Assembly (NCBI GenBank): GCA_965224025.1
Contig: OZ245033.1
Span: 4,512,001-4,576,000 of the forward strand
Origin: Candidatus Multivorans sp.
GTDB taxonomy: Bacteria > Acidobacteriota > Thermoanaerobaculia > Multivoradales > Multivoraceae
Direction: 5' to 3'
Length of the DNA: 64,000 nt
This document shows, piece after piece, positions 1-64,000 of the stretch; within the stretch, counting starts at the first letter, position 1; each line of letters begins with the position of its first letter. The notes under the pieces were generated by a model. It was given only the letters and a program-made list of their open reading frames with translations. It had not been told where the DNA came from and searched no databases. Made by a program: the position numbers and the translations under genes.

Positions 1-2
1 AC

Positions 3-263
3 ATCGACATCGGCAACGCGCCGGCGGAGATCGTCAGCGAGTTCCGCACCCGGTTCTACGACACGGAGCTGTTCTTCGACCCCTACGCCGGCGCCAAGTT
101 CGCCAACTATCTGTTCCGCGTCCACGGCGACGCCGCGACGGACTCGAGCGAAGAAGCACACCGCCGGATCGAGGAAGCCCAGTTGTTCATCGAGGCGGCC
201 CACGCCTGCAACCACCGGATCGCGCAACAGCAGGCGACGGCCGGTCTGCGACGAGCGGTATGA
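3..263 (+). CDS. C-terminal fragment of a gene running in from the left edge, probably the helical tail of a nitrite/sulfite reductase
   Basis: Own translation of frame 3: IDIGNAPAEIVSEFRTRFYDTELFFDPYAGAKFANYLF...AHRRIEEAQLFIEAAHAC...*. The stop overlaps the next ATG (ATGA). Family call is from recalled similarity only. Confidence 0.5.
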   Translation: MDIGNAPAEIVSEFRTRFYDTELFFDPYAGAKFANYLFRVHGDAATDSSEEAHRRIEEAQLFIEAAHACNHRIAQQQATAGLRRAV

Positions 264-844
264 GCACTACCCAGGGACCCGACCTCGATGGTCTGGTCAA
301 GCTCGACCTGAAGGTGCTCGCCCGCGCCGAATCCACGGCCGAGGCGGAGGAGTTCATCCCCGTCTTCCATCGTTGGATCACCGAGCGGGTTCTGCCCGAG
401 CTGCTGATCGATGTCGCCGACTACAGCCATGTCCCCGAAGGACCGGGCGTGCTGTTGATCGGCCACGACGCCCAGTACAGCTACGACCAGGGTCGCGGCG
501 AGCCGGGGCTCCTCTACAGCCGCCGGCGCGAAACGTCACCCGCACTCCAAGGCATCGGCAGGCTGGACCGCCGGATCGAGTCACTGCTCGCGTGCGCGTT
601 CCGGGCCTGCGACCTGATCGAAGCCGAGCTCCAACTCGAAGGTCGGGTCGCTTTCGACCGCCACCGGCTCGAGTTGCGCGTGAACGACCGCCTCGTCGCC
701 CGCGACGACGACACAGTCGCCGCTCTCGAGTCCGCCTTCTCGCAAGCTCTGTTCGCCGCCGGCGTCGGCAACGGCGACGCGCCCGTCGCGCTGGAGCGCA
801 CCGGCGAGGCACGCGAGCGGCTGACGTTCAGGACCGCCCCTTAG
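260..844 (+). CDS. conserved hypothetical protein, translationally coupled to the upstream gene
   Basis: 194 aa, normal codon usage, ATGA overlap; FIPVFHRWI...LIDVADYSHVPEGPGVLLIGH block looks conserved. Confidence 0.75.
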   Translation: MSTTQGPDLDGLVKLDLKVLARAESTAEAEEFIPVFHRWITERVLPELLIDVADYSHVPEGPGVLLIGHDAQYSYDQGRGEPGLLYSRRRETSPALQGIGRLDRRIESLLACAFRACDLIEAELQLEGRVAFDRHRLELRVNDRLVARDDDTVAALESAFSQALFAAGVGNGDAPVALERTGEARERLTFRTAP

Positions 845-856
845 GCCAGCGCTACC

Positions 857-958
857 CGCCGGATGCGGGCAAGATGCCCGCGTGCCATCCGTGCGCCCGA
901 TGACGGGCGCACGAGTGGTTCGCGGGTGGCGCGGATCGCGCCACCCGGGTTCCCAAGG
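857..958 (+). repeat. REP-like multi-hairpin repeat, family A, copy 1 (three hairpins)
   Basis: GCGGGC-aagat-GCCCGC, GTGCGCCCG-atga-CGGGCGCAC, CGGGTGGCGCG-gat-CGCGCCACCCG; homologous copies at 5419, 24205, 57818 and 60701. Confidence 0.85.
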
Positions 959-1570
959 CTAGTCCTGACAGGCGCCTGCCGCCTGCGCCACGAGTTGCCG
1001 CAACTGCGGCTTCAGTTCCAGTGCGGCCGCAGCCTCGCGGCCGGCATCCGACATCTTGGGCCAGGTCCTGGCCAGCACTTCCGCCGTCTTCTCGTCGCCA
1101 AGCCGCCTCACCAGCCCCTCCAGGTCGCGCTCCAGGAACACGAGGCAGGCCGCGTCCTCCAGCGTCTGCGCCTCCTGGGGCGAACTCCGGACCGCCCGCT
1201 TCAGCACCAGGTTCTGTACGCGCTCGATCTTCTCCCGCCTGTAGCCGGCGTCGCGCAGCACCGCGGCGGCAAGCCGCGCGTGCTCCAGGGCCGCCGCTCG
1301 CCGCCAGGCGAGATAGCCCTTCCGCCCGGCCGGGTAGTCCGTCCGCGGCAGCTTGAAGCGGCGCAGATGCTGGCAGTGCGCCGCAAGGACCAGGAGCTCG
1401 CCGGCATCCGGATCGAGCCGCGTCACCCAGGCCGCCATCCGCCGGGCATAAGCCAACTCCCGCGGCACCTGTTTGCCGTCCACCGTCTCCGTCGCCGGAT
1501 CCTCCCCGTGAAACAGGTTGAACCCCGCCACCGCGTTCTCGAAACGCGGCATCAGCTCGAAGCTCTTCAC
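959..1570 (-). CDS. DUF4202 domain-containing protein (HD-like fold)
   Basis: ELAYARRM...LAAHCQHLRRFKLPRTDYPAGRKGYLAWR...QTLEDAACLVFL...TWPKMS. Confidence 0.85.
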   Translation of the reverse strand: MKSFELMPRFENAVAGFNLFHGEDPATETVDGKQVPRELAYARRMAAWVTRLDPDAGELLVLAAHCQHLRRFKLPRTDYPAGRKGYLAWRRAAALEHARLAAAVLRDAGYRREKIERVQNLVLKRAVRSSPQEAQTLEDAACLVFLERDLEGLVRRLGDEKTAEVLARTWPKMSDAGREAAAALELKPQLRQLVAQAAGACQD

Positions 1571-1576
1571 GGTGCC

Positions 1577-2521
1577 CTACTCGCCGGCCAGTTCCCGCTC
1601 GACGAGCTTCTCCTCGGCGTTCTTCTGCAGCTCGCCGAGCCAGGCGACGTACCCCTCAGGGTCGACGAAGGGGTGGGGATCGCCATCCGCCCGCGACGCC
1701 AACTGCTCGGCCCGCTCGAAGATCCTCCCCATGGAGGCGTGGTTCGTGATGCTGACCTCGATCGGGTTGCCGTCCTCCGAGGCGAGCCGCTGAATCCGGG
1801 CCACGCTGTCCAAGTAGAGGTTCGTGCGGTGGACGCCCTCGAAGTTGAGGCCCACGCCGCCGAACACGAAGGCGCGGTGCTCCTCGCCGCCGTCGCGCGC
1901 CGGGAACTCCATAGACAGAACCCCCTCGGTGTGCCCGGGCGTGACGTAGAAGCGGAGCTCCGTGTCGCCCAGATCGAGCGTGTCGCCGTCGGCGATGACC
2001 ATGTCGTGGACCGGCACGTCGATCTCGTAGTCGGGGTTGTCCGGCGGGGTTTCAGCCAGTTCCCAGTCCGCCGCGGTCATGCCGACCCGCGCCCCGTACG
2101 TCTCCTGGAAGCGGGCGGCGCCGCCGACGTGGTCAAAGTGGCCGTGAGTGGCCAGCACGTACTTCAGGTCCGCCGGGTCGTACCCCAGGGTCCGGATGCC
2201 ATCGATCGCCGTATCGATGTGGTCGCCGTAGAGCGCGTCGATCAGGATCAGACCGTCCGTGGTCACCAGCAGGTAGCACGAGACCCACTCGATCCCGACG
2301 TAGTAGAGGTTGTCGAAGATCTGGAACGGCTCGACCCGCTGTGCAACTGGGTCGTTCAGGTCTTCCCCTTCCGGATCGAAAGACTCGGCGGGCTCGGCAG
2401 GCGCGGCATCCGCTTCGGCCGCATCGTCCGCCGCCGGTGGAGTCGCCTCGCCGCCGCCGCAGGCCAGGGCGCCAAGCGCGATCAGGAGGACTGCCAGGAG
2501 GGCTGGAAAGGAACGTGTCAT
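1577..2521 (-). CDS. MBL-fold metallo-hydrolase, subclass B3-like lipoprotein
   Basis: Lipobox LAC; EPFQIFDNLYYVG, THGHFDH and TPGHTEG motifs. Confidence 0.85.
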   Translation of the reverse strand: MTRSFPALLAVLLIALGALACGGGEATPPAADDAAEADAAPAEPAESFDPEGEDLNDPVAQRVEPFQIFDNLYYVGIEWVSCYLLVTTDGLILIDALYGDHIDTAIDGIRTLGYDPADLKYVLATHGHFDHVGGAARFQETYGARVGMTAADWELAETPPDNPDYEIDVPVHDMVIADGDTLDLGDTELRFYVTPGHTEGVLSMEFPARDGGEEHRAFVFGGVGLNFEGVHRTNLYLDSVARIQRLASEDGNPIEVSITNHASMGRIFERAEQLASRADGDPHPFVDPEGYVAWLGELQKNAEEKLVERELAGE

Positions 2522-2691
2522 CGCGTCTTCTCCCGTGTCTTCTCCAGAAAGAATCCCTTACCCCGTCCCCGCCTTGCGGCGCGCGAACGGAGGGGTCTGA
2601 GCAACTCGCCGCGTCGCCGCCCGTGGCGCGCGTGCTCGCCCCGCGAAGCTACCACGGGAAGACGGCCGATCGGAGGCTCGTGGGCGCCGCG

Positions 2692-3393
2692 CTACCAGGT
2701 CTCGCGGTACGGGCGCAGCTCGACGTCGAAGCTCCACGCAGACGGGTCCTGGTGCGCGACGTACCACACGTTCTCGGCGATCGCGTCCGGCTGGATGAAG
2801 AAGTCGTCCGGCTGGTCGGGCATTCGCCGCCGGGTCCATTCCAGGTCGATCACCGCGTCGATTACGAAGTACGCGACGTGGATGCCCTGCGGCCCCAGGG
2901 TCCGCGCCATCGACTCGGCCAGGATGCGCTGCCCCGCCTTGGTCGGCGCGAACCCGGCGAACCGCGGAATGCCGCGGCGGGCCGCCGTGTTGCCGGTGAC
3001 CATGATCGCCCCGCGCCCGGCCTCGATCATCGCCGGGGCGACCGCGCGCGCCAAGTAGAGCAGGCCCATCACGTTGACTTCGAAGTTGGCGCGCAGGCGC
3101 TCCGGATCGACCTCCAGGAAGTCGCCGAAAGCGCCGCCCACGGCGTTGTGGACGAAGACCCCTGGCGCGCCCAGATCGCCGCCGACCCGCGCCACGGTCG
3201 CGCGCACCGCCTGCGCGTCGGACACGTCGCAGACGTAGCCGCGCGAACCCTCGATCTCGGTCTCCAGCGCTTCCAGACGCTCTGCGTTGCGCGCGAGCAT
3301 CGCCACCCGGTAGCCGCCGGCCCTAAAGCGACGAGCCAGCGAAGCCCCCGTTCCGGGACCCACGCCGGAGATGAGACAGACCGGATCGCTCAT
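2692..3393 (-). CDS. SDR family NAD(P)-dependent oxidoreductase
   Basis: Start moved to MSDPVCLISGVGPGTG (Rossmann motif); FAPTKAGQR; ends WSFDVELRPYRETW. Confidence 0.9.
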   Translation of the reverse strand: MSDPVCLISGVGPGTGASLARRFRAGGYRVAMLARNAERLEALETEIEGSRGYVCDVSDAQAVRATVARVGGDLGAPGVFVHNAVGGAFGDFLEVDPERLRANFEVNVMGLLYLARAVAPAMIEAGRGAIMVTGNTAARRGIPRFAGFAPTKAGQRILAESMARTLGPQGIHVAYFVIDAVIDLEWTRRRMPDQPDDFFIQPDAIAENVWYVAHQDPSAWSFDVELRPYRETW

Positions 3394-3562
3394 GGGATGC
3401 GGACGATACTCCACCGCGATCGCAGGCGCCGCGCCAACGCCGCGCCGGGGCGCCCACGCACGGCGAGGGCGGACCTTCGCCCGTCGCGCCTGCGAGCCTC
3501 CAAGTGATCTATAGCCATTCCTGTATAGTTGATCGACCCAAGCCCGACCCAGGAGGCCGCAG

Positions 3563-4177
3563 ATGACCCCGTCCAACCGACAGACTCCGACCAGTCCATT
3601 GCTCCCCACGCTGACGGCGAGCCTGGTGGCTGCAACGCTCGTGGTTGCGGCGACACCGGCGAACGCCGAGCGCGGCGACATCTACGCCGGCGCGTACTAC
3701 AGTCTGGCCGATGTCGAGGTTCGCTCGAGCGGGGCCTTCGACCAGATCATCGACGGCGACGAGAACGCCCTGAGTTACGAGGTCGGCTACCGGTTCCACC
3801 CGAACGTCGGCATCGAGGTCGGTTACCACGACCTGTCGAAGGTCGACGGCTCGATCCTGCCGTGCGCCCAGGGCGTGTCGTGCGGCGAGATCGCCACCAA
3901 GGGCAAGTTCACGGGGCTGACCCTGGCGGTGGCGCCGCGCTTCGAGGTCGTCGGCCGGGTCGGCATCTTCGCCAAGGCTGGGCTCGTCACTTGGGGCGGC
4001 GAGATCGAAGACGCGGCGGACAACCTCGATGTCGCGATCGAGGATCTCGACCGGGGCGACACGATTCTCGGCTTCGGCGTCGACGTGAAGATCATCACCG
4101 GCCTGTCGGGGGTCGCGAAGTGGGAGTCGATGGGCGACATCGAACTCGTCTCGGTCGGCGTTCGCCTGACGTTCTAG
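3563..4177 (+). CDS. outer-membrane beta-barrel protein (OmpA-like, 8-stranded)
   Basis: Signal peptide (ANA-E), GYRFHPNVGIEVGY, amphipathic strands, C-terminal Phe. Confidence 0.85.
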   Translation: MTPSNRQTPTSPLLPTLTASLVAATLVVAATPANAERGDIYAGAYYSLADVEVRSSGAFDQIIDGDENALSYEVGYRFHPNVGIEVGYHDLSKVDGSILPCAQGVSCGEIATKGKFTGLTLAVAPRFEVVGRVGIFAKAGLVTWGGEIEDAADNLDVAIEDLDRGDTILGFGVDVKIITGLSGVAKWESMGDIELVSVGVRLTF

Positions 4178-4229
4178 GAGTCGAGTCGCGGCGTCCGCGC
4201 CGCGCTGACGCACAGGAAACAGGGCTTGT
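4176..4229 (+). repeat. dispersed 54-bp repeat, family B, copy 1
   Basis: Exact reverse complement of 29748-29801; internal hairpin CGCGGCG-tccg-CGCCGCG. Confidence 0.9.
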
Positions 4230-4263
4230 CTACCGCGCAAGCTCCTGGTGCTACCGTCGGCCA

Positions 4264-5403
4264 ATGACCGACATCACGCCCTACCGCATCGAAGTCGACG
4301 ACGAGCAACTGACCGATCTGCGCCGCCGGCTGGACGCGACGCGATGGCCTGAACGGGAGACGGTCGACGACTGGACCCAGGGCATTCCACTCGCCTACAC
4401 GAAGGAGTTGTGCGAGTACTGGGCGTCCTCCTACGACTGGCGCCGGCTGGAAAGCCGCCTGAACGACTTCGACCAGTTCAAGACCGAGATCGACGGGCTG
4501 GGCATCCATTTCCTCCATCTCCGCTCCAAGCACACCGGCGCCGCGCCGCTGGTGCTCACCCACGGTTGGCCGGGGTCGATCGTCGAGTTCCTCGAAGTCA
4601 CAGGTCCGCTGCTCGACCCGACCGCGCACGGCGGTTCGGCGGAGGACGCTTTCCACCTCGTCGTGCCGACCCTGCCCGGCTTCGGATTCTCCGACAAGCC
4701 GACGTCGCCGGGCTGGAGCGTCGAGAAGGTCGCGGATGCCTGGGCCGAGCTCATGGCGCGCCTCGGCTACGAGTGGTACTTCGCCCAGGGCGGTGACTGG
4801 GGCGCCGCCGTCAGCACGGCGATCGCGATCCAGGACCACGAGCACTGCCACGGCATCCACGTGAACATGCCGACGGTGGGCGTCGACCAGAGCACGATGA
4901 ACGACCTGACCGACAACGAGAAGGACGCTCTCGCCGGCATCCAGCACTACCGCGACTGGGACTCGGGCTACTCGAAGCAGCAGTCGACACGGCCGCAGAC
5001 TCTGGGCTACGGGCTCGTCGATTCGCCCGCCGGCCAGGCGGCGTGGATCGTCGAGAAGTTCTGGTCCTGGACCGACAACGACGGCCACCCCGAAGACGTA
5101 CTGACCCGCGACCAGTTGCTCGACAACGTGATGATGTACTGGCTGCCGGCCTGCGGCGCCTCCTCGGGACGCATCTACTGGGAGAGCTTCGGCAACGGCG
5201 GCGCCGACCCGGTCGAGGTCCCGGTCGGCTGCAGCATCTTCCCCAAGGAGATCTTCCGCGCATCGCGCCGCTGGGCCGAAAAGCGCTACCGGAACCTCGT
5301 GTACTGGAACCGCCTGGAGAAGGGCGGCCATTTCGCCGCCTTCGAGGTGCCGGACGTCTTCGTCGGGGAGCTGCGGGCCTGTTTCCGTGAGATGAAGGCC
5401 TGA
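4264..5403 (+). CDS. epoxide hydrolase (microsomal EH-like alpha/beta hydrolase)
   Basis: Start at MTDITPYRI; EH N-terminal domain, HGWPGS, AQGGDWG nucleophile, GGHFAA. Confidence 0.93.
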   Translation: MTDITPYRIEVDDEQLTDLRRRLDATRWPERETVDDWTQGIPLAYTKELCEYWASSYDWRRLESRLNDFDQFKTEIDGLGIHFLHLRSKHTGAAPLVLTHGWPGSIVEFLEVTGPLLDPTAHGGSAEDAFHLVVPTLPGFGFSDKPTSPGWSVEKVADAWAELMARLGYEWYFAQGGDWGAAVSTAIAIQDHEHCHGIHVNMPTVGVDQSTMNDLTDNEKDALAGIQHYRDWDSGYSKQQSTRPQTLGYGLVDSPAGQAAWIVEKFWSWTDNDGHPEDVLTRDQLLDNVMMYWLPACGASSGRIYWESFGNGGADPVEVPVGCSIFPKEIFRASRRWAEKRYRNLVYWNRLEKGGHFAAFEVPDVFVGELRACFREMKA

Positions 5404-5418
5404 CGGACGCAGTCAGCC

Positions 5419-5493
5419 GCCATCCGCGCGCCCGATGACGGGCGCACTGAGTGATTCGCGGGTGGCGCGGGTCGCGCCACCCGGGTTCCCAGG
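5419..5493 (+). repeat. REP-like repeat, family A, copy 2
   Basis: Two-hairpin core nearly identical to about 884-958; lies between convergent genes. Confidence 0.85.
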
Positions 5494-5512
5494 GGACGGA
5501 GAAGCCGTACTT

Positions 5513-7168
5513 TCAGTTGTCATCGACGCGGGCGTGGAACCGTGGCGGCCGGCGGTGCGGCGCCGTCTGCTCGAAGGCCCAGGCGATGCGGATCAGCGTC
5601 GGTTCGCTCCACGCGGCGCCGAAGAAGGAGACCCCCACCGGCAGGCCGTGGACGTAGCTGGCCGGCACGGTGACGTTCGGGTAGCCCGCGACAGCCGCCG
5701 CGCCCGAGCTGCCGACCGAGAAGCGGTCGCCGTGGACCAGATCGGTCACCCAGGCGGGACCGCCGCTCGGCCCTAGAATGGCGTCGAGACGGTGCTCCGC
5801 GAGCGCCGCGTCGAGCCCTTCCTCGCGGGACAGGCGGTTCGCCGTGCCGCGCGCCGTCTGGTAGGCGGCCTCCGTGAGCGGTCCCTTGCCCTCCGCCTCG
5901 ATCAGGATCTCCTGGCCGAAGAAGGGCATCTCGCGTTCCGCGTTCGCCTCGTTGAAGGCGATCACGTCCGCGAGGGAAGCGACCGGGGCGCCGTCGCCCA
6001 ACTCGGCGAGGTACGCGTTCAGACCGGCCTTGAACTCATGGAGCATGGCCTCGTACTCGTGCGGCCCGACTTCGTCCCGATGGGCGATCGGGGCGGGATC
6101 GACCATCTCGGCGCCGAGGCTGGCAAGCACCTCGATCGCCTCCTCCATCGCGTCGTCGACGCGGCTGTCGCCGCCCATGAACTGCCTGCCGACGCCGATC
6201 CGCAGACCGTTCAGATCTGCCGCGCCGGGCTCGGCGAGGTGGCGGCCCAGGTCGGTCGGAACCGGCGATCCGGCAGTCACCTCGTCCCGCGGATCCCGCC
6301 CCGTCATGCCGCCGAGCAGCGCCGCGGCGTCGGCCACCGTCCGCGCCATCGGGCCGGCGGTGTCCTGCACCGCCGAGATGGGGACGATGCCGCTCCGGCC
6401 GACCAGGCCGACCGTTGGCTTGATGCCGACCAGGCCGTTCGCCGACGACGGGCAGATGATCGAGCCGTCGGTCTCCGTGCCGACCGCCGCCGCGCACAGA
6501 TTGGCGGAGGTTGCGGCGCCGGACCCGGAACTCGAACCGCACGGATTCCGGTTGAGGGCGTACGGATTGCGGCACTGCCCACCGCGCGCGCTCCAGCCCG
6601 AACTCGACCTGTTGGAGCGGAAGTTGGCCCACTCGCTCAGATTCGCCTTGCCGAGCAGCACCGCGCCGGCGCGTCGGAGCTGGGCGGCTGCGAAGGCGTC
6701 CTGCCGCGGGATCGAGCCTTCGAGCGCCAGCGATCCGGCCGTCGTCGTCGTCCGGTCGGCGGTGGCGATGTTGTCTTTGAGCAGGATCGGGATGCCGTGC
6801 AGCGGCCCCCGCACGGTGCCCGCCGCCCGCTCCCGATCAAGCTCCTCTGCGATCTCCAGGGCGTCCGGGTTCGTCTCGATCACCGAGCGCAGGGTCGGTC
6901 CCTGGCGGTCGAGCGCTTCGATCCGGTCGAGGTAGAGCCGGGTGATCTCCGCGCTCGTCCGCTCGCCGGCCGCCATCTGGCGGCCGAGTTCGGCGATCGT
7001 CGCCTCCTCGAGTTCAAAGGCTCGCACATCCGCGCCGGGCTCGCCGTCCGACAGGGCGTCCGAATCCCGCTCGGATGGCGAACAGGCCGCACCGGCGACC
7101 GCTGCCGCACCGAGCGCGCCGGCCACAGCCATCACCTGACGACGCGTCGCGCCCTCCGTCTTACTCAT
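5513..7168 (-). CDS. amidase signature family enzyme (Tat-exported lipoprotein)
   Basis: TRRQVM Tat motif, AAC lipobox, LLKDN, GSSSGSG, GTETDGS. Confidence 0.93.
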   Translation of the reverse strand: MSKTEGATRRQVMAVAGALGAAAVAGAACSPSERDSDALSDGEPGADVRAFELEEATIAELGRQMAAGERTSAEITRLYLDRIEALDRQGPTLRSVIETNPDALEIAEELDRERAAGTVRGPLHGIPILLKDNIATADRTTTTAGSLALEGSIPRQDAFAAAQLRRAGAVLLGKANLSEWANFRSNRSSSGWSARGGQCRNPYALNRNPCGSSSGSGAATSANLCAAAVGTETDGSIICPSSANGLVGIKPTVGLVGRSGIVPISAVQDTAGPMARTVADAAALLGGMTGRDPRDEVTAGSPVPTDLGRHLAEPGAADLNGLRIGVGRQFMGGDSRVDDAMEEAIEVLASLGAEMVDPAPIAHRDEVGPHEYEAMLHEFKAGLNAYLAELGDGAPVASLADVIAFNEANAEREMPFFGQEILIEAEGKGPLTEAAYQTARGTANRLSREEGLDAALAEHRLDAILGPSGGPAWVTDLVHGDRFSVGSSGAAAVAGYPNVTVPASYVHGLPVGVSFFGAAWSEPTLIRIAWAFEQTAPHRRPPRFHARVDDN

Positions 7169-7206
7169 GGCGCGACGCTAGCAGCAGCCTGCACGGATCT
7201 TCACGT

Positions 7207-8949
7207 CTACAGCGAGGCGAGTCCGCTTCCAGCAGAGCGTCGCAACTCCGCCGACGACGTGTCTCCGGGTGCGCGGGCCTTCTGGCCCGCATCCGGCGAA
7301 CCACTCAGCCCGAGCCCCCACAGCCAGGCCACTATCGCCCCCAAGGGCACGTACCAGGGCCAGGCCAGTAGTTCCCCGCCCGGCCCCTCCGCCCAGCGCC
7401 ACAACGCCAGCACCACGGCCGCGCCCAGGATCAACAACAGACTTGCTCCAATCCGGCCGCGACCGTCCGTCGTCAACCAGGTTCCGAGCAGCACGGCGCC
7501 ACCGAGCAGGCACACCCAACCCGCAACTGGTTGGCGCCAGGCCACGGCGAACACAGCGAGGACGGACAGCGGCCCGGACCACAGGAAGCCGCGGCCGTCG
7601 CGACCGCGGGGCGCAAGCGCAAGAACGACCGCGGCCATCAGCGCCCCGCCGGTGTAGCCGGCCATCGCCAACGCCAGGTCCAACAACGCGTCGTACCGGG
7701 CCGCCACGGAGTCCATCAGCAGCGATGTCAAGCCCAGCACCAGCCCCCAACCGAGGACCAGCAGCCGCGGCAGCCGCAGACTGTCGCCGCGACGCCCCCG
7801 CCGACCCAGCAGCGACGACGTGGTCTGCGCCAGGGCCGCGAGAATGGAGTCGAGACTCGAGATCGCCGCGGCCAGCGCCCCGGCCACGACCAGGCCCTTC
7901 AGGCCGACCGCCACCGCCTCGACCGCGAACACCGCGAAGATCCGATCGGGCTGCTCCGCCACGATCGCCGCCGCCGCACCTTGAAGCGGCGCCTGCTCGT
8001 AGTAGGCCCACAGCCCGATCCCGACCAGGGCGAACGCGAACGAGACGATCACGGACACGCTGCTGGCCACCACCGCCCGTTGGGCGTCCTGCGCACTCCG
8101 GCAACAGAAGATGCGCTGCGCCATCAACTGGTCAGTGCCGAAGGCCGCGAAGCCGCCGACCGTGGCGCCGATCAACGCTGCCCACAGGGTGTATGGCGTC
8201 GAGAGCGACGCCCTTAGGTCGAACAGCGTGAACTTCCCCTCCGTCCAGGCTGCCGCAACGGTCGTCGAGATGCCAGCCTCAATCTCCCAGACGACGACAC
8301 CCAAACTGACCGCGACGCCCACGAGGAACAGCAGAAAGAGCGCCGCGTCCGTCCAGACCACGGCGGCGATGCCGCCGAGCCAGGTCCAGAGGATGGCGAC
8401 GGCCATGATCGCTGCCACCGCGGCCACGTGGGGCGGCAGGCCGGTCGCGCTCTCGAGCCAGGCAAGCTCGCGGTGAAGCAGCACCCCGAGCACGACCGCC
8501 GAGAGGTAAACCCGCGCCGACTGCGCCAGCACCCCTCCCAGCCAGAACAGGCCGGTCGCCGTCTTGCGGACCGCCGCGCCCGAGCCGCCGAGCCGGCGCT
8601 CGATCAGGTCGTACGGGCTCATCACGTCGTAACGGTAGTAGGCCGGTACCAGCAGGCGCGCCACGAGCAGACGGGCGGCGACGTAGCCGAACAGCCCTAT
8701 CTGCAGGTAGGTCAGGTTGCCGCCCGGCCGGTGGACGATCGCGGGCAGGCTGATGTAGGTGACGGCGCTGATTTCGGTCGCCACCAGGGACGCCGCCACC
8801 GCATACCACGGCAGGTTGCGCGAGCCCCCGAAGTAGTCGCGCTCCGTCTTCTGCCGCCGCGACAGCGACCGCGACAGCAGCGTCAGGCCGACCAGCAGGG
8901 CGGCGAGGATCAGCCAGTCGAGCGTGCCGAAGGATCCGCTGAGTTGCAT
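7207..8949 (-). CDS. sodium:solute symporter (SSS) family transporter
   Basis: DYFGGSRNLPW, SLVATEISA, GGIAAVVWTD, GTDQLMAQR, AAAISSLDS; many TM helices. Confidence 0.9.
   Translation of the reverse strand: MQLSGSFGTLDWLILAALLVGLTLLSRSLSRRQKTERDYFGGSRNLPWYAVAASLVATEISAVTYISLPAIVHRPGGNLTYLQIGLFGYVAARLLVARLLVPAYYRYDVMSPYDLIERRLGGSGAAVRKTATGLFWLGGVLAQSARVYLSAVVLGVLLHRELAWLESATGLPPHVAAVAAIMAVAILWTWLGGIAAVVWTDAALFLLFLVGVAVSLGVVVWEIEAGISTTVAAAWTEGKFTLFDLRASLSTPYTLWAALIGATVGGFAAFGTDQLMAQRIFCCRSAQDAQRAVVASSVSVIVSFAFALVGIGLWAYYEQAPLQGAAAAIVAEQPDRIFAVFAVEAVAVGLKGLVVAGALAAAISSLDSILAALAQTTSSLLGRRGRRGDSLRLPRLLVLGWGLVLGLTSLLMDSVAARYDALLDLALAMAGYTGGALMAAVVLALAPRGRDGRGFLWSGPLSVLAVFAVAWRQPVAGWVCLLGGAVLLGTWLTTDGRGRIGASLLLILGAAVVLALWRWAEGPGGELLAWPWYVPLGAIVAWLWGLGLSGSPDAGQKARAPGDTSSAELRRSAGSGLASL
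7267..7298 (-). repeat. 32-bp REP-like repeat, family C, inside the 3' end of the SSS CDS
   Basis: Exact reverse complement of 54066-54097 (CGCCGGATGCGGGCCAGAAGGCCCGCGCACCC). Confidence 0.8.
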
Positions 8950-8981
8950 GCGCCCCTACTCAGGGGGGCTCTTCGAGTGAA

Positions 8982-10043
8982 TCACTCGCCGCCGGCGTAG
9001 ACGTCGCCCCGCGTACTCGTCGCCACCCGGTAGAGGCCGGTCCGGGCGGTCATGTAGAGGACGCTGCCGTCGCCGCCGAAGGCCGTGTTGGCCGGCAACT
9101 CGGCCGGTGCGATGGTGCCGAGGTGTCGGCCGTCGGGACTGAAGACGAGGACACCACCCGGTCCGGTAGCGAACACGTTGCCGGCAACATCGACGGCCAA
9201 GCCGTCCGGCGCTCCCTGCAGGTCCACCATGTCGCTGGCGTCGAAGAACATCTCGCCCTCGCCCAAGGTCAGGTCGTCGTTCACCGCGTACTTCTTCCAG
9301 TAGCGGTTGGGCGCCGCATCGGAGTTCGCCACGTACAGGATCTTCTCGTCCGGCGACAGGCCAAGACCGTTGGGGCGGGTCTGACCCGTTTCGAGCAGGG
9401 TCACGGTGCCGTCCGGGTCCAGGCGGTAGATGCCGTTGTGCTCCTGCTCCTTGTTCTCCGACGCGTCCTGTCCGTCCAACCCGTACGGAGGATCGGTGAA
9501 GAAAGCGGCGCCGCTCGAGTGGAACACGATGTCGTTCGGGCTGTTCAGCCGCTTGCCGTCGTAGCGGTCGGCCAGGGTCATCCGCTCGCCGTCGAGCGCC
9601 ATCGCGGACACCCGGCGGCCGCCGTGCTCGCACAGGACGAGCCGCCCGTCCGGATGGAGCGCCAGACCGTTCGAGCCGTTCATGCCGCCGCTGTCGGCGT
9701 CGTCGGGCAGCACGGGCTGCAGGAACACGACCTTGCCCTCGTTCTCGGACCAGCGGTAGACCGTGTTGCCCGGGATGTCGCTGAAGTACAGCCGGTCGGG
9801 ATCGCCGGGCACCCACACCGGACCCTCGGTGAATTCGAAGCCGTCGGCGACCTTCTCGACCACGGCGTCGACCGGCACCAGGTCGTCCATCGCCGGGTCG
9901 TTGCGCAGGACCGAACCGTCCGCCTCCGCCGCTTCAGTCGCTTCATCCACCATCGCTTCCGTCTCCTCCGTCTCGCCGCCGTAGCCGCAACCCGCGGCCA
10001 CCGCGACAGTCACTATCGTCATTCCGGCCAGAGCCTTCTTCAT
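8982..10043 (-). CDS. SMP-30/gluconolactonase/LRE family lipoprotein
   Basis: Start MKKALAG, lipobox AGC; FTEGPVW, LNSPND, FTDPPYG, PNGLGLSPD, PDGLAVD. Confidence 0.92.
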   Translation of the reverse strand: MKKALAGMTIVTVAVAAGCGYGGETEETEAMVDEATEAAEADGSVLRNDPAMDDLVPVDAVVEKVADGFEFTEGPVWVPGDPDRLYFSDIPGNTVYRWSENEGKVVFLQPVLPDDADSGGMNGSNGLALHPDGRLVLCEHGGRRVSAMALDGERMTLADRYDGKRLNSPNDIVFHSSGAAFFTDPPYGLDGQDASENKEQEHNGIYRLDPDGTVTLLETGQTRPNGLGLSPDEKILYVANSDAAPNRYWKKYAVNDDLTLGEGEMFFDASDMVDLQGAPDGLAVDVAGNVFATGPGGVLVFSPDGRHLGTIAPAELPANTAFGGDGSVLYMTARTGLYRVATSTRGDVYAGGE

Positions 10044-10211
10044 CGCCCCTCTCCTCGTGTCGAACCGCCCCATCCCAACCCGGATCGGCTCAGGATAGCA
10101 ATCGGGATTCCCGCAGTGGTCGCGCGTTCCGGAGGGTGGACTTGCAGCCTGGCAGGGGAACGGAGGGGACCAGGCGGGTGTATTCTCGCTCCGTTGCCTC
10201 ATTCGCCCGCC

Positions 10212-11528
10212 ATGGACGCCGTGCGAGGACTCTCCCCCGCCGCGACGGTTCCACTCCTGGCGGGTCTGCTCTCCCTGGCCGCCATCACCGCCTGCCAATC
10301 GTCTGGACCCCCAGTGTCTCCAGGGACCACAGCGCGCTTGTCCCCACCGAGATCGGCAGAATCGGCGACGGCGGCACCCGTGCTTCGCGACGCTGCGCCC
10401 GAAGCGGCCGGCTTCGATCCGGAGCGCCTGCGACAGGCCGCGAACCTGCTGGACGCGGCCGTCGACGACGGCGTCACACCCGGCGGCGTCCTGCTGGTGG
10501 CCCGCCGCGGGGCCGTTGTCCTCAAACGGGGCGCGGGCCGCCTGACCTACGACGAGGGCTCGCCCGCCGTCACCCCGTCGACGATCTACGACCTGGCGTC
10601 GCTGACCAAGGCCATCGCGACGACGACGCTGATGATGCGCCGGGTCGAAGCGGGCGTGCTCGACCTCGACGCCACCGCCGCGTCCTACCTGCCCGAACTC
10701 GGGGGGTCACCGGTCGGCGACGCGACGCTGCGGGACCTGCTCGCCCACTCCAGCGGTCTGCCCTGCTGCACCGAGCTGTTCCGGGAGGTCGGAGAGGGCC
10801 TGGACCGCGACGAGGCGCACGCCCGTTACCTGGAGCACATCGCCGGCACGGAACTGGCAGTGCGCCGGCGCGAACGGGCGATCTACTCCGACCTGGGCGT
10901 ACTGCTCCTGGGGGAGATCCTGGAGCGCAGCTCGGACCGCGGCCTGGCGGTGCAGGTCGAGGACGAGGTCCTCGAACCCCTGGGTCTGGCCGACACCGGC
11001 TACCTCCCGCCGGAAGACCTGCGCGAACGGATCGCGCCGACCGAGTATGACTCCTGGCGCGGACGACTGCCTCACGGCGAGGTCCACGACGAGAACACGC
11101 TCGCGCTGGGGGGCATTGCCGCGCACGCGGGTCTCTTCGGCACCGCCCGCGATGTCGCCGCGTTCGGCCAGGCGATCCTGAACGGCGGCGCCTACGGAGG
11201 GCGCCGGCTCGCCAGCGCCAAGACGGTCGCCCTCTTCACCCGCCGAGCCGAGCTCGTCCCCGGCAGCAGCCGCGCGCTCGGCTGGGACACACCCTCCCAA
11301 CCGAGTTCTGCCGGCCGCTACTTCTCCGCGCGCTCGTTCGGCCACACCGGCTTCACCGGCACGTCGCTCTGGATCGACCCCGAGCTCGACCTGATCGTCG
11401 TCCTGCTGACGAACCGTGTCCACCCGACCCGGGAGAACATCGCGATCAGAAGGCTCCGCCCGGCGATCCACGACGCGGTTGTCCAAGCCATCGACGACCG
11501 CGAGATCGTGCCGCGCGACACCGGCTGA
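10212..11528 (+). CDS. serine hydrolase, beta-lactamase/AmpC family lipoprotein
   Basis: DLASLTK (SxxK), IYSDLG, GEVHDEN, AHAGLF, FGHTGFTG, LLTNRVHP. Confidence 0.9.
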   Translation: MDAVRGLSPAATVPLLAGLLSLAAITACQSSGPPVSPGTTARLSPPRSAESATAAPVLRDAAPEAAGFDPERLRQAANLLDAAVDDGVTPGGVLLVARRGAVVLKRGAGRLTYDEGSPAVTPSTIYDLASLTKAIATTTLMMRRVEAGVLDLDATAASYLPELGGSPVGDATLRDLLAHSSGLPCCTELFREVGEGLDRDEAHARYLEHIAGTELAVRRRERAIYSDLGVLLLGEILERSSDRGLAVQVEDEVLEPLGLADTGYLPPEDLRERIAPTEYDSWRGRLPHGEVHDENTLALGGIAAHAGLFGTARDVAAFGQAILNGGAYGGRRLASAKTVALFTRRAELVPGSSRALGWDTPSQPSSAGRYFSARSFGHTGFTGTSLWIDPELDLIVVLLTNRVHPTRENIAIRRLRPAIHDAVVQAIDDREIVPRDTG

Positions 11529-11536
11529 ACGCCCTA

Positions 11537-11586
11537 CCCGCATATTTTACCGATGACCTACTGTGGCCCTCGGTGAAACATGCGGG
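11537..11586. terminator. imperfect 17-bp inverted repeat between convergent genes (putative bidirectional terminator)
   Basis: CCCGCATATTTTACCGA ... TCGGTGAAACATGCGGG, 15/17 Watson-Crick pairs; no U-tract. Confidence 0.4.
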
Positions 11587-11587
11587 G

Positions 11588-12310
11588 TTAGAGGACCACC
11601 CCCAACCCGCGCAGATCCCGTTCGGCCTGCTCCTCCCAGCCTCGGTTCGCGGCCGGACTCGCCGGGCTCGGGTGCAGCATCCGGCCGATCGGCACGTTCA
11701 CCTCGCCGAGCGCCCGTCGCGCGCGGCCCTCCGCGAAGTTCCCGATGCCGACCACCAGCCGCGGCTCGACAAGCTGAACCGCCTGCTTCAGAGCCCGATC
11801 GCAAGCCGCGAACAGCGGCGCCTTCTCCCGCGCCGGTAACCGGTCCGGGGTCAGATTTGCGCCGGTCTCACCGAGGAAAGCCAGCGGGCAGTAGTTCCAG
11901 ATCAGAAAGCGGGAGAAGAACGCTTCCCGACTACCGAAGCGCCGCTCCGCCCAACCCCAGACCCGGCGGCCGCTGACCTCGCTCCGCTCGCAGCCAAAGC
12001 CCAGGATCGGACGCTTCGGGTGCTGATCGACCGGTGGTTCGACCCCGTTCCCGATCCCCAGCCAGTCCCGCACATGGGCCACCTCCCCGAACGGCACCCC
12101 GGTCTGGGTCATGCCCCAGGGCCCCGGGTTCATTCCGACCAGCAGCACCCGGCCGGCCGCCGTGCCGCCGAGGCGCAGGTAGGCATGATGCGCCCCGCGC
12201 GCGTAGATCAACGGGTTGTAGACATGCGCGACCGGCGGCCCGAACTCAAGCCGGTCGACTGTCGAGGCCAGCTCGTCCGCGGTCGCCGTCAGCGGGGAAC
12301 GCGACGCCAC
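11588..12310 (-). CDS. SMUG1-type uracil-DNA glycosylase (UDG family 3)
   Basis: VYNPL, GMNPGPWGMTQTGVPFG, SEVSG, NYCPL, HPSPASP. Confidence 0.92.
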   Translation of the reverse strand: MASRSPLTATADELASTVDRLEFGPPVAHVYNPLIYARGAHHAYLRLGGTAAGRVLLVGMNPGPWGMTQTGVPFGEVAHVRDWLGIGNGVEPPVDQHPKRPILGFGCERSEVSGRRVWGWAERRFGSREAFFSRFLIWNYCPLAFLGETGANLTPDRLPAREKAPLFAACDRALKQAVQLVEPRLVVGIGNFAEGRARRALGEVNVPIGRMLHPSPASPAANRGWEEQAERDLRGLGVVL

Positions 12311-12316
12311 AGGCTT

Positions 12317-13888
12317 CTAGACGATCCGCGACATGCGGCCCGTCCAGTACCGGTCGCGCAGCAGGCGCTTGTAGAGCTTGCCGGTAGGCAGCCGCGGGAG
12401 CCGCTCCTCGAAGTCGATCGACTTCGGCGCCTTGTAGTGCGCAACTCGCTCGCGTGCGTAGGCCATCAGTTCCTCCGTCACTTCCGGGCTTTCCTCAAAC
12501 CCGGGCATCAACTGCACGACCGCCTTGACCTCCTCGCCCATGTCCTCGTTGGGCACGCCGATGACCGCCGCGTCGGCGACCTTCGGGTGGACAACCAGCG
12601 CGTCCTCGATCTCCTGGGGATAGATGTTCACTCCCCCCGAGATGATCATGAACGCCTTGCGGTCGGTCAGGAACAGGTAGCCGTCCTCGTCCAGGTAGCC
12701 GATGTCGCCGAGCGTGCTCCAGCGCGGGTGAACCGGGTGCCGCGAACCCAGGGTCTTCTCCTTGTCGCCGTGGTACTCGAACAGGTCCGCGTCCTCCGGT
12801 GGCTCGAAGTAGATCGTTCCGGGCTCGGCGACAGCCAACTCACCGCCGTCGTCGCCGCAGATGTGGATCGTCGCCGTGAGGCATTGGCCGACCGTGCCGG
12901 GGCGTTCCAGCCACTCCTCTGTTTCCACCGCGCACATCCCGTTGCCTTCGGTGCCCGCGTAGTACTCCAGGATGATCGGTCCCCACCACTCGATCATCCT
13001 GCGCTTGACATCCACCGGGCATGGCGCGGCGGCATGAATCGCCCGCTGGTGGCTCGACAGGTCGTAGCGCGTCCGCGCTTCCTCGGGCAGCTTGAGCATC
13101 CGGTTGAACATCGTGGGGACCCACTGGCTAACGTTGACCCCATGGTCCTCGATCGCCTTGAGCGCCAGCTCCGGGTCGAACCGCTCCAGGACCACGACGG
13201 TGCCGCCGAGCGTTTGCGTGCCGCCGCTGAAGCCAATTGGCGCCGCGTGGTAGAGCGGCGCGGGCGACAGGTAGATCGAATCGGCATCGATGCCGTAGAT
13301 GCTCGTCAGCACCTCGAACCGCTGGTCCGGCATCTCCTCCACCGACAGTCCCGAAAGCGGCCGCAGGATGCCCTTCGGCCGCCCCGTCGTGCCCGAGCTG
13401 TAGAGCATCGTGCTGCCGCGCGGCTGCTCGGCAAGCGGTTCGGGGGGGTACCGCACCGTCGCCTCGCCGTAGTCATCCCAGCCCGCGGGGATGCCGAGCC
13501 GGTCGTCGTCGACCATCAGGCGGCTGGGGCAGGTTGGAATCAGGTCGGGAAGCTCAGCGCAGACCTCGGCCAACTTCGCCGACGCCACGATTCCCGCCGC
13601 TCCGCAGTCCTCGACGATGTGCGCCGCTTCTTCGGCCGTCAGGTAGCTGTTCACCGTGGTCAGGTAGAGACCCGAACGGATCGCCGCCCAGTAGACCTCG
13701 AAGTAGCGCGGATGGTTCTCCATGAAGATCGCCGCGTGGTCACCGGGCCGCAGGCCCTGCGCGTACCAGAGCTGCGCCAGCCGGTTCGACCGTCGATCGA
13801 GCTCCAGGTAGCTGACCGACTCACCAGTGCCGGCCATGATCACCGCAGGCTTGTCAGGCTCCTCGCGCGCGTATCTGCCGGGATACAT
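12317..13888 (-). CDS. acyl-CoA synthetase (AMP-binding enzyme)
   Basis: YSSGTTGRPKG, YYAGTEG, TLGDIGYLD, IISGGVNIYPQE, LPTGKL. Confidence 0.93.
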   Translation of the reverse strand: MYPGRYAREEPDKPAVIMAGTGESVSYLELDRRSNRLAQLWYAQGLRPGDHAAIFMENHPRYFEVYWAAIRSGLYLTTVNSYLTAEEAAHIVEDCGAAGIVASAKLAEVCAELPDLIPTCPSRLMVDDDRLGIPAGWDDYGEATVRYPPEPLAEQPRGSTMLYSSGTTGRPKGILRPLSGLSVEEMPDQRFEVLTSIYGIDADSIYLSPAPLYHAAPIGFSGGTQTLGGTVVVLERFDPELALKAIEDHGVNVSQWVPTMFNRMLKLPEEARTRYDLSSHQRAIHAAAPCPVDVKRRMIEWWGPIILEYYAGTEGNGMCAVETEEWLERPGTVGQCLTATIHICGDDGGELAVAEPGTIYFEPPEDADLFEYHGDKEKTLGSRHPVHPRWSTLGDIGYLDEDGYLFLTDRKAFMIISGGVNIYPQEIEDALVVHPKVADAAVIGVPNEDMGEEVKAVVQLMPGFEESPEVTEELMAYARERVAHYKAPKSIDFEERLPRLPTGKLYKRLLRDRYWTGRMSRIV

Positions 13889-13925
13889 CGCGACTCGCTC
13901 TCCTACCGGTCGCTCCGCCTGCGAC

Positions 13926-14474
13926 TCAGGAGCCCACCGGCGCCATCTGCCAACTGACCATCAACTCGGCGCGGCAGGGCAGGACCCGGGTCACGTCGAT
14001 CTCGATGTCGGCGTCGACCATCGCGCTGTCCGGCGCATCGAAGCGGCCGACGATCTCCGCTTGGACATAGCCGTCATTGTCGACCCGGAAGTCGTTCGGA
14101 GTGCGGAACCTGAAGCCGGCGTTGCGCAGCGGAATACGCAGGTCGAGATTCCCGAACCGCTTGAACGCGTTGACCAGCGTGTCGCAGGCTTCCGGCTGGC
14201 CCTGAGCCATGTCGCCAAGACCGGGCAGACTGACGATGAAGGCGGTGAGAACCGCCTCGTCATCGTCGCGCTCGAGGACGAAACGCAACTCCTCGCCCTG
14301 CGCGCCCGTGCCCACCCATTCGCCGACCGAGAAGACGACCAGCTCGACGCCCAGCAGGTCGCCCCGTTTGTCGCAACCCCCGAGCGCGAGGACGAGCAGC
14401 GACGTGGCGAGAACGAGAGCCGCGCGGCGCAGGCGGCCCGCAGGCCGGGCGGACGGAAGGTCTCGTGTGAGCAT
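13926..14474 (-). CDS. hypothetical lipoprotein
   Basis: Start MLTRDL; hydrophobic stretch with LGGC lipobox; directly downstream of the SSS gene. Confidence 0.65.
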   Translation of the reverse strand: MLTRDLPSARPAGRLRRAALVLATSLLVLALGGCDKRGDLLGVELVVFSVGEWVGTGAQGEELRFVLERDDDEAVLTAFIVSLPGLGDMAQGQPEACDTLVNAFKRFGNLDLRIPLRNAGFRFRTPNDFRVDNDGYVQAEIVGRFDAPDSAMVDADIEIDVTRVLPCRAELMVSWQMAPVGS

Positions 14475-14482
14475 CGGAGGAT

Positions 14483-15979
14483 TCAGCCTATCGCAGCGCC
14501 GTCCGTCCGCCGCCACCTCGATATCAGCAGTCCGACACCGAAGATCGCCAGCGTGCCGATGACGGTGATCATGTAGCTGTGCAGCGGGTTCCGCAGCATC
14601 GCCAATCCCCCTTCGAGCCGCGGTGAGGCGGTCATCCACACGATGACCAGCACGCCGACCGCCACGCCAGACTGGGCCGCGGCCCGGCCCGCCCGCGGCG
14701 CCAGCCGGTCGAGCGCGAACAGCCCGAGCAGGCCGCCGGCAAAGATGCCCGACCACGTCCACCAGCGGTCGAGCAGGCTGCCGGCGCCGATCATGAGCAG
14801 GGCGGCGCCGGTACCGAGCACGCCCACACCGACAGTCGCCCGGCGCAACACCCGCAGGTCCTCCGCTTCCGCCCCGTCCGGACCCGGCGCCGGCCGGATG
14901 TATGTGCGGTAGATGTCGGAGAGGAACACGGTCGCCGAACTGTTGAGGGACGTATCGATGCTGCTCATCGCGGCGGCAAACAGCGCCGCGATCAGAAGAC
15001 CCGCGGCGCCCGCCGGCAGCCGGGTCGAGATGTAGTGCGGGAACGCCTGGTCGGCCGCAACTCCGGCGGCCTCGGGCTGCCCCTGGAAGACGACGAACAG
15101 CCCGGTCCCGATGAAGAAAAACAGCGCCGATACCGGCAGGTAGAGGCCGGCCGCCAGCCAGACGGAGCGCGACGCCGCGCGGTCGCTGTTGGCGGCGTGG
15201 TAGCGCTGCACGTAGCTCTGGTCGATGCCGAAGTTGTTGAAGTTGATGAACAGACCGTAGGTCAGGACGACCCAGAAGGTCGACGTCGTGAACTCGAACG
15301 CGAAGCTGCCGAGCGAGAACTTCTCCGCGGCGTTCGCCGCTTCGACCAATCCGCCGAAGCCGCCCGGCGCGTCGACGACCAGGAGCCCGACCATGACCAG
15401 CGCACCGACGGTGAGCACGACGCTCTGGATCACGTCGGTCCAGATGACCGCTTCGATGCCGCCGATCAGGGTGTAGATCGTCACCACGACGCCGGTGCTC
15501 AGGATGATCCAGGCCACCGGCCAGCCGGTCAGCGCGTTCATCGCCAGCGCGACGCCGAACAGGATCGAGCCGACGCGCGCGAACTGGGTCAGCAGGTAGC
15601 ACGCCACGGCGTAGGTGCGCGCCCAGCGGCCGAAACGAGCCTCAAGGTGGTGGTAGGCCGACACCGCGCCGCCCACCGTGCCGCAACGCCGGTAGAACGG
15701 GATCCACCAGCGCGCCGCCAAAAAGGCCGCCACCGGCAGAGACAGCGAGAACACGAAGGCGTTCCAGTTGCCGCCGAAGGCCTGCCCCGGCACGCCGATG
15801 AAGGTGTTGCTGGAGAGGAACGTGCCGAACATCGACAGGCCCACCGCCCAGCCCGGCAGCACGCCGCCGGCGATCATGAACCCGCGCGCCGTTCGGCTCC
15901 GGCGGGCCAGGGAGAGGCCGAGAGCGATGACCGCCAGGAGATAGGCGGCGAAGACGACGAGGTCGAGACCCGCAGTCAC
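14483..15979 (-). CDS. sodium:solute symporter (sialic acid/sugar transporter-like)
   Basis: GTG start overlapping the upstream stop; GGIEAVIWTD, FGIDQSYVQRY, AAAMSSID. Confidence 0.9.
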   Translation of the reverse strand: MTAGLDLVVFAAYLLAVIALGLSLARRSRTARGFMIAGGVLPGWAVGLSMFGTFLSSNTFIGVPGQAFGGNWNAFVFSLSLPVAAFLAARWWIPFYRRCGTVGGAVSAYHHLEARFGRWARTYAVACYLLTQFARVGSILFGVALAMNALTGWPVAWIILSTGVVVTIYTLIGGIEAVIWTDVIQSVVLTVGALVMVGLLVVDAPGGFGGLVEAANAAEKFSLGSFAFEFTTSTFWVVLTYGLFINFNNFGIDQSYVQRYHAANSDRAASRSVWLAAGLYLPVSALFFFIGTGLFVVFQGQPEAAGVAADQAFPHYISTRLPAGAAGLLIAALFAAAMSSIDTSLNSSATVFLSDIYRTYIRPAPGPDGAEAEDLRVLRRATVGVGVLGTGAALLMIGAGSLLDRWWTWSGIFAGGLLGLFALDRLAPRAGRAAAQSGVAVGVLVIVWMTASPRLEGGLAMLRNPLHSYMITVIGTLAIFGVGLLISRWRRTDGAAIG

Positions 15980-17124
15980 TCGGAGGCCGGCGCCAGCACC
16001 GGCGCTTCCTCCGGCCACTCGGCGCCGGACATCGGATGCCGCGGCAGCGCGGCCGGATCGAGCACCACGTGCCGGATGCGGGTGCGCCGGTGGGTGTAGG
16101 TCACATGGACCCGCCCGTCGCGGGTCTGGATGACCGCCGGGTAGGAGTACTCACCGTCCTGGTCCTCCAGCATCAGGGCCGCATCCCAGGTTTCTCCGTC
16201 GTCCGACAGCGCCGCGTTCAGGCGGGCGCGCGATCCCGCCCAGGCGCCGCCTGTTCGCACCTTGTGGTTGTAGACGAGGAAGTGTCTACCGTCGGCCAGG
16301 GTCACGCCGTCGATGCCGGCGTCCGGGTTGGGCAGACCGGTGGCGAAGATCGGCCCCCAGGTCCGGCCCGCGTCGGCGGAGCGGGAAGCGGCGATGCGGC
16401 TCTGCTTGGAACGGAACAGCGCCAGGAGCTCGCCGTCGCCAAGCGTCAGGATCGTCGGCTGGATGATCCAGAAGTGCTCGCCCGCCGATGTCTTGCCGGC
16501 CAGCCCGTCGGTGCGCGTCCAAGTGTGTCCCAGGTCGACCGAATGCTCGAAGTGCGCGCGCCAGGCGGGAGGCGCCGGGGCATCCTCGATGCTCGACCCG
16601 GCCAGCAGCGAACCGTCGGCCAAGGTGACCGGCTTGTTCTTGATCGGACCGAGGATGCCGTCCGGCAGCCGCCGCGGCTCGCTCCATGCCAGGCCCTCGT
16701 CTTCCGACTCCATGACCATGCCCCACCACTGCGGCGGACTCGGACCGACCTTGTAGAACAGGAGCAGCGGTGCAGCGTCCCGCAGCGACTGGAAGAGCAC
16801 CGGATTCCAGGTCGGGTAGCGGCCGCCGCCGGCCTGGACGCCGTTGGCAACCTCGACGGGCGGCGTCCACCGATCGCTCGTTGGCGAAGCGGCCGAGATC
16901 GACCCGGCCCGCTCGGTTTCAAGCCGGCTGAACCAGATGCCGACATCGGAGTTGCGTTCTGCCGTACCGCCGAACCATGCAGCGACGAGCGCACCGGAGG
17001 CCGTTTCGGCGATCGTGGAGGCGTGGCACTCGGGGTGCGGCGCCGAATCGAAGATGAACTCGGCCAGCACGACTCCATTCTGGGCTGCGGCCGGAACCAC
17101 CATGACTGCCACGGCCGCGGTCAC
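15976..17124 (-). CDS. sialidase/BNR-repeat (Asp-box) family protein, secreted
   Basis: CHASTIAE, WFGG, WNPVLF, Asp boxes (SEDEGLAW, SVDLGHTW, SADAGRTW, SDDGETW), EYSYPA. Confidence 0.88.
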   Translation of the reverse strand: MTAAVAVMVVPAAAQNGVVLAEFIFDSAPHPECHASTIAETASGALVAAWFGGTAERNSDVGIWFSRLETERAGSISAASPTSDRWTPPVEVANGVQAGGGRYPTWNPVLFQSLRDAAPLLLFYKVGPSPPQWWGMVMESEDEGLAWSEPRRLPDGILGPIKNKPVTLADGSLLAGSSIEDAPAPPAWRAHFEHSVDLGHTWTRTDGLAGKTSAGEHFWIIQPTILTLGDGELLALFRSKQSRIAASRSADAGRTWGPIFATGLPNPDAGIDGVTLADGRHFLVYNHKVRTGGAWAGSRARLNAALSDDGETWDAALMLEDQDGEYSYPAVIQTRDGRVHVTYTHRRTRIRHVVLDPAALPRHPMSGAEWPEEAPVLAPASE

Positions 17125-17165
17125 CGCTGCCGCGAGGACGACGGCCGGGGCCTGGCCGCGGCCGG

Positions 17166-17705
17166 TCAGAGCTCGGCCTCCATGTCCACCCCCGCGAGCA
17201 CCAGTTCTTCCGCCTGCCGAACGATCTCGCGTGCGCGTGCCCGGAGTTCCCCGTCGGTCGCGCTGCTGATCGGATGCTCGATCACGGCGAACCGGTAGTC
17301 AGCCGCCCCGCAGGCGTGGGCCATCAGCTCGGCGCCGTCGACGAACGCCGACGTCATCACCCCGACCGCCGGCACACCCGTACGTTCGAACTCAACCGCA
17401 TCGTGCAGACTGCACGACGAGCAGCTCCCTCAGTCGCCGACACCGGTGATCACCAGCCGCCGTCTGGCCAGCCGGCGCGCCAGTTCGGGCTTCGCCGGAG
17501 CGCTGTAGTTCCCCTTCGTCGCCCGCTCCACCGAGGCGGCGCCCCAGCGATCCCGGAGCAGGGCTTCGAGATGGTCGAAGAGGGGCGCGACCCCCGCCTT
17601 GCCGTTCGAAAGCAGCGCTACCTCAATGCCGGCCAGCGCCGTCAGCCGAGGCGCCAATGCCAGGGACGGCGGAGAACCCTCCCAGGACGGATTGAGGACC
17701 TGCAC
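17166..17705 (-). CDS. UGSC-family (seleno)protein; in-frame TGA at 17430-17432 read as Sec
   Basis: ORFs 17430-17747 and 17166-17375 share a frame: ...LLSNGK...VITGVGD-U-GSCSSCSLHDAVEFERTGVPAV...; hairpin just 3' of the UGA; start codon approximate. Confidence 0.85.
17399..17419 (-). promoter_or_regulatory. putative bacterial SECIS element
   Basis: mRNA CG-UCGUGCA-GUC-UGCACGA-UG; the loop starts with GU, 19 nt after the UGA. Confidence 0.7.
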
Positions 17706-17950
17706 AAAGGGAGTGTAGCTGGGGGTAGGCAAACGGAATCCGGCCACCCTTCGTAGGAGTATGCGAGCCTGGACCGGTCCTGCCGGCGGAGACCACCAGC
17801 ATCCCCACCATGGCGCTCTACGAACGGGCGGCCGAGGCGTCTCCGCTCGCGTCCGAGACCCGCATACACGGCGCGCTGGCCGACCCGCTCATGCATCGTG
17901 TGCTCACCGGGATCGTCGATGAGATCGGCTACGGTCTCCTCTGATTCCCC

Positions 17951-18976
17951 TCAGAACCGGTCCGCCTCCCAGAACGCGAACCGCTCCGGCGGCAGGCAGC
18001 CGGTCAGCACGTCGTCTTCCCTGGCCACTCCGAGCCGGTCGGCCAGCGCGTCGTCGTCCAGGCAGCGGACCATCCAGGTCGCCGGCGGCCGGGTGTCCGG
18101 CGGCACTTCGTCCCAGGCGGGTTGGGTCTCGATCCGGGCGCCGGCATCGGCAAACGCGGCTTCCAGCACCTCGTCTCGGACCAGGGGCAAACGGATCGAC
18201 AGCACGCCGCGGCCGGCCATCGCGGCGGCCACCAGCTCGCACAGGGCCTGAGCCGCGTCGCGATCGCGGCCCCACTCCAGGACGCGGAGGCGGCCACCAA
18301 TGTCGGCGACACGGACGTAGGCGCTGATCTCCGGCCCCCTGTCGGCGACCCGGATGTCCTCGTCCGGGTTCCCGGCGAGTTGAAAGCTGCCCCGCCAGCC
18401 CCCAGCGTCCCGGTGGACGATGCCGTCGAGCGGAACGCCGGCGGCGCCTTCCGCGTAGACGCGCCAGAGGCGCTCCAGTCCGTCGCGGTCGGTCGCCGGG
18501 TCGTAGCGGCGCGCCCCAGAAACGGCCGACATGGAGCGGTCAGCCCAGTGCAGCGTTCGCCAGCCCCTTGACCACGGCCGGTAGCCGTGCTTTCCGTACC
18601 ACTCGAGCCGCTCGGCCAGCAGGTAGGACAGCACCATCCCCTGCTCCCGCATCGCCACGATCGCCCGCTCGAGAAGCGCTCCCGCCACACCGCGGCGACG
18701 GGAATCCTGCCGCGTGAACACGCTGCCGATGCCGCCCATCGGCAACACCCTGCCGCCGACCCGCACCCGGCGCGGGAAGATCTGGACGCACGAGAGCAGC
18801 TCGCCGGCCTGCTCCGCCACCCATACGTTGCGGGGCTCGAACGCCGGATCGAGTTCGATGTAGCGGCGAAAGAAGTCCCGCCCTCGCTGGCCGGCGGGGA
18901 AAGGCCAGCCGTCGAGCAGGTCGAGCAGGGCCTCGATCTCGTTGGCGCGGAGGGTACGGTGCCGTGTGCCCGCCAT
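17951..18976 (-). CDS. GNAT family N-acetyltransferase (Eis-like tandem GNAT)
   Basis: GGIGSVFTRQDSRRRGVAG acetyl-CoA motif A; WYGKHGY. Confidence 0.85.
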   Translation of the reverse strand: MAGTRHRTLRANEIEALLDLLDGWPFPAGQRGRDFFRRYIELDPAFEPRNVWVAEQAGELLSCVQIFPRRVRVGGRVLPMGGIGSVFTRQDSRRRGVAGALLERAIVAMREQGMVLSYLLAERLEWYGKHGYRPWSRGWRTLHWADRSMSAVSGARRYDPATDRDGLERLWRVYAEGAAGVPLDGIVHRDAGGWRGSFQLAGNPDEDIRVADRGPEISAYVRVADIGGRLRVLEWGRDRDAAQALCELVAAAMAGRGVLSIRLPLVRDEVLEAAFADAGARIETQPAWDEVPPDTRPPATWMVRCLDDDALADRLGVAREDDVLTGCLPPERFAFWEADRF

Positions 18977-19069
18977 GGCGCCGACTTTGCCACGCGTGCT
19001 GCCCCTGCATCTTGACGCCGGGACCGAACTTAGCCAGACTTAGCTAGGCCGACTCTGGAGGGGAGAACG

Positions 19070-19435
19070 CTGGACACCCACACGTTCCTGTGGTGCTTGT
19101 CCGATCCAGGACGACTGCGCGTGACCTCGCGCAACGTCATTGAGGACCCACGCAACGAGATCTTCGTCAGCCCGATCGCAGCCTGGGAGATCACGTTCAA
19201 GCGCCTCAGTGGGCAGATGGAAGCCCCCGACAACCTCGCCCCTCTCGTCGAGGAAAAGGGGTTTACCCATCTGCCGCTGACGTTCCACCACGCCGAGTTG
19301 GCAGCGCGCCTGCCGCGCCACCACAAGGACCCGTTCGATCGGTTCCTGATCGCCCAGGCTCAAGCCGAAGGGCTGACGATCGTGAGTCGCGACGCGTACT
19401 TCCCGCTCTACGGGGTCCGAACCCTCCGATCTTGA
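19070..19435 (+). pseudogene. vapC: orphan VapC/PIN-domain toxin, N-terminally clipped, no antitoxin
   Basis: LDTHTFLW...SPIAAWEI...HHKDPFDRFLIAQAQAEGLTIVSRD; no ATG between the in-frame TAG (19031) and LDTH; possible CTG start after GGAGGG. Confidence 0.8.
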
Positions 19436-19487
19436 GGTCCGCCCGAGTTCGACCGCATCCCGGAGGCGCGGCGTTAGGCTTTGCCGC

Positions 19488-21740
19488 GTGAACCAGCGCA
19501 TCCTGACGCTGCCGGGGCTCTTGCTCCTGCCGCTCGCCGCGACCGCCCAGACGGAACCACCGATCCACGTCGAGCCGTTCCTGCAGCAGGTTGCCGAGTA
19601 CGAGGCGCCGGTCGACGACGCCAGCGCCTTTCCTCCGGCACCGCCGTCCCCCTCCCGCATCGCCGACGCCCCCGGCGAAGTTCGCGAGATCGTCACGGAT
19701 GCCGCCATCCGGATCGCGGCCGCCTCGTCCACCGGTCTGTACCTGCGAGACGGCTCGGACACCGTCTGGCGGCGCCTGTTGCCGCGCGATGGCAACCGGA
19801 GCTGGGCGCCGGTTGACGTGCGGGCGGTCGAGTTCGACTACGACGGCGGGCTGTGGTTCGCCTCGCCCCAGGGCCTGGGCGTGCAGGACGCCGACACCGG
19901 CGCCTGGCGGCTCTACGACCGCACCGACGGCCTGCCCTGGAACGACTTCACCAGCCTCGCCGCGGCGCCCGACGGCTCGATCTGGGCCGGGACGACGCGA
20001 GGACTGGTTCACTTGATGCCCGGGTTGGACGAAGGGACCGCCGCGTCCGCGGATGCGGGCGAGACACCCGCGTTCCCGGGAGCAGAGTCGAACGGCGGCC
20101 CGAAGGCGGCGCGCCGCGCCAGGCCGCGCTGGCAGTACAGGCAGGGGCGGCGCTGGCTGCCCCACGACCATGTGCTGGAAGTCCAGGTCGACCGGGACGG
20201 CACGGTGCGGGTCGAGACCGCCGCCGGACCCGGCGCGATCCACCTGCGGCCGATGACCCTGCGGCGGAAGGCGGACCGCTTCCACGTAGCGATCGACCGC
20301 TTCCACCGGCGAACGCCCTACGGCTACGTCCTCGGCGTCGCGCTCGAGCAGCCCGGCGATACGTCGACATTCTCCCGGCACGACAGTGACAACGACGGCC
20401 TGTGGACCTCGATGTACGGCGCCGCCGAGTGCTTCCGCTGGGCCGTCACCGGCGATCCCGAGGCCCGCGAGCGGGCGCGCAAGGCCTTCGAGGCGCTGCG
20501 CTTCCTGCAATTCGTCACCCAGGGCGGCACGCCGCCGGCCGAGCGCGGCTTCGTCGCCCGCACCATCCTGCCGGCCGACGGTCCCGACCCGAACGCAGGC
20601 AGGCTCGAGAACGATCGCCGGATGCGGGAGCAGCGGGACGGCCTGTGGAAGGTGATCGACCCCCGCTGGCCAACGAGCGCGGACGGCAAGTGGTACTGGA
20701 AGAGCGACACGAGCTCCGACGAGCTGGACGGCCACTTCTTCTTCTACGCCCTCTACTACGACCTGGTCGCGGAGAGCGACGCCGAACGCGCCGAGGTGCG
20801 CGAAACGGTGCTGGCGATCTTGGACCACCTGATCGACCACGGCGGCGGCCTGGTCGACCACGACGGCAAGCGAACCCGCTGGGCGGTGTTCGGCCCGGAG
20901 CAACTGAACCACGACCAGGAGTGGTGGGAGGAGCGCGGCCTCAACTCGCTCTCCTACCTGACCTACCTGCGGATCGCCGAGCACATGAGCAGCACGGGTT
21001 CGGAAGCCGAAGTTCAGCGCGGGCAGCGCTACGCCGAGGCCGCGCAAACCCTTCTCGACGACCACGCCTACGCCGCGAACCTGCGCAACCCGAAGGTCCA
21101 GAGCGGTCCCGGCAGCGGCAACCAGTCCGACGACGAGATGGCGTTCATGAACTTCTACCACCTGCTCAAGTACGAGCGGGACGAGGCGCTCCGAAGCGTG
21201 GTCGCCCACTCGCTGCGGCAGTACTGGAAGGTCCTGCAGCCCGAGCGGAATCCCCTGTTCGACTTCATCCATGCCGCCGCGATCGACGGCGCCAGCTACC
21301 GCGACGCGTTCGACGACGAGACCTACAGCCGCGACGACTTCCCGCTCGACGACGCCGCCCTGAGCCTTGTCCTCTACCCGCTTGACCGCTTCGACTGGGC
21401 GCTCACGAACAGTCACCGCCTCGACATCGTCCTGCTCCGCGAAACCGTGCGGCGCGAACTCGCGCCGCACCTGAACCAGTCCGAGCGCCCGTCATCGGGC
21501 GCTCGGAAGGACCAGGAAGAACGCCGCGGTCCGCGCGGCCACCTGCTCGACGGCCGCGTGCTGCCGATCGACGAGCGCTTCGTCAACCACTGGAATCACG
21601 ACCCGTGGCGGCTCGATCACGGCGGCCAGGGCCGCTATCTGGCCGACGGCGCGAGCTTCCTGCTCCCCTACTACCTGGGCCTGTATCACGGGCTGATCGA
21701 AGAGACCGCCGGCGAAGCGGGCACGGAGGCCGCGGAGTGA
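19488..21740 (+). CDS. secreted hypothetical protein: beta-propeller-like N-terminus plus probable (alpha/alpha)-barrel domain
   Basis: Signal peptide; DGGLWFAS, DGLPWNDFT and DGSIWAGT repeats; acidic blocks DSDNDGLWT, KSDTSSDELDGH, NQSDDEMAF. Confidence 0.75.
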   Translation: MNQRILTLPGLLLLPLAATAQTEPPIHVEPFLQQVAEYEAPVDDASAFPPAPPSPSRIADAPGEVREIVTDAAIRIAAASSTGLYLRDGSDTVWRRLLPRDGNRSWAPVDVRAVEFDYDGGLWFASPQGLGVQDADTGAWRLYDRTDGLPWNDFTSLAAAPDGSIWAGTTRGLVHLMPGLDEGTAASADAGETPAFPGAESNGGPKAARRARPRWQYRQGRRWLPHDHVLEVQVDRDGTVRVETAAGPGAIHLRPMTLRRKADRFHVAIDRFHRRTPYGYVLGVALEQPGDTSTFSRHDSDNDGLWTSMYGAAECFRWAVTGDPEARERARKAFEALRFLQFVTQGGTPPAERGFVARTILPADGPDPNAGRLENDRRMREQRDGLWKVIDPRWPTSADGKWYWKSDTSSDELDGHFFFYALYYDLVAESDAERAEVRETVLAILDHLIDHGGGLVDHDGKRTRWAVFGPEQLNHDQEWWEERGLNSLSYLTYLRIAEHMSSTGSEAEVQRGQRYAEAAQTLLDDHAYAANLRNPKVQSGPGSGNQSDDEMAFMNFYHLLKYERDEALRSVVAHSLRQYWKVLQPERNPLFDFIHAAAIDGASYRDAFDDETYSRDDFPLDDAALSLVLYPLDRFDWALTNSHRLDIVLLRETVRRELAPHLNQSERPSSGARKDQEERRGPRGHLLDGRVLPIDERFVNHWNHDPWRLDHGGQGRYLADGASFLLPYYLGLYHGLIEETAGEAGTEAAE

Positions 21741-22615
21741 CGGCCGGCGAGGTCGACGCGCCGCGCGTGGCGCTGCAGCTCTACACGCTGCGCCGGCAGG
21801 CGCGGGAGAATCTCGAAACCGCCCTCGACCAGGCCGCCGATGCCGGTTACCGCGAGGTCGAGTGGTTCGGCGGCCTGTGGAACCGCACCACGGCCGAACT
21901 GCGGCAGTTCCTCGCCGACCGGGGCCTCTCCCTGGCGGCGGCTCACGTGCCCTTGGCCGACCTGGAAGCGGACCCGGCCGAGGTGATGCAGACCTTCCGC
22001 GAGCTCGACTGCGAAGTCCTCGCCTGCCCCTGGCTCGACGAAGCCCAGCGGGGCGACGGCGGTCGCGCGCACTACCTGGAACTCGGAGGGCGGCTCGATC
22101 TGCTGAGTTACCGGTTCCGCGCCGGCGGCTTTCGCTTCGCGTACCACAACCACGAGTTCGAGCTGCTGCCCTTCGACGACGGCGAGCCCGAGCGCCTCGG
22201 CGTCGACGGCCTGCGCGCGCTCGCTTCCTGCCGCTCGCACGACGGCTGGGGGCTGGAACTCGACATCTACTGGGCGGCTTTCGCGGGGCACGATCCGGCA
22301 GCCCTCATACGGGAACTGGGCGACCGGATCCACATCCTGCACCTCAAGGACGGCCTGCTGTCGGGCGCCGCGTCCGAACGCAGCCCGGAGCGCGCCACCG
22401 CCGAGCGCTGGTTCCGGGCGCTCGGCGAGGGCGACGTCGACGTGTCCGGCTGCGTAGAGGCGGGGCTCGAGGCCGGGGTGCGCCTGTTCGTCGTCGAGCA
22501 GGACGAGACCGCGGAGGCGGAAGACTCGCCGGCCGACGACGCGGCCGCAAGCCTTCGTCATCTCGGTACAGCCACCGCTCTCGGCCGCACCCTGGCCGCG
22601 CGAGAAGCCACATGA
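21737..22615 (+). CDS. sugar phosphate isomerase/epimerase (IolE/xylose-isomerase-like TIM barrel)
   Basis: GTGA overlap; LQLYTLR, YHNHEFE, ELDIYW, LHLKD, VEQD. Confidence 0.9.
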   Translation: MTAGEVDAPRVALQLYTLRRQARENLETALDQAADAGYREVEWFGGLWNRTTAELRQFLADRGLSLAAAHVPLADLEADPAEVMQTFRELDCEVLACPWLDEAQRGDGGRAHYLELGGRLDLLSYRFRAGGFRFAYHNHEFELLPFDDGEPERLGVDGLRALASCRSHDGWGLELDIYWAAFAGHDPAALIRELGDRIHILHLKDGLLSGAASERSPERATAERWFRALGEGDVDVSGCVEAGLEAGVRLFVVEQDETAEAEDSPADDAAASLRHLGTATALGRTLAAREAT

Positions 22616-24192
22616 CCTGGGGTCTCTCCGGCCTCGACACGGGGATCGTCCTCGTCTATCTCGCGGGCATCCTGGTCATCGGCACCACCTTCAGCCGCTA
22701 CGTGAAGACCAGCGGCGACTTCCTGCTCGCCGGCCGCGCCCTGCCGTTCTGGGCGATCGGCATGTCGATCGTGGTCAGCGACATCGGCGCCACGGACTTC
22801 ATCGCCGTCGCCGGCGGCACCTACCGCTACGGCCTTGCCCAGGCCAACTTCGACTGGCTCGGCTCGATGCCGGCACTTCTGATCGCCGCCTTCCTGATCG
22901 TGCCCCTCTACTGGCGAAGCGGCGTCTACACCGTGCCCGAGTTCCTGGGCCGCCGCTACGGCGACGGCGTGCGCAGCTTCCTCGCCCTGGCCTGGGGCGT
23001 GATCCTGGTGCTCAACCTGGGCATCATGATTCACGCCACGGCGCTCCTCATGCGCACGGTCCTGGGCTGGGATCCGCAGCTCTCGATCTGGATCACGACC
23101 GGCATCGTCGGCATCTACACGATCAGCGGAGGTCTGGCCGCCGTCGTGATGACCGACGTGCTGCAACTCATCATCATGTTCGTCGGCGGCGCCGCCCTGG
23201 TGGCGCGCGCCCTGCACGAAGTCGGCGGACTCGCCGCGCTGCGCGAAGGCATCCTGAACCAGGGCCCCCAATACGCCGACCACTTCTCGCTCTACCTGCC
23301 GCACGACACCGCGACTCCCTTCCCCTGGACGGGCATCGTCCTGGGCCTCGGCATCGTCCTCTCCGTGGCCTACTACACCGGCAACCAGACCATGGTGCAG
23401 CGAGCACTCGGCGCCCGCAGCGAGTGGGACGCGAAGGCCGGCGTGCTGCTCGCCGGTTTCCTCAAGCTGTTCATCCCCCTGCTCGTCGCCCTGCCGGGAC
23501 TGGCCGCGATCCTGATCGTCCCAGACCTTGCGAACGCCGACGAGGCGGTGCCCAGCCTGATCGCCCAGTTGCTGCCGCCGGGGCTGCGCGGTCTGATGTT
23601 CGCGGCCTTCCTGGCGGCGCTGATGTCGAGCGTCGACTCGAACCTGAACTCGGCGGCCACCCTCTGGAGCCGCGACCTGCTCGGGCGGCTGCGGCGGCGA
23701 TGGCGCCGCAGCGACCTTGGAACCGCCGCCGAACTCCGTTTCGGCCGCATCCTGTCCGCTGTGCTGCTGCTGGCGGCCGCCTTCATCGCCCCCGAGATCG
23801 AGCAGCGCTTCAGCAACATCTACAACGCGATCCAGACCGTCTTCTCCTTGATCCAGGGGCCGACCCTGGCGGTGCTCCTGCTCGGCATCCTGTGGCGCCG
23901 GGCCAACCGCTACGGCGGCGGTGCGGGCCTGGCCGCGGGCGTCGGCTTGTGCCTGCTGCTGAACAGCCCGGCGATGGACGGGCTGTTTCCGTCCGAGGAG
24001 CCCTTCCTCTTCGTCGCTTGGTGGTCGTTCGTGTTCACTCTCGCCGTGACCTGGATCGTCAGCCGTCTGACGCCCCCCGAACCGCCGGAGCGCCTGCGTG
24101 GCTTGGTCTGGGGCGAGGTGCGGAGCGACGAGGCGTTGCAGGCCGCGCTGCGGAGCAGGGTCGCGAGACTGCAGGAACGCGAAAGTGAATAG
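22612..24192 (+). CDS. sodium:solute symporter (SGLT-like)
   Basis: ATGA overlap; DFLLAGRALP, TVPEFLGRRY, GGLAAVVMTD, NQTMVQRALGA, AALMSS. Confidence 0.92.
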   Translation: MTWGLSGLDTGIVLVYLAGILVIGTTFSRYVKTSGDFLLAGRALPFWAIGMSIVVSDIGATDFIAVAGGTYRYGLAQANFDWLGSMPALLIAAFLIVPLYWRSGVYTVPEFLGRRYGDGVRSFLALAWGVILVLNLGIMIHATALLMRTVLGWDPQLSIWITTGIVGIYTISGGLAAVVMTDVLQLIIMFVGGAALVARALHEVGGLAALREGILNQGPQYADHFSLYLPHDTATPFPWTGIVLGLGIVLSVAYYTGNQTMVQRALGARSEWDAKAGVLLAGFLKLFIPLLVALPGLAAILIVPDLANADEAVPSLIAQLLPPGLRGLMFAAFLAALMSSVDSNLNSAATLWSRDLLGRLRRRWRRSDLGTAAELRFGRILSAVLLLAAAFIAPEIEQRFSNIYNAIQTVFSLIQGPTLAVLLLGILWRRANRYGGGAGLAAGVGLCLLLNSPAMDGLFPSEEPFLFVAWWSFVFTLAVTWIVSRLTPPEPPERLRGLVWGEVRSDEALQAALRSRVARLQERESE

Positions 24193-24204
24193 CGAGCGAA
24201 GGCA

Positions 24205-24307
24205 CCTGGGAACCCGCGTGGCGCGAACCAGCGCCACACGCGAACCACTCCGTGCGCCGGTCATTCGGCGCACGGATGGCACGCGGGCGTCTCGCCCGCA
24301 TCCGGCG
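24205..24307 (-). repeat. REP-like repeat, family A, copy 3 (three hairpins)
   Basis: Diverged reverse-complement homolog of 857-958. Confidence 0.8.
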
Positions 24308-24339
24308 CCAAGCGCGGATTCGCACGCGAGAGCACAGCC

Positions 24340-24579
24340 ATGAGAACAATCCTCGAGTTCGTCCTCGGCCCGATCAACGACGCGATGGGCGCATTGCCAC
24401 TCTGGAGCGCGCGGATTGCCGTGGCTCTCCTGCTCGTCTTGCCGGCAGTCGCCGTCTGGCGGCTCAGCCGCGACTGGGTGCTTCGCGGCGCGCCGGACCG
24501 CGCCCGCTGGCGCGACCTGCGAATCTGGGCCGCGCTGTTCATCGTTCCGTACCTCGTGATCTACCTCCTGTTGGCCTGA
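24340..24579 (+). CDS. small membrane protein (2 TM)
   Basis: 79 aa; two hydrophobic helices flanking GAPDRARWRDLRIWA. Confidence 0.75.
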   Translation: MRTILEFVLGPINDAMGALPLWSARIAVALLLVLPAVAVWRLSRDWVLRGAPDRARWRDLRIWAALFIVPYLVIYLLLA

Positions 24580-24599
24580 CCGAGCACTCCTGCAACGCC

Positions 24600-24818
24600 A
24601 TGACCCCGGACCACACCAACCGCGACCGCTCCACGGCCCGCATCCTCGGCGTGTTCCTGGCGGTGCTGTCGATACCGGTTCTGATCGGAGGCTTCTCGGC
24701 TGTCGAGACGATCGACCTCGCGCTCGGAACCGCCGCGGGGGCGGCCCTGCTGCTGGCGGCGGCCGTCCTGATGATCTACGGCAGCCGCGGCCGTTCGAAG
24801 CAGGCTGGAAAGCGCTGA
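24600..24818 (+). CDS. small membrane protein (2 TM)
   Basis: MTPDHTNRDRSTARILGVFLAV...; two TM segments and a basic tail. Confidence 0.6.
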   Translation: MTPDHTNRDRSTARILGVFLAVLSIPVLIGGFSAVETIDLALGTAAGAALLLAAAVLMIYGSRGRSKQAGKR

Positions 24819-25465
24819 GCGAGCCGCAGCAGCCGGGACCGGCCATCGCGCCGAAGATAACCGAGCACGAGGCGCGCCGGCTGCTTTCGGGCGGGCGGTT
24901 GCGCCGGCTCCGGAGCGGCCGGCCCCTGGCGCTGGAGCTCCTGTACCTGCCCCACTGGCTCGTCGTCTACGAGACGGTCGAGATCGGGTCGGGGCGCGCG
25001 GACTCGGACGAGCTCGGCGAACCTCGCGGAAGCCGACGCTTCGCGCCGATTGCCGGTCATAAGGACGGCGCACCCAGTCTCTCCCGCGCAAGCTGCGCGG
25101 TCGGCGCCGGGGAGCAGCTCTCCATCCTCGTCTGTCGGTCAAGCGGTCAGGCGGCACACATCCGGCTGCAGGACGTCAACATTGCACCGGGACCCGAGCC
25201 CCTGCCGCCCGCGCTCCAACCCGCCGAGGCGGAAGAGCGGGCGGCCGATTTCGCCAGTCGCGTCCTGCTGATGGCGGCTCGCGGCAAGCGTCGTCGCGAA
25301 CGCGGCCGGCTGCTTCGCTCCAAACCCTGCGGCTACCCCTACTGGGTCGAGTACTTCCAGCGCCGGCGCAACATCGACTTCCGCGCCCTGGACGCAGTCT
25401 CCGGCAAGAAGGCCGGCGCAGCCGTCCGCGGCGCCATCGCGCAGGGAATCGCGGCCGGCGGTTAG
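24815..25465 (+). CDS. hypothetical protein
   Basis: Frame stays open back to a CTG overlapping the upstream TGA; two related blocks (ELLYLPHW; PCGYPYW...LDAVSG). Confidence 0.6.
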   Translation: MSEPQQPGPAIAPKITEHEARRLLSGGRLRRLRSGRPLALELLYLPHWLVVYETVEIGSGRADSDELGEPRGSRRFAPIAGHKDGAPSLSRASCAVGAGEQLSILVCRSSGQAAHIRLQDVNIAPGPEPLPPALQPAEAEERAADFASRVLLMAARGKRRRERGRLLRSKPCGYPYWVEYFQRRRNIDFRALDAVSGKKAGAAVRGAIAQGIAAGG

Positions 25466-26280
25466 CGCGAGTCCTGGTCGGCATCAGATTCCGCAAGCAC
25501 GCGGTCGGACGCCGCCACGACGAACCGTTCCGCCGCTTCGAGGGCCTCCTCCGCCATCGGCCGGGTGTACGTGGTCGCCGGTATCCCCTCCGCTTGACCG
25601 TTCGGATAGCGGGCCCCGACGTAGTGAACGTCCAGAGCCTTGCCCAAGTCGCGCAGTTCTGGCACCTCCGGCGCTCGTTCGGCGTAGCGGTCGATCATCT
25701 CCACGAGCGAGTGAGTGCGTACGCTCCTCTCGCCCAGGCCGTAGGCGATCGACTTGACCGCCTTCTCAGCCGCCTGCTGTGCAATGAAGCAGGCTTGGCT
25801 GTAGTAGCGCTCCCGAAAAGCCAGCTTCGCGAAGCCGAGGTCGTACTCGGCCATGCCCAGCCACCGCTCGGCTTCGGCCCGCGCCACCTCCGGCGGCGTC
25901 GGCGTCGAGGCCGCCGCACCGCCGCGAAGCGCCTGGAGCTCCTGCTCGACGAGCTCGGCCCAGAGCGTTCCCAGGTGGACGGGTTTCGCCTCCAGCAGCG
26001 CATCCACCAGGAAGGGTCTGCCCGCGGACCTCATCGCCTCGAACTCCTCGGGGGTGTAGACGAGGAGATCCACCGCTCCGCCGGCCGCCGCGATCGCCTC
26101 GGAGTAGGCCAGCCGGCGCCGGGGCTGGGGTTCGTCGCTCGGCTGCACCACGATCAGGTCGATGTCGCTCTCCGCATGGGCCGTTCCCCGGGCCTGCGAT
26201 CCGAACAGCCACGCCGCGTGGGCGGCCTGCTCCTCAAGCAAGGGCCGCATCGCGTCGAGCAGCGTGTCGAGACGGCTCAT
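25462..26280 (-). CDS. fused minimal nucleotidyltransferase (MNT) + HEPN protein
   Basis: GS-x10-DxD (GSQARGTAHAESDID), VDLLVYTPEEF; HEPN with ACFIAQQAAEKAVK, RSVRTH (Rx4H) and YVGARYP. Confidence 0.9.
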   Translation of the reverse strand: MSRLDTLLDAMRPLLEEQAAHAAWLFGSQARGTAHAESDIDLIVVQPSDEPQPRRRLAYSEAIAAAGGAVDLLVYTPEEFEAMRSAGRPFLVDALLEAKPVHLGTLWAELVEQELQALRGGAAASTPTPPEVARAEAERWLGMAEYDLGFAKLAFRERYYSQACFIAQQAAEKAVKSIAYGLGERSVRTHSLVEMIDRYAERAPEVPELRDLGKALDVHYVGARYPNGQAEGIPATTYTRPMAEEALEAAERFVVAASDRVLAESDADQDSR

Positions 26281-26373
26281 GGCAGGAGCCTATCCCGGCG
26301 GAACCGTCCGGCAGCCGGTCTGCAACAGGTTCGGCGGCGCTACACTTCGCCCTTCCCAACCGAGGAGAACCGA

Positions 26374-27315
26374 ATGGCCGAGGCCTTCGACACCCCGACA
26401 ACCATCTGCGGACCGCTGCGCTCCCCCCGGCAGATGCTCGCCGAGCAGGAGTACGGCGGCCACATGTCGATCCACGACGATTCGACGGCCGAGCGGATGG
26501 GGTTCCAGGCCGGCGGCCCGATCGAGGGTCCGACCCACTTCAGCCAGTTCGATCCCCTGCTCTACGGCCTGTGGGGTCGTGAATGGTTCGAGACCGGCTG
26601 CCTGAGCGCCCACTACCGGAACATGGTCGTCGACGGCGAGCAGGTCCGTGCCTTCGTCGAGCAGCCGAGCAAGGGTCAGACGCAGATACGCGTCCGGGCG
26701 GAAAAGGCGGACGGCACGGAGGTCTTGATCGGTACCGCGTCGATTCGCGGCAATGTCGAATCCTCCGAGATCGCGACCCGGATGACACGCCTGCGGCCGC
26801 CCGGGCCCCTCGTCATCATGCGCGACGTGGCGGTCGGGATGAAGGGCACGGGCCTTGAAGAGGTAAGGATGGACTTCGACCAGAACATGGGCCATCTCTA
26901 TCCGTTCAGCCTCAACCAGAAGCTGGCCGCGATCACGGAGCCGTCACCGTGGTACACCGAAGACGAAGGCGGCAGTTCGCCCTGGGGCCGGGCGATCATC
27001 CCGCGGGAGATGGTCAGCGTGCTCGGTGGCTACTCGAACCGCAAGTCCGGGTTCTCGCCTCGCGGACCGGCCCTGGGCCTGTTCGCGGGCCAGCAGATCC
27101 GCATGATCCGCGGGCCCCTGTTCGTGGGCCACGACTATCTGCTCGAACGGGAGATCGTCGCTTTGAGCGAGAGCCGGCGCACCGAGTCGTACTGGGTCAA
27201 GACCACCTACGTGGACGCGGAGTCGAATGAGCCCGTCGCCGAGATGATCCTGAACCATGCGACGCTGAAGCACGCCTTCGAAGGCTACGAAGAAGAACTG
27301 GCGGCCATGGCATGA
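26374..27315 (+). CDS. hypothetical protein, probable double hot-dog (MaoC-like) fold
   Basis: SIHDD...GGPIEGPTHFSQF; C-terminal GPLFVG...ALSESRRTES; upstream of an acyl-CoA ligase. Confidence 0.7.
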   Translation: MAEAFDTPTTICGPLRSPRQMLAEQEYGGHMSIHDDSTAERMGFQAGGPIEGPTHFSQFDPLLYGLWGREWFETGCLSAHYRNMVVDGEQVRAFVEQPSKGQTQIRVRAEKADGTEVLIGTASIRGNVESSEIATRMTRLRPPGPLVIMRDVAVGMKGTGLEEVRMDFDQNMGHLYPFSLNQKLAAITEPSPWYTEDEGGSSPWGRAIIPREMVSVLGGYSNRKSGFSPRGPALGLFAGQQIRMIRGPLFVGHDYLLEREIVALSESRRTESYWVKTTYVDAESNEPVAEMILNHATLKHAFEGYEEELAAMA

Positions 27316-27382
27316 ACAACGACACGTTGAAGCACGCCTTCGCCAACTACGAAGAAGAGAGCGCGGCCATGGCATGAACAAC
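27262..27382 (+). repeat. diverged tandem duplication (59-bp units, 62-bp period) of the 3' end of the upstream CDS
   Basis: 27262-27320 vs 27324-27382: 50/59 identical, both include the stop codon. Confidence 0.85.
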
Positions 27383-27439
27383 CGAGGAGATGCAGGCGGG
27401 TTTCTGCGATCGGGTAGAAGTGGTGAGCCCCTCCCACAC

Positions 27440-29176
27440 ATGACGGAAGAGAAGTCCGAGTCGATCCACGGCCAGATGACCTATGACGAGTCGGTCGCCC
27501 ACCTGACCGCCGCGGGCGCCGACTGGGAGCTGGTGACGGAGACGGTTCGCGGCGTCGAGTACAAGGTCTTCAAGAACCTGCCGGCGACGCTCTGCTGTGT
27601 CTACGACCAGGCGCGGCAGGACCACGGCGACAAGGACTTCCTCGTCTTCCAGGACACGCGCCTGACCTACAACGAGGCATACGAACGCGCGGCCGCGATC
27701 GCCCACCAGTTGACCCACCGCTACGGCGTCGAGAAGGGCGACTGCGTGGCCATCGGCATGCGGAATTACCCGGAGTGGGTGATCGCCTTCATGGCGATCA
27801 CCTCCTCCGGCGCCATCTCGGTGTCGCTGAACGGCTGGTGGTCGGGCGAAGAGCTGGAGTACGGCTTCAAGGACTCCGGCGCCAAACTCGCCTTCTTCGA
27901 TCAGCAGCGCTACGAACGGGTGGCCAGCCGGTTGCCCAAGCTCGGCGTGAAGAGCATCGGCGTGCGCTGGGAGGAGGAGCTGCCCGACGGCGTGGACGAC
28001 TTCGACGAGCTGTGGCGCGAGGGAGCGGGCCAGCCGATGCCCGACGTCGACCTCGGCCCCCACGACGACGTGACGATCCTCTTCACCTCCGGCACCACCG
28101 GCTTCCCCAAGGGGGCCGTCTCGACGCATAGGGGCGTGCTCAGCGGCATCGGCAGTTGGGGCTTCTACGGCGCCCAGCGCATCGCCATGGGCCTGCTCGA
28201 AGAACCGGACGAGAACCCCGAGTTCCAGCCCTCGATCCTGATGCCCCTGCCGCTGTTCCACGTCAGCGGCAGCCACGCCGGCCTGCTCGCCTCGTTCGGC
28301 GCCGGCCGCAAGATCGTGATGATGTACAAGTGGAACCTGGAACACGGCCTGGAACTCATCGAACGGGAGCGCGTCACGTCCTTCAACGGCGTGCCGACGA
28401 TGACCTGGGAGATGCTGCAGTCGCCTTCGCTCAAGGAGCGCGACCTGCGCAGTCTGGTCGCCGTGTCCGGCGGCGGCGCGCCGATCCCCGGCGGCATGGT
28501 GGACCGCCTGCAGGTTCTGATGCCCGACAAGCACTGGTCCTTCGGTTGGGGGATGACGGAAACCAACGCCGGCGGCGCCGGCAACACGGACGAAGGGCTG
28601 GTCGAGAAGCCCGACAGTTGCGGCAAGCCGTGCCCGATCGTCGAACTGAAGATCATCGACGACTACGGCAACGAACTGCCGTCCGGCGAGCAGGGCGAAC
28701 TGATCATGAAGTCGTCGATGAACATCCGCGGCTACTGGAACCGCCCGGAAGCGACCGCGGAGACGATCCAGGACGGCTGGCTGCGCACCGGCGACATCGC
28801 CGAGATCGACGAGGACGGCTTCCTCTACATCCGCGACCGCAAGAAGGACATGGTGCTGCGCGGCGGCGAGAACATCTACTGCGCCGAGATCGAGCGCGTC
28901 GTCTACCAGCATCCCGCCGTCTACGAGGCCGCGGCCTTCGGCGTCCCCGACGACCGGCTGGGCGAGGAGTTGGCCGTAGTGGTCGTGCCCAAGGACGGCG
29001 CCGAGCTCGACGCCGCCGATGTGCGAGCCCACGTCGGCGAGCATCTCGCCCGCTTCAAGGTGCCTCGCTACGTCTGGCTCCAGGAGGAGCAGTTGCCGCG
29101 CGGCGCTACCGAGAAGATCCACAAGCGCGCGCTGCGCGACCAGATGCTGCGGGAAGCCCCGGAGTTCCAGTCGTGA
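27440..29176 (+). CDS. long-chain fatty acid--CoA ligase (class I adenylate-forming)
   Basis: FTSGTTGFPKG, GWGMTET, WLRTGD, LRGGENIY. Confidence 0.93.
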   Translation: MTEEKSESIHGQMTYDESVAHLTAAGADWELVTETVRGVEYKVFKNLPATLCCVYDQARQDHGDKDFLVFQDTRLTYNEAYERAAAIAHQLTHRYGVEKGDCVAIGMRNYPEWVIAFMAITSSGAISVSLNGWWSGEELEYGFKDSGAKLAFFDQQRYERVASRLPKLGVKSIGVRWEEELPDGVDDFDELWREGAGQPMPDVDLGPHDDVTILFTSGTTGFPKGAVSTHRGVLSGIGSWGFYGAQRIAMGLLEEPDENPEFQPSILMPLPLFHVSGSHAGLLASFGAGRKIVMMYKWNLEHGLELIERERVTSFNGVPTMTWEMLQSPSLKERDLRSLVAVSGGGAPIPGGMVDRLQVLMPDKHWSFGWGMTETNAGGAGNTDEGLVEKPDSCGKPCPIVELKIIDDYGNELPSGEQGELIMKSSMNIRGYWNRPEATAETIQDGWLRTGDIAEIDEDGFLYIRDRKKDMVLRGGENIYCAEIERVVYQHPAVYEAAAFGVPDDRLGEELAVVVVPKDGAELDAADVRAHVGEHLARFKVPRYVWLQEEQLPRGATEKIHKRALRDQMLREAPEFQS

Positions 29177-29210
29177 CGCCATCTCGCCAGGCCTCCGCAT
29201 CGACGACCAG

Positions 29211-29723
29211 ATGACCACCGACGAAGTCCGGATCGAACCCGGCGATCCCGCGGACCCCGCGTTCGCGCGCCTGCACGAGGCGCTCGACCGCGAACTTGGC
29301 GAGCTCTACCCCGCGGACAGCATCTACAGCGTCGAGCCGGACAAGCTGGACGCCCCGGGCTGCTGCCTGCTCCTCGGCCGGACGGCTGGCGGCGAGGCCG
29401 TCGCCTGCGGCGCGCTCCGCCGCCTCGGCCCCGAGCAAGCCGAAATCAAGCGGATGTACGTGGCGCCGGAGCACCGCCGCCAGGCCTTGGGGCGGCGCAT
29501 CCTCGAAGAGCTCGAAGCCCGCGCCGCGGCCTTCGGCTACCGCTCGCTCCGCCTCGAGACGGGCGAGATGCAGCCGGCGGCGATCAATCTCTACCGCTCC
29601 TTCGGCTACGTCCAGATCCCCTGCTACAACGAATACGCCTACGATCCGCACAGCCTCTGCTTCGAGAAGAAACTCGACGGGGGCGGCGGCCAGGAGCTTG
29701 CGCCGCAGAACGCAACGCTGTGA
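29211..29723 (+). CDS. GNAT family N-acetyltransferase
   Basis: AEIKRMYVAPEHRRQALG, LETGEMQPAAINLY, SLCFEK. Confidence 0.9.
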   Translation: MTTDEVRIEPGDPADPAFARLHEALDRELGELYPADSIYSVEPDKLDAPGCCLLLGRTAGGEAVACGALRRLGPEQAEIKRMYVAPEHRRQALGRRILEELEARAAAFGYRSLRLETGEMQPAAINLYRSFGYVQIPCYNEYAYDPHSLCFEKKLDGGGGQELAPQNATL

Positions 29724-29747
29724 AGTTTGGGGCGCAAACTTCATGGA

Positions 29748-29801
29748 ACAAGCCCTGTTTCCTGTGCGTCAGCGCGGCGCGGACGCCGCGACTCGACTCC
29801 T
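29748..29801 (-). repeat. dispersed 54-bp repeat, family B, copy 2
   Basis: Exact reverse complement of 4176-4229. Confidence 0.9.
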
Positions 29802-29867
29802 GGCGAGGTCGGCCTGGGGCCAAACACGGAGCCTGCGACGGGTTTGGCGGCGCTAGTATCCGGCGCA

Positions 29868-30497
29868 ATGGCCAGCACCGACCCGATCGGCCGCCGCCGC
29901 GCTCTTCAGGTAATCGGCGGCGCCGCCGCGCTGCCCCTGTTGCCGGAGGAACTGTTCGCGAATACCCACCTCGCCCATGTCCACCTGCACCAGCAGGAAA
30001 CCGCCGGCGAGCCCGCCCCGCTCACCGTCCTCGCCGAGCACCAGGCCAGGACGCTGAAGGCGATTGCCGAGCGCATCCTGCCGGCCACGGACACCCCGGG
30101 CGCCGGCGACGCCGGAATCCCCGGCTTCGTCGACCGGCTGCTGGAGGGCTGGCTGCCGGAGAGGGCCCGGCGACACCTGCTCTCCGAGCTCGACCGCTTC
30201 GACGCGCGGGCGCGGGAACGCTCCCGTCAGGCGGCCGACGGCGCCGGCTTCGTCGATCTCTCCGACACCCGGAAGGACGAACTCCTGACCGAGGCCCAGG
30301 ACCAGGCGCTCGCCCAGCGGGACGGCCGCGCCTTCTCGCGCAACTCGGACCGCCTCCACGAACAACCGTTCTTCGACCTGGTCAAATGGCTGACCCTGTT
30401 CGGGTACTACACCTCCGAAGCGGGCATGAAGTCGGAACTCGGCTACCGGATCGTGCCGGGACGTTGGGACCCCTGCGTCGATGTCGAGGACGCTTGA
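29868..30497 (+). CDS. gluconate 2-dehydrogenase subunit 3 family protein (Tat)
   Basis: GRRRAL Tat motif, IAERILPATDTPGA, FFDLVKWLTLFGYYTSEAG. Confidence 0.9.
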   Translation: MASTDPIGRRRALQVIGGAAALPLLPEELFANTHLAHVHLHQQETAGEPAPLTVLAEHQARTLKAIAERILPATDTPGAGDAGIPGFVDRLLEGWLPERARRHLLSELDRFDARARERSRQAADGAGFVDLSDTRKDELLTEAQDQALAQRDGRAFSRNSDRLHEQPFFDLVKWLTLFGYYTSEAGMKSELGYRIVPGRWDPCVDVEDA

Positions 30498-30510
30498 GGC
30501 CGCCGCTACC

Positions 30511-32232
30511 ATGGTTCAGATCATCGAGCGCAAGGTCTGGGACGCGATCGTCATCGGCTCCGGCATCACCGGCGGCTGGGCGGCGAAGGAACTGACCGAA
30601 AAGGGCCTCCAGACGCTCGTGCTGGAAGCCGGCCCGCCGGTGGTCCCCGAGCGCGACTACAACGAGCACACTCCGCCCTGGCAGATGCCGTACCGGGGCC
30701 TGAGGGACCGCAAGCACCAGGCCGAGCGCCAGCCGGTCCAGAGCCGCGCGGGCGCCTGCGACGAGTGGTCGAGCAAGTTCTTCGTCGACGACATCGACAA
30801 CCCCTACTCGGTCGGCGAAGGCGCCCAGCAGTTCCTGTGGATTCGCGCCCGCGTGGTCGGCGGACGTTCCCTGCTCTGGGGCCGGCAGAGCTACCGCTGG
30901 AGCGATCTCGACTTCGGCGCCAACGCCCGCGACGGCTACGGCACGGACTGGCCGATCCGCTACCGGGACCTGGCGCCCTGGTACGACCATGTGGAGTCCT
31001 TCGTCGGCATAGCCGGCCAGCCCGAGAACATGCCGCAACTCCCGGACGGTGAGTTCCTGCCGCCGATCGCCCAAAGTTGCATGGAAGAGCGGGTCCGAGA
31101 GGGCCTCGACCGGGCCTTTGGGGGCACGCGCCGGTTCACGCCCGCCCGGGTCGCCGTGCTCACCCGGCACCACAACGGCCGCCGCGCCTGCCACTACTGC
31201 GGTATCTGCCGTCGCGGCTGCATAGCCAAGTCGTACTTCTCGAGCCTCAACGCCACCCTGCCGGCCGCCGAGGCGACCGGCCGGCTGACCGTGCGCCCCA
31301 ACAGCGTCGTCTACAACCTGATCTACGACGAGCAGCAGGACCGGGTGACCGGGGTCCACCTGATCGACGGCGAGTCCGGCGAGTCGGTCGAGGTCCACGG
31401 CCGCCTCGTCTTCCTGTGCGCGTCGACGATCGAGTCCGCCCGCATCCTCCTGAACTCGGCGACGCCCCGCTTCTCCGAGGGCCTGGCCAACTCGAGCGGC
31501 CAGGTCGGCCGCAACCTGATGGACCACATCTTCCAGGCAGGCGCGAACGGCAACCTCGACGGCCTCGAAGACAAGACGACCTTCGGCCGCCGGCCGAACT
31601 CCTGCTACCTGCCGCGCTTCGTCAACCTCGACGGCGATCAGGCCGAGACGACCCGTGAGAAGGACTTCCTGCGCGGCTTCGGCTATCAGTGCGGCGCACG
31701 GCGGCCGACGCAGTGGCAGTCCGGCATCGGCCAGGCGGGGTTCGGCGCCGACTACAAGGCCAGCCTGCGCGGCCTCGGACCGTGGCGGCTCAACTTCGGC
31801 GGCTTCGGCGAGAACTTGCCGAACCCCGACAATCGGGTGACCATCGACCCGGAACTCAAGGACCGCTGGGGCATCCCCGCTGCCCGGATCACGATGAACT
31901 ACGGCGAGAACGAAGCGGCGATGCGGGAGAGCATCCAGACCCGCGCCGCCGAGATGCTGGAGGCCCTGGGTGCGAAGAACATCCGCACCTTCAACCGCAA
32001 CTCCCTGCCCGGCTTCGCGATCCACGAGATGGGCACGGCGCGGATGGGCCGGAATCCCGAGACCTCGGTGCTCAACGGCTGGTGCCAGTCTTGGGACGTG
32101 CCGAACCTGTTCATCACCGACGGCGCCGCGATGGCGTCGTCCGCCTGCCAGAACCCCAGCCTGACCTACATGGCGCTCACGGCGCGCGCCTGCGACTACG
32201 CCGTGCGCCAGTTGCGGCGGCTGGAACTCTGA
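30511..32232 (+). CDS. GMC family oxidoreductase (flavoprotein subunit)
   Basis: DAIVIGSGITGG, VGGRSLLWGRQSYR, Cys cluster CHYCGICRRGC, IHEMGTARMG, QNPSLTYMAL. Confidence 0.93.
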   Translation: MVQIIERKVWDAIVIGSGITGGWAAKELTEKGLQTLVLEAGPPVVPERDYNEHTPPWQMPYRGLRDRKHQAERQPVQSRAGACDEWSSKFFVDDIDNPYSVGEGAQQFLWIRARVVGGRSLLWGRQSYRWSDLDFGANARDGYGTDWPIRYRDLAPWYDHVESFVGIAGQPENMPQLPDGEFLPPIAQSCMEERVREGLDRAFGGTRRFTPARVAVLTRHHNGRRACHYCGICRRGCIAKSYFSSLNATLPAAEATGRLTVRPNSVVYNLIYDEQQDRVTGVHLIDGESGESVEVHGRLVFLCASTIESARILLNSATPRFSEGLANSSGQVGRNLMDHIFQAGANGNLDGLEDKTTFGRRPNSCYLPRFVNLDGDQAETTREKDFLRGFGYQCGARRPTQWQSGIGQAGFGADYKASLRGLGPWRLNFGGFGENLPNPDNRVTIDPELKDRWGIPAARITMNYGENEAAMRESIQTRAAEMLEALGAKNIRTFNRNSLPGFAIHEMGTARMGRNPETSVLNGWCQSWDVPNLFITDGAAMASSACQNPSLTYMALTARACDYAVRQLRRLEL

Positions 32233-32332
32233 TCCCTGAAAACCCGTGTGGCGCGACCTCGAGGGCGCCTCGCCGTACCGGCCCCGCAGGCTCTATGATT
32301 CCCACTGCAATGAACGAAGAGGAGCCTCGCCC

Positions 32333-33415
32333 ATGCGCCCGACCCATCGCCTCGCCCTGACCAGTCTCGCCGTCATCGCCCTCGCCGCCGGCCTCGTCGC
32401 CTGTGCAGGCGGAGACGCCGATGCCGACGCCATCGTCGAGACCGACACCCACACCTTCGAAGAGGTAGCCCCCGGCGTCTACTTCATCGTCGGCACCGGC
32501 TCGATCTTCGTCCAGAGCAACTCCATGCTCGTGCTGACCGATGAAGATGCCCTGGTCGTCGACTCCCACGTCACGCCGGCGGCGGCGCGCGCCCTGCTCG
32601 CCTCGATCGCGGAGGTCACGGACAAGCCGGTGACCCACCTCGTCAACACCCACTACCACTTCGACCACGCGCACGGGAACCAGGTCTTCCCCGAGGACGT
32701 GGCGATCGTCGGTCACGAGTTCACGCGCGAGATGCTGATGACCAATGTCCTCGAACAGGGGACGTTCCTGAACTTCTCCAACTGGATCCCCGACCAGATA
32801 GCGGACCTGAAGCAGAATGCCGAGGCGATGGAGGACGGCGAGGAGAAGGACCGGGCAATGCTCGAGATCGCGGCCCAGGAGGCCCACGACGTCGCGCTCG
32901 ACGAAACCGAACCGACGCCGCCGAACATGACGCTCAAGAACCGGATGACCATCCACCGCACCTGGCAAGGCCAGGACCGGCCGATCGAACTGCTCCACCT
33001 CGGGCGCGGCCATACTGGCGGCGACGTGGTCGTCCTGCTGCCCAACGAGCGCGTCGTATTCACCGGTGATCTGGTGCTGGCCGGCGGCGCCTACATCGGC
33101 GACGGCTACGTCGACGAATGGCTCCAGACGCTGGACCGCTTCGAGAAACTCGAGTTCGACCTGATCCTCCCCGGCCACGGTCCGGCCTTCAGCGACATGG
33201 CCCAGGTGGCGGCGCTGCGCGACTTCCTGAGCGACTTCTGGAACCAGGCCGTAAGCGCCCGCGACCAGGGTTTGAGCGCCGAGGAAGCGATCTCGACGAT
33301 CGAGTGGCAAGGCTTCCTGGCCATTGCCCCGGACACGATCAAGATCCAGTGCGTGGAACGTGCGTACGCCGTCATGGACGCGAACGGGAGCGACGAAGAC
33401 ACCGACTCCGCGTAG
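32333..33415 (+). CDS. MBL-fold metallo-hydrolase lipoprotein
   Basis: LVAC lipobox; NTHYHFDHAHGN, GHTGGD, FTGD, PGHG. Confidence 0.88.
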   Translation: MRPTHRLALTSLAVIALAAGLVACAGGDADADAIVETDTHTFEEVAPGVYFIVGTGSIFVQSNSMLVLTDEDALVVDSHVTPAAARALLASIAEVTDKPVTHLVNTHYHFDHAHGNQVFPEDVAIVGHEFTREMLMTNVLEQGTFLNFSNWIPDQIADLKQNAEAMEDGEEKDRAMLEIAAQEAHDVALDETEPTPPNMTLKNRMTIHRTWQGQDRPIELLHLGRGHTGGDVVVLLPNERVVFTGDLVLAGGAYIGDGYVDEWLQTLDRFEKLEFDLILPGHGPAFSDMAQVAALRDFLSDFWNQAVSARDQGLSAEEAISTIEWQGFLAIAPDTIKIQCVERAYAVMDANGSDEDTDSA

Positions 33416-33501
33416 GCCGAGCGCCACCGAGAAGAGGGCATCCGTGTCGCTAAGTTACGCCTTTTGTGGTATTTACAGAGAAACGGCGTTAGCATCCCTG
33501 T

Positions 33502-34290
33502 ATGGAACAGCAGCACGTTGCCCCCCTTTCGGTAGGCCCCGACGCGCTCGGGCGCGCGGTGGAGCGGGCAAGCGGCTGGCTGCTGAAGCGGTACGGCGAG
33601 GAAGTCGAGTGGGCGATCGAGGACCAGTTCCTGATCGGCCTGGACGACCAGGAGCGGATCGATCTCGAAGAGCAGCTCCAGGCCCGCAGCGGCCGCGATC
33701 AGGCCATCTTCTTCGCCAACGCGATGAGCTGCCTGCTCGCCCAGGGGCGCTTCGAGCCGGACGCCGACGAGGGCGACTGCCGCTCGTTCAGCTTCGCCGA
33801 CAAGCTGCTTGGAGCAGGCGGGCTGCTGCTGGAAGTGACGGAGCGGCGCTGGCTGCAGGCACTGGTCGGAAGCCGCCTGCAGCTCTACCGCATCGGTCCG
33901 GAGAACGGCCGGGTCGCGCTGGAAGAGGTGACCAGCCGCCAGCAGGTCCGGGTCGAACCGCATCCGGCCATGGAGCCCTTGGAAGCCGGCGATCTCGTCG
34001 GCACGCGCGTCGTGGCCCTGGAGGGCGAAACAACGGGACGTCTGTGCGGGGTCTTCGGTTTCCCGGCCGGCGCCGCCGAACGCGGACTCGTCGAGTTGGT
34101 GGAAACGGCCGCGGCGCACCCCCGCGGCAGCCGCGGCGAGATCCTCGGCATCGCCGAAGTGGTCGCCACCGCCTGGCTGCGCTCCTTCCTGCCCGATGCG
34201 TCGACGCGTGGGCCTCTCGCCGTCGTGGATGGCGGCGGAGAGCCGGCCAACACCCGCCGGATCCTCGAGTGGCCGGTTTCCAGGGACTGA
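33502..34290 (+). CDS. hypothetical protein
   Basis: 262 aa after an AT-rich promoter-like gap; ERRWLQAL...LYRI...GDLVGTRV pattern; function unknown. Confidence 0.6.
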   Translation: MEQQHVAPLSVGPDALGRAVERASGWLLKRYGEEVEWAIEDQFLIGLDDQERIDLEEQLQARSGRDQAIFFANAMSCLLAQGRFEPDADEGDCRSFSFADKLLGAGGLLLEVTERRWLQALVGSRLQLYRIGPENGRVALEEVTSRQQVRVEPHPAMEPLEAGDLVGTRVVALEGETTGRLCGVFGFPAGAAERGLVELVETAAAHPRGSRGEILGIAEVVATAWLRSFLPDASTRGPLAVVDGGGEPANTRRILEWPVSRD

Positions 34291-34313
34291 TACCCGGCCC
34301 CAGTCGGAAAGGC

Positions 34314-35690
34314 GTGCCCCCTATCCGGCCCTTGCGTGCGGCTGCGGTCGCCCTTCCTTCCCTGGTCATGGTGGCTGGCTGGGGCAACGCGGTTGCCGGG
34401 CAGGACGGAACCGGCCAAATCGTCACCCCTGCGGTGGCGATTCGTACCCCGGCGTTGCAGACGCCGCCGCAGATGGCGGGAAGCGGCATCGACCCGGAAG
34501 TCCAACTGGAGGTCGAAATCGACGAGACCGGCGCCGTCAGCCGCGTCCAGGTGCTCGCGATCGAACCGTCGTCCCGCTTCGACGACCTGCTCCGGTTGTC
34601 GGTGACACAGAACCTGAAGCGTTGGCGCTACGGTCCCGCCCGCGACGCCGAGGACAACCCCGTGCCCTCCAGCATGTCGTGGCGGATGAAGTTCGTGAGC
34701 AGGGAACGGAAATCCCGCTCCTCGCTCGGCGGAGTGAGCGTCGACTCGGAACTCCGTGTGCTTGCGGGGTCCGATCGCCTGCCCGTGAACTACCGCCCGC
34801 CGACACGCCAGGAGCGAGCCGAGGCGCTGAGCGGAATCGTCGAAAGCGCGGAGAAGTACATCGACCGAACCCACCGACGCCGCCGCGCGACGCCCCGGTT
34901 CATCGTGATCAGCGACGCCGAGGACGAATCCACGATCGACATCCTCGCCGGCAACATGGAGTCCGTCTTCGGGGTCTTCCACTCCGTCTTCGACGAGTAC
35001 ATCGAGCCGATGCCCCACGACTGGAAGCTCGTGGTCTACCTGTACCGCCAGGAGAGCTCCCTGAAACAGCTCAATCAGGACATCGGCGGCCGTTCGTTCA
35101 TGGCCGGCTTCTATCAGTCGCCCGGCCTGCTGGCCTTCCACCAGGAGGTTCACTTCTACGATCAACTCTTGGGCACGATGCTGCACGAGGCGTTCCACGC
35201 CTTCAGCGACAGTCACCTGACTGCCCCGGGCAAGAACCTCCCCCGGTGGGCGGAGGAGGGGCTCGCCGAGTACTTCGGCAATTCGAAGATTGAACAGGGG
35301 CGGCTGATCCCCGGAGAACTGAACCAGGGGCGCTATGCGATCGCCCACGGCCGCCTGGGTCCGGTGCGCCTTCAGAGCGAGTCGTCCTGGAGCATGCGGG
35401 AAGCGCGCCTCGCGCTCAGGCAGGGCGAAGCGCCGACGATCGTCGAACTGCTCGATGCGACCGCGAACACGTTCTACGGCGACCGGCACCAGCTCTACTA
35501 CGGCTTCTCCTGGCTGTTCACCCACTTCCTCCGCCACGGACGGGAGGCTTGGAAAAGCGGCGAACCCTTCGGCCGGTTGCTGCTCTACCTCACGGAGGAG
35601 TACTCAGGCCGGGATGCTCTACAGGCGGCCTACGGAGTTCTGCCCGAAGAGATCCAGGACGAGTTCGAACAGCACATTCGCAGACTCTGA
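34314..35690 (+). CDS. secreted TonB C-terminal domain + DUF1570-like zinc peptidase fusion
   Basis: Signal peptide; VQLEVEIDETGAV...LKRWRYGPAR (TonB_C); LHEAFHAF...PRWAEEGLAEYF (HExxH...E). Confidence 0.8.
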   Translation: MPPIRPLRAAAVALPSLVMVAGWGNAVAGQDGTGQIVTPAVAIRTPALQTPPQMAGSGIDPEVQLEVEIDETGAVSRVQVLAIEPSSRFDDLLRLSVTQNLKRWRYGPARDAEDNPVPSSMSWRMKFVSRERKSRSSLGGVSVDSELRVLAGSDRLPVNYRPPTRQERAEALSGIVESAEKYIDRTHRRRRATPRFIVISDAEDESTIDILAGNMESVFGVFHSVFDEYIEPMPHDWKLVVYLYRQESSLKQLNQDIGGRSFMAGFYQSPGLLAFHQEVHFYDQLLGTMLHEAFHAFSDSHLTAPGKNLPRWAEEGLAEYFGNSKIEQGRLIPGELNQGRYAIAHGRLGPVRLQSESSWSMREARLALRQGEAPTIVELLDATANTFYGDRHQLYYGFSWLFTHFLRHGREAWKSGEPFGRLLLYLTEEYSGRDALQAAYGVLPEEIQDEFEQHIRRL

Positions 35691-35758
35691 GCTGCCGGCG
35701 GCCGCGGTTCTCGGCGCCGGATCGGACTCCAGGAAGCTCGCCGCCAACGATGCAGCAC

Positions 35759-37150
35759 CTACTGCCGCGACGCGTCGTAGGCCGCAAGGTGGGCCGCCGC
35801 CTCCGCCTCGCGGCCCAGGCTCTTGTAGCAGACCCATAGGTTGTAGTGGGCGAGGCTACGAGTGGGGTCGAGTTCCAGAGTCCGCAGGAACCGCAGGATC
35901 GCCTCCTCCCAGCGCTCCAACTCGACCAGGGCCAGACCGCTGAAGAAGACGTTTTCAACCCTCTCGCCGTTCAACTGAGCCGCCCGGTCGAGTGCCTCCG
36001 CGGCCTCCTCCCAGCGCTCCGTCCGGTAGGCCGCAAAGCCCAGGTTGTACCAAACCGCCTCCAGGTGGCCGAGCTCCTCACTCGCCCGCTTGAAGAGTTC
36101 GATCGCCCGGTCGTAGGAGCCGGAGCTCAACAGTCTCGCACCCTCGTTGAGCAGGGTCGCCCCGTCCGCCTCCTGCTCGAAACGACGACGCGCGTCTTCA
36201 CGCAAGGCGGCCCGTTCCTCGGCCGTACCGTAGAGATGAACGACCGCCCCGTTCGCTTCGGCCGCGGCCCACGACTCGGGCGGCGCGAACTCGCCGGCGC
36301 GCCGAAACAGGGCCTCCGCCTCCGCGACGCGCCCGGCATCGCGGAGGTTCCAGGCGGCAGCCAGCAACACGGCAGCGAACTCGAGCCGAGCCTCTGCGCC
36401 GCCCTCGTTCCATTCCTGCTCGAGCATCTCGATCTGCTGCTGCGCCGCGGCCAAGCGCCCGGCACGGGCGAGGGCTCTAACGAAGCGTGAACGGATGTAC
36501 GGACCGCCCGCATCGACCATCTCGCCAAGCACGTCGGCGGACTCGCTCCACCTCCCGGCAGCCTCCAAGGACCGCAGCAACGTATAGGCGACCACCTCGT
36601 TGCCGGGTTGCAGAACTCGCATCTCCAGCAGGGCCGCTATCGCCTCCTCAAACCGTCCCAGGCGCTCATTGAGCAGAGCCGACAGTCTCAGGAAGCGCAC
36701 TCGGTCCTCGCTCTCCTCGTCCGCGAGACGGCGCTCGACCAGGCGAAGCGCCGCCTGCAACACGGACTTCTCCGAATCGTGGGCACTTGCAATATGGCTC
36801 AGCACGCCCGGCGGCGCGCCGGCCGGGTCTTCGAACGCAGCTACGAGCTGACGCCGCACATCTCTGACCTCGGATCCGGAAAGACCCACCCTCTGATGAA
36901 AGGTAAGCAGGGCAACCAGCGCGGTGACCGACTCGTTGCACTGGTCCCGGGCCTGCCTGAGCCAGTTGACCTCGTCTTTCGGTAGGGACCTGAGTTCCGC
37001 GACCCGTGCCTTCCGCATGAGCCGCAGGCACTCAACGTCCGGGAGCTGTGGGCCAGCGCCACCTTCACTCTGGGCCGATCCCGGGCCAGCGAACAGGCAA
37101 GCCAGGAGCAACGCTCCAAGGCCAGCGCAACGAGTACGACGCATCTTCAC
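35759..37150 (-). CDS. secreted tetratricopeptide repeat protein
   Basis: Signal peptide; TPR consensus e.g. AVWYNLGFAAY, AHYNLWVCY. Confidence 0.85.
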   Translation of the reverse strand: MKMRRTRCAGLGALLLACLFAGPGSAQSEGGAGPQLPDVECLRLMRKARVAELRSLPKDEVNWLRQARDQCNESVTALVALLTFHQRVGLSGSEVRDVRRQLVAAFEDPAGAPPGVLSHIASAHDSEKSVLQAALRLVERRLADEESEDRVRFLRLSALLNERLGRFEEAIAALLEMRVLQPGNEVVAYTLLRSLEAAGRWSESADVLGEMVDAGGPYIRSRFVRALARAGRLAAAQQQIEMLEQEWNEGGAEARLEFAAVLLAAAWNLRDAGRVAEAEALFRRAGEFAPPESWAAAEANGAVVHLYGTAEERAALREDARRRFEQEADGATLLNEGARLLSSGSYDRAIELFKRASEELGHLEAVWYNLGFAAYRTERWEEAAEALDRAAQLNGERVENVFFSGLALVELERWEEAILRFLRTLELDPTRSLAHYNLWVCYKSLGREAEAAAHLAAYDASRQ

Positions 37151-37169
37151 CGTCGCCCCCCAGTCACGT

Positions 37170-38363
37170 TCAGAAAGTCTCCACCGCCGCCGCCATCCGC
37201 TCCAGGATCTCCTCGAGGATGGCGCGCGAGGTAGCGAAGTTGAGCCGCGTACAGCTCTCGAAGCCCAGGGTCGAGCCCGGCGGACCGAACTCCGCCCCGT
37301 CGCTGAGCGCCACCTGCGCCCGCTTGAGGAAGAACCGGGACGCCGGCATCGGCAGGTCGAGGCCCCTGCAGTCGAGCCAGTAGAGATAGGTCGCCTCCTG
37401 GGGTCCGTGGACGATCCCAGGCAGGCGACGGTTCACGAAGTCGGTCAGAAATGCCCGGTTCGCGTCCAGGTAGGCAACTGTTTCCTGGAGCCACGGGCCG
37501 CCATCGCGCCACGCCACCCGCGCCGCCTCGACGCCGAGGATGCCGGGATGAGCCAGGACAAAGTGCGGCAGTTCGTCGAACCGTTTCTTCAACTTCTCGC
37601 TGCCGAACACCAGCAACGCGAGTTCCAGCCCGGCCAGATTGAACGATTTCGTCGCCGACGTGATCGTGACCGTCCGCTCCCTGACCTCCGGGCCCAGGGT
37701 CTCGAACACGATGTGCTCATTGCCCGGGAACACGAGTTCGTTGTGGATCTCGTCGGCGAGCACGATCAGGTCGTGCTCGATCGCCAGTTCCGCCACCGCC
37801 TCCAGTTCGCTCCGCGTCCAGGAGCGGCCGCTCGGGTTGTGCGGGTTGCAGAGCATGAACAGGCGGGTGTCCTTGTCGATCGTCGCCCTCAACTGGTCGA
37901 GGTCCATCTCAAAGCGCTCCGGGCCGCGACGCAGAGGCGACTCCACGAGCCGCCGGCCGGTCCCTGAAACCGCCTCGAGGAAGGGTGGATAGATCGGCGT
38001 CTGGATCACGACCCGCTCGCCCTTCTCGGCGCTCAGCATGACCGAAAGGTCGAGGCCCTGAAGCGCGTTGACCAGGAACCGGATCCGCTCCGGCTCCACC
38101 GTCCAGCCGAGCTGCTCCTCCATCCGCCCGCCGAAGATCTCGGGCAGATTGCCGATCTCGGGCGGCTCGCAGTAGCCGAGGTCGGACCGATCGACCAGGC
38201 TCCGCACCACGCGCTGGATCGGCTCCGCGATCGGAAAGTCCATATCCGCCACCCACGCCGGCAGGATGCCGCTGCCATTCGCGGTGTAGCGGCTCCACTT
38301 GAACCCGGTGCGGGCCGCCAGGTCCTCGATCCGCAGGGCGTCGAACTGGTCCTTCACCGACAC
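37170..38363 (-). CDS. MalY/PatB family PLP-dependent C-S lyase
   Basis: PAWVADMDF, LCNPHNPSG, ADEIH, SATKSFNLAG, ATYLYWLD, RLNFAT. Confidence 0.92.
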   Translation of the reverse strand: MSVKDQFDALRIEDLAARTGFKWSRYTANGSGILPAWVADMDFPIAEPIQRVVRSLVDRSDLGYCEPPEIGNLPEIFGGRMEEQLGWTVEPERIRFLVNALQGLDLSVMLSAEKGERVVIQTPIYPPFLEAVSGTGRRLVESPLRRGPERFEMDLDQLRATIDKDTRLFMLCNPHNPSGRSWTRSELEAVAELAIEHDLIVLADEIHNELVFPGNEHIVFETLGPEVRERTVTITSATKSFNLAGLELALLVFGSEKLKKRFDELPHFVLAHPGILGVEAARVAWRDGGPWLQETVAYLDANRAFLTDFVNRRLPGIVHGPQEATYLYWLDCRGLDLPMPASRFFLKRAQVALSDGAEFGPPGSTLGFESCTRLNFATSRAILEEILERMAAAVETF

Positions 38364-38409
38364 GGGCGCAAGCTATCAAGCGCTGCCGGCGCCGTGGTCG
38401 TGGACTGGT

Positions 38410-39650
38410 CTACCGCGCGTCGGGTTCGGTGCGTTCAGCGGTCGGCGGACGCCCGAAGCGGGCGTCGTTCAGACGCCAGTAGTCGTCCGATCTCTTCACG
38501 TCATCCAGGTTCTCGTTCTTCTGCAAGATGTCCCAGGCCGTCTCGCCTGCAGCATTCCGCGCTGTCGCGTCCGCGCCGGCATCCAGCAATGGACCGACGG
38601 GGCCTCCGTTTCTCTGGAGGAACGGCGAAGAAGCCCATCTGTGCAGGGGCGTCTCGCCGTGCAGGTTCCTCGCATTGGGATCGCCGCCAGCAGCTATCAG
38701 CACTCTGACCGATTCCGCGGTCCCGTACCGGGCCGCGAAGTGTAGGGGTGTTGCACCAGCATGGTCCCCTCCGCGCTCGCCGATTCGCTCATTCGGGCCC
38801 GAACCGGCGTCGACTAAGACCTTGATCGCCTCGGTGCAGGTGGAAGATGGCCTCACTATCCGACTACAGCTAGCGGCCTCATGGATGCCGAACTCGTCAC
38901 GTACGTTCGGGTCGCCACCTGCCACGACAAGCGCCTTCATCGTCCTCGCGCGTTGGTCGGGGTGTTTGGCGGCTGCGAACAAAGGCGTGCGCCCCCAGTT
39001 ACCGCGCGCGTTCGGGTCGGCGCCTGCGGCGACAAGTGCCTCACGAGCTCCGCCCGGTCGTCCAGAGACTCAAGGAGATTCGGAGCAAAGTTCTCGGCCG
39101 CCAGATGCAGTGGCGAATCGCCATGTCTATCCCTCGCCCTCACTTCCGCACCAGCGGCGATCAGCGCCTTCAAAGCTCCCAACCTGGCGTCGAGAGCAGC
39201 ACGATGGAGGGGCGTATGGCCATCCTCGTTTCTGGCGTCGGGATCGGCGTCCGCAGCGAGAAGCGCCTTCACCGCCTGAGGGTCCCCAGAGACGGCGGCA
39301 ACATGGAGTGGCGTATCGCCAACCTCGTTTCTGGCGTTCGCGGCGGCGCCGGCAGCAAGCAACGCTTCCACCGACTCCGGGCTCCCATGCCAAGCCGCAA
39401 AGTGCAGGGGCGTCTGGCGCAAGTCGTCGCGTGCCGTCACGTCAGCGCCAGCGGCTAGACAACCCTTGATCGTGCTCTCGGTAGCAGCCTCCCAGGAACG
39501 AAACGCCTCACGGAACTCAGCGACGTCCCCGCCGCCGGTCCACCACTCCTGGCAGTCCGTTGGCGGCTGTGGCACCTTCAATGTACCGCCCCAAACAGAA
39601 GCGCTCCCGAACAACATCAAGGCCAGCAGTCCGAGTGAGTCGAGCTTCAT
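38410..39650 (-). pseudogene. secreted ankyrin-repeat protein 1, frameshifted near 39040
   Basis: ORFs 38937-39650 and 38410-38982 join if one G is restored (ELVRALVAAGADPNAR); TPLH repeats; DDYWRLNDARFG cap. Confidence 0.85.
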
Positions 39651-39713
39651 AGACGCACCGTGACCCTACTACACGACTGGCACCACCCGAATGGTGCCGC
39701 GGGAACGAGCTAC

Positions 39714-40030
39714 CTACTCTGGTCCCCGCCGTCCCGCCTCGACGATCGAGCCTCCAGCCATGGCGAAGAGACCGCTGGTTCTCACCGGAGGAACGACCGG
39801 CGATCAAACCTTCGACACCGATGTCCTCGTCCAGGTCAGGCCAGCGAATGCCTACTCCACTCCCGATCAGCTTCCAGTTCGCCCGCTCTTTCGCCGTGGC
39901 ATGTACCAGTCGCGGATACCAGGCCACGGCACCGAAACGGTGCGCCCATCCGACAGTTCGACTCGAAGCGTGTCCTCCGTCACGCTCACGTTTTCCGCCC
40001 AAGGGCCGTGCACGTCAATCGCCGCGAAGG
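39714..40030 (-). pseudogene. DUF2442 family gene, copy 1 (no clear start, frameshifted)
   Basis: VTEDTLRVELSDGRTVSVP / VAWYPRLVHATAKERANWKLIG.G.GIRWPDLDEDIGVEGL. Confidence 0.85.
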
Positions 40031-40040
40031 CCTCGCCAGC

Positions 40041-41222
40041 TTATGGGGAACCGAAGCGGGCGTCGTTCAGACGCCAGTAGTCGTCGTATAGACGCCTCGC
40101 CCGCCTGGCCGCGGCTCGTAGCTCCCGGGCCGCCGGGGTGTTCCCGTCGCGCTCGGCAAGTTCGGCAGCCTGGAGTAGTTCTTCAGGTGTGCCAGGCCAG
40201 TTCTTCTGCAAGACGTCCCAAGGCGTTTCGCCCTCAAGACTCCGCGCCGTTGCGTCCGCGCCGGCATCCAATAGCGCACCAACGACACCTGGGCCATAAC
40301 CCGTCCAGAACGAAAAAGAAGCCCACCTATGCAAGGGAGTCTCGTCGAACAAGGCCCTCGCATTGGAGTCAGCGCCAGCAGCTACCAGTACCTTCACCAA
40401 CTCTGTGTTCCCATGCCCGGCAACGATGTGGAGAGGCGTTTCAAGACGGATGCCGGGGACGTTCGGGTTCGCATCGGAGGCAATCAGTACCCTGATCGCC
40501 TCGGCGCATCCGGAACGGAAGGGCTCACGCGTAGAGCAGTCAGCGGCCTCATGGAGAGGCGTCGAGCCGTCCTCGGCACGTACATTCGGGTCGGCACCTA
40601 CTTCGACAAGTGCTTTCGCAGTTGTCGCATGCTCGTCAGGGAACTTGGCCGCTAGGTGCAACGGCGTTTTTTGCCATTCATCGCGCGCACTCGGGTCGGC
40701 GCCTGCCGCGATCAGCGCACCAACGAGTTCCGCCCCGTCGTCGCGAGCCCCCTGGTGACTCGGGGAGATGGCAGCCCGATGCAGGGGCGTTTCGCCAAAC
40801 TGGTTTCCCGGGTTCACATCGGCACCCGCAGCGATCAGCGCCTTCAATGCCCCCAGCCGAGAAAAAGAAGCAGCATCATGGAGGGGCGTATTGCCTCCCT
40901 TGTTTCTCGGGTTCACATCGGCACCAGCAGCGAGCAGCGCCTCCACCGACTCAGGGCTCCCGTACCTGGCAGCAAAGTGGAGGGCCGTCCGGCCGAACTC
41001 GTCCCTTGCCGTCAAGTCAGCGCTGGCATCCAAACAACCGGTGATCGTCTCCACGGTAGCCGCCATCCAGAAGCGCTCCCTCCGTTCCAGTGGCACTTCG
41101 CCGGAGGTCCACTCCTGGCAGTCCCTCGGCGGCTGTAGAACCTTCGCTGCACCGCCTGAAGCAGCCACGGTCCCAAACAGCGACAAGGTCAGCAGTCCGA
41201 GTGAGTCAAGCTTCATGGACAT
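40041..41222 (-). CDS. secreted ankyrin-repeat protein 2
   Basis: MKLDSLGLL signal peptide, DCQEW...GCL cap, about 8 TPLH-type repeats, DDYWRLNDARFGSP. Confidence 0.92.
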   Translation of the reverse strand: MSMKLDSLGLLTLSLFGTVAASGGAAKVLQPPRDCQEWTSGEVPLERRERFWMAATVETITGCLDASADLTARDEFGRTALHFAARYGSPESVEALLAAGADVNPRNKGGNTPLHDAASFSRLGALKALIAAGADVNPGNQFGETPLHRAAISPSHQGARDDGAELVGALIAAGADPSARDEWQKTPLHLAAKFPDEHATTAKALVEVGADPNVRAEDGSTPLHEAADCSTREPFRSGCAEAIRVLIASDANPNVPGIRLETPLHIVAGHGNTELVKVLVAAGADSNARALFDETPLHRWASFSFWTGYGPGVVGALLDAGADATARSLEGETPWDVLQKNWPGTPEELLQAAELAERDGNTPAARELRAAARRARRLYDDYWRLNDARFGSP

Positions 41223-41279
41223 ACGAGGATGTTACAGAACGACTGGCATAGCCTGAGTGGTGCCGCAAGAACGAGCAAC

Positions 41280-42262
41280 CTACTCTGGGTCCACGCCGTC
41301 CCGCCTCGAGGTCCGGGCCTCCAGCCATCGGAACCTGTCAACGACTTTGACACAGCGGTGTTCTGGATTTAGTGAGTCGTCTCTGCAGTCTCCACCTGCC
41401 GGGCCAGGGACCTTGCCGCCATCAGCAGTCCTTCCCGTCTTCGAGGCTGAATCCCAGCAGCCCTGCAACTTTTCCCTGGACGTCCAGGATCGTGTGTGCG
41501 GCGGCGAGTTCCTTCTCCAGCCGCTTCACCTTCGCCTCCAGCCGCTTCACCTTCGGCGTCAGAGGGTTGGCCTCGGCCGGCTTGCGGCCCCGCTTCTTCG
41601 GACTCAGACCGGATAGCGCGCCCTCTCGACGCGCCTTGCGCCAGTTGGCCAGATGGGAGCTGTACCAGACCCTCTCGCCGAAGCAGCCGACCCACCTCGC
41701 CGCGGTGGGTGCATCGGTCCGCTGCCTCCAGAATCCGCAGCCGGTACTCCGCCGTGAACTGCCGCCTGGTCGGTCTCGCCAGCACTTCCGGGTCGGGAAC
41801 CGCCCCGGCGGGCGCCGCGCCGGCCGGGGGGGCCTCGTCGCTACGCTCCTCAACCCCCGCGGCCGGGAGCTCCGAGCCGCCGCCAAACCTCTGCTTTCGT
41901 CTTGACATTGATCCTCCTTGCCAACGTGTGCCCTCCACTATTCAACGGGATGGCCGCTGTGTCATGTACGTTGGCAGAGAGGGCATCGGCGCAGAGACCG
42001 CTGACTCTCACCCGAGGAACGACCGGCGACCAAACCCTCGACGCTAACGTCCTCGTCCAGGTCAGGCCACCGAATGCCGCTTCCGTTCCCGATCAACTCC
42101 CAGTTCGCCCGTTCCCTCGCCGTGGCATGAACCAGTCGCGGATACCAGGCCACCGGCACCAAGACCGTCCGCCCACCCGACAGTTCGATTCGAAGCGTGT
42201 CCTCCGTCATGCTCGCGTCTTCCGCCCAAGGGATCTGCACGTCAATCGCCGCGAAGACCTCG
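41280..42262 (-). pseudogene. DUF2442 family gene, copy 2, interrupted by an IS
   Basis: N-part about 41984-42260 (TEDTLRIELSGGRTVLVPVAWYPRL...ESQRSLR); tail 41280-41331 (RWLEARTSRRDGVDPE*). Confidence 0.85.
41332..41983 (-). mobile_element. internally deleted IS3-family-like element (non-autonomous)
   Basis: Subterminal IRs TGTCAACGACTTTGACACAGCGG / TGCCAACGTACATGACACAGCGG; CATCGG duplicated at 41326-41331 and 41984-41989; orfA-like HTH (RRQFTAEYRLRIL, 41422-41908, +1 frameshift); orfB reduced to 17 codons. Confidence 0.85.
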
Positions 42263-42267
42263 CCAAC

Positions 42268-44841
42268 TTACGGGGATCCGAAGCGAGCGTCGTTCAGACG
42301 CCAGTAGTCGTCGGACCCCTTCAACTTGTCCAGCGCCGCATTCTTCTGCAAGACGTCCCATGGCGTCTCGCCCTCGGCATTCCGCGCCGTCGCGTCCGCG
42401 CCGGCATCCAGCAACGGACCGACCAGTCCCGGTTCCAGAATCAGTCCAAAGTCCGACCGGGCCCATGCATGCAAAGACGTGTCGCCTCCCAGGTGCCGGG
42501 CATTCGGATCGGCGCCAGCGGCGATCAGTGCCTTCACGGCGTCCGCTGTACCGCGCTCGGCAGCGACATGCAGAGGAGTCGTGCCCAATTCGGTTCGCGC
42601 ATTCACGCCGGCGCCGGCAGCGACCAGAACCTTCACCAACTCCGAGACGCCGTCCAGGACAGGGAATCGCAGCGGCGTGTACCGACGGTGGCCGCCGAGG
42701 AGAACTGCACGACGCGACTGGACCGCGTACGCCTTGGGACGGAGGCCTGCCACAGCCAAGTGCAGAGGAGTCGTTCCCGACTCGGTAGGCGCATTCGCCT
42801 CGGTGCCGGCTGCGAGCAGACCTTTCACCAACTCCGAGATGCCGCCCAGGGTCACGGACCAGCCGAAGATGCCCCCCAGCGGGTAGGTGCGACTCGTACA
42901 AGGTCGCAGAGGTGTGCGCTCAGGAGTCATGGTTCGCGCACTCGGGTCGGCACCGGCAGCGAGCAGCACCGTCAGCAACTCAAGGTAGCGGGCAAAGGCC
43001 CGCAGGACCGCGCCCGATTCGCCCCTCTCTTTGCCGTCGGCGCCCGCGACCGTCCGCGCCCTTCCCAACTCCGAAGCACCGAAGACGACACCAACGTGCA
43101 GGGGCGTCGCGCCGAACTCACTTCGCGCACTCACGTCGGCGCCGGCACCGAGCAGCGCCTGCACCGACTCAGCGCAGCCGTAGCCGGCAGCGACATGAAG
43201 AGGCGTCCATTCGGACCAGGCAGTCGGCACATCTTCGAGCCAGGAAGCCAGCTCACAACGGTCGACCAGATCCCACCGGGATACGCTCTGCGCCGTCTCC
43301 GCACCGACCTGGTCGATGTAGTGCAGGAGTTTCGAGTCGCTTGCCGCACGGATCGGATCAGCGCCGGCAGCAAGCAACGCCTCCATCATCTCTACCTTGC
43401 CGACCGCGGAATGCAGGGGCGTGTGGCCTGTCCCGCTCTCCACGTTCGGATCAGCGCCAGCAGCGAGCAGCGCTCTAACCACCTCAAGGTGGCCGTAGGC
43501 GGCAGCCAGGTGCAGAGGCGTTTCGTCGAAGTCGGCAAGATCCTCTTCGTCCTGGGCCTTCGCGTTCGGGTCGGCACTCACGGTGATCAGGGCCTGAACC
43601 GACTCAAGGCTGCCGCTCCTGGCAGCACGGTGCAGAGGAGTCTGGCACCAGCCGTCCTGGGCCGCCGGATCAGCGCCGGCAGCGATCAGGAGCCGGACAG
43701 CCTCCGGATTGTCCGTGGCAGCGCGGTGCAGAGGAGTCTGGCCCACGCTGTCCCGCGTATTCAGGTCAGAGCAAACTGCGGCCAACGCCTCCACCGACTC
43801 CGGATCGCCCTCCTCGACGGCAGCATGCAGAGGCGTCGCCGCAAAGTCCCCGACACCGTATGCGTTCGGGTCGGCACCGCCAGCAAGCAGCGCCCGCACC
43901 GCATCAGTACCGCCGCTTCCAGCAGCACAGTGCAGAGGCGTGCCGATGTCGTCCCCGGCACACTGCGCGTTCGGGTCGGCGCCAGCGGCCAGCAGCGTCC
44001 TCACGGCCTCCAAGTCGCCCTCAAGGGCGGCATCGTGCAGTGGCGTCCAGACGGCCTCGTCCCGAGCCAACAAGCGGGCGTCGTTCAGACGCCGATAGGC
44101 GACCGACCCCTCGACCTTGTGCAGGGAGGGGTTCTTCTCCAGGAGGTCCCAAGGTGTCGCGCCCTCGGCATTCAGTGCCGCGGCGTTCGCACCGGCATCG
44201 AGCAGCACACAGACCGAACTTTCGACACTCACGAAGTCCGACCCGGCCCACGAATGCAAGGGAGTGTCACCGTAGGGGGTGCGGCAGTTCGGGTCGGCGC
44301 CGGCAGCGATGAGCGCGCGCACAGTCTCCGGGGTTCCGTGTTCGGCTGCATGATGCAGCGGTGTCTCACCGCTTACTGTCCGCGCACTCAGGTCGGCCCC
44401 AGCAGCGATCAGAACCGGCACAGCATCCGAGTGGCCCCACCCGGCTGCAAGATGCAACGGCGTCTCACCGTGTTCTGTCCGCGCATTCAAGTCGGCGCCA
44501 ACGGCGATCACGAGCCCAAGAATCTCCGTCGCATCATCGCGGACCGCCTCGTCGCGAGCCGCCTCGTGAAGAAGCGTGCCCTCCCACCCGGTTGAGAGAT
44601 TCGGGTCGGCGCCACCAGCGATCAGGGCCTGCATCAACTCAAGACGCACCGGATCGGACGGTTCAAGCTCGCAGTCGAAGGCAGCAGACCAAAGTGGCGT
44701 CTGGGAGCCCCCATCCACCGCGTTCGGGTCGGCGCCGACCGCGAGGAGGGCCTTGGTCAATTCCAGGTTGCCCTTCTCGACAGCCACATGCAGCTCCGTC
44801 AGGGAACGTGCGTCCCGTGCGTCAGGTGGCTCGCGCTTCAT
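42268..44841 (-). CDS. large ankyrin-repeat protein 3 (857 aa, no signal peptide)
   Basis: Many TPLH...GADPNA repeats; cap motif occurs internally (TPWDLLEKN...AYRRLNDAR) and at the end (DDYWRLNDARFGSP). Confidence 0.92.
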   Translation of the reverse strand: MKREPPDARDARSLTELHVAVEKGNLELTKALLAVGADPNAVDGGSQTPLWSAAFDCELEPSDPVRLELMQALIAGGADPNLSTGWEGTLLHEAARDEAVRDDATEILGLVIAVGADLNARTEHGETPLHLAAGWGHSDAVPVLIAAGADLSARTVSGETPLHHAAEHGTPETVRALIAAGADPNCRTPYGDTPLHSWAGSDFVSVESSVCVLLDAGANAAALNAEGATPWDLLEKNPSLHKVEGSVAYRRLNDARLLARDEAVWTPLHDAALEGDLEAVRTLLAAGADPNAQCAGDDIGTPLHCAAGSGGTDAVRALLAGGADPNAYGVGDFAATPLHAAVEEGDPESVEALAAVCSDLNTRDSVGQTPLHRAATDNPEAVRLLIAAGADPAAQDGWCQTPLHRAARSGSLESVQALITVSADPNAKAQDEEDLADFDETPLHLAAAYGHLEVVRALLAAGADPNVESGTGHTPLHSAVGKVEMMEALLAAGADPIRAASDSKLLHYIDQVGAETAQSVSRWDLVDRCELASWLEDVPTAWSEWTPLHVAAGYGCAESVQALLGAGADVSARSEFGATPLHVGVVFGASELGRARTVAGADGKERGESGAVLRAFARYLELLTVLLAAGADPSARTMTPERTPLRPCTSRTYPLGGIFGWSVTLGGISELVKGLLAAGTEANAPTESGTTPLHLAVAGLRPKAYAVQSRRAVLLGGHRRYTPLRFPVLDGVSELVKVLVAAGAGVNARTELGTTPLHVAAERGTADAVKALIAAGADPNARHLGGDTSLHAWARSDFGLILEPGLVGPLLDAGADATARNAEGETPWDVLQKNAALDKLKGSDDYWRLNDARFGSP

Positions 44842-45030
44842 GGGCCGGAGGCAACCCTACCGGACGCTTGGCGCCGCCAACGGCGTCGGCCTTACAGCGG
44901 TTGACCTGCCGGGCCAGGGACTTGGCCGCCTTCGCCAGCAGCCGGCGAGATCGTTCGCGTGACCAGTTCTGTGGCCGGCAGAGTCGGCGGCAGCACAGGT
45001 GCAGACCATCGCACCTCGGCGATGCGGCCG

Positions 45031-45585
45031 TCAGGAGAAGACGCGTGGGACGAAACCGGTCTCGTTGATGGTGCTTGCGCTGCTCCCGGTCGCCCGGATC
45101 ACGAACAGCCCCTGCCGCTCGGCGTAGACGCCGACCGTGCTGTCGCTCCTGAGATAGGCCACGGCGCCGTACACGGCGTGCCTCCGGTACTCGGGGCAGA
45201 ACTCCAGGAATCGCTTCAGCTTGTCCAGGAAGCGGGTCACGTCTTCCGACCGGAGAGTCGTCTTGACCTCCACGACGACGACCTCGGCTCCGTTGATCGC
45301 CAGAATGTCGATCTCGAAGTGCTCGCCGTTGCGCTTGCCGGTGACTCGCTGATAGGTCCGCTCAACGGCGATACCGCGCTGCTTCAGCAGCGGCACGAGG
45401 TCGCCATCGACAAGGCTCTCCATCAGCTTGCCCCACTGCGAGGTGAACAGGGCCTCCGCTTTCTTCAGCCGACCGTCCGTCTCCTTCATCTGCAGCGCGG
45501 TCTCCTGCTGCATTGCCGCGACCCGCCGCAAGGTCTCCCGAATCTCAGCGAAGCTGGACGGGTCGTTCGCTCCAATCGTGCTCAT
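45031..45585 (-). CDS. coiled-coil + PD-(D/E)XK restriction-endonuclease-like protein
   Basis: QMKETD coiled coil, WGKLMESLV, EIDILAIN...VVVVEVKTTL, AERQGLFVIRATG. Confidence 0.8.
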   Translation of the reverse strand: MSTIGANDPSSFAEIRETLRRVAAMQQETALQMKETDGRLKKAEALFTSQWGKLMESLVDGDLVPLLKQRGIAVERTYQRVTGKRNGEHFEIDILAINGAEVVVVEVKTTLRSEDVTRFLDKLKRFLEFCPEYRRHAVYGAVAYLRSDSTVGVYAERQGLFVIRATGSSASTINETGFVPRVFS

Positions 45586-45718
45586 GCTCCTTCGTTCTCC
45601 TCCCTCTTGGGGCGGAGGTTCCGCGGTCGGGGCCCCGCGACCACGCAAAGTCGGCAGGGAAACCGGAGAAGGCCGGCAAGGGACAACATCGTATCCAAGT
45701 CCTGCTAGCTTCCGCCGC

Positions 45719-46735
45719 ATGGCACTCAAACTCGGACTACAGCTCGGCTACTGGGGCGCCGGACCGCGCGCCGACTTCCTGGACACCGCCATCGAGGCGG
45801 AAGCACTCGGCTACGACTGCGTCTTCACCGCGGAGGCCTGGGGCTCGGACGTGTTCACGCCTCTGGCCTGGATCGGCGCCCACACTTCGAAGATCCGCCT
45901 CGGCACCGGTATCGCGCAGATCTCGGCCCGCACGCCGGCCGCTACCGCAATGCACGCGATGACCCTGGACCATCTCTCCGAGGGTCGGGTCATCCTCGGC
46001 CTCGGCGTCTCCGGCCCCCAGGTCGTCGAGGGCTGGTACGGACAACCCTTCGGCAAACCCCTCTCCCGCACCCGCGCCTACATCGAGATCATCCAGAAGA
46101 TCCTCGCCCGCGAAGAGCCCGTGACCCAGCACGGCCAGCACTACCAGCTCCCCTACACCGGCGACGGTTCCTGGGGCCTCGGCAAGCCGCTCCGCTCGAT
46201 CGTCCACCCACTCCGCTCCGACCTGCCCATTTTCCTCGGCGCCGAGGGCCCGAAGAACGTCGCCCTTGCCGCCGAACTCTGCAGCGGCTGGCTACCCCTC
46301 TACTACTCGCCCTACCGCCCCGAGGTCTACGCCGAGTCGCTCGCCGGCCGCGGCAACGGCTTCGAGGTCGCCTACGGCGCCCGCCTCCGCGTCCACGACG
46401 ACGTCTCCGATGCCCTCCTCCCGATCAAGCAGTCCCTCGCCCTCTACGTCGGCGGCATGGGCGCCAAGAAGCGCAACTTCCACCGCGAACTCATGGCCCG
46501 AATGGGCTGGGAGGAAGAGTCCTTCCGCATCCAGGAACTCTTCATGACCGGCAAACGCGAAGAGGCCGTCGCCGCCGTCCCCGACGACTTCACCGACGAG
46601 ATCTCCCTCGTCGGGCCGCCCGAACGGATCAAGGACCGCCTCCAGGCCTTCGAAGACAGCGACGTTACGACGCTGCTCGTCGGCGCCGCCAGCAAGGAGG
46701 AGCTGCGGCAGGCCGCGGAGATCGTGCTGGGCTAG
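45719..46735 (+). CDS. LLM class F420-dependent oxidoreductase
   Basis: TAEAWGSD, QISARTPA, LGLGVSGPQVVEGWYG, GAEGPKNV, YVGGMGA. Confidence 0.9.
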   Translation: MALKLGLQLGYWGAGPRADFLDTAIEAEALGYDCVFTAEAWGSDVFTPLAWIGAHTSKIRLGTGIAQISARTPAATAMHAMTLDHLSEGRVILGLGVSGPQVVEGWYGQPFGKPLSRTRAYIEIIQKILAREEPVTQHGQHYQLPYTGDGSWGLGKPLRSIVHPLRSDLPIFLGAEGPKNVALAAELCSGWLPLYYSPYRPEVYAESLAGRGNGFEVAYGARLRVHDDVSDALLPIKQSLALYVGGMGAKKRNFHRELMARMGWEEESFRIQELFMTGKREEAVAAVPDDFTDEISLVGPPERIKDRLQAFEDSDVTTLLVGAASKEELRQAAEIVLG

Positions 46736-46766
46736 GCCCGGGCGTCGGCGGCACCCGCCCGCTTTC

Positions 46767-46932
46767 GGGGCTCCAGAGGGGGGTCCTCCCAGGTGCCGCT
46801 CGCGCTTGGTCGGAGAATGGAGGGAGGAGCGCTCACTGCACTCCGCTCGCTTCGGCCAGTCGTCTGTTAACTGTGAGGACGTCGCGCGTCGCTCGCTCCG
46901 AGCCACCTGGGAGGACCCCCCTCCGGAGCCCC
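46767..46932. repeat. 166-bp element bounded by 29-bp inverted repeats (MITE-like or structured RNA)
   Basis: GGGGCTCCAGAGGGGGGTCCTCCCAGGTG (46767-46795) vs CACCTGGGAGGACCCCCCTCCGGAGCCCC (46904-46932), 28/29 complementary. Confidence 0.75.
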
Positions 46933-47075
46933 TGGGCGGGCTGGAGGACGTGCTCTCACAGCTGCCGGTGTCAGCACGTCCAACGATCTGGACGAACACT
47001 CCTAGCGACGACTCCCGCTGATACTCTTCGGCAGACCTCTTGAGGCAAGGCAGATCTCCTTCAGTTGAGGCACGG

Positions 47076-47885
47076 ATGAACGACATGCGGAGCGCCACAC
47101 AGGAGCGACTCTTCGGGGCCGTCGACGCAGCCAGCGCAGAGCCAGCTAAGCGAGTCCAGGGCGGTGAACCCAGTACAGACCTCACCCTGTCGGCATACAC
47201 AGGAGGCAACGCCGACGTCTTTCCGCGCGTGCTGGGACTACATGTGGCTCGCGGCTCAATCGTCGCAGATGTGACTTACGGCAAAGGCGTGTTCTGGAGA
47301 AACGTACCCTCCGACGCCTATCGACTCAGGGCCACCGACCTACAGACTGGCGTTGATTGCAGGGACCTCCCGTACGCGGACAACTCCATCGACTGCGTCG
47401 TGCTTGATCCTCCATACATGGAAGGTCTCTTTCGCCGCGCCACGGACCAGATGGCCGGTTCCGGCAACTACGCGGCCTTCCGCGACCACTACTCCAACAG
47501 CGAGGCCACGCCCGATCAGCCGAAGTCGGGACGCTGGCACGCCGCCGTCCTCCATCTCTACTTCTCGGCCGGCAGGGAGGCCCACCGGGTTCTGCGGCCA
47601 ACCGGAACGCTGATCGTCAAGTGCCAGGATGAGGTAAGCGCCAACCGGCAGAACCTCACTCACGTCGAGATCCTCAACGAGTACGCCGAACTGGGCTTCT
47701 ACGCTCGCGATCTCTTCGTCGTCGTCCGCGCCAACCGCCCGGGGGTCAGCCGGATCAAGACGCAAGTTCACGCCCGCAAGAACCACTCCTACTTTCTTGT
47801 CTTCGAGAAGATGAGGCTGGCCGCCGACGCGAAGACCTATCGCTCTTCGCCGATCTCTCGCAACAGCTCCCAAGGCTCCTCGTAG
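47076..47885 (+). CDS. DNA amino-methyltransferase (m6A/m4C) of a type II R-M system
   Basis: SAM-binding motif DVTYGKG followed by catalytic DPPY; convergent with an endonuclease gene. Confidence 0.85.
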
Positions 47886-48643
47886 AACGGCGGTTCCGGC
47901 GGCCATGTGACGGAAACCAACGTCGCGAGCAGGTGCCGTTTCTGGTACTCGGTGTAGCCACGATAAGAGGACCGTGGCAGGTCACCGTTCTTGGCGAAGA
48001 TGAAGCGCCACTCGTCACCAAAAGCGAACAGGTTCACGGCCAGAAGGTCGAACTGGCCAGCCAACAAGCATGTGGTCGCAAGTTCGGAACCGTCCGGTAG
48101 TTGAACAGAGCGTCGGTCGCTCGCGTCGACCTGAGTCTTCCCGGACCACCCGGTCTCCGTCTCTCGAACCGAATTCGTTTGCAACGACTTCAACTCCACG
48201 ACGAACCGCCGGCCAAGGTACGTGATGACGCGGTCACCCTTCCGCCTCCGGTCATGATCATCGTCCTTGTGAGAGGCAGTCACCTGCTCATGGCTCTCAA
48301 GCAGCCCTGCAAGCTTCTGCTCTGCAACGTAGCCGAGCAACATTCCCCTAAGGCTCGGGTTCTCGTCGACCACCGCCGTCAACTCCTCCGCCGAGAGCTC
48401 CCAACGGTCCAAGACCGTATCGTCCGATCCGACCAGTCTTCTGAGGAACGCCGACGGCTCGCAGTCGAGAACCTCTAGGATCTTGAGGAGTTCGGCCACA
48501 TCCAAGCGTCGTTCGCCCCTCTCGTACTTCGAAACGAACGACTGCGGCCGGTCCAGTTGGGCCGCCAGGTCCTCTTGGCTGAGCCTTCTGAGCGTCCTCT
48601 CGGCGCGCAACAACTCGCGAACACGACTGCGGGGTAGGTGCAT
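47837..48643 (-). CDS. XRE/controller HTH fused to a type II restriction endonuclease-like domain
   Basis: [31 protein letters not shown] (C-protein-like HTH); [14 protein letters not shown]...KGD...VELKSLQT (PD-ExK). Confidence 0.8.
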
Positions 48644-48673
48644 ACGGGTGCACGTTAGCCGCAAGCCCAAGGC

Positions 48674-48690
48674 AAACCCAAACCGGGTTT
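48674..48690. promoter_or_regulatory. candidate controller-protein operator AAACCC-N5-GGGTTT
   Basis: Perfect 6-bp palindrome about 30 bp upstream of the HTH-REase start. Confidence 0.4.
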
Positions 48691-48694
48691 TGTC

Positions 48695-50064
48695 GAGCTA
48701 CTGCCAGAAGTTGTGGATCCGTTGATGTAGATCAGGCGGCGTATCCTCCTGGGTGTTCAACTGAATACCCGGTCGGATACCGGGAGAAAGGACACGCCGC
48801 CCGATGCTCAAGATACTGGAAACCGTACCGGAGGGGAAAGTCCCCTCGACGCTCGACGAGCTGGCCCGCGAGGGTGCTCGCCGGATGCTGATGGAGGCGC
48901 TGGACGCCGAAGTCGCCGACTACGTGGAGAGACACCGGGCCGAGCGCGGCGCCGACGGTCGGGCTCTGGTGGTCCGCAACGGCAGAGGCCAGCCGCGGCA
49001 GGTGACGACGGGCGCAGGCACGGTGGAAGTGCAGGCACCGCGCGTGGATGATCGGAGGCCTGACCATCGCTTCACCAGCACGATCCTCCCGCCGTACATG
49101 CGCCGCTCGCCGAAAGTGTCGGAGGTGCTTCCGGTGCTGTACCTCCGGGGCCTGTCGACGGGCGACTTCAAGGAAGCGCTCGGCGCGTTGCTGGGGGACA
49201 AGGCCTCGGGCCTGTCGGCTTCCAGCATCACGCGGATGACGTCGGCCTGGGAGGAGGAGTACCGGTCCTTCCGGCAACGAGACCTGAGCGCCGAGGACTA
49301 CGTGTACGTGTGGGCCGACGGCGTGCACTTCCGGGGCCGCCTGGAGGACGATCGCCTGTGCACGCTGGTCCTGCTTGGCGTGCGCCGTGACGGCACCAAG
49401 GAGCTGATCGCTGTCGAGGATGGTATCGCGAGAGCGCGGAGAGCTGGGCGAGCGTCCTGCGGGACCTGAAGCGCCGCGGCCTGCGAGCGCCGGTCCTGGC
49501 CATCGGCGACGGCGCTCTGGGCCTGTGGCGGGCGATCCGCGACGTGTGGCCCGAAACCAGGGAGCAGAGATGCTGGGTGCATCGGCTCAGGAACGTGCTG
49601 GACAAGCTGCCGAAGCGGCTGCAGGCCAAGGCCAAGAGGGCTCTGCACGAGATCATGTACGCGGAGTGCCGCGAGGATGCCGAGGCGGAGATCGAACGCT
49701 TCGCCGAGGACTACGGCGCCAAGTACCCCAAGGCGGTCGAATCGCTGCAAAGGGACCAGGACTGCCTGCTCAGTTTCTTCGACTTCCCGGCCGAGCACTG
49801 GCAGCACCTGCGCACCACCAACGCGGTCGAGTCGACGTTTGCCACGGTCAAGCTGCGACAGCGGGTCACCAAGGGCGCCGGCTCACGGACCAAGGCCCTG
49901 CTGATGGCTTTCAAGCTGCTCGACATGGCCCAGAAACGCTGGCGACGAGTCAACGCTCCGCACCTCGTCGGACCGGTCAGAGAAGGAGTACCATTCACCA
50001 ACGGAACTCAGGTCAGGAACGCTGCCTGATCAACTCGCCGATCCACAACTTTCGGCAATACCTC
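48695..50064 (+). mobile_element. IS256-family insertion sequence (1370 bp)
   Basis: Terminal IRs GAGCTACTGCCAGAAGTTGTGGATC / GAGGTATTGCCGAAAGTTGTGGATC; 9-bp TSD GGTTTTGTC at 48686-48694 and 50065-50073. Confidence 0.93.
48804..50029 (+). pseudogene. IS256 transposase, frameshifted near 49425
   Basis: LYLRGLSTGDF, YVWADGVH, QRCWVH, LRTTNAVES; one base is missing in the GYRES motif. Confidence 0.88.
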
Positions 50065-50364
50065 GGTTTTGTCGGTCAATGCCCGAGACGCCCGGCACCA
50101 GATCCTCAGTCCCGTTCCAACGATTGTGTCCAGACGCGCAGCGCACGAAACCCCTTCGTCTATCGTCAGGCAACTCCACAATCGGGCGGTGAGTGATCGC
50201 CCTTTCGGGCTTCTGCCTCGTCGCTCTCAGCCCTGAGCCCTGAGACACTCACCCGAGACGATCTCTCCTCCAAGCGATTCAACCAAGCGACACTCCCGTC
50301 GCCCTGCGCTCCCTCGACGCTACCTCAAGCAACTGGCCTGCCCGGAACCACCGCCGACTACTCC

Positions 50365-51114
50365 TCAGAACGGAATGCCGTCGTCCGGTGAAGGCCCCTC
50401 TCGGTTCCCGCGGAGCCACGCCCTACCCACACTAGTCAACCGGTACGCCCGGAACGTCTCCCCGTCCCAGGTCTCATCCTCAAAGCGCTCTAGCATGCCT
50501 CTCTCTGACAACACGTCTAGGGCTAGGTTCCCATCCGCCCGAGAGAACCCTGACGCCGCCATTTTCTTGTGGAAGTCGTGCGCCACAATCCCATCGTCGG
50601 GATCAAGCACGTGTCCCAAGACGACTTGTAGTGCCACCCGCTCATATGAAGCGAGTTCCTGGCTAATCCCGACACTATCCTGAGGACCTTTCCTTCTTCC
50701 TCTTCTCTCGAGGATTGACTTGAGTCGTTCGGTCGTCCGCGTTCTGAGACGCTCGAAGTCGCTCGTCGAATGGCTCTCATACGGGATCACCTTTAGGTGA
50801 TGCACGTCGAACGGAAGCTTCTTGTCGTCCAGCCGCTTCTGGGAGCAGATTATGGCCACTTCTTCCTGGTGATACGCGAATGCGTATCCGAACTCGAACC
50901 ACACGTTGGGATTGTCAGTCGAAATCTCCGCGAGGCAAACATCTGACTCCTTGAGCTGCTTCAAGACTTCCAAGATGGGAACACTGGCGCCGCTGTCCCG
51001 GTCCACACGATACGGCTCCAGGCCAGCAGCTCTGATCGCCGGCTCGAGCACATCGTCGTACCGCTTGTCGAACTCGTCGGCGTCAAAGGGCTGAATGACG
51101 ACACATCGTGGCAT
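50365..51114 (-). CDS. nucleoside 2-deoxyribosyltransferase/TIR-like domain + wHTH-like domain with an SSB-like acidic tail
   Basis: CVVIQPF...YRVD...SDVCLAEISTDNPNVWFEFGYAFA...LPFDV; C-domain ending YRLTSVGRAWL; terminus DDGIPF. Confidence 0.8.
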   Translation of the reverse strand: MPRCVVIQPFDADEFDKRYDDVLEPAIRAAGLEPYRVDRDSGASVPILEVLKQLKESDVCLAEISTDNPNVWFEFGYAFAYHQEEVAIICSQKRLDDKKLPFDVHHLKVIPYESHSTSDFERLRTRTTERLKSILERRGRRKGPQDSVGISQELASYERVALQVVLGHVLDPDDGIVAHDFHKKMAASGFSRADGNLALDVLSERGMLERFEDETWDGETFRAYRLTSVGRAWLRGNREGPSPDDGIPF

Positions 51115-51751
51115 AGCGTGTTCCTCTAAGTCGAATGCAAGGCCTGCACAAGGCGCCGACTCGCTGAGCGGGAACGCATCGTATACTCCCGCCGTCGCCT
51201 CCGCTACACCCTCGCTGCTGCAGGCTGCGCGGATGACCATCCTCGCACGTCGTCAGGCTCTCAACGCGTTGTGCCACTTGCAGGCAGCGCCGGTCCAGTC
51301 CGCGTTGGCTTCGAGGGAAAGGGTTCCAGCGGGCTGGAGGCAAGTGGCTCCCCAAACCAGCCCCGCTACTGACGCCGCGGCGCAGCGGGGCCGGCCGAAG
51401 CGAGAGCTGACGTCTCCCACTTAGAGAGCGCGAGCGTCCACTTGGACCCTCCCATTCGGAGGCGGTACGACGGCAGACCGCGACGACGCCGCAATCTGCG
51501 CTACGCCCGCGCGAGCCGGCGGCTGTTGCGGCCGCGCCGCCTGACAGCGCGCGCGAACGCCAGGCCACGATGTGAACCCCGCAATTTTTCGGCAAGCGCG
51601 CGCGCGCCGACCCCCTCCATGGTCGCCGAGACCAAGAAGCGGTCCTCTCCCGCATGGACTACGAAGTCGCGACTAGCGCCGATGTCCGTGGCCGTGTGGA
51701 AGCCGCGGCGTGTCCCGCAAGAGCCGTCAGCGTGGACGTGCCGAGCAGGGC

Positions 51752-51792
51752 AACCTTGCAATCTGTCCATTGAATGGACAATCTGCAAGGTT
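51752..51792. promoter_or_regulatory. 41-bp imperfect palindrome, candidate AbiEi operator
   Basis: AACCTTGCA-atc-TGTCCATT-g-AATGGACA-atc-TGCAAGGTT, about 90 bp upstream of abiEi. Confidence 0.6.
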
Positions 51793-51883
51793 ACGAAGCT
51801 CCCTTCTCTCGCGACCAGAACCACGAGGACTCGCCGGCGCGACTCAAGCAGCAACAAGTTGCCGGAGTTGATAAGTTCCCGCC

Positions 51884-52519
51884 ATGAGATTCGAGGAACT
51901 CGTTGCCGCGGTAGCCGACGAGCCGGTCTTCGAGACCGGACTTCTGCTGGCCGGACCGGGCGACCCCGGCAACGTCAGGCGGCAACTGTCGCGCTGGGTC
52001 CGCGGAGGCAGAGTCCAGCAGATGCGTCGTGGACTGTATGCCCTCGCGCCGCCCTGGCAGCGGCGCGTCCCGCATCCGTTCCTGCTCGCCAACCGTCTGG
52101 CGCCAGGCTCCTACGTCAGCAGTCCGGCGGCGTTGGCCTTCGCTCATGCAATCCCCGAGCACGTACCGGAGGTCACCAGCGTGACGCCTGGACGCCCGCA
52201 CACGCGGCAGTTGCCGTCGGGCAGGTTCTCGTTCCGCCACCTGAAGGCGGATCGGGTCTTCGGCTACCGGCTGCTCGATCTGGGCGGCAATCAGCGGGCG
52301 TTCGTGGCGACCTCGGAGAAGGCGCTGCTCGACTCCGTCTACCTGCAGCCCGGCGGCGACGACGCTACGTACCTGCGGGAACTCCGACTCGACTTCGGCG
52401 CCCTGGATCTGGACGCCCTCGACCAGACGGCGGCGCGGTACGCCGCGCCGAAAGTGACTCGAGCGGCCCGCCGCATCCGCGAGCTCGCCGCCGCAACGCC
52501 CGCATACGACGTGCTGTGA
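51884..52519 (+). CDS. abiEi: type IV TA antitoxin, AbiEi family
   Basis: QLSRWVRGG...RRGLY wHTH, SYVS...ALA...IPE, ATSEKALLD. Confidence 0.88.
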   Translation: MRFEELVAAVADEPVFETGLLLAGPGDPGNVRRQLSRWVRGGRVQQMRRGLYALAPPWQRRVPHPFLLANRLAPGSYVSSPAALAFAHAIPEHVPEVTSVTPGRPHTRQLPSGRFSFRHLKADRVFGYRLLDLGGNQRAFVATSEKALLDSVYLQPGGDDATYLRELRLDFGALDLDALDQTAARYAAPKVTRAARRIRELAAATPAYDVL

Positions 52520-53334
52520 AGGATCACCTGAAGGCGTTGATCCGCCGGCACGACCCGTTGCGGGCCCGCAACGTGGTCAGTGAGTACCTCCAGGCGCGCG
52601 CGCTCCGGGCCATGCAGGGCGCCGGCGCCATGACCGCGTTGGCGTTCCAGGGCGGCACCTGCCTGCGCTTCCTGTTCTCGCTGCCCCGCTACTCGGACGA
52701 CCTGGACTTCGCACTCGAAGGCGACCGCACGGCGTACGATCTGCCGAAGTACCTGAAAGCCATCCGGGCCGAGCTCACCGCCGAGAACTATCGCGTGGCG
52801 CTACGGATTCGCGAACACCGCACCGTGCATGGTGCCTTCACGCGCTTCCCCGGCCTGCTCCACGAGTTGGGCCTGTCTCCGCACCGCTCGGAAGCGGTGG
52901 CGATCAAGATCGAAGTCGACACGAATCCCCCGCAGGGGGCGGGCTGCGAGATCAGCCTGGTGCGCCGCCACGTGACGCTCAGGCTGTTCCATCACGACCG
53001 CGCCTCCCTGTTGGCCGGCAAGCTCCATGCCGTTCTGGAGCGCGGCTACGCAAAGGGCCGGGATCTGTACGACCTGATCTGGTACCTGAGCGATCCGGAC
53101 TGGCCCGCACCCAACCTGTCGCTGCTCAACGCGGCGCTTCGCCAGAGCGACTGGGAGGGAGACGAACTGACGCCCCGTTCGTGGACCGAGCCGGTCGCGG
53201 AGCGACTGAAGGCGATCGACTGGGGGCGGGCGCTCGCGGATGTCCGTCCCTTCCTGGAACAACAGGACGACATCGACCTGATCACCCGCGACAATGCGCT
53301 GCGCCTGCTCGCCAGGTCGGGTTCAGGCCGGTAG
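52516..53334 (+). CDS. abiEii: type IV TA toxin, AbiEii nucleotidyltransferase
   Basis: GTGA overlap; FQGGTCLR...RYSDDLDF, KIEVD, AGKLHA, KGRDLYDL. Confidence 0.92.
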   Translation: MKDHLKALIRRHDPLRARNVVSEYLQARALRAMQGAGAMTALAFQGGTCLRFLFSLPRYSDDLDFALEGDRTAYDLPKYLKAIRAELTAENYRVALRIREHRTVHGAFTRFPGLLHELGLSPHRSEAVAIKIEVDTNPPQGAGCEISLVRRHVTLRLFHHDRASLLAGKLHAVLERGYAKGRDLYDLIWYLSDPDWPAPNLSLLNAALRQSDWEGDELTPRSWTEPVAERLKAIDWGRALADVRPFLEQQDDIDLITRDNALRLLARSGSGR

Positions 53335-53348
53335 CTGTCCGGCCGCGC

Positions 53349-54053
53349 CTACTTCCGCGCGGCCTGGCAGCGGGCGAATTCTCCGCCGACGCCCGGTAAT
53401 TCGTCCTCCAGCAGCGGCAACGACTCGATGGCTGGGCCGGCGCCGTACTGGCCGGCGGCGAGTCGGGCGCTCATGTTCGTGAAGGTCTCGAGCAGCGTCT
53501 TCGCGGTGCGGGGCGTCACGACCCCAGACCCCAGGCCGAAGGGCGGTTGCGGGTCGCTGACGGTCTCTTGGACGACTTCGACCGTTCCTTCCTGATCGCC
53601 AGGAGCGAGCAACCAGCGGCCGCGCATGCAAAGCACGCGTTTGCCCTTGAACTCTGGCGTCTGGTCGTCCGCGCCGACCATGTCGCCGATGACGTGGCCG
53701 TCAGCCGTGCGCCACCATGCGGCGCGGTCCATCGTGATCCGCCGGGTCATGCCCCTGCCGGAAACGCGCTGGCGGAGGGTCTGGAAGGGTGCGTCGAGGG
53801 GCGCCGCGGTTTCTTCCGTGCACATGGACTGCCAGTCGGGGCACGCCGCGGCATGGTCGAGGAGGGAGATGACGGTCGACATGGAGCCCGGAACCGTCAT
53901 CTCAGCCCGCACCAGGGGGTAGTCGGCATTCTCGATCGGGCAGGATTCGACGGTTACGGGACCTTCCGCTTCAAGGGGCTTGCATTCGGAGGCGGCTGAG
54001 GCTGGCGGGGCAGCAAACAGCACGAACGCAGCCACGGCGAACAGAGTCCCCAA
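53349..54053 (-). CDS. secreted START/SRPBCC-like lipid-binding protein (start uncertain; alternative ATG at 54176)
   Basis: Signal peptide ASA; VRAEMTV...CPDW...GRWLL...EVVQETVSDP pattern of START domains. Confidence 0.6.
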   Translation of the reverse strand: MGTLFAVAAFVLFAAPPASAASECKPLEAEGPVTVESCPIENADYPLVRAEMTVPGSMSTVISLLDHAAACPDWQSMCTEETAAPLDAPFQTLRQRVSGRGMTRRITMDRAAWWRTADGHVIGDMVGADDQTPEFKGKRVLCMRGRWLLAPGDQEGTVEVVQETVSDPQPPFGLGSGVVTPRTAKTLLETFTNMSARLAAGQYGAGPAIESLPLLEDELPGVGGEFARCQAARK

Positions 54054-54065
54054 ACCGGCGCTTTG

Positions 54066-54097
54066 CGCCGGATGCGGGCCAGAAGGCCCGCGCACCC
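54066..54097 (+). repeat. 32-bp REP-like repeat, family C
   Basis: Exact reverse complement of 7267-7298. Confidence 0.8.
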
Positions 54098-54180
54098 AGA
54101 AATACGGCGTTGCCGCAGCCGAATGCCCTGCTGCAACCGAATCGTCCTGCCGGCCCCAGGGAGTGCTGCTCTTCATTGAT

Positions 54181-56187
54181 CTAGCCTCCAATCTCAGATT
54201 CCGGTAGAGCGAACGCGATGAGTTCATCCGGAATCCGGCGGTTGCGGGCACCGCCCCCGGCAATGACGATGTACTGCCGGCCATCGTGCATGTAGGTCAT
54301 CGGCGGACCGTGCAGCCAGATGTCGGTTTCCACTTCCGCAAGCACCTCGCCGGTCGCCTTGTCGTAGGCGCGCAGGATGCTGCGGCTGCTGGTGCGAGGA
54401 TCGTCCTCATCGCGCAAGGCAAAGAAGCCGATCAGCAGGGTGCGGGTGACGAGCAGGCCGCCGTCCGCCGGCATGCCGAAGTAGACGGTGCCCATGTCGT
54501 CCAGGTTCAGGTGCGCGATCGCCGGATGGTTCTTGGGGCCGGGACCAACCGGCACGCGCCATAGGTGCTCACCGCGATTCAGGTCGATCGCGGTAATCGT
54601 CCGGTAGGGCGGCTTCACGAGCGGCAGGCCCCGCGGTCCACTCGTGTCGACGTAACCGATCACGTAGCGCCAGTCCGGACGGCGGGCCCGATCCGGCTCG
54701 ACCAGCGACATCCCGGTCGGGCGGTTCTGCGACTCGACGAAGAGCACACCGGTCATCGGGTCGACGGACGCTCCGGGGTGGTTTGCCCCGCCGGCGGCGC
54801 CAGGCACGACCATCACGCCCTCCTTGCCGCCTTCGCCCTGGACGATCAGGGGCGGGAACATCGGCGCCAGCACCAGCTTCTCGGCGATCCTGAGGGCCTC
54901 CTCGCGCAGTTCGGGCGTCCAGTCGATCAGGTCGTCCTCGCTGATGCCCTGCCGCTCGAAGGCCGGCGGCTTGGTCGGGAACGGCTGGGTCTCCGACAGC
55001 TTCTCGCCCGGCACCGTGGACTTGTGGTTCACCGGCCGGTCCTCGATCGGCCACACCGGCTCGCCGGTCGCGCGGTCGAAGACGTAGGTAAAGCCGGTCT
55101 TCGAGACCTGGGCAACAGCCTTGATCAGCTTGCCGTCGACGACGATGTCGAGCAAGTTCGGGGCCGACGCGATGTCGTAGTCCCAGATGCCGTGGCGGAC
55201 GGTCTGGAAGTGCCAGACGCGTTCACCCGTGTCAGCGTCGACACAGACCAGGCTCTCGGCGAACAGGTTGTCGCCCGGCCGGTCAGCCCCGTAGTAGTCG
55301 TTCGAGGGCGTGCTCGTCGGCAGGTAGACGTATCCCAGTTCGTGGTCCGCGCTCATCGACGTCCACACGTTCGCGTTGCCGGCCGTCCGCCAGGACTCGT
55401 TCTCCCAGGTCTCGACGCCGAACTCGTCGTCCCGCGGGATCGTGTTGAAACGCCACTTGAACTCGCCCGTGTGGACGTCGTAGGCGCGCACGTGGCCGGG
55501 CGGTGCGTCGCTCCTGATCGAGTAGTCGAAGATCTTCGACCCGACGATGACGCTGTTGCCCACCACGATCGGCGGTGCACCGTGAGTGATGTGCCTGATC
55601 GCGTACTCGCCCGGACCGAGGTCGAGCGCCAGGTCGACCACGCCATCCTCGCCGAAGGCCCGGTCCGCCTCGCCGGTGGCGGCGTCGACCGAGACGAGTT
55701 GGCGGCCGATCGTGGCGACGAACAGTCGTTCCTTCTCGCCGTCGGTCCAGTACTCGATGCCGCGGGCGCCGACCGGCCGCATCGTGGTGCCTCCCCGTTC
55801 CCAGGTCTTCGGGTTGTAGACCCACTTCTGCTCGCCGGTCGCCGGGTCGAGCAACGCCACCTGGCCGAGGCTGGTCGGTGCGAACAGGCGGCCGCCGATC
55901 ATCAGCGGCACGGAGCGGTAGAAACCGGTGTCGTAGCCCGGCAACACGTCCAGCGGCACCTCGTGGTCCGCCGTGCGCCAACGCCAGGCGATCTCGAGCC
56001 GGCCGAAGTTCGAGCCGTCGATCTGAGTCAGCGGCGAGTAGCGGCTGGACGCGTGGTCGCCGCCGTGGTGTTGCCACTCCCCGTAAGCGGACTGGCCGTG
56101 CTTCCGCGTCTCCGCCCGGACCGGCCCCGCAGCCAGGGCGATCAGACAGGCGATGCCCAACGTCACAAGCCGGCGCACACTCCTCAT
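54181..56187 (-). CDS. PQQ-dependent dehydrogenase (quinoprotein glucose dehydrogenase-like)
   Basis: RYSPLTQI, PPGHVRAYD, WHFQTVRHGIWDYD, LVKPPY, PMTYMHDGRQYIV. Confidence 0.92.
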   Translation of the reverse strand: MRSVRRLVTLGIACLIALAAGPVRAETRKHGQSAYGEWQHHGGDHASSRYSPLTQIDGSNFGRLEIAWRWRTADHEVPLDVLPGYDTGFYRSVPLMIGGRLFAPTSLGQVALLDPATGEQKWVYNPKTWERGGTTMRPVGARGIEYWTDGEKERLFVATIGRQLVSVDAATGEADRAFGEDGVVDLALDLGPGEYAIRHITHGAPPIVVGNSVIVGSKIFDYSIRSDAPPGHVRAYDVHTGEFKWRFNTIPRDDEFGVETWENESWRTAGNANVWTSMSADHELGYVYLPTSTPSNDYYGADRPGDNLFAESLVCVDADTGERVWHFQTVRHGIWDYDIASAPNLLDIVVDGKLIKAVAQVSKTGFTYVFDRATGEPVWPIEDRPVNHKSTVPGEKLSETQPFPTKPPAFERQGISEDDLIDWTPELREEALRIAEKLVLAPMFPPLIVQGEGGKEGVMVVPGAAGGANHPGASVDPMTGVLFVESQNRPTGMSLVEPDRARRPDWRYVIGYVDTSGPRGLPLVKPPYRTITAIDLNRGEHLWRVPVGPGPKNHPAIAHLNLDDMGTVYFGMPADGGLLVTRTLLIGFFALRDEDDPRTSSRSILRAYDKATGEVLAEVETDIWLHGPPMTYMHDGRQYIVIAGGGARNRRIPDELIAFALPESEIGG

Positions 56188-56438
56188 GCAACCCTGCCTG
56201 CGGACCTTCGCGTTCGGCGTCATGGACTCTGACATCTCGAACCTTCCCCCACCGGCGAACGGAGCGAGGCACGCACCGTATCCCCCGGCTTCCTCGCCCA
56301 TCGAATGCGCTAACCTAGCAGCGTGCGCGGCAGGATGTTCGGCGTACCCTACCTTCTGCGGCGCACGCCCATACCGCACACCCACGAGGCATTGAAGCAC
56401 GAGCGACTAGAACAACTTTGGGGGAAAGGCAGGATGCG

Positions 56439-57776
56439 ATGCCTGAGCAAGAGATGACCCGCCGCAACGTACTCGGCGCCGCCGCCGGCGGCGCGGGCTG
56501 GATGATTGTCCCCCGCCACGTCCTCGGCCGCGGAAAGCCGGCGCCCAGCGACAAGCTGAACATCGGGGCCATCGGCGCCGGCGGCAAAGGCAGGAGCGAC
56601 ATCGAGGGCGTCTCGAGTGAGAACATCCTCGCCCTCTGCGACATCGACTGGCAACGCGCCGAGCAGGCGATGAACGCCCATCCCGACGCGCCGCGCTACC
56701 ACGACTACCGCGAACTGCTCGACAAGCACGCCGGCGAGCTCGACGCGGTCATGGTGTCGACCGCCGACCATACCCATGCCGTGATCACCGTCGACGCGCT
56801 CGAGCGGGGTCTCCACGTTTTCACCCAGAAGCCGCTGACGCGGACGATCTGGGAGGCGCGGATGGTCGGCGAGGCCGCCCGCAAGGCCGGCGCCGCGACG
56901 CAGATGGGCAACCAGGGCCACGCGGGAGAAGGCTCGCGACTGATCCGCGAGTGGATCGAAGCGGGCGTGATCGGCGAAGTGAACCATGTCGAGTACTGGA
57001 CGAACCGGCCGATCTGGCCGCAGGCGATCAACCGGCCCAAGGAAGTCCACGAAGTGCCGGAACACGTCGCCTGGGACCTCTGGCTCGGCCCCGCGCCGGA
57101 GCGTCCGTACCACTCCGACTACTACCACCCGTTCGCGTGGCGAGGCTGGTGGGACTTCGGCACCGGCGCGATCGGCGACATCGCCTGCCACGCGATGGAC
57201 GCCGCGTTCTGGGTCTTCGACCTGCGCGATCCTTCGTCCGTCTACGCCGAATCGACGCCGCTGTTCAAGGAGACGGCGCCGGCCTCGACCCGGATCACGT
57301 TCGAGTACCCGGCCCGCGGCAACCGCCCCAAGATGACCGTAGTCTGGCGCGACGGCAACCTGACGCCGCCGAAGCCGAAGGTGTTCGACGGCAGATGGCC
57401 GCCGGGCAGAAGCGGCCAGTTGTTCATCGGCGCCGAGGGAATCATCACGGCGGACATCTACGCCGGCAACCCGACGATCTACCCGACGAACCTGCACGAG
57501 AAGATCGCCAAGAACCCGGTGCCCCAGGCCTACGAGCGCACCGAGGGCCACTACCTGCAGTGGATCGACGCGATCAAGGCGGGTACCACGAACCCGGACG
57601 GCTCCAATTTCCCCGATCACGCCGGGCCGATGACCGAGACCGCGCTGCTCGGCAACCTGGCGGTCCGCTCGCAGCAGGAGATCGTCTGGAACCCGAAGAA
57701 GATGAAGGTGATGGGCGGCGTCGACGTGCCGCGGGAGTACATCCGGCCGACGTTCCGGGACGGCTGGCCGCTGTAG
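56439..57776 (+). CDS. Gfo/Idh/MocA family oxidoreductase (Tat)
   Basis: TRRNVL, IGAIGAGGKG, STADHTHA, QKPLT, QMGNQG, WDLWLGPAP, WRGWWDFGTG. Confidence 0.93.
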   Translation: MPEQEMTRRNVLGAAAGGAGWMIVPRHVLGRGKPAPSDKLNIGAIGAGGKGRSDIEGVSSENILALCDIDWQRAEQAMNAHPDAPRYHDYRELLDKHAGELDAVMVSTADHTHAVITVDALERGLHVFTQKPLTRTIWEARMVGEAARKAGAATQMGNQGHAGEGSRLIREWIEAGVIGEVNHVEYWTNRPIWPQAINRPKEVHEVPEHVAWDLWLGPAPERPYHSDYYHPFAWRGWWDFGTGAIGDIACHAMDAAFWVFDLRDPSSVYAESTPLFKETAPASTRITFEYPARGNRPKMTVVWRDGNLTPPKPKVFDGRWPPGRSGQLFIGAEGIITADIYAGNPTIYPTNLHEKIAKNPVPQAYERTEGHYLQWIDAIKAGTTNPDGSNFPDHAGPMTETALLGNLAVRSQQEIVWNPKKMKVMGGVDVPREYIRPTFRDGWPL

Positions 57777-57817
57777 CGGAGGGCGGGCGCGAGGCCCGGA
57801 CGCCCGTGTACGTGCCA

Positions 57818-57886
57818 GAACCCGGGTGCCGCGATCCGCGCCGCCCGTGAACCAGTCCGTGCGCCCGTCATCGGGCGCCCGGATGG
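57818..57886 (-). repeat. REP-like repeat, family A, copy 4
   Basis: Reverse-complement homolog of the two-hairpin core; between convergent genes. Confidence 0.8.
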
Positions 57887-57913
57887 AAGGCCGGCGCACC
57901 CGGTGTCAGTGCG

Positions 57914-58285
57914 TCAGCCGGCCTGCTGAACCGCGGCCACCGCGGCGTCGCGGTCCGGCACGATGTTGACGATCAGGCTGAAGCCGCTGACCTCGAACAG
58001 CTCCTTCACCTCGTCGTTCAGACCGCAGACGGCGAAGCGTCCGTTCTTTGCCTGCAGGGCCCTGGCGACCACCAGCACCACTCGAAGGCCGGCGCTGCTC
58101 ATGTAGCGCGTGCGGTTCAGGTCCAGGACGACATCCGAGACGCCCTCTTCGATGGAGGCCATCATGGCCTGCTCCAGGTCCGGCGCGCTCGCGGCGTCAA
58201 CACGCCCCTCGGGCACCCAGACCGCCACGCTGCCGGCCGTCGTGCCCTCGATCTTCGAATTTCCGATTCTCGTGGTCTCGATCAC
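57914..58285 (-). CDS. STAS domain anti-sigma factor antagonist
   Basis: GRVDAASA, LDLNRTRYMSSAGLRV (phosphorylatable Ser), VKELFEVSGF. Confidence 0.9.
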   Translation of the reverse strand: MIETTRIGNSKIEGTTAGSVAVWVPEGRVDAASAPDLEQAMMASIEEGVSDVVLDLNRTRYMSSAGLRVVLVVARALQAKNGRFAVCGLNDEVKELFEVSGFSLIVNIVPDRDAAVAAVQQAG

Positions 58286-58304
58286 ACTAATTGCTCTCCA
58301 AGTC

Positions 58305-58982
58305 TCAATAGAAGGGGTGATGGGCGGTCGCCGTCGCGGCGGCAATGTCCTGAACCGACTTCTGGATCGCCCTGCTCATTGCCTGGCCGATCAGGTCGAA
58401 GCCGCGGACCAACTCGATCCGCGCCGCCGCGTGCCGCAGTTCCTGCGCACTGAGAATGACCTGGAAGGCGTTCGAGGCGTCGGCCAGGCAGATCAGCGCG
58501 ACATCCCTCGGCGCCGGAATGCGGTCGCTCAGCAGCACATCGAGAATCCGAAGCTTGACCTCCCGCTCCTCCCGATCGGAGACGAGAGGATAGCGGCGGC
58601 TGCCAAACACCCACAGGAAGCTGCGGTCTTCGACGCGGAGGATCCGGCGCTCGACCAGGCGCTTGAGCGCCGCTTCCTGTACTTCCTTACTCCGGGCCGA
58701 GAGCCGGACCACCCAGGTGCGGGGGTCCGCCTCGTCGTCGGCGCCAGCGATCTCCGCCAGCGGACCGTCGAGGATCTCCTCGCCCGCCGGCGTCGCATCG
58801 ACGACGACCAGCTTCTGCAGGTCGCAGTCCAGCCGGCCGCGCAGCGCGAGGTCCATCAGGATCGCGCCCGCGATCAACAACTCCATCACGTTCGGCGCGA
58901 CTCTCTTCATCGCACCGGTGTCGTCGTCCAGGAGAAGGAGGAGAATCTCCTCGACAAACGTCAGGTGGGGGCTTTCAGTCAC
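58305..58982 (-). CDS. GPP34/GOLPH3 family phosphoprotein
   Basis: LTFVEEILLLLLDD.TG, AGAILMDLALRGRL, LVERRIL...FLWVF...RYP. Confidence 0.88.
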   Translation of the reverse strand: MTESPHLTFVEEILLLLLDDDTGAMKRVAPNVMELLIAGAILMDLALRGRLDCDLQKLVVVDATPAGEEILDGPLAEIAGADDEADPRTWVVRLSARSKEVQEAALKRLVERRILRVEDRSFLWVFGSRRYPLVSDREEREVKLRILDVLLSDRIPAPRDVALICLADASNAFQVILSAQELRHAAARIELVRGFDLIGQAMSRAIQKSVQDIAAATATAHHPFY

Positions 58983-59027
58983 TCGGGCTGTCCTGCGGTG
59001 GGTTGGTCGGCGCGCGACCGCTGACGC

Positions 59028-59573
59028 TCATCCTACAAGAAGGCATCCGCCCTCTCTCAGATCCCAGCCGTATCCACCTGCCCGCTCGGCGCCTTGCTGT
59101 CGCTGCTCACCGTGACCGTGAGGACGTCGGTGTCGTGGTACTGCTGATGCTTCACCGAGGACGCAAAGTGACGCGGCAGGCGTAGCGAGAGCTCGTGACT
59201 GGAACAGCGAGGAGACGATCACCAGCTTGGCGAGAAGAACCGGACCGCCCGCGCTCAGGGCCGCGATGCTGACCGCGATGAAGGCGCCGTAGGTACGCAT
59301 CAGCAGGATGTAGCCGGCCCCTATGCGCCACAGCCGTCGCGCCTGCAGGATCGTCGTGGTGCCGCTCACGAAGATCGCCCCGAACACCGCCCATCCCAGG
59401 TACTCGTCGCTGCCTCCGGCGGCGCGGACGATGATCGCCGGGATCAGCACGATCCCGGCGACGCACAGGGTCGCGTACTGGAGGCCCATCGTCGCGGCGA
59501 GCAACGTCGGCGGCATCTCGTCCGCCTGGTAGCGAACGCCCGCGGAAGGTCTCGTTGCGGCCGTAGCCGTCAC
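59028..59573 (-). pseudogene. truncated NCS2 (xanthine/uracil permease-like) transporter
   Basis: VRYQADEMPP...GLQY...SGTTTILQA.R.WRIGAGY matches an NCS2 N-terminus; degenerates after about 125 aa. Confidence 0.7.
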
Positions 59574-60655
59574 TCCTGGTAGAGGGCGGCGTCGGGCCGC
59601 CAGGGGGAGCGCTGACCGGCATAGACCGGCGATCCTTTGCGGAAGTGGGAGGCCTCGTCAAGGGTCTCCACGAAGGGCATCCGGCGTGGGTAGAGGTCGC
59701 CGTCCCGGGGTCGCGGCCCGGCCTTGGAGACATGACCCCAGAGCGGATGGCCGACCACCTCTTCCGCGATCCAGGCGGCCTCGATCAGCCTATCGAGCCG
59801 GTAGCCCGTCTCGACCCCGAGTTCGTGACAGAAGTCGACGAAATCCTCGGTCGGAACGTGACCGGCCGCTCGTCCGTTGCCGCAGTAGGGGCAACCTCCC
59901 ATGCCGCCGATCGAGGTGTCGAACTCACGCACGCCGAGCTTCAGGGCCTCGTAGTAGCTCGCGATCGAGGCGCCGCGCGTGTTGTGCAGATGGCAGTGGA
60001 AGTCGGTGATCTCCGGCCACCGCTCCCGGATCGCGAGGATCGTCTCCCGCACCTCGTGCGGCATGTTCCAGCCCATCGCCTCGATGATCGAGCAGCGGGT
60101 GACGGGAAGACCCGCCTGGCGCCAGCGGTCGATCATCAGCGCCAGCAGGTCGAGCCGCTGCTCGAGGGTGAACGGACCTTCGAAGTTCGAGCCGAAGGGA
60201 TTGCCGATCGCTACGGCGCCCGACTTGGCCCCGGCCGCGCGGGCCCGTTCGATCGTCGCCGGGATGCGCTCGATCTGCTGGGCCTGGGTCGCGTTGTAGT
60301 TGCGGCGGGCAAACGTGTCGCACAACTCGACGTGGGTGCCGATCCGGCGCTGCCGGACATCGAGCTTGGGATACCAGCGATCCGCGAGCTCGAACCCGAC
60401 CTGGTTGAAGATCGCGGCCGTGTAGCGGACACCCGGTTTGGGGACGAAACGCTCGGCGATCTCGTCGATGCATGCCATCTGGGGCGTCCACTTGGGGTGG
60501 GCGTAGGAACCGATCGAGATCACCTTGGCCCCGGTTTCGCCCAAGGCGTCGAGCAGCCGCAGCTTCTCCGACACCGGAATGTCGACGCTCTCGATCTGCA
60601 GCCCTTCCCTCATCGTGTCGTCCGTGATGGTCACGGACTTCGGCAGTTGGCCCAT
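59570..60655 (-). CDS. HMG-CoA lyase-like (DRE-TIM) enzyme
   Basis: DDTMREGLQ, HCHLHNTRG, GGMGGCPYC, VPTED. Confidence 0.88.
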   Translation of the reverse strand: MGQLPKSVTITDDTMREGLQIESVDIPVSEKLRLLDALGETGAKVISIGSYAHPKWTPQMACIDEIAERFVPKPGVRYTAAIFNQVGFELADRWYPKLDVRQRRIGTHVELCDTFARRNYNATQAQQIERIPATIERARAAGAKSGAVAIGNPFGSNFEGPFTLEQRLDLLALMIDRWRQAGLPVTRCSIIEAMGWNMPHEVRETILAIRERWPEITDFHCHLHNTRGASIASYYEALKLGVREFDTSIGGMGGCPYCGNGRAAGHVPTEDFVDFCHELGVETGYRLDRLIEAAWIAEEVVGHPLWGHVSKAGPRPRDGDLYPRRMPFVETLDEASHFRKGSPVYAGQRSPWRPDAALYQE

Positions 60656-60700
60656 CGGCAGATACCTCTGTCTGTCCTCGGATCAGGCTTCTTGTGGAAC

Positions 60701-60771
60701 GGGGACCCGGGTGGCGCGATTCGCGGCACCCGTGAACCAGTCCGTGCGCCCTTCAGCGGGCTCACGGAGGG
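60701..60771 (-). repeat. REP-like repeat, family A, copy 5 (diverged)
   Basis: Shares ACCCGGGTG...CCCGTGAACCAGTCCGTGCGCCC with copy 4. Confidence 0.75.
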
Positions 60772-60858
60772 AACGGCTTACCCTATCGCCGGCAACAGCA
60801 GTTCGGAAGGCGGGTTCGTCTCGGTGACCGCGACCCGTCGCTGTGTCAGGATCCGCCC

Positions 60859-62571
60859 GTGCGCGATCGCCTACTCCCTTACCTGGCGCTCGGCGCGACC
60901 GCGCTGGCCGTCCTGCTGCCCGGCATCGGCAGCCGCGACCTCTGGAACCCGGACGAGCCTCGCTACGCCGAAGTCGCGCGGGAGATGCTCGCACCGCCGC
61001 TCGCCCTCGAGCACTTCCTGGTGCCGCGCCTGAACGGCGAGACCTACACCCACAAACCGCCGCTCCACTTCTGGAACATCGCGCTGTTCGGCGCGCTGCG
61101 CGGCGGCGTCGACGAGGTGGCGGCGCGGCTGCCGTCTCTCTTCGCCGGCGTCGGTTCCGTGCTGGTCATCTTCGCGCTCGCCGGCCGGCTCTTCGGCCGG
61201 GCGACGGCGTGGCTCGCGGCGCCGATCTTTCTGACTTCGGCCCTCGTCATGTGGAACGCGCGGGTCGGCCAGATCGACATGACGCTCACGTTTCTGGAAC
61301 TGCTGGCGATCCTGTTCTGGGCGCGGGGACACTTCGGCGCCGCGGACGGGCCGGCCCGGGGGCGGTGGACCTGGGCGAACCTCGCCTTCTTCGCCTGCGC
61401 CGGCCTGGCGACCCTGGCCAAGGGCCCGGTGGGACTGATCGTGCCCCTTCTCGTCGTCATCGCATTCCTCGCCTTCGAGCGCGACCGCGCCGGCATCGCC
61501 GAGCTGCGGCTCGGCCGCGGACTGTTGCTGTGGGCGGGCGTCGTTCTGGTCTGGTTCGGCCCCGCGGTTTGGCTGGCCGGACGGTCCTACTTCGACGCCC
61601 TGCTGCTCGACCAGACCCTGTCCCGCTACGCGGGCGCCACGTACCACCAGAAGCCCTGGCACTACTACTTCCAGACCCTGCCCGGGACCTTCGGCCCCTG
61701 GACGCTGCTGGCCCCGGTCGCGATCTACGCCGCCTTCCGGCGCTCCCGCGAGGAGCCGCGAAGTCGCCAGGGCCAAGCCGTCCGCTTCCTGCTCATCTGG
61801 ATCGCCGGCACCTTCGTGTTCTTCAGCCTGTCCGGCGGCAAGCGCACCGTGTACCTGCTGGCGCTGACAGCGCCCCTGGCGATGCTCACCGCCCACGGCG
61901 CGCTCCTGATCCGGGACCGCTGGCCGCGCTACCGGGCGGCGTTTCTGCTTTCGGCGGCGACCGTGCCCCTGCTGTTCGGATTCCTGGTCGCGGCGGCGCC
62001 CATGGCGGCCCGCGACCTCCCCGAAGGCGCGATCTCCGAGGGCACGATCGGGGAGCTCCAACTGGTCGCGGCACTGCCCGCTCTAGCCGGTCTGGCGGGC
62101 CTCTGGCTGGCGGCGCGCCGCCGCCCCGATCTGCTGATAGCCTGCCTTGCAACCGGCCTCGGACTCGCCATGTCGGCCACCGCCGTGCGGTTGCTGCCGT
62201 TGGGCGACGCCTTCAAGTCGGCTCGCGCCCTCTCGCGCCATCTGGCCCAGTGGGCGGAACCCGACGAGCCGTACGCGATCTACCCCGTTCCCGATGCCGC
62301 CTTCCTGTTCTACACCCGGCGCTTCGCGGTTGACCTCCACGGCGGCACCCAGGTCCACGATCAGGGGGACGAACAAGCGCTCCGCCGGTTCGCGGCCCGC
62401 ACCGACAAGCCGGTCTGGCTGCTCATCGAGCGGGACAACCTGGACGCTCTGGAGCCGCCGATCGGGCTCGTTGAAGTGAGCCGAGATCACGATCCGCGTC
62501 AAGGCCACGTGTTGCTGACCACTCCGGAAGCCGCCGCACGCGTGGCGGCATCCGCGAAAGCGCAACGATGA
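60859..62571 (+). CDS. ArnT-like glycosyltransferase (GT-C; GT39/GT83)
   Basis: LWNPDEPRYAEVAREM, PRLNG...KPPL, AARLPS, LAKGPVG; many TM helices. Confidence 0.9.
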   Translation: MRDRLLPYLALGATALAVLLPGIGSRDLWNPDEPRYAEVAREMLAPPLALEHFLVPRLNGETYTHKPPLHFWNIALFGALRGGVDEVAARLPSLFAGVGSVLVIFALAGRLFGRATAWLAAPIFLTSALVMWNARVGQIDMTLTFLELLAILFWARGHFGAADGPARGRWTWANLAFFACAGLATLAKGPVGLIVPLLVVIAFLAFERDRAGIAELRLGRGLLLWAGVVLVWFGPAVWLAGRSYFDALLLDQTLSRYAGATYHQKPWHYYFQTLPGTFGPWTLLAPVAIYAAFRRSREEPRSRQGQAVRFLLIWIAGTFVFFSLSGGKRTVYLLALTAPLAMLTAHGALLIRDRWPRYRAAFLLSAATVPLLFGFLVAAAPMAARDLPEGAISEGTIGELQLVAALPALAGLAGLWLAARRRPDLLIACLATGLGLAMSATAVRLLPLGDAFKSARALSRHLAQWAEPDEPYAIYPVPDAAFLFYTRRFAVDLHGGTQVHDQGDEQALRRFAARTDKPVWLLIERDNLDALEPPIGLVEVSRDHDPRQGHVLLTTPEAAARVAASAKAQR

Positions 62572-63443
62572 ACGACGGCGACAGCCTGAGTCTGGCGCCA
62601 GACCTGGCCACGGACGCCACGGTGCCGCGGTTGGTCCAAGGCAGCGCCGCCGAGGCGCCCGCTACCGCCCCGCCGCGACCCGAGTCGCGGCGCAGCTTCG
62701 GCCCCCTCAGCCGCCGGCTGGCGGACCAGGGTCTGTTCCTGTTCCGGCACCGGGGGATGTTCGCCGTCTTCCTGCTACCCGCCGGCGTGCTCGCGGTCCT
62801 GGAACGCCGATCGGCGGCGCTCCCCGCGGACCCTGGCCTCGGTTGGCTCGCGGTGTGCCTCACGGTCTCCCTGGTCGGCATGGCCGTGCGAACGGCCGCC
62901 GTTGGATCGGCGCCACCCGGCGCCTCCACGCGCAGCCTGAGGGCGCCGAGCGCAAGCCTGCTGAACACCTCCGGCATGTACTCGCTCAGCCGTCACCCGG
63001 TCTATCTGGGCAACCTGTTCGTGCTGCTCGGGTTCGCGCTCGCGGTCAGGTCGTGGTGGTTCGTGCTCACCGCCGCCCTAGTCTACTGGCTGCTCTACGA
63101 GCGGGTGATCGCCGCCGAGGAACGCTTCCTCGGCGAGCGCTTCGGCGTCACCCATCGCCGCTGGGCCGAGCGCACGCCGACATTCTGGCCCCGTCCCCAC
63201 CTGTGGCGATCTCCCGACGCTCGCTTCAGTTGGCGCACTGTTCTGCTGCGGGAGTACAACTCGCTGCTGCTGATCGCCGCGATCTTCCTGTTCCTGCGCA
63301 TGGTCGACCAGGCAATCGTCCGCGACCTTGGCGCCGGCGCCTGGCTGAGGCAGGATCTTGCCCTCGCCGCCTCGGTGCTTGCGTTGGCGGTCGTGGTCGC
63401 TGTTGCACGGCAGGTGCGCAAGCGGGGGCGCTCGGGGCACTGA
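62568..63443 (+). CDS. ICMT/PEMT family membrane methyltransferase (lipid A phosphate methyltransferase LmtA-like)
   Basis: ATGA overlap; LNTSGMYSLSRHPVYLGN, YERVIAAEERFL...FG...W...TP.FWP, LREY. Confidence 0.75.
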   Translation: MNDGDSLSLAPDLATDATVPRLVQGSAAEAPATAPPRPESRRSFGPLSRRLADQGLFLFRHRGMFAVFLLPAGVLAVLERRSAALPADPGLGWLAVCLTVSLVGMAVRTAAVGSAPPGASTRSLRAPSASLLNTSGMYSLSRHPVYLGNLFVLLGFALAVRSWWFVLTAALVYWLLYERVIAAEERFLGERFGVTHRRWAERTPTFWPRPHLWRSPDARFSWRTVLLREYNSLLLIAAIFLFLRMVDQAIVRDLGAGAWLRQDLALAASVLALAVVVAVARQVRKRGRSGH

Positions 63444-63504
63444 CACCCACGCAACCGGGCTCCAATTCCAGGGAAGCAACAACGGTCGAGATCCGTTGAC
63501 GCCA

Positions 63505-64000
63505 ATGACCGAAACGCCGATGACCGCCCGCCTCAGGATCGCCGCAACCCTGGCCGCGTCGCTGCTGGCTTTGGCCGGCAGCGGGCCGCTGGGCGCCGAG
63601 ACCGGTCGACTCGAGGAGGGTCGGGACGAGTCGGAAGAGGCAGGGCCCGCTGGCCGGGATGCTGCCCCCAAACCGCTCGACACCCGTTTCGTCCGCTGGC
63701 TGGAGCGCGTCGGGCCGCTGATCAGCGAAGAGGAGCGGGAGTTCTTCGTCAACCTTCCCGAGGACTACAGGCGCGAGGCGTTCATCCAGGCCTTCTGGAA
63801 GGCCCGCGACCCCGATCCCAGGACGCCGCTGAACGAACTCCATGTGCTCTGGGAGGACCGCGTGGACGCGGCACTCAGTCAGTGGGGCGCTCTCGAGGAT
63901 GCCCGCGCCCTCTTTTACCTTCTGAACGGCGCGCCGGGTCGGTTCACCTTGCCCGACGGGCGCACCGCCTCGTACTGCCTCTCGCGCGGCAGCGAGTTGG
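63505..64000 (+). CDS. GWxTD domain-containing secreted protein (partial, runs off the right edge)
   Basis: Own translation: signal peptide, WLERVGPLISEEEREFF...REAFIQAFWKARDPDPRTPLNE...DARALFYLLNGAP. Confidence 0.85.
   Translation, partial: MTETPMTARLRIAATLAASLLALAGSGPLGAETGRLEEGRDESEEAGPAGRDAAPKPLDTRFVRWLERVGPLISEEEREFFVNLPEDYRREAFIQAFWKARDPDPRTPLNELHVLWEDRVDAALSQWGALEDARALFYLLNGAPGRFTLPDGRTASYCLSRGSEL

Follow-up and report, generated by a model that had tools for sequence, protein, structure and literature searches.

The window, that is, the whole 64,000-nucleotide stretch of DNA analysed here, carries on its reverse strand a gene for a 249-aa protein (P0001), whose features are collected in Table 1. 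The open reading frame named in the preliminary description is real, spanning 249 aa with no internal stop, and both peptide strings quoted there are present in its translation, NPNVWFEFGYA as residues 68-78 and PSPDDGIPF as the C-terminus. The frame could be extended to position 51240; nearly all homologues start with M-x-x-C-[FV]-V-I-Q-P-F-D, as does the protein when begun at the ATG at 51114. G+C content is 55% at 50500-50999, within the gene, compared with ∼65–70% in the flanks. Upstream of the gene and in divergent orientation lie abiEi (E = 2.8e-45) and abiEii (E = 5.5e-65), both recognised by PADLOC profiles. On the side opposite from AbiE, a broken Mutator/IS256-type transposase (48804-50029) comes first and is followed by an N6/N4 DNA methylase with an HTH protein. 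The gene had been placed between a restriction-modification system and AbiE: AbiE is confirmed, as are the methylase and the HTH protein beyond the broken transposase, whereas the restriction enzyme is not. Promoter and terminator scans of 50000-52000 found neither, and an Rfam search of 46000-54000 (E up to 0.1) gave no match to a retron or any other RNA. With no reverse transcriptase (RT) in the neighbourhood and no conserved partner in the 80 loci described below, the earlier view of a stand-alone, RT-less protein holds.

Table 1. Features of the 249-aa protein gene, in positions of the window
Feature	Position	Strand	Evidence and remarks
CDS of the 249-aa protein (P0001)	50365..51114	-	Stop codon 50365-50367; stop-free translation; start backed by homologue N-termini and by the Shine-Dalgarno-like GAGGA
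Shine-Dalgarno-like GAGGA	51122..51126	-	7 nt 5' of the ATG at 51114; read from the sequence, consensus match only
N-terminal NDT/TIR-fold (flavodoxin-like) domain, residues 1 to ∼142, presumed effector	50689..51114	-	AF2, VIA-align, Foldseek, PADLOC
Motif T-D-N-P-N-V-W-F-E-F-G-Y-A, residues 66-78	50881..50919	-	Alignment; E74 is the candidate catalytic Glu
MarR/PadR-type winged helix-turn-helix, residues ∼150-238	50401..50667	-	VIA-align, profile matches, pLDDT 94-97
Short disordered linker, residues 239-243	50386..50400	-	pLDDT ∼50 in the last model block; gapped, variable alignment columns
C-terminal tip D-D-G-I-P-F, residues 244-249, SSB-Ct mimic	50368..50385	-	Sequence, conservation, co-variation with the same-genome SSB

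The AF2 monomer model of the protein reached a pLDDT of 87.5. In VIA-align comparisons, its N-terminal domain matched MilB (Z 13.5), TIR domains (Z 12-13), NDT (Z 12.1 and 11.8) and RCL (Z 11.8), and its C-terminal domain matched MarR/PadR/HxlR regulators (Z 11-12.6), with profile matches to TA0346 and PadR. The combination of an NDT/TIR-like domain with a winged helix, first proposed from the letters alone, is therefore borne out at the level of fold (VIA-align Z 11-13.5). Pfam scores of the protein were below cut-off for both NDT (PF05014, 14.3 versus 28.8 bits) and TIR (PF10137, 13.1 versus 24.7 bits), and some homologues carry a precomputed PF05014 match. Three PADLOC 'Effector TIR' models matched at E 7.3e-7 to 2.7e-4 (PDLC00733, E = 7.3e-7), and nothing else among the PADLOC profiles did at E up to 0.1. 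The SSB OB fold (PF00436) had no match in the protein, the folds there being NDT/TIR and winged helix. The closest ESM Atlas clusters are labelled 'hypothetical protein'.

Residues N68, N70, V71, W72, E74 and G76 are invariant in all 64 aligned sequences, and a profile match below threshold (E = 0.07) places the E74 motif (E-[FL]-G) opposite the E-L-G motif of Rcl/DNPH1. DNPH1/Rcl, MilB/BlsM and NDTs are the best structural matches of the N-terminal domain; they are metabolic enzymes and lack both the winged helix and the SSB-like tail. The TIR effectors of CBASS, Pycsar, Thoeris and SPARTA are likewise similar in fold (Z 12-13 to TIR domains, TIR-STING and SPARTA TIR-APAZ), but the conserved motif of our protein is closer to the NDT/DNPH1 Glu motif than to the TIR motif, its Pfam TIR score lies below cut-off, and no cyclase, Argonaute or other signal-producing partner stands beside its gene. 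NCBIfam offered nothing useful beyond a faint match to an Rv3488-family regulator (E = 0.079). That match and the typical MarR/PadR winged helix at the C-terminus would suit a ligand-sensing MarR/PadR-type repressor, with a nucleotide bound by the NDT-like domain and a tail that is incidental to function. We consider such a repressor very improbable: it would leave unexplained the invariant Glu motif and, as described below, a tip that tracks the host SSB through many independent changes, the exchange of the enzyme domain for a transmembrane (TM) domain, and the lack of a conserved regulated neighbour.

For the whole protein, the best Foldseek matches were the retron Ec86/Eco1 effector and TIR-STING, with NDT chains also listed. 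The retron chains 7xjg_J and 8qbl_E aligned over the full length at E = 8e-5 to 1e-4; their TM-scores were low (0.29-0.34) because the domains are placed differently. At the sequence level, no retron chain appeared in a PDB search at E up to 10, and no PADLOC profile linked the protein to a retron effector. The matched retron chains have ∼300 aa compared with ∼250 aa here. RcaT, the effector of retrons Sen2, Eco1/Ec86 and Eco9, works beside a reverse transcriptase and msr/msd RNA; the 249-aa protein has neither, nor any conserved neighbour. To our knowledge, RcaT does not carry an SSB-like tail. What the two share is the order of domains, NDT-like first and winged-helix DNA-binding second, which is the composition given for type II retron effectors in PMC7736814. 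The likeness to Ec86/Sen2 retron effectors claimed in the preliminary description therefore holds for fold and architecture.

RcaT is a dimer whose RT-msDNA partner holds it in check; toxicity sets in upon release, once it forms a tetramer or higher oligomer. The 249-aa protein is likewise predicted to form a homodimer, with an ipSAE of 0.56 compared with 0.02 for the best control, at least 45% of contacts shared between runs and a partner pLDDT of at least 75. In calibration, 20 of 30 proteins whose solved structures are pairs passed this mark, as did 1 of 23 whose structures are single chains. The predicted interface comprises residues 47-55, 64-81 and 101-106 and includes the most conserved motif with E74. 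As NDT and Rcl dimers have already been solved, the prediction may merely mirror the likeness to these proteins. The tail was of low confidence in the monomer model and made no confident contacts in the dimer run, which supports docking onto the protein's own domains neither way.

The SSB tip is a docking site for 'at least 17' genome-maintenance proteins, as stated in PMC10018359, and the E. coli SSB-Ct hexapeptide is D-D-D-I-P-F (PMC5872125). Like SSB-Ct, the C-terminus of our protein has acidic residues and then [ILV]-P-F at the extreme end, behind a disordered linker. In contrast to SSB, this tip follows an enzyme-like domain and a winged helix rather than an OB fold, and the linker, variable in length and sequence across the family, is far shorter (∼5-35 residues). 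The SSB of the same genome, which is the genome's sole PF00436 match and is encoded elsewhere from this gene, ends in D-D-D-I-P-F. Among 33,554 open frames of at least 80 aa in the genome, only four terminate in [DE]x[ILVM]PF. A terminal PF is found in 98 and a terminal F in 106 of the 120 closest homologues (the best 120 of ∼2,100 family matches at E up to 1e-3). PF also ends 118 of 149 representatives of 50%-identity clusters and 63 of 77 readable genes from species-representative genomes. Conservation of the terminal DDxIPF among homologues had been suggested as a check on the tail; the counts of 98/120 and 118/149 bear it out, and co-variation with the host SSB tip adds to it. The tail of the 249-aa protein is more than chance.

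Across the family, the tail tracks the SSB C-terminus of its own genome, and the two tips are the same or nearly the same. We compared 60 same-genome pairs, namely those in which the family tail and SSB both end in F. The residue at position -3 (I, L or V) was identical within 49 of the 60 pairs, whereas the average over shuffled pairings was 20.2 (sd 3.4), with 0 of 10,000 attaining 49. Further upstream, at positions -10 to -7, tail and SSB agreed at 57 of 240 sites; shuffles gave 20.5 (sd 4.5), again with 0 of 10,000 reaching the observed value. In three members (L024, L025 and L048), the last 10 residues are the same as those of the SSB in their own genome. On the protein tree, the state at -3 underwent a minimum of 16 (I), 9 (L) and 12 (V) changes. 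When only independent pairs on supported branches were counted, SSB shifted in parallel in on average ∼4.2 of 6 (I), 3.6 of 4 (L) and 5.0 of 6 (V) cases and in the opposite direction in 0.0. The corresponding sign tests were all concordant, each being underpowered (median p 0.06-0.125), and none reached 0.05.

Recent gene conversion from the 3' end of ssb was considered as a source of this agreement and ruled out in the 12 best-matching tail/SSB pairs. In these, the DNA is alike only over the last ∼30 nt, with synonymous differences, and is unrelated past the stop codon; the closest case to conversion is L025, with 28 of 30 nt identical to the ssb end. A likeness limited to the last ∼30 nt therefore points to selection at the protein level and not to a recent conversion event. 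Nine of the 77 family genes are without a terminal F. The host SSB does not account for these tail-less members, since five of the nine are in genomes with a normal SSB tip. One tail-less member, L027, adjoins a self-contained RT-protease retron.

Eight clusters of relatives have two hydrophobic helices instead of the NDT domain. Comparison of P0366 with P0006 showed that the winged helix and tail are identical at 89 of 97 residues, as against 8 of 100 at the N-terminus. One gene for a two-TM variant adjoins a type III methylase fragment. Enzymatic and transmembrane effectors alternate in the CBASS, Pycsar, Thoeris and SPARTA systems. The replacement of an enzyme by two TM helices is a swap typical of defence effectors and supports the view that the N-terminal domain is an effector.

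The family is large, unnamed and scattered over many phyla. A scan of 185,579 species genomes for exact peptide patterns yielded 395 confirmed stretches, and when 36 other genomes of the genus were searched, a single one gave a match, to a two-TM variant. Most copies of the family are chromosomal. An all-against-all BLASTP of 2,839 open reading frames within 7 kb of the gene at 80 loci revealed no conserved neighbour; every cluster present in more than five loci overlapped the gene itself. Many loci lie amid housekeeping genes; those flanking several loci include rpoC and pyruvate kinase, glutamine synthetase or dnaE.

Enrichment near defence genes, which the preliminary description had put forward as a check, was scanned with PADLOC-DB 2.0 at 51 loci and 43 control positions, 27 of the 80 loci being left out. 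It was found for named components but not for PADLOC hits in general. Named components occurred within 3 kb at 13 of the 51 loci and at 0 of the 43 controls (Fisher p = 1.7e-4, with the components curated after the hits had been seen). By the raw criterion of any PADLOC hit, the counts were 21/51 and 10/43, which is not significant (p = 0.08). At 38 of the 51 loci, no recognised defence gene lies inside 3 kb.

Some loci are close to transposases, integrase, resolvase or Bro-N genes. Eight IMG/VR viral contigs hold full-length members bearing SSB-like tips, and the N-terminal domain occurs alone in Staphylococcus and Dorea phages. These occurrences would fit a mobile-element or phage gene directed against the host, either with the tip as a decoy that diverts host nucleases and helicases from the DNA of the element or with an enzyme that destroys a defence signal, as in counter-defence or hijacking. 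However, searches of 50,697 phage and 72,556 plasmid records returned no match at a coverage of at least 80% in either set, with only the N-terminal domain matched, and besides the mostly chromosomal location of the family, the two-TM replacement suggests a cell-killing effector. We regard a role of this kind as quite unlikely.

SSB-like tips are also present on two repair nucleases of the same genome. Its XseB (Pfam Exonuc_VII_S, E = 4.5e-9) has DDDIPF at the C-terminus, with PF closing 89 of 94 XseB homologues; its FEN-type 5'-3' exonuclease (5_3_exonuc_N, E = 4.5e-29) ends in EDEVPF. An SSB-like tip alone is therefore no marker of a defence protein. Because these two ordinary repair nucleases carry such tips, a non-defence role is possible for the family as well. 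The protein might then be an accessory DNA-repair or nucleotide-sanitising enzyme whose N-terminal domain removes an unusual base from DNA or a nucleotide, whose winged helix binds DNA and whose tip serves only as an address tag for the SSB network, a use it may also have in XseB and the FEN-type exonuclease. The nearest solved folds, which include the nucleotide N-glycosidases DNPH1/RCL and MilB, and the housekeeping genes that flank many loci would also agree with such an enzyme. Against it stand the very patchy spread (one of the 36 genus genomes and, in the exact-pattern scan, the 395 stretches in 185,579 species genomes), the deviant G+C content, the lack of conserved context and the enrichment of named defence genes nearby. 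In close relatives, moreover, two TM helices take the place of the enzyme domain, an exchange that would be senseless for a repair enzyme. A role in repair is accordingly unlikely in our estimation.

We think it somewhat probable that the protein is a single-gene, RcaT-like abortive-infection (conflict) effector that senses or docks through its host-matched mimic of the SSB tip. For this effector, we infer the enzyme activity, what it binds, what triggers it and its protection against phage. The N-terminal NDT/TIR domain would be the toxic part, predicted to dimerise via its most conserved motif, and the winged helix with the SSB-tip mimic would be a sensing or regulatory module. By analogy with RcaT, TIR effectors and DNPH1/MilB, the N-terminal domain would act on NAD+ or a nucleotide by breaking an N-glycosidic bond, or else would ADP-ribosylate some target. 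The tip would fit into pockets that normally read the host SSB tip, such as those of ExoI, RecQ, PriA, chi and RecO, a fit to which its co-variation with the host SSB speaks only indirectly. In the version we favour, it would be a bait for phage proteins adapted to the host SSB tip, such as single-strand annealing recombinases, helicases/primases and nucleases, and oligomeric tip binders would cluster the effector into an active higher-order assembly. Bait, docking and sequestration are equally compatible with the present results.

Several defence systems illustrate how the SSB tip and its partners can be central to phage sensing. SSB-like phage proteins trigger DRT10 and are reported to trigger Retron-Eco8, DRT4 and DARNA. 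In DRT10, the trigger is Bas52_0087, which has the sequence FDDDIPF, and the host SSB-tip reader SbcB, an exonuclease, modulates the system, according to bioRxiv 10.64898/2026.04.29.721553. These systems sense an SSB-like tip borne by the phage protein, whereas here the presumed defence protein itself bears it. For a phage recombinase, PMC13490951 reports that RecT function tracks the last 7 residues of the host SSB. The control of DRT10 by SbcB (same preprint) also lends itself to a defence with the reversed trigger. In uninfected cells, a host SSB-tip reader or free SSB would then bind the tip and keep the effector dispersed and inactive; the effector would be freed and would assemble when single-stranded DNA and SSB accumulate or when a phage protein blocks or destroys the reader. 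A host-matched tip is no less suited to a host ligand than to a phage ligand, and RcaT, too, is restrained by a partner until its release. Yet no partner is encoded near the gene, and a permanent occupant of SSB-tip pockets might upset replication restart and repair. We judge this guarded state to be improbable, to the same degree as the repair enzyme.

In its full form, the bait model describes an 'integrated decoy' made of a linear motif, and we put it forward as a tentative possibility. The host-matched SSB tip would bait phage binders of the SSB hub, and oligomeric ones among these would gather the effector, interchangeable between the NDT/TIR enzyme and a pair of TM helices, into a lethal assembly; SSB-tip mimicry, as in this family and in the XseB of the lineage, might be a general, overlooked form of wiring into the SSB network. 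The integrated decoys of plant NLRs follow a related principle, in that the immune receptor bears a copy of a host feature targeted by pathogens, as bait. They belong to another kingdom and fold, and the copy there is a whole domain, whereas here it is a linear motif of 6-10 residues. A literature search, covering few subscription journals and no supplementary files, turned up nothing on an NDT- or TIR-like protein that carries an SSB-like tail.

Mimicry of the host SSB tip on an enzyme-like protein hints at an anti-phage sensor of a new kind. Genome maintenance in bacteria has its central docking peptide in the SSB tip, on which phages also rely. A decoy of a host hub motif would, if real, represent a new sensing principle in prokaryotic immunity and help to explain why defence is frequently triggered by phage recombinases and SSB-related proteins. 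The idea is readily testable because the family consists of one small gene with clear mutants (Glu, terminal Phe and tail swaps). The co-variation of tail and SSB offers a comparative readout of which SSB-tip residues are important in each lineage, and the winged helix with the tail could be put to use as a portable tag that brings cargo to SSB partners. The tip of XseB suggests that such mimicry extends past defence.

A word-indexed search returned 2,097 family proteins at E ≤1e-3, mostly of 245–275 aa and unnamed, and an HMM scan of 50%-identity representatives returned 25,510 at E ≤1e-3, 6,565 at 1e-10 and 527 at 1e-30, the wider HMM counts taking in other architectures with the N-domain alone in common. 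The preliminary description of P0001, the 249-aa protein under study, proposed to test whether the terminal DDxIPF is conserved among homologues, and it is: in the 120 close homologues listed, the last six residues have the consensus D-D-D-I-P-F and the tails end in F (106), PF (98) or [ILVM]PF (92), and PF closes 118 of 149 further 50%-identity representatives listed. The 77 readable family genes from 80 species-representative genomes end in PF in 63 cases and in F in 68. Between winged helix and tip, length and sequence vary freely in the family alignment. An [DE]x[ILVM]PF terminus occurs in 4 of the 33,554 open frames of at least 80 aa in the window's own genome. A D-P-F-A-D-E terminus, possibly a tail of another type, replaces [ILV]-P-F in four of the 149 listed representatives (P0124, P0228, P0231 and P0269).

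In the window's own genome, the single PF00436 match is an SSB ending G-G-D-D-D-I-P-F, and P0001 ends S-P-D-D-G-I-P-F. We compared the tail of the family gene with that of the SSB gene of the same genome, starting from 80 loci. Eleven were dropped (one genome flagged unpublished, three with an unreadable family gene, seven lacking a complete SSB) and L012 was left out as a second contig of the MAG holding L011, so that 68 pairs remain, 60 of them with both tails F-terminal. Counting the terminal residue as -1, 49 of these 60 pairs share their residue at position -3 (I, L, V or M), compared with a shuffled mean of 20.2 (sd 3.4; 0 of 10,000 shuffles reach 49); the mismatches are V against I (3 pairs), I against V (2), I against L (1) and odd residues (5). 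Of the 180 sites at positions -6 to -4, 108 agree (83.0 in shuffles), and at positions -10 to -7, which are unconserved among SSBs, 57 of 240 agree (20.5 in shuffles, sd 4.5; 0 of 10,000 reach 57). All ten last residues match the genome's own SSB at three loci (L024, L025 and L048), and others are one or two conservative changes off. This host-matched tip is the main new result.

As related proteins tend to occupy related hosts, a tree of the core (linker and tail removed) was also built; it requires a minimum of 16 (I), 9 (L) and 12 (V) changes of state at position -3. Across phylogenetically independent pairs on supported branches, the SSB on average shifts in the same direction in about 4.2 of 6, 3.6 of 4 and 5.0 of 6 and in the reverse direction in 0.0, each test alone being too small for significance (median p 0.06–0.125). 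At the DNA level, identity in the 12 best-matching pairs is limited to the last ~30 nt, stops with the stop codon and is interrupted by synonymous differences, indicating that the tip match is held by selection on the peptide. The same pattern rules out recent copying of the ssb 3' end as source of the match in these pairs.

The sole match within the genus covers only residues 133–249 of P0001. This 214-aa protein carries two N-terminal hydrophobic helices, then the same winged helix, a linker and D-D-I-P-F, in a genome whose SSB ends D-D-D-I-P-F; a type III methylase fragment (E = 3.9e-58) adjoins its gene. Eight clusters of this two-transmembrane (TM) type were found, all eight with hydrophobic segments centred near residues 15–33 and 57–75, and no such segments are present in P0001 or in the NDT-bearing homologue P0006. 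P0366, a close relative with the two TM helices, is identical to P0006 at 89 of the last 97 positions and at 8 of the first 100. The near-identical C-terminal part and unrelated N-termini indicate that the winged helix plus tail was recently joined to two modules, one enzyme-like and one membrane-inserting. In CBASS, Pycsar and retron systems, abortive-infection effectors typically alternate between enzyme and TM parts in this way. PMC7736814 lists the retron types whose partners are NDT or two-TM proteins.

The start of P0001 was placed at 51114 because homologue N-termini nearly all read M-x-x-C-[FV]-V-I-Q-P-F-D, as here, and GAGGA lies 7 nt upstream; the same frame remains open as far as 51240. 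An AlphaFold2 model (input 64 homologues; mean pLDDT 87.5) has two well-defined domains, residues 144–149 and the last block being of low confidence. Residues 1–142 form a flavodoxin-like NDT/TIR fold, with VIA-align matches to MilB (the best, Z 13.5), plant and animal TIR domains (Z 12–13), TIR-STING (Z 12.6–12.7), nucleoside 2'-deoxyribosyltransferases (Z 12.1 and 11.8) and RCL/DNPH1 (Z 11.8), and residues 150–240 form a MarR/PadR-type winged helix (Z 11–12.6). The earlier observation of an NDT/TIR-like domain, winged helix and SSB-like tip in one protein is confirmed and strengthened. Over its whole length, P0001 has the retron Ec86/Eco1 effector (7xjg_J, 8qbl_E) as Foldseek rank 1 (E about 1e-4), with low TM-scores. 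P0001 falls under the Pfam thresholds for NDT (14.3 versus 28.8 bits) and CAP12/Pycsar TIR (13.1 versus 24.7 bits), and an NCBIfam search with it gave nothing useful; three PADLOC 'Effector TIR' models match it (best E = 7.3e-7). The family profile aligns A-E-I-S-T-D-N-P-N-V-W-F-E-L-G-Y-A onto the Rcl/DNPH1 Glu motif, a weak match (E = 0.07), and C4, Q8, P9, F10, D11, D38, D40, N68, N70, V71, W72, E74, G76, P101, F102 and D103 are invariant in the 64-sequence alignment. The fold, the invariant Glu and the parallel with the type II retron toxin effector RcaT make it probable that the N-domain acts on NAD+ or a nucleotide by breaking its N-glycosidic bond, or else ADP-ribosylates a target.

NDT and Rcl enzymes build their active sites across a dimer. 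A predicted P0001 homodimer passes controls (ipSAE 0.56, the best control having 0.02; of proteins with solved structures, 20 of 30 known as pairs and 1 of 23 known as single chains reach the mark that P0001 passes), with at least 45% of contacts agreeing between runs and partner pLDDT of at least 75, although NDT and Rcl dimers are already solved and the pass may only mirror likeness to them. The predicted interface (residues 47–55, 64–81 and 101–106) coincides with the invariant motifs.

Record titles place the family in many bacterial phyla and one archaeal MAG, with matches at E ≤1e-10 in 2 of 60 relatives and, within the genus, 1 of 36. Records covering at least 80% of P0001 numbered 0 of 50,697 for phages and 0 of 72,556 for plasmids. 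Only the N-domain (residues 1 to about 113, 26–34% identity) recurs there: in hypothetical proteins of Staphylococcus aureus and Dorea phages, and on plasmids of Rhizobium, Agrobacterium, Acinetobacter and Pseudomonas opening 'TRAFs-binding domain'/TPR proteins. Full-length members with SSB-like tips lie on eight IMG/VR contigs. No ORF cluster is common to more than 5 of the 80 loci, save frames overlapping the family gene itself. G+C is 0.55 in 50500–50999 versus about 0.65–0.70 in the surroundings, the P0001 gene being the poorer.

The preliminary description set the gene between a restriction-modification system and AbiE. AbiEi/AbiEii and a methylase are indeed present, but a broken transposase intervenes and the restriction enzyme is only a candidate, which may be the unassigned C-terminal part of a 277-aa HTH protein. 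The about 770 nt from the P0001 start to abiEi (51115–51883) hold no convincing gene, Rfam match, or promoter- or terminator-like site.

Features of the window and of two other regions of the same genome (L232 and L233)
Feature	Position	Strand	Remarks
857-aa frame	42268-44841	minus	looks by eye like a long array of ankyrin-type repeats
232-aa protein	45031-45729	minus	Hjc/PD-(D/E)XK nuclease domain, Pfam E = 3.5e-6; PADLOC CARF_PDDEXK models, E = 1.1e-7
N6/N4 DNA methylase	47040-47885	plus	converges on next protein, 49 nt overlap
277-aa protein	47837-48670	minus	N-terminal Cro/C1-type HTH, like restriction-modification control proteins
Broken transposase, Mutator/IS256-family	48804-50029	plus	between methylase pair and P0001 gene; two frames, 48804-49469 (profile positions 20-201) and 49544-50029 (245-353)
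P0001 coding frame	50365..51114	minus	open frame, 249 codons
AbiEi, AbiEii			divergent from P0001 gene; E = 2.8e-45, E = 5.5e-65
XseB, exonuclease VII small subunit	L232:5111-5416; G000:C1 about 903,110-903,415	minus	Pfam Exonuc_VII_S E = 4.5e-9
FEN/ExoIX-type 5'-3' exonuclease, 303 aa	L233:5200-6111; G000:C1 about 4,317,200-4,318,110	minus	Pfam 5_3_exonuc_N E = 4.5e-29

Defence-gene enrichment near homologues was assessed by crude ORF calls (longest non-overlapping frames of at least 90 aa within 3 kb; PADLOC E ≤1e-12) at 51 loci (L001–L052 minus L012), the 27 remaining loci lying outside the scan, with controls at 43 arbitrary positions drawn from 23 of these genomes, the control ORFs being clipped at the edges of 6.8-kb pieces. 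The enrichment that the preliminary description proposed to look for was found for named components alone (13 of 51 loci versus 0 of 43 controls, p = 1.7e-4, on a list curated after the matches were known) but not for any PADLOC match (21 of 51 versus 10 of 43, Fisher p = 0.08), many such matches being generic (kinase, sigma-54 activator, ABC-type 'mad3', cysteine desulfurase). Classed as named components were ThsB-type TIR, restriction enzymes and methylases, DRT UG36, AbiP2, retron RT, BrxL with OLD, SIR2/PDC-S65, TmtA, a type IV enzyme and Tin. Pfam neighbours at the first 25 loci include housekeeping genes (rpoC and pyruvate kinase, glutamine synthetase, dnaE, transketolase), toxin-antitoxin genes (HigB, BrnT/BrnA, DUF5615), mobile elements (transposases, integrase, resolvase with Bro-N), an ABC-3C CTD11 protein, and Abi_C with Mrr_cat. 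Judged by these neighbourhoods, the family gene has the character of a small accessory insertion, often but not mostly in defence islands. About 290 nt separate one tail-less family member (L027:3883-4701) from an RT-protease of the retron type (L027:1991-3595, minus strand; PADLOC RT-Protease_XI E = 7e-159).

The comparative data show an architecture of two joined modules: the winged helix and the host-matched SSB tip make up a regulatory one, and the other is a replaceable killing module. As the tip tracks host SSB at positions -10 to -1, which is otherwise unexplained, it must have a reader that also reads the SSB tip. Candidates would be host proteins that interact with SSB, or phage proteins that have adapted to the tip of the host's SSB. 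Phage RecT function tracks the last seven residues of host SSB (PMC13490951), and DRT10, restrained by the SSB-tip reader SbcB, has as its trigger an SSB-like phage protein whose tip is the same (bioRxiv 10.64898/2026.04.29.721553). We favour a bait reading, in which the tip would capture phage SSB-tip-binding proteins, because the NDT/TIR enzyme and the TM module are kinds switched on by clustering and phage SSB-tip binders are oligomeric; if this reading holds, the sensing principle would be new. A guard or sequestration logic, in which a host reader keeps hold of the tip and infection releases it, accounts for the data as well as bait in most respects, and we consider it improbable. The defence interpretation offered earlier is supported in part. 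In a literature search with thin coverage of subscription journals and supplements outside it, we found no published description of the family or of an SSB-like tail on an NDT/TIR protein; the nearest ESM Atlas clusters are 'hypothetical protein', and a few members are named 'nucleoside 2-deoxyribosyltransferase' in source records. The P0001 family is a new RT-less, SSB-tip-bearing form of NDT/TIR-plus-winged-helix effector.

Two of the three other [DE]x[ILVM]PF-ending frames in the genome are ordinary repair nucleases outside the window: XseB, just downstream of xseA, ends D-D-D-I-P-F as does the genome's SSB, and the FEN/ExoIX-type exonuclease ends E-D-E-V-P-F. SSB-tip mimicry is therefore neither unique to the family nor by itself proof of defence, and may be a wider means of joining proteins to the SSB network. 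These two tips keep alive a repair or nucleotide-sanitising role for the family, which its patchy distribution and the exchange of the enzyme domain for a TM module nevertheless make unlikely. Among XseB homologues found, 89 of 94 end in PF, the few named sources being Holophagales or Acidobacteriota MAGs; judged from these termini, the SSB-like XseB end is a conserved lineage feature.
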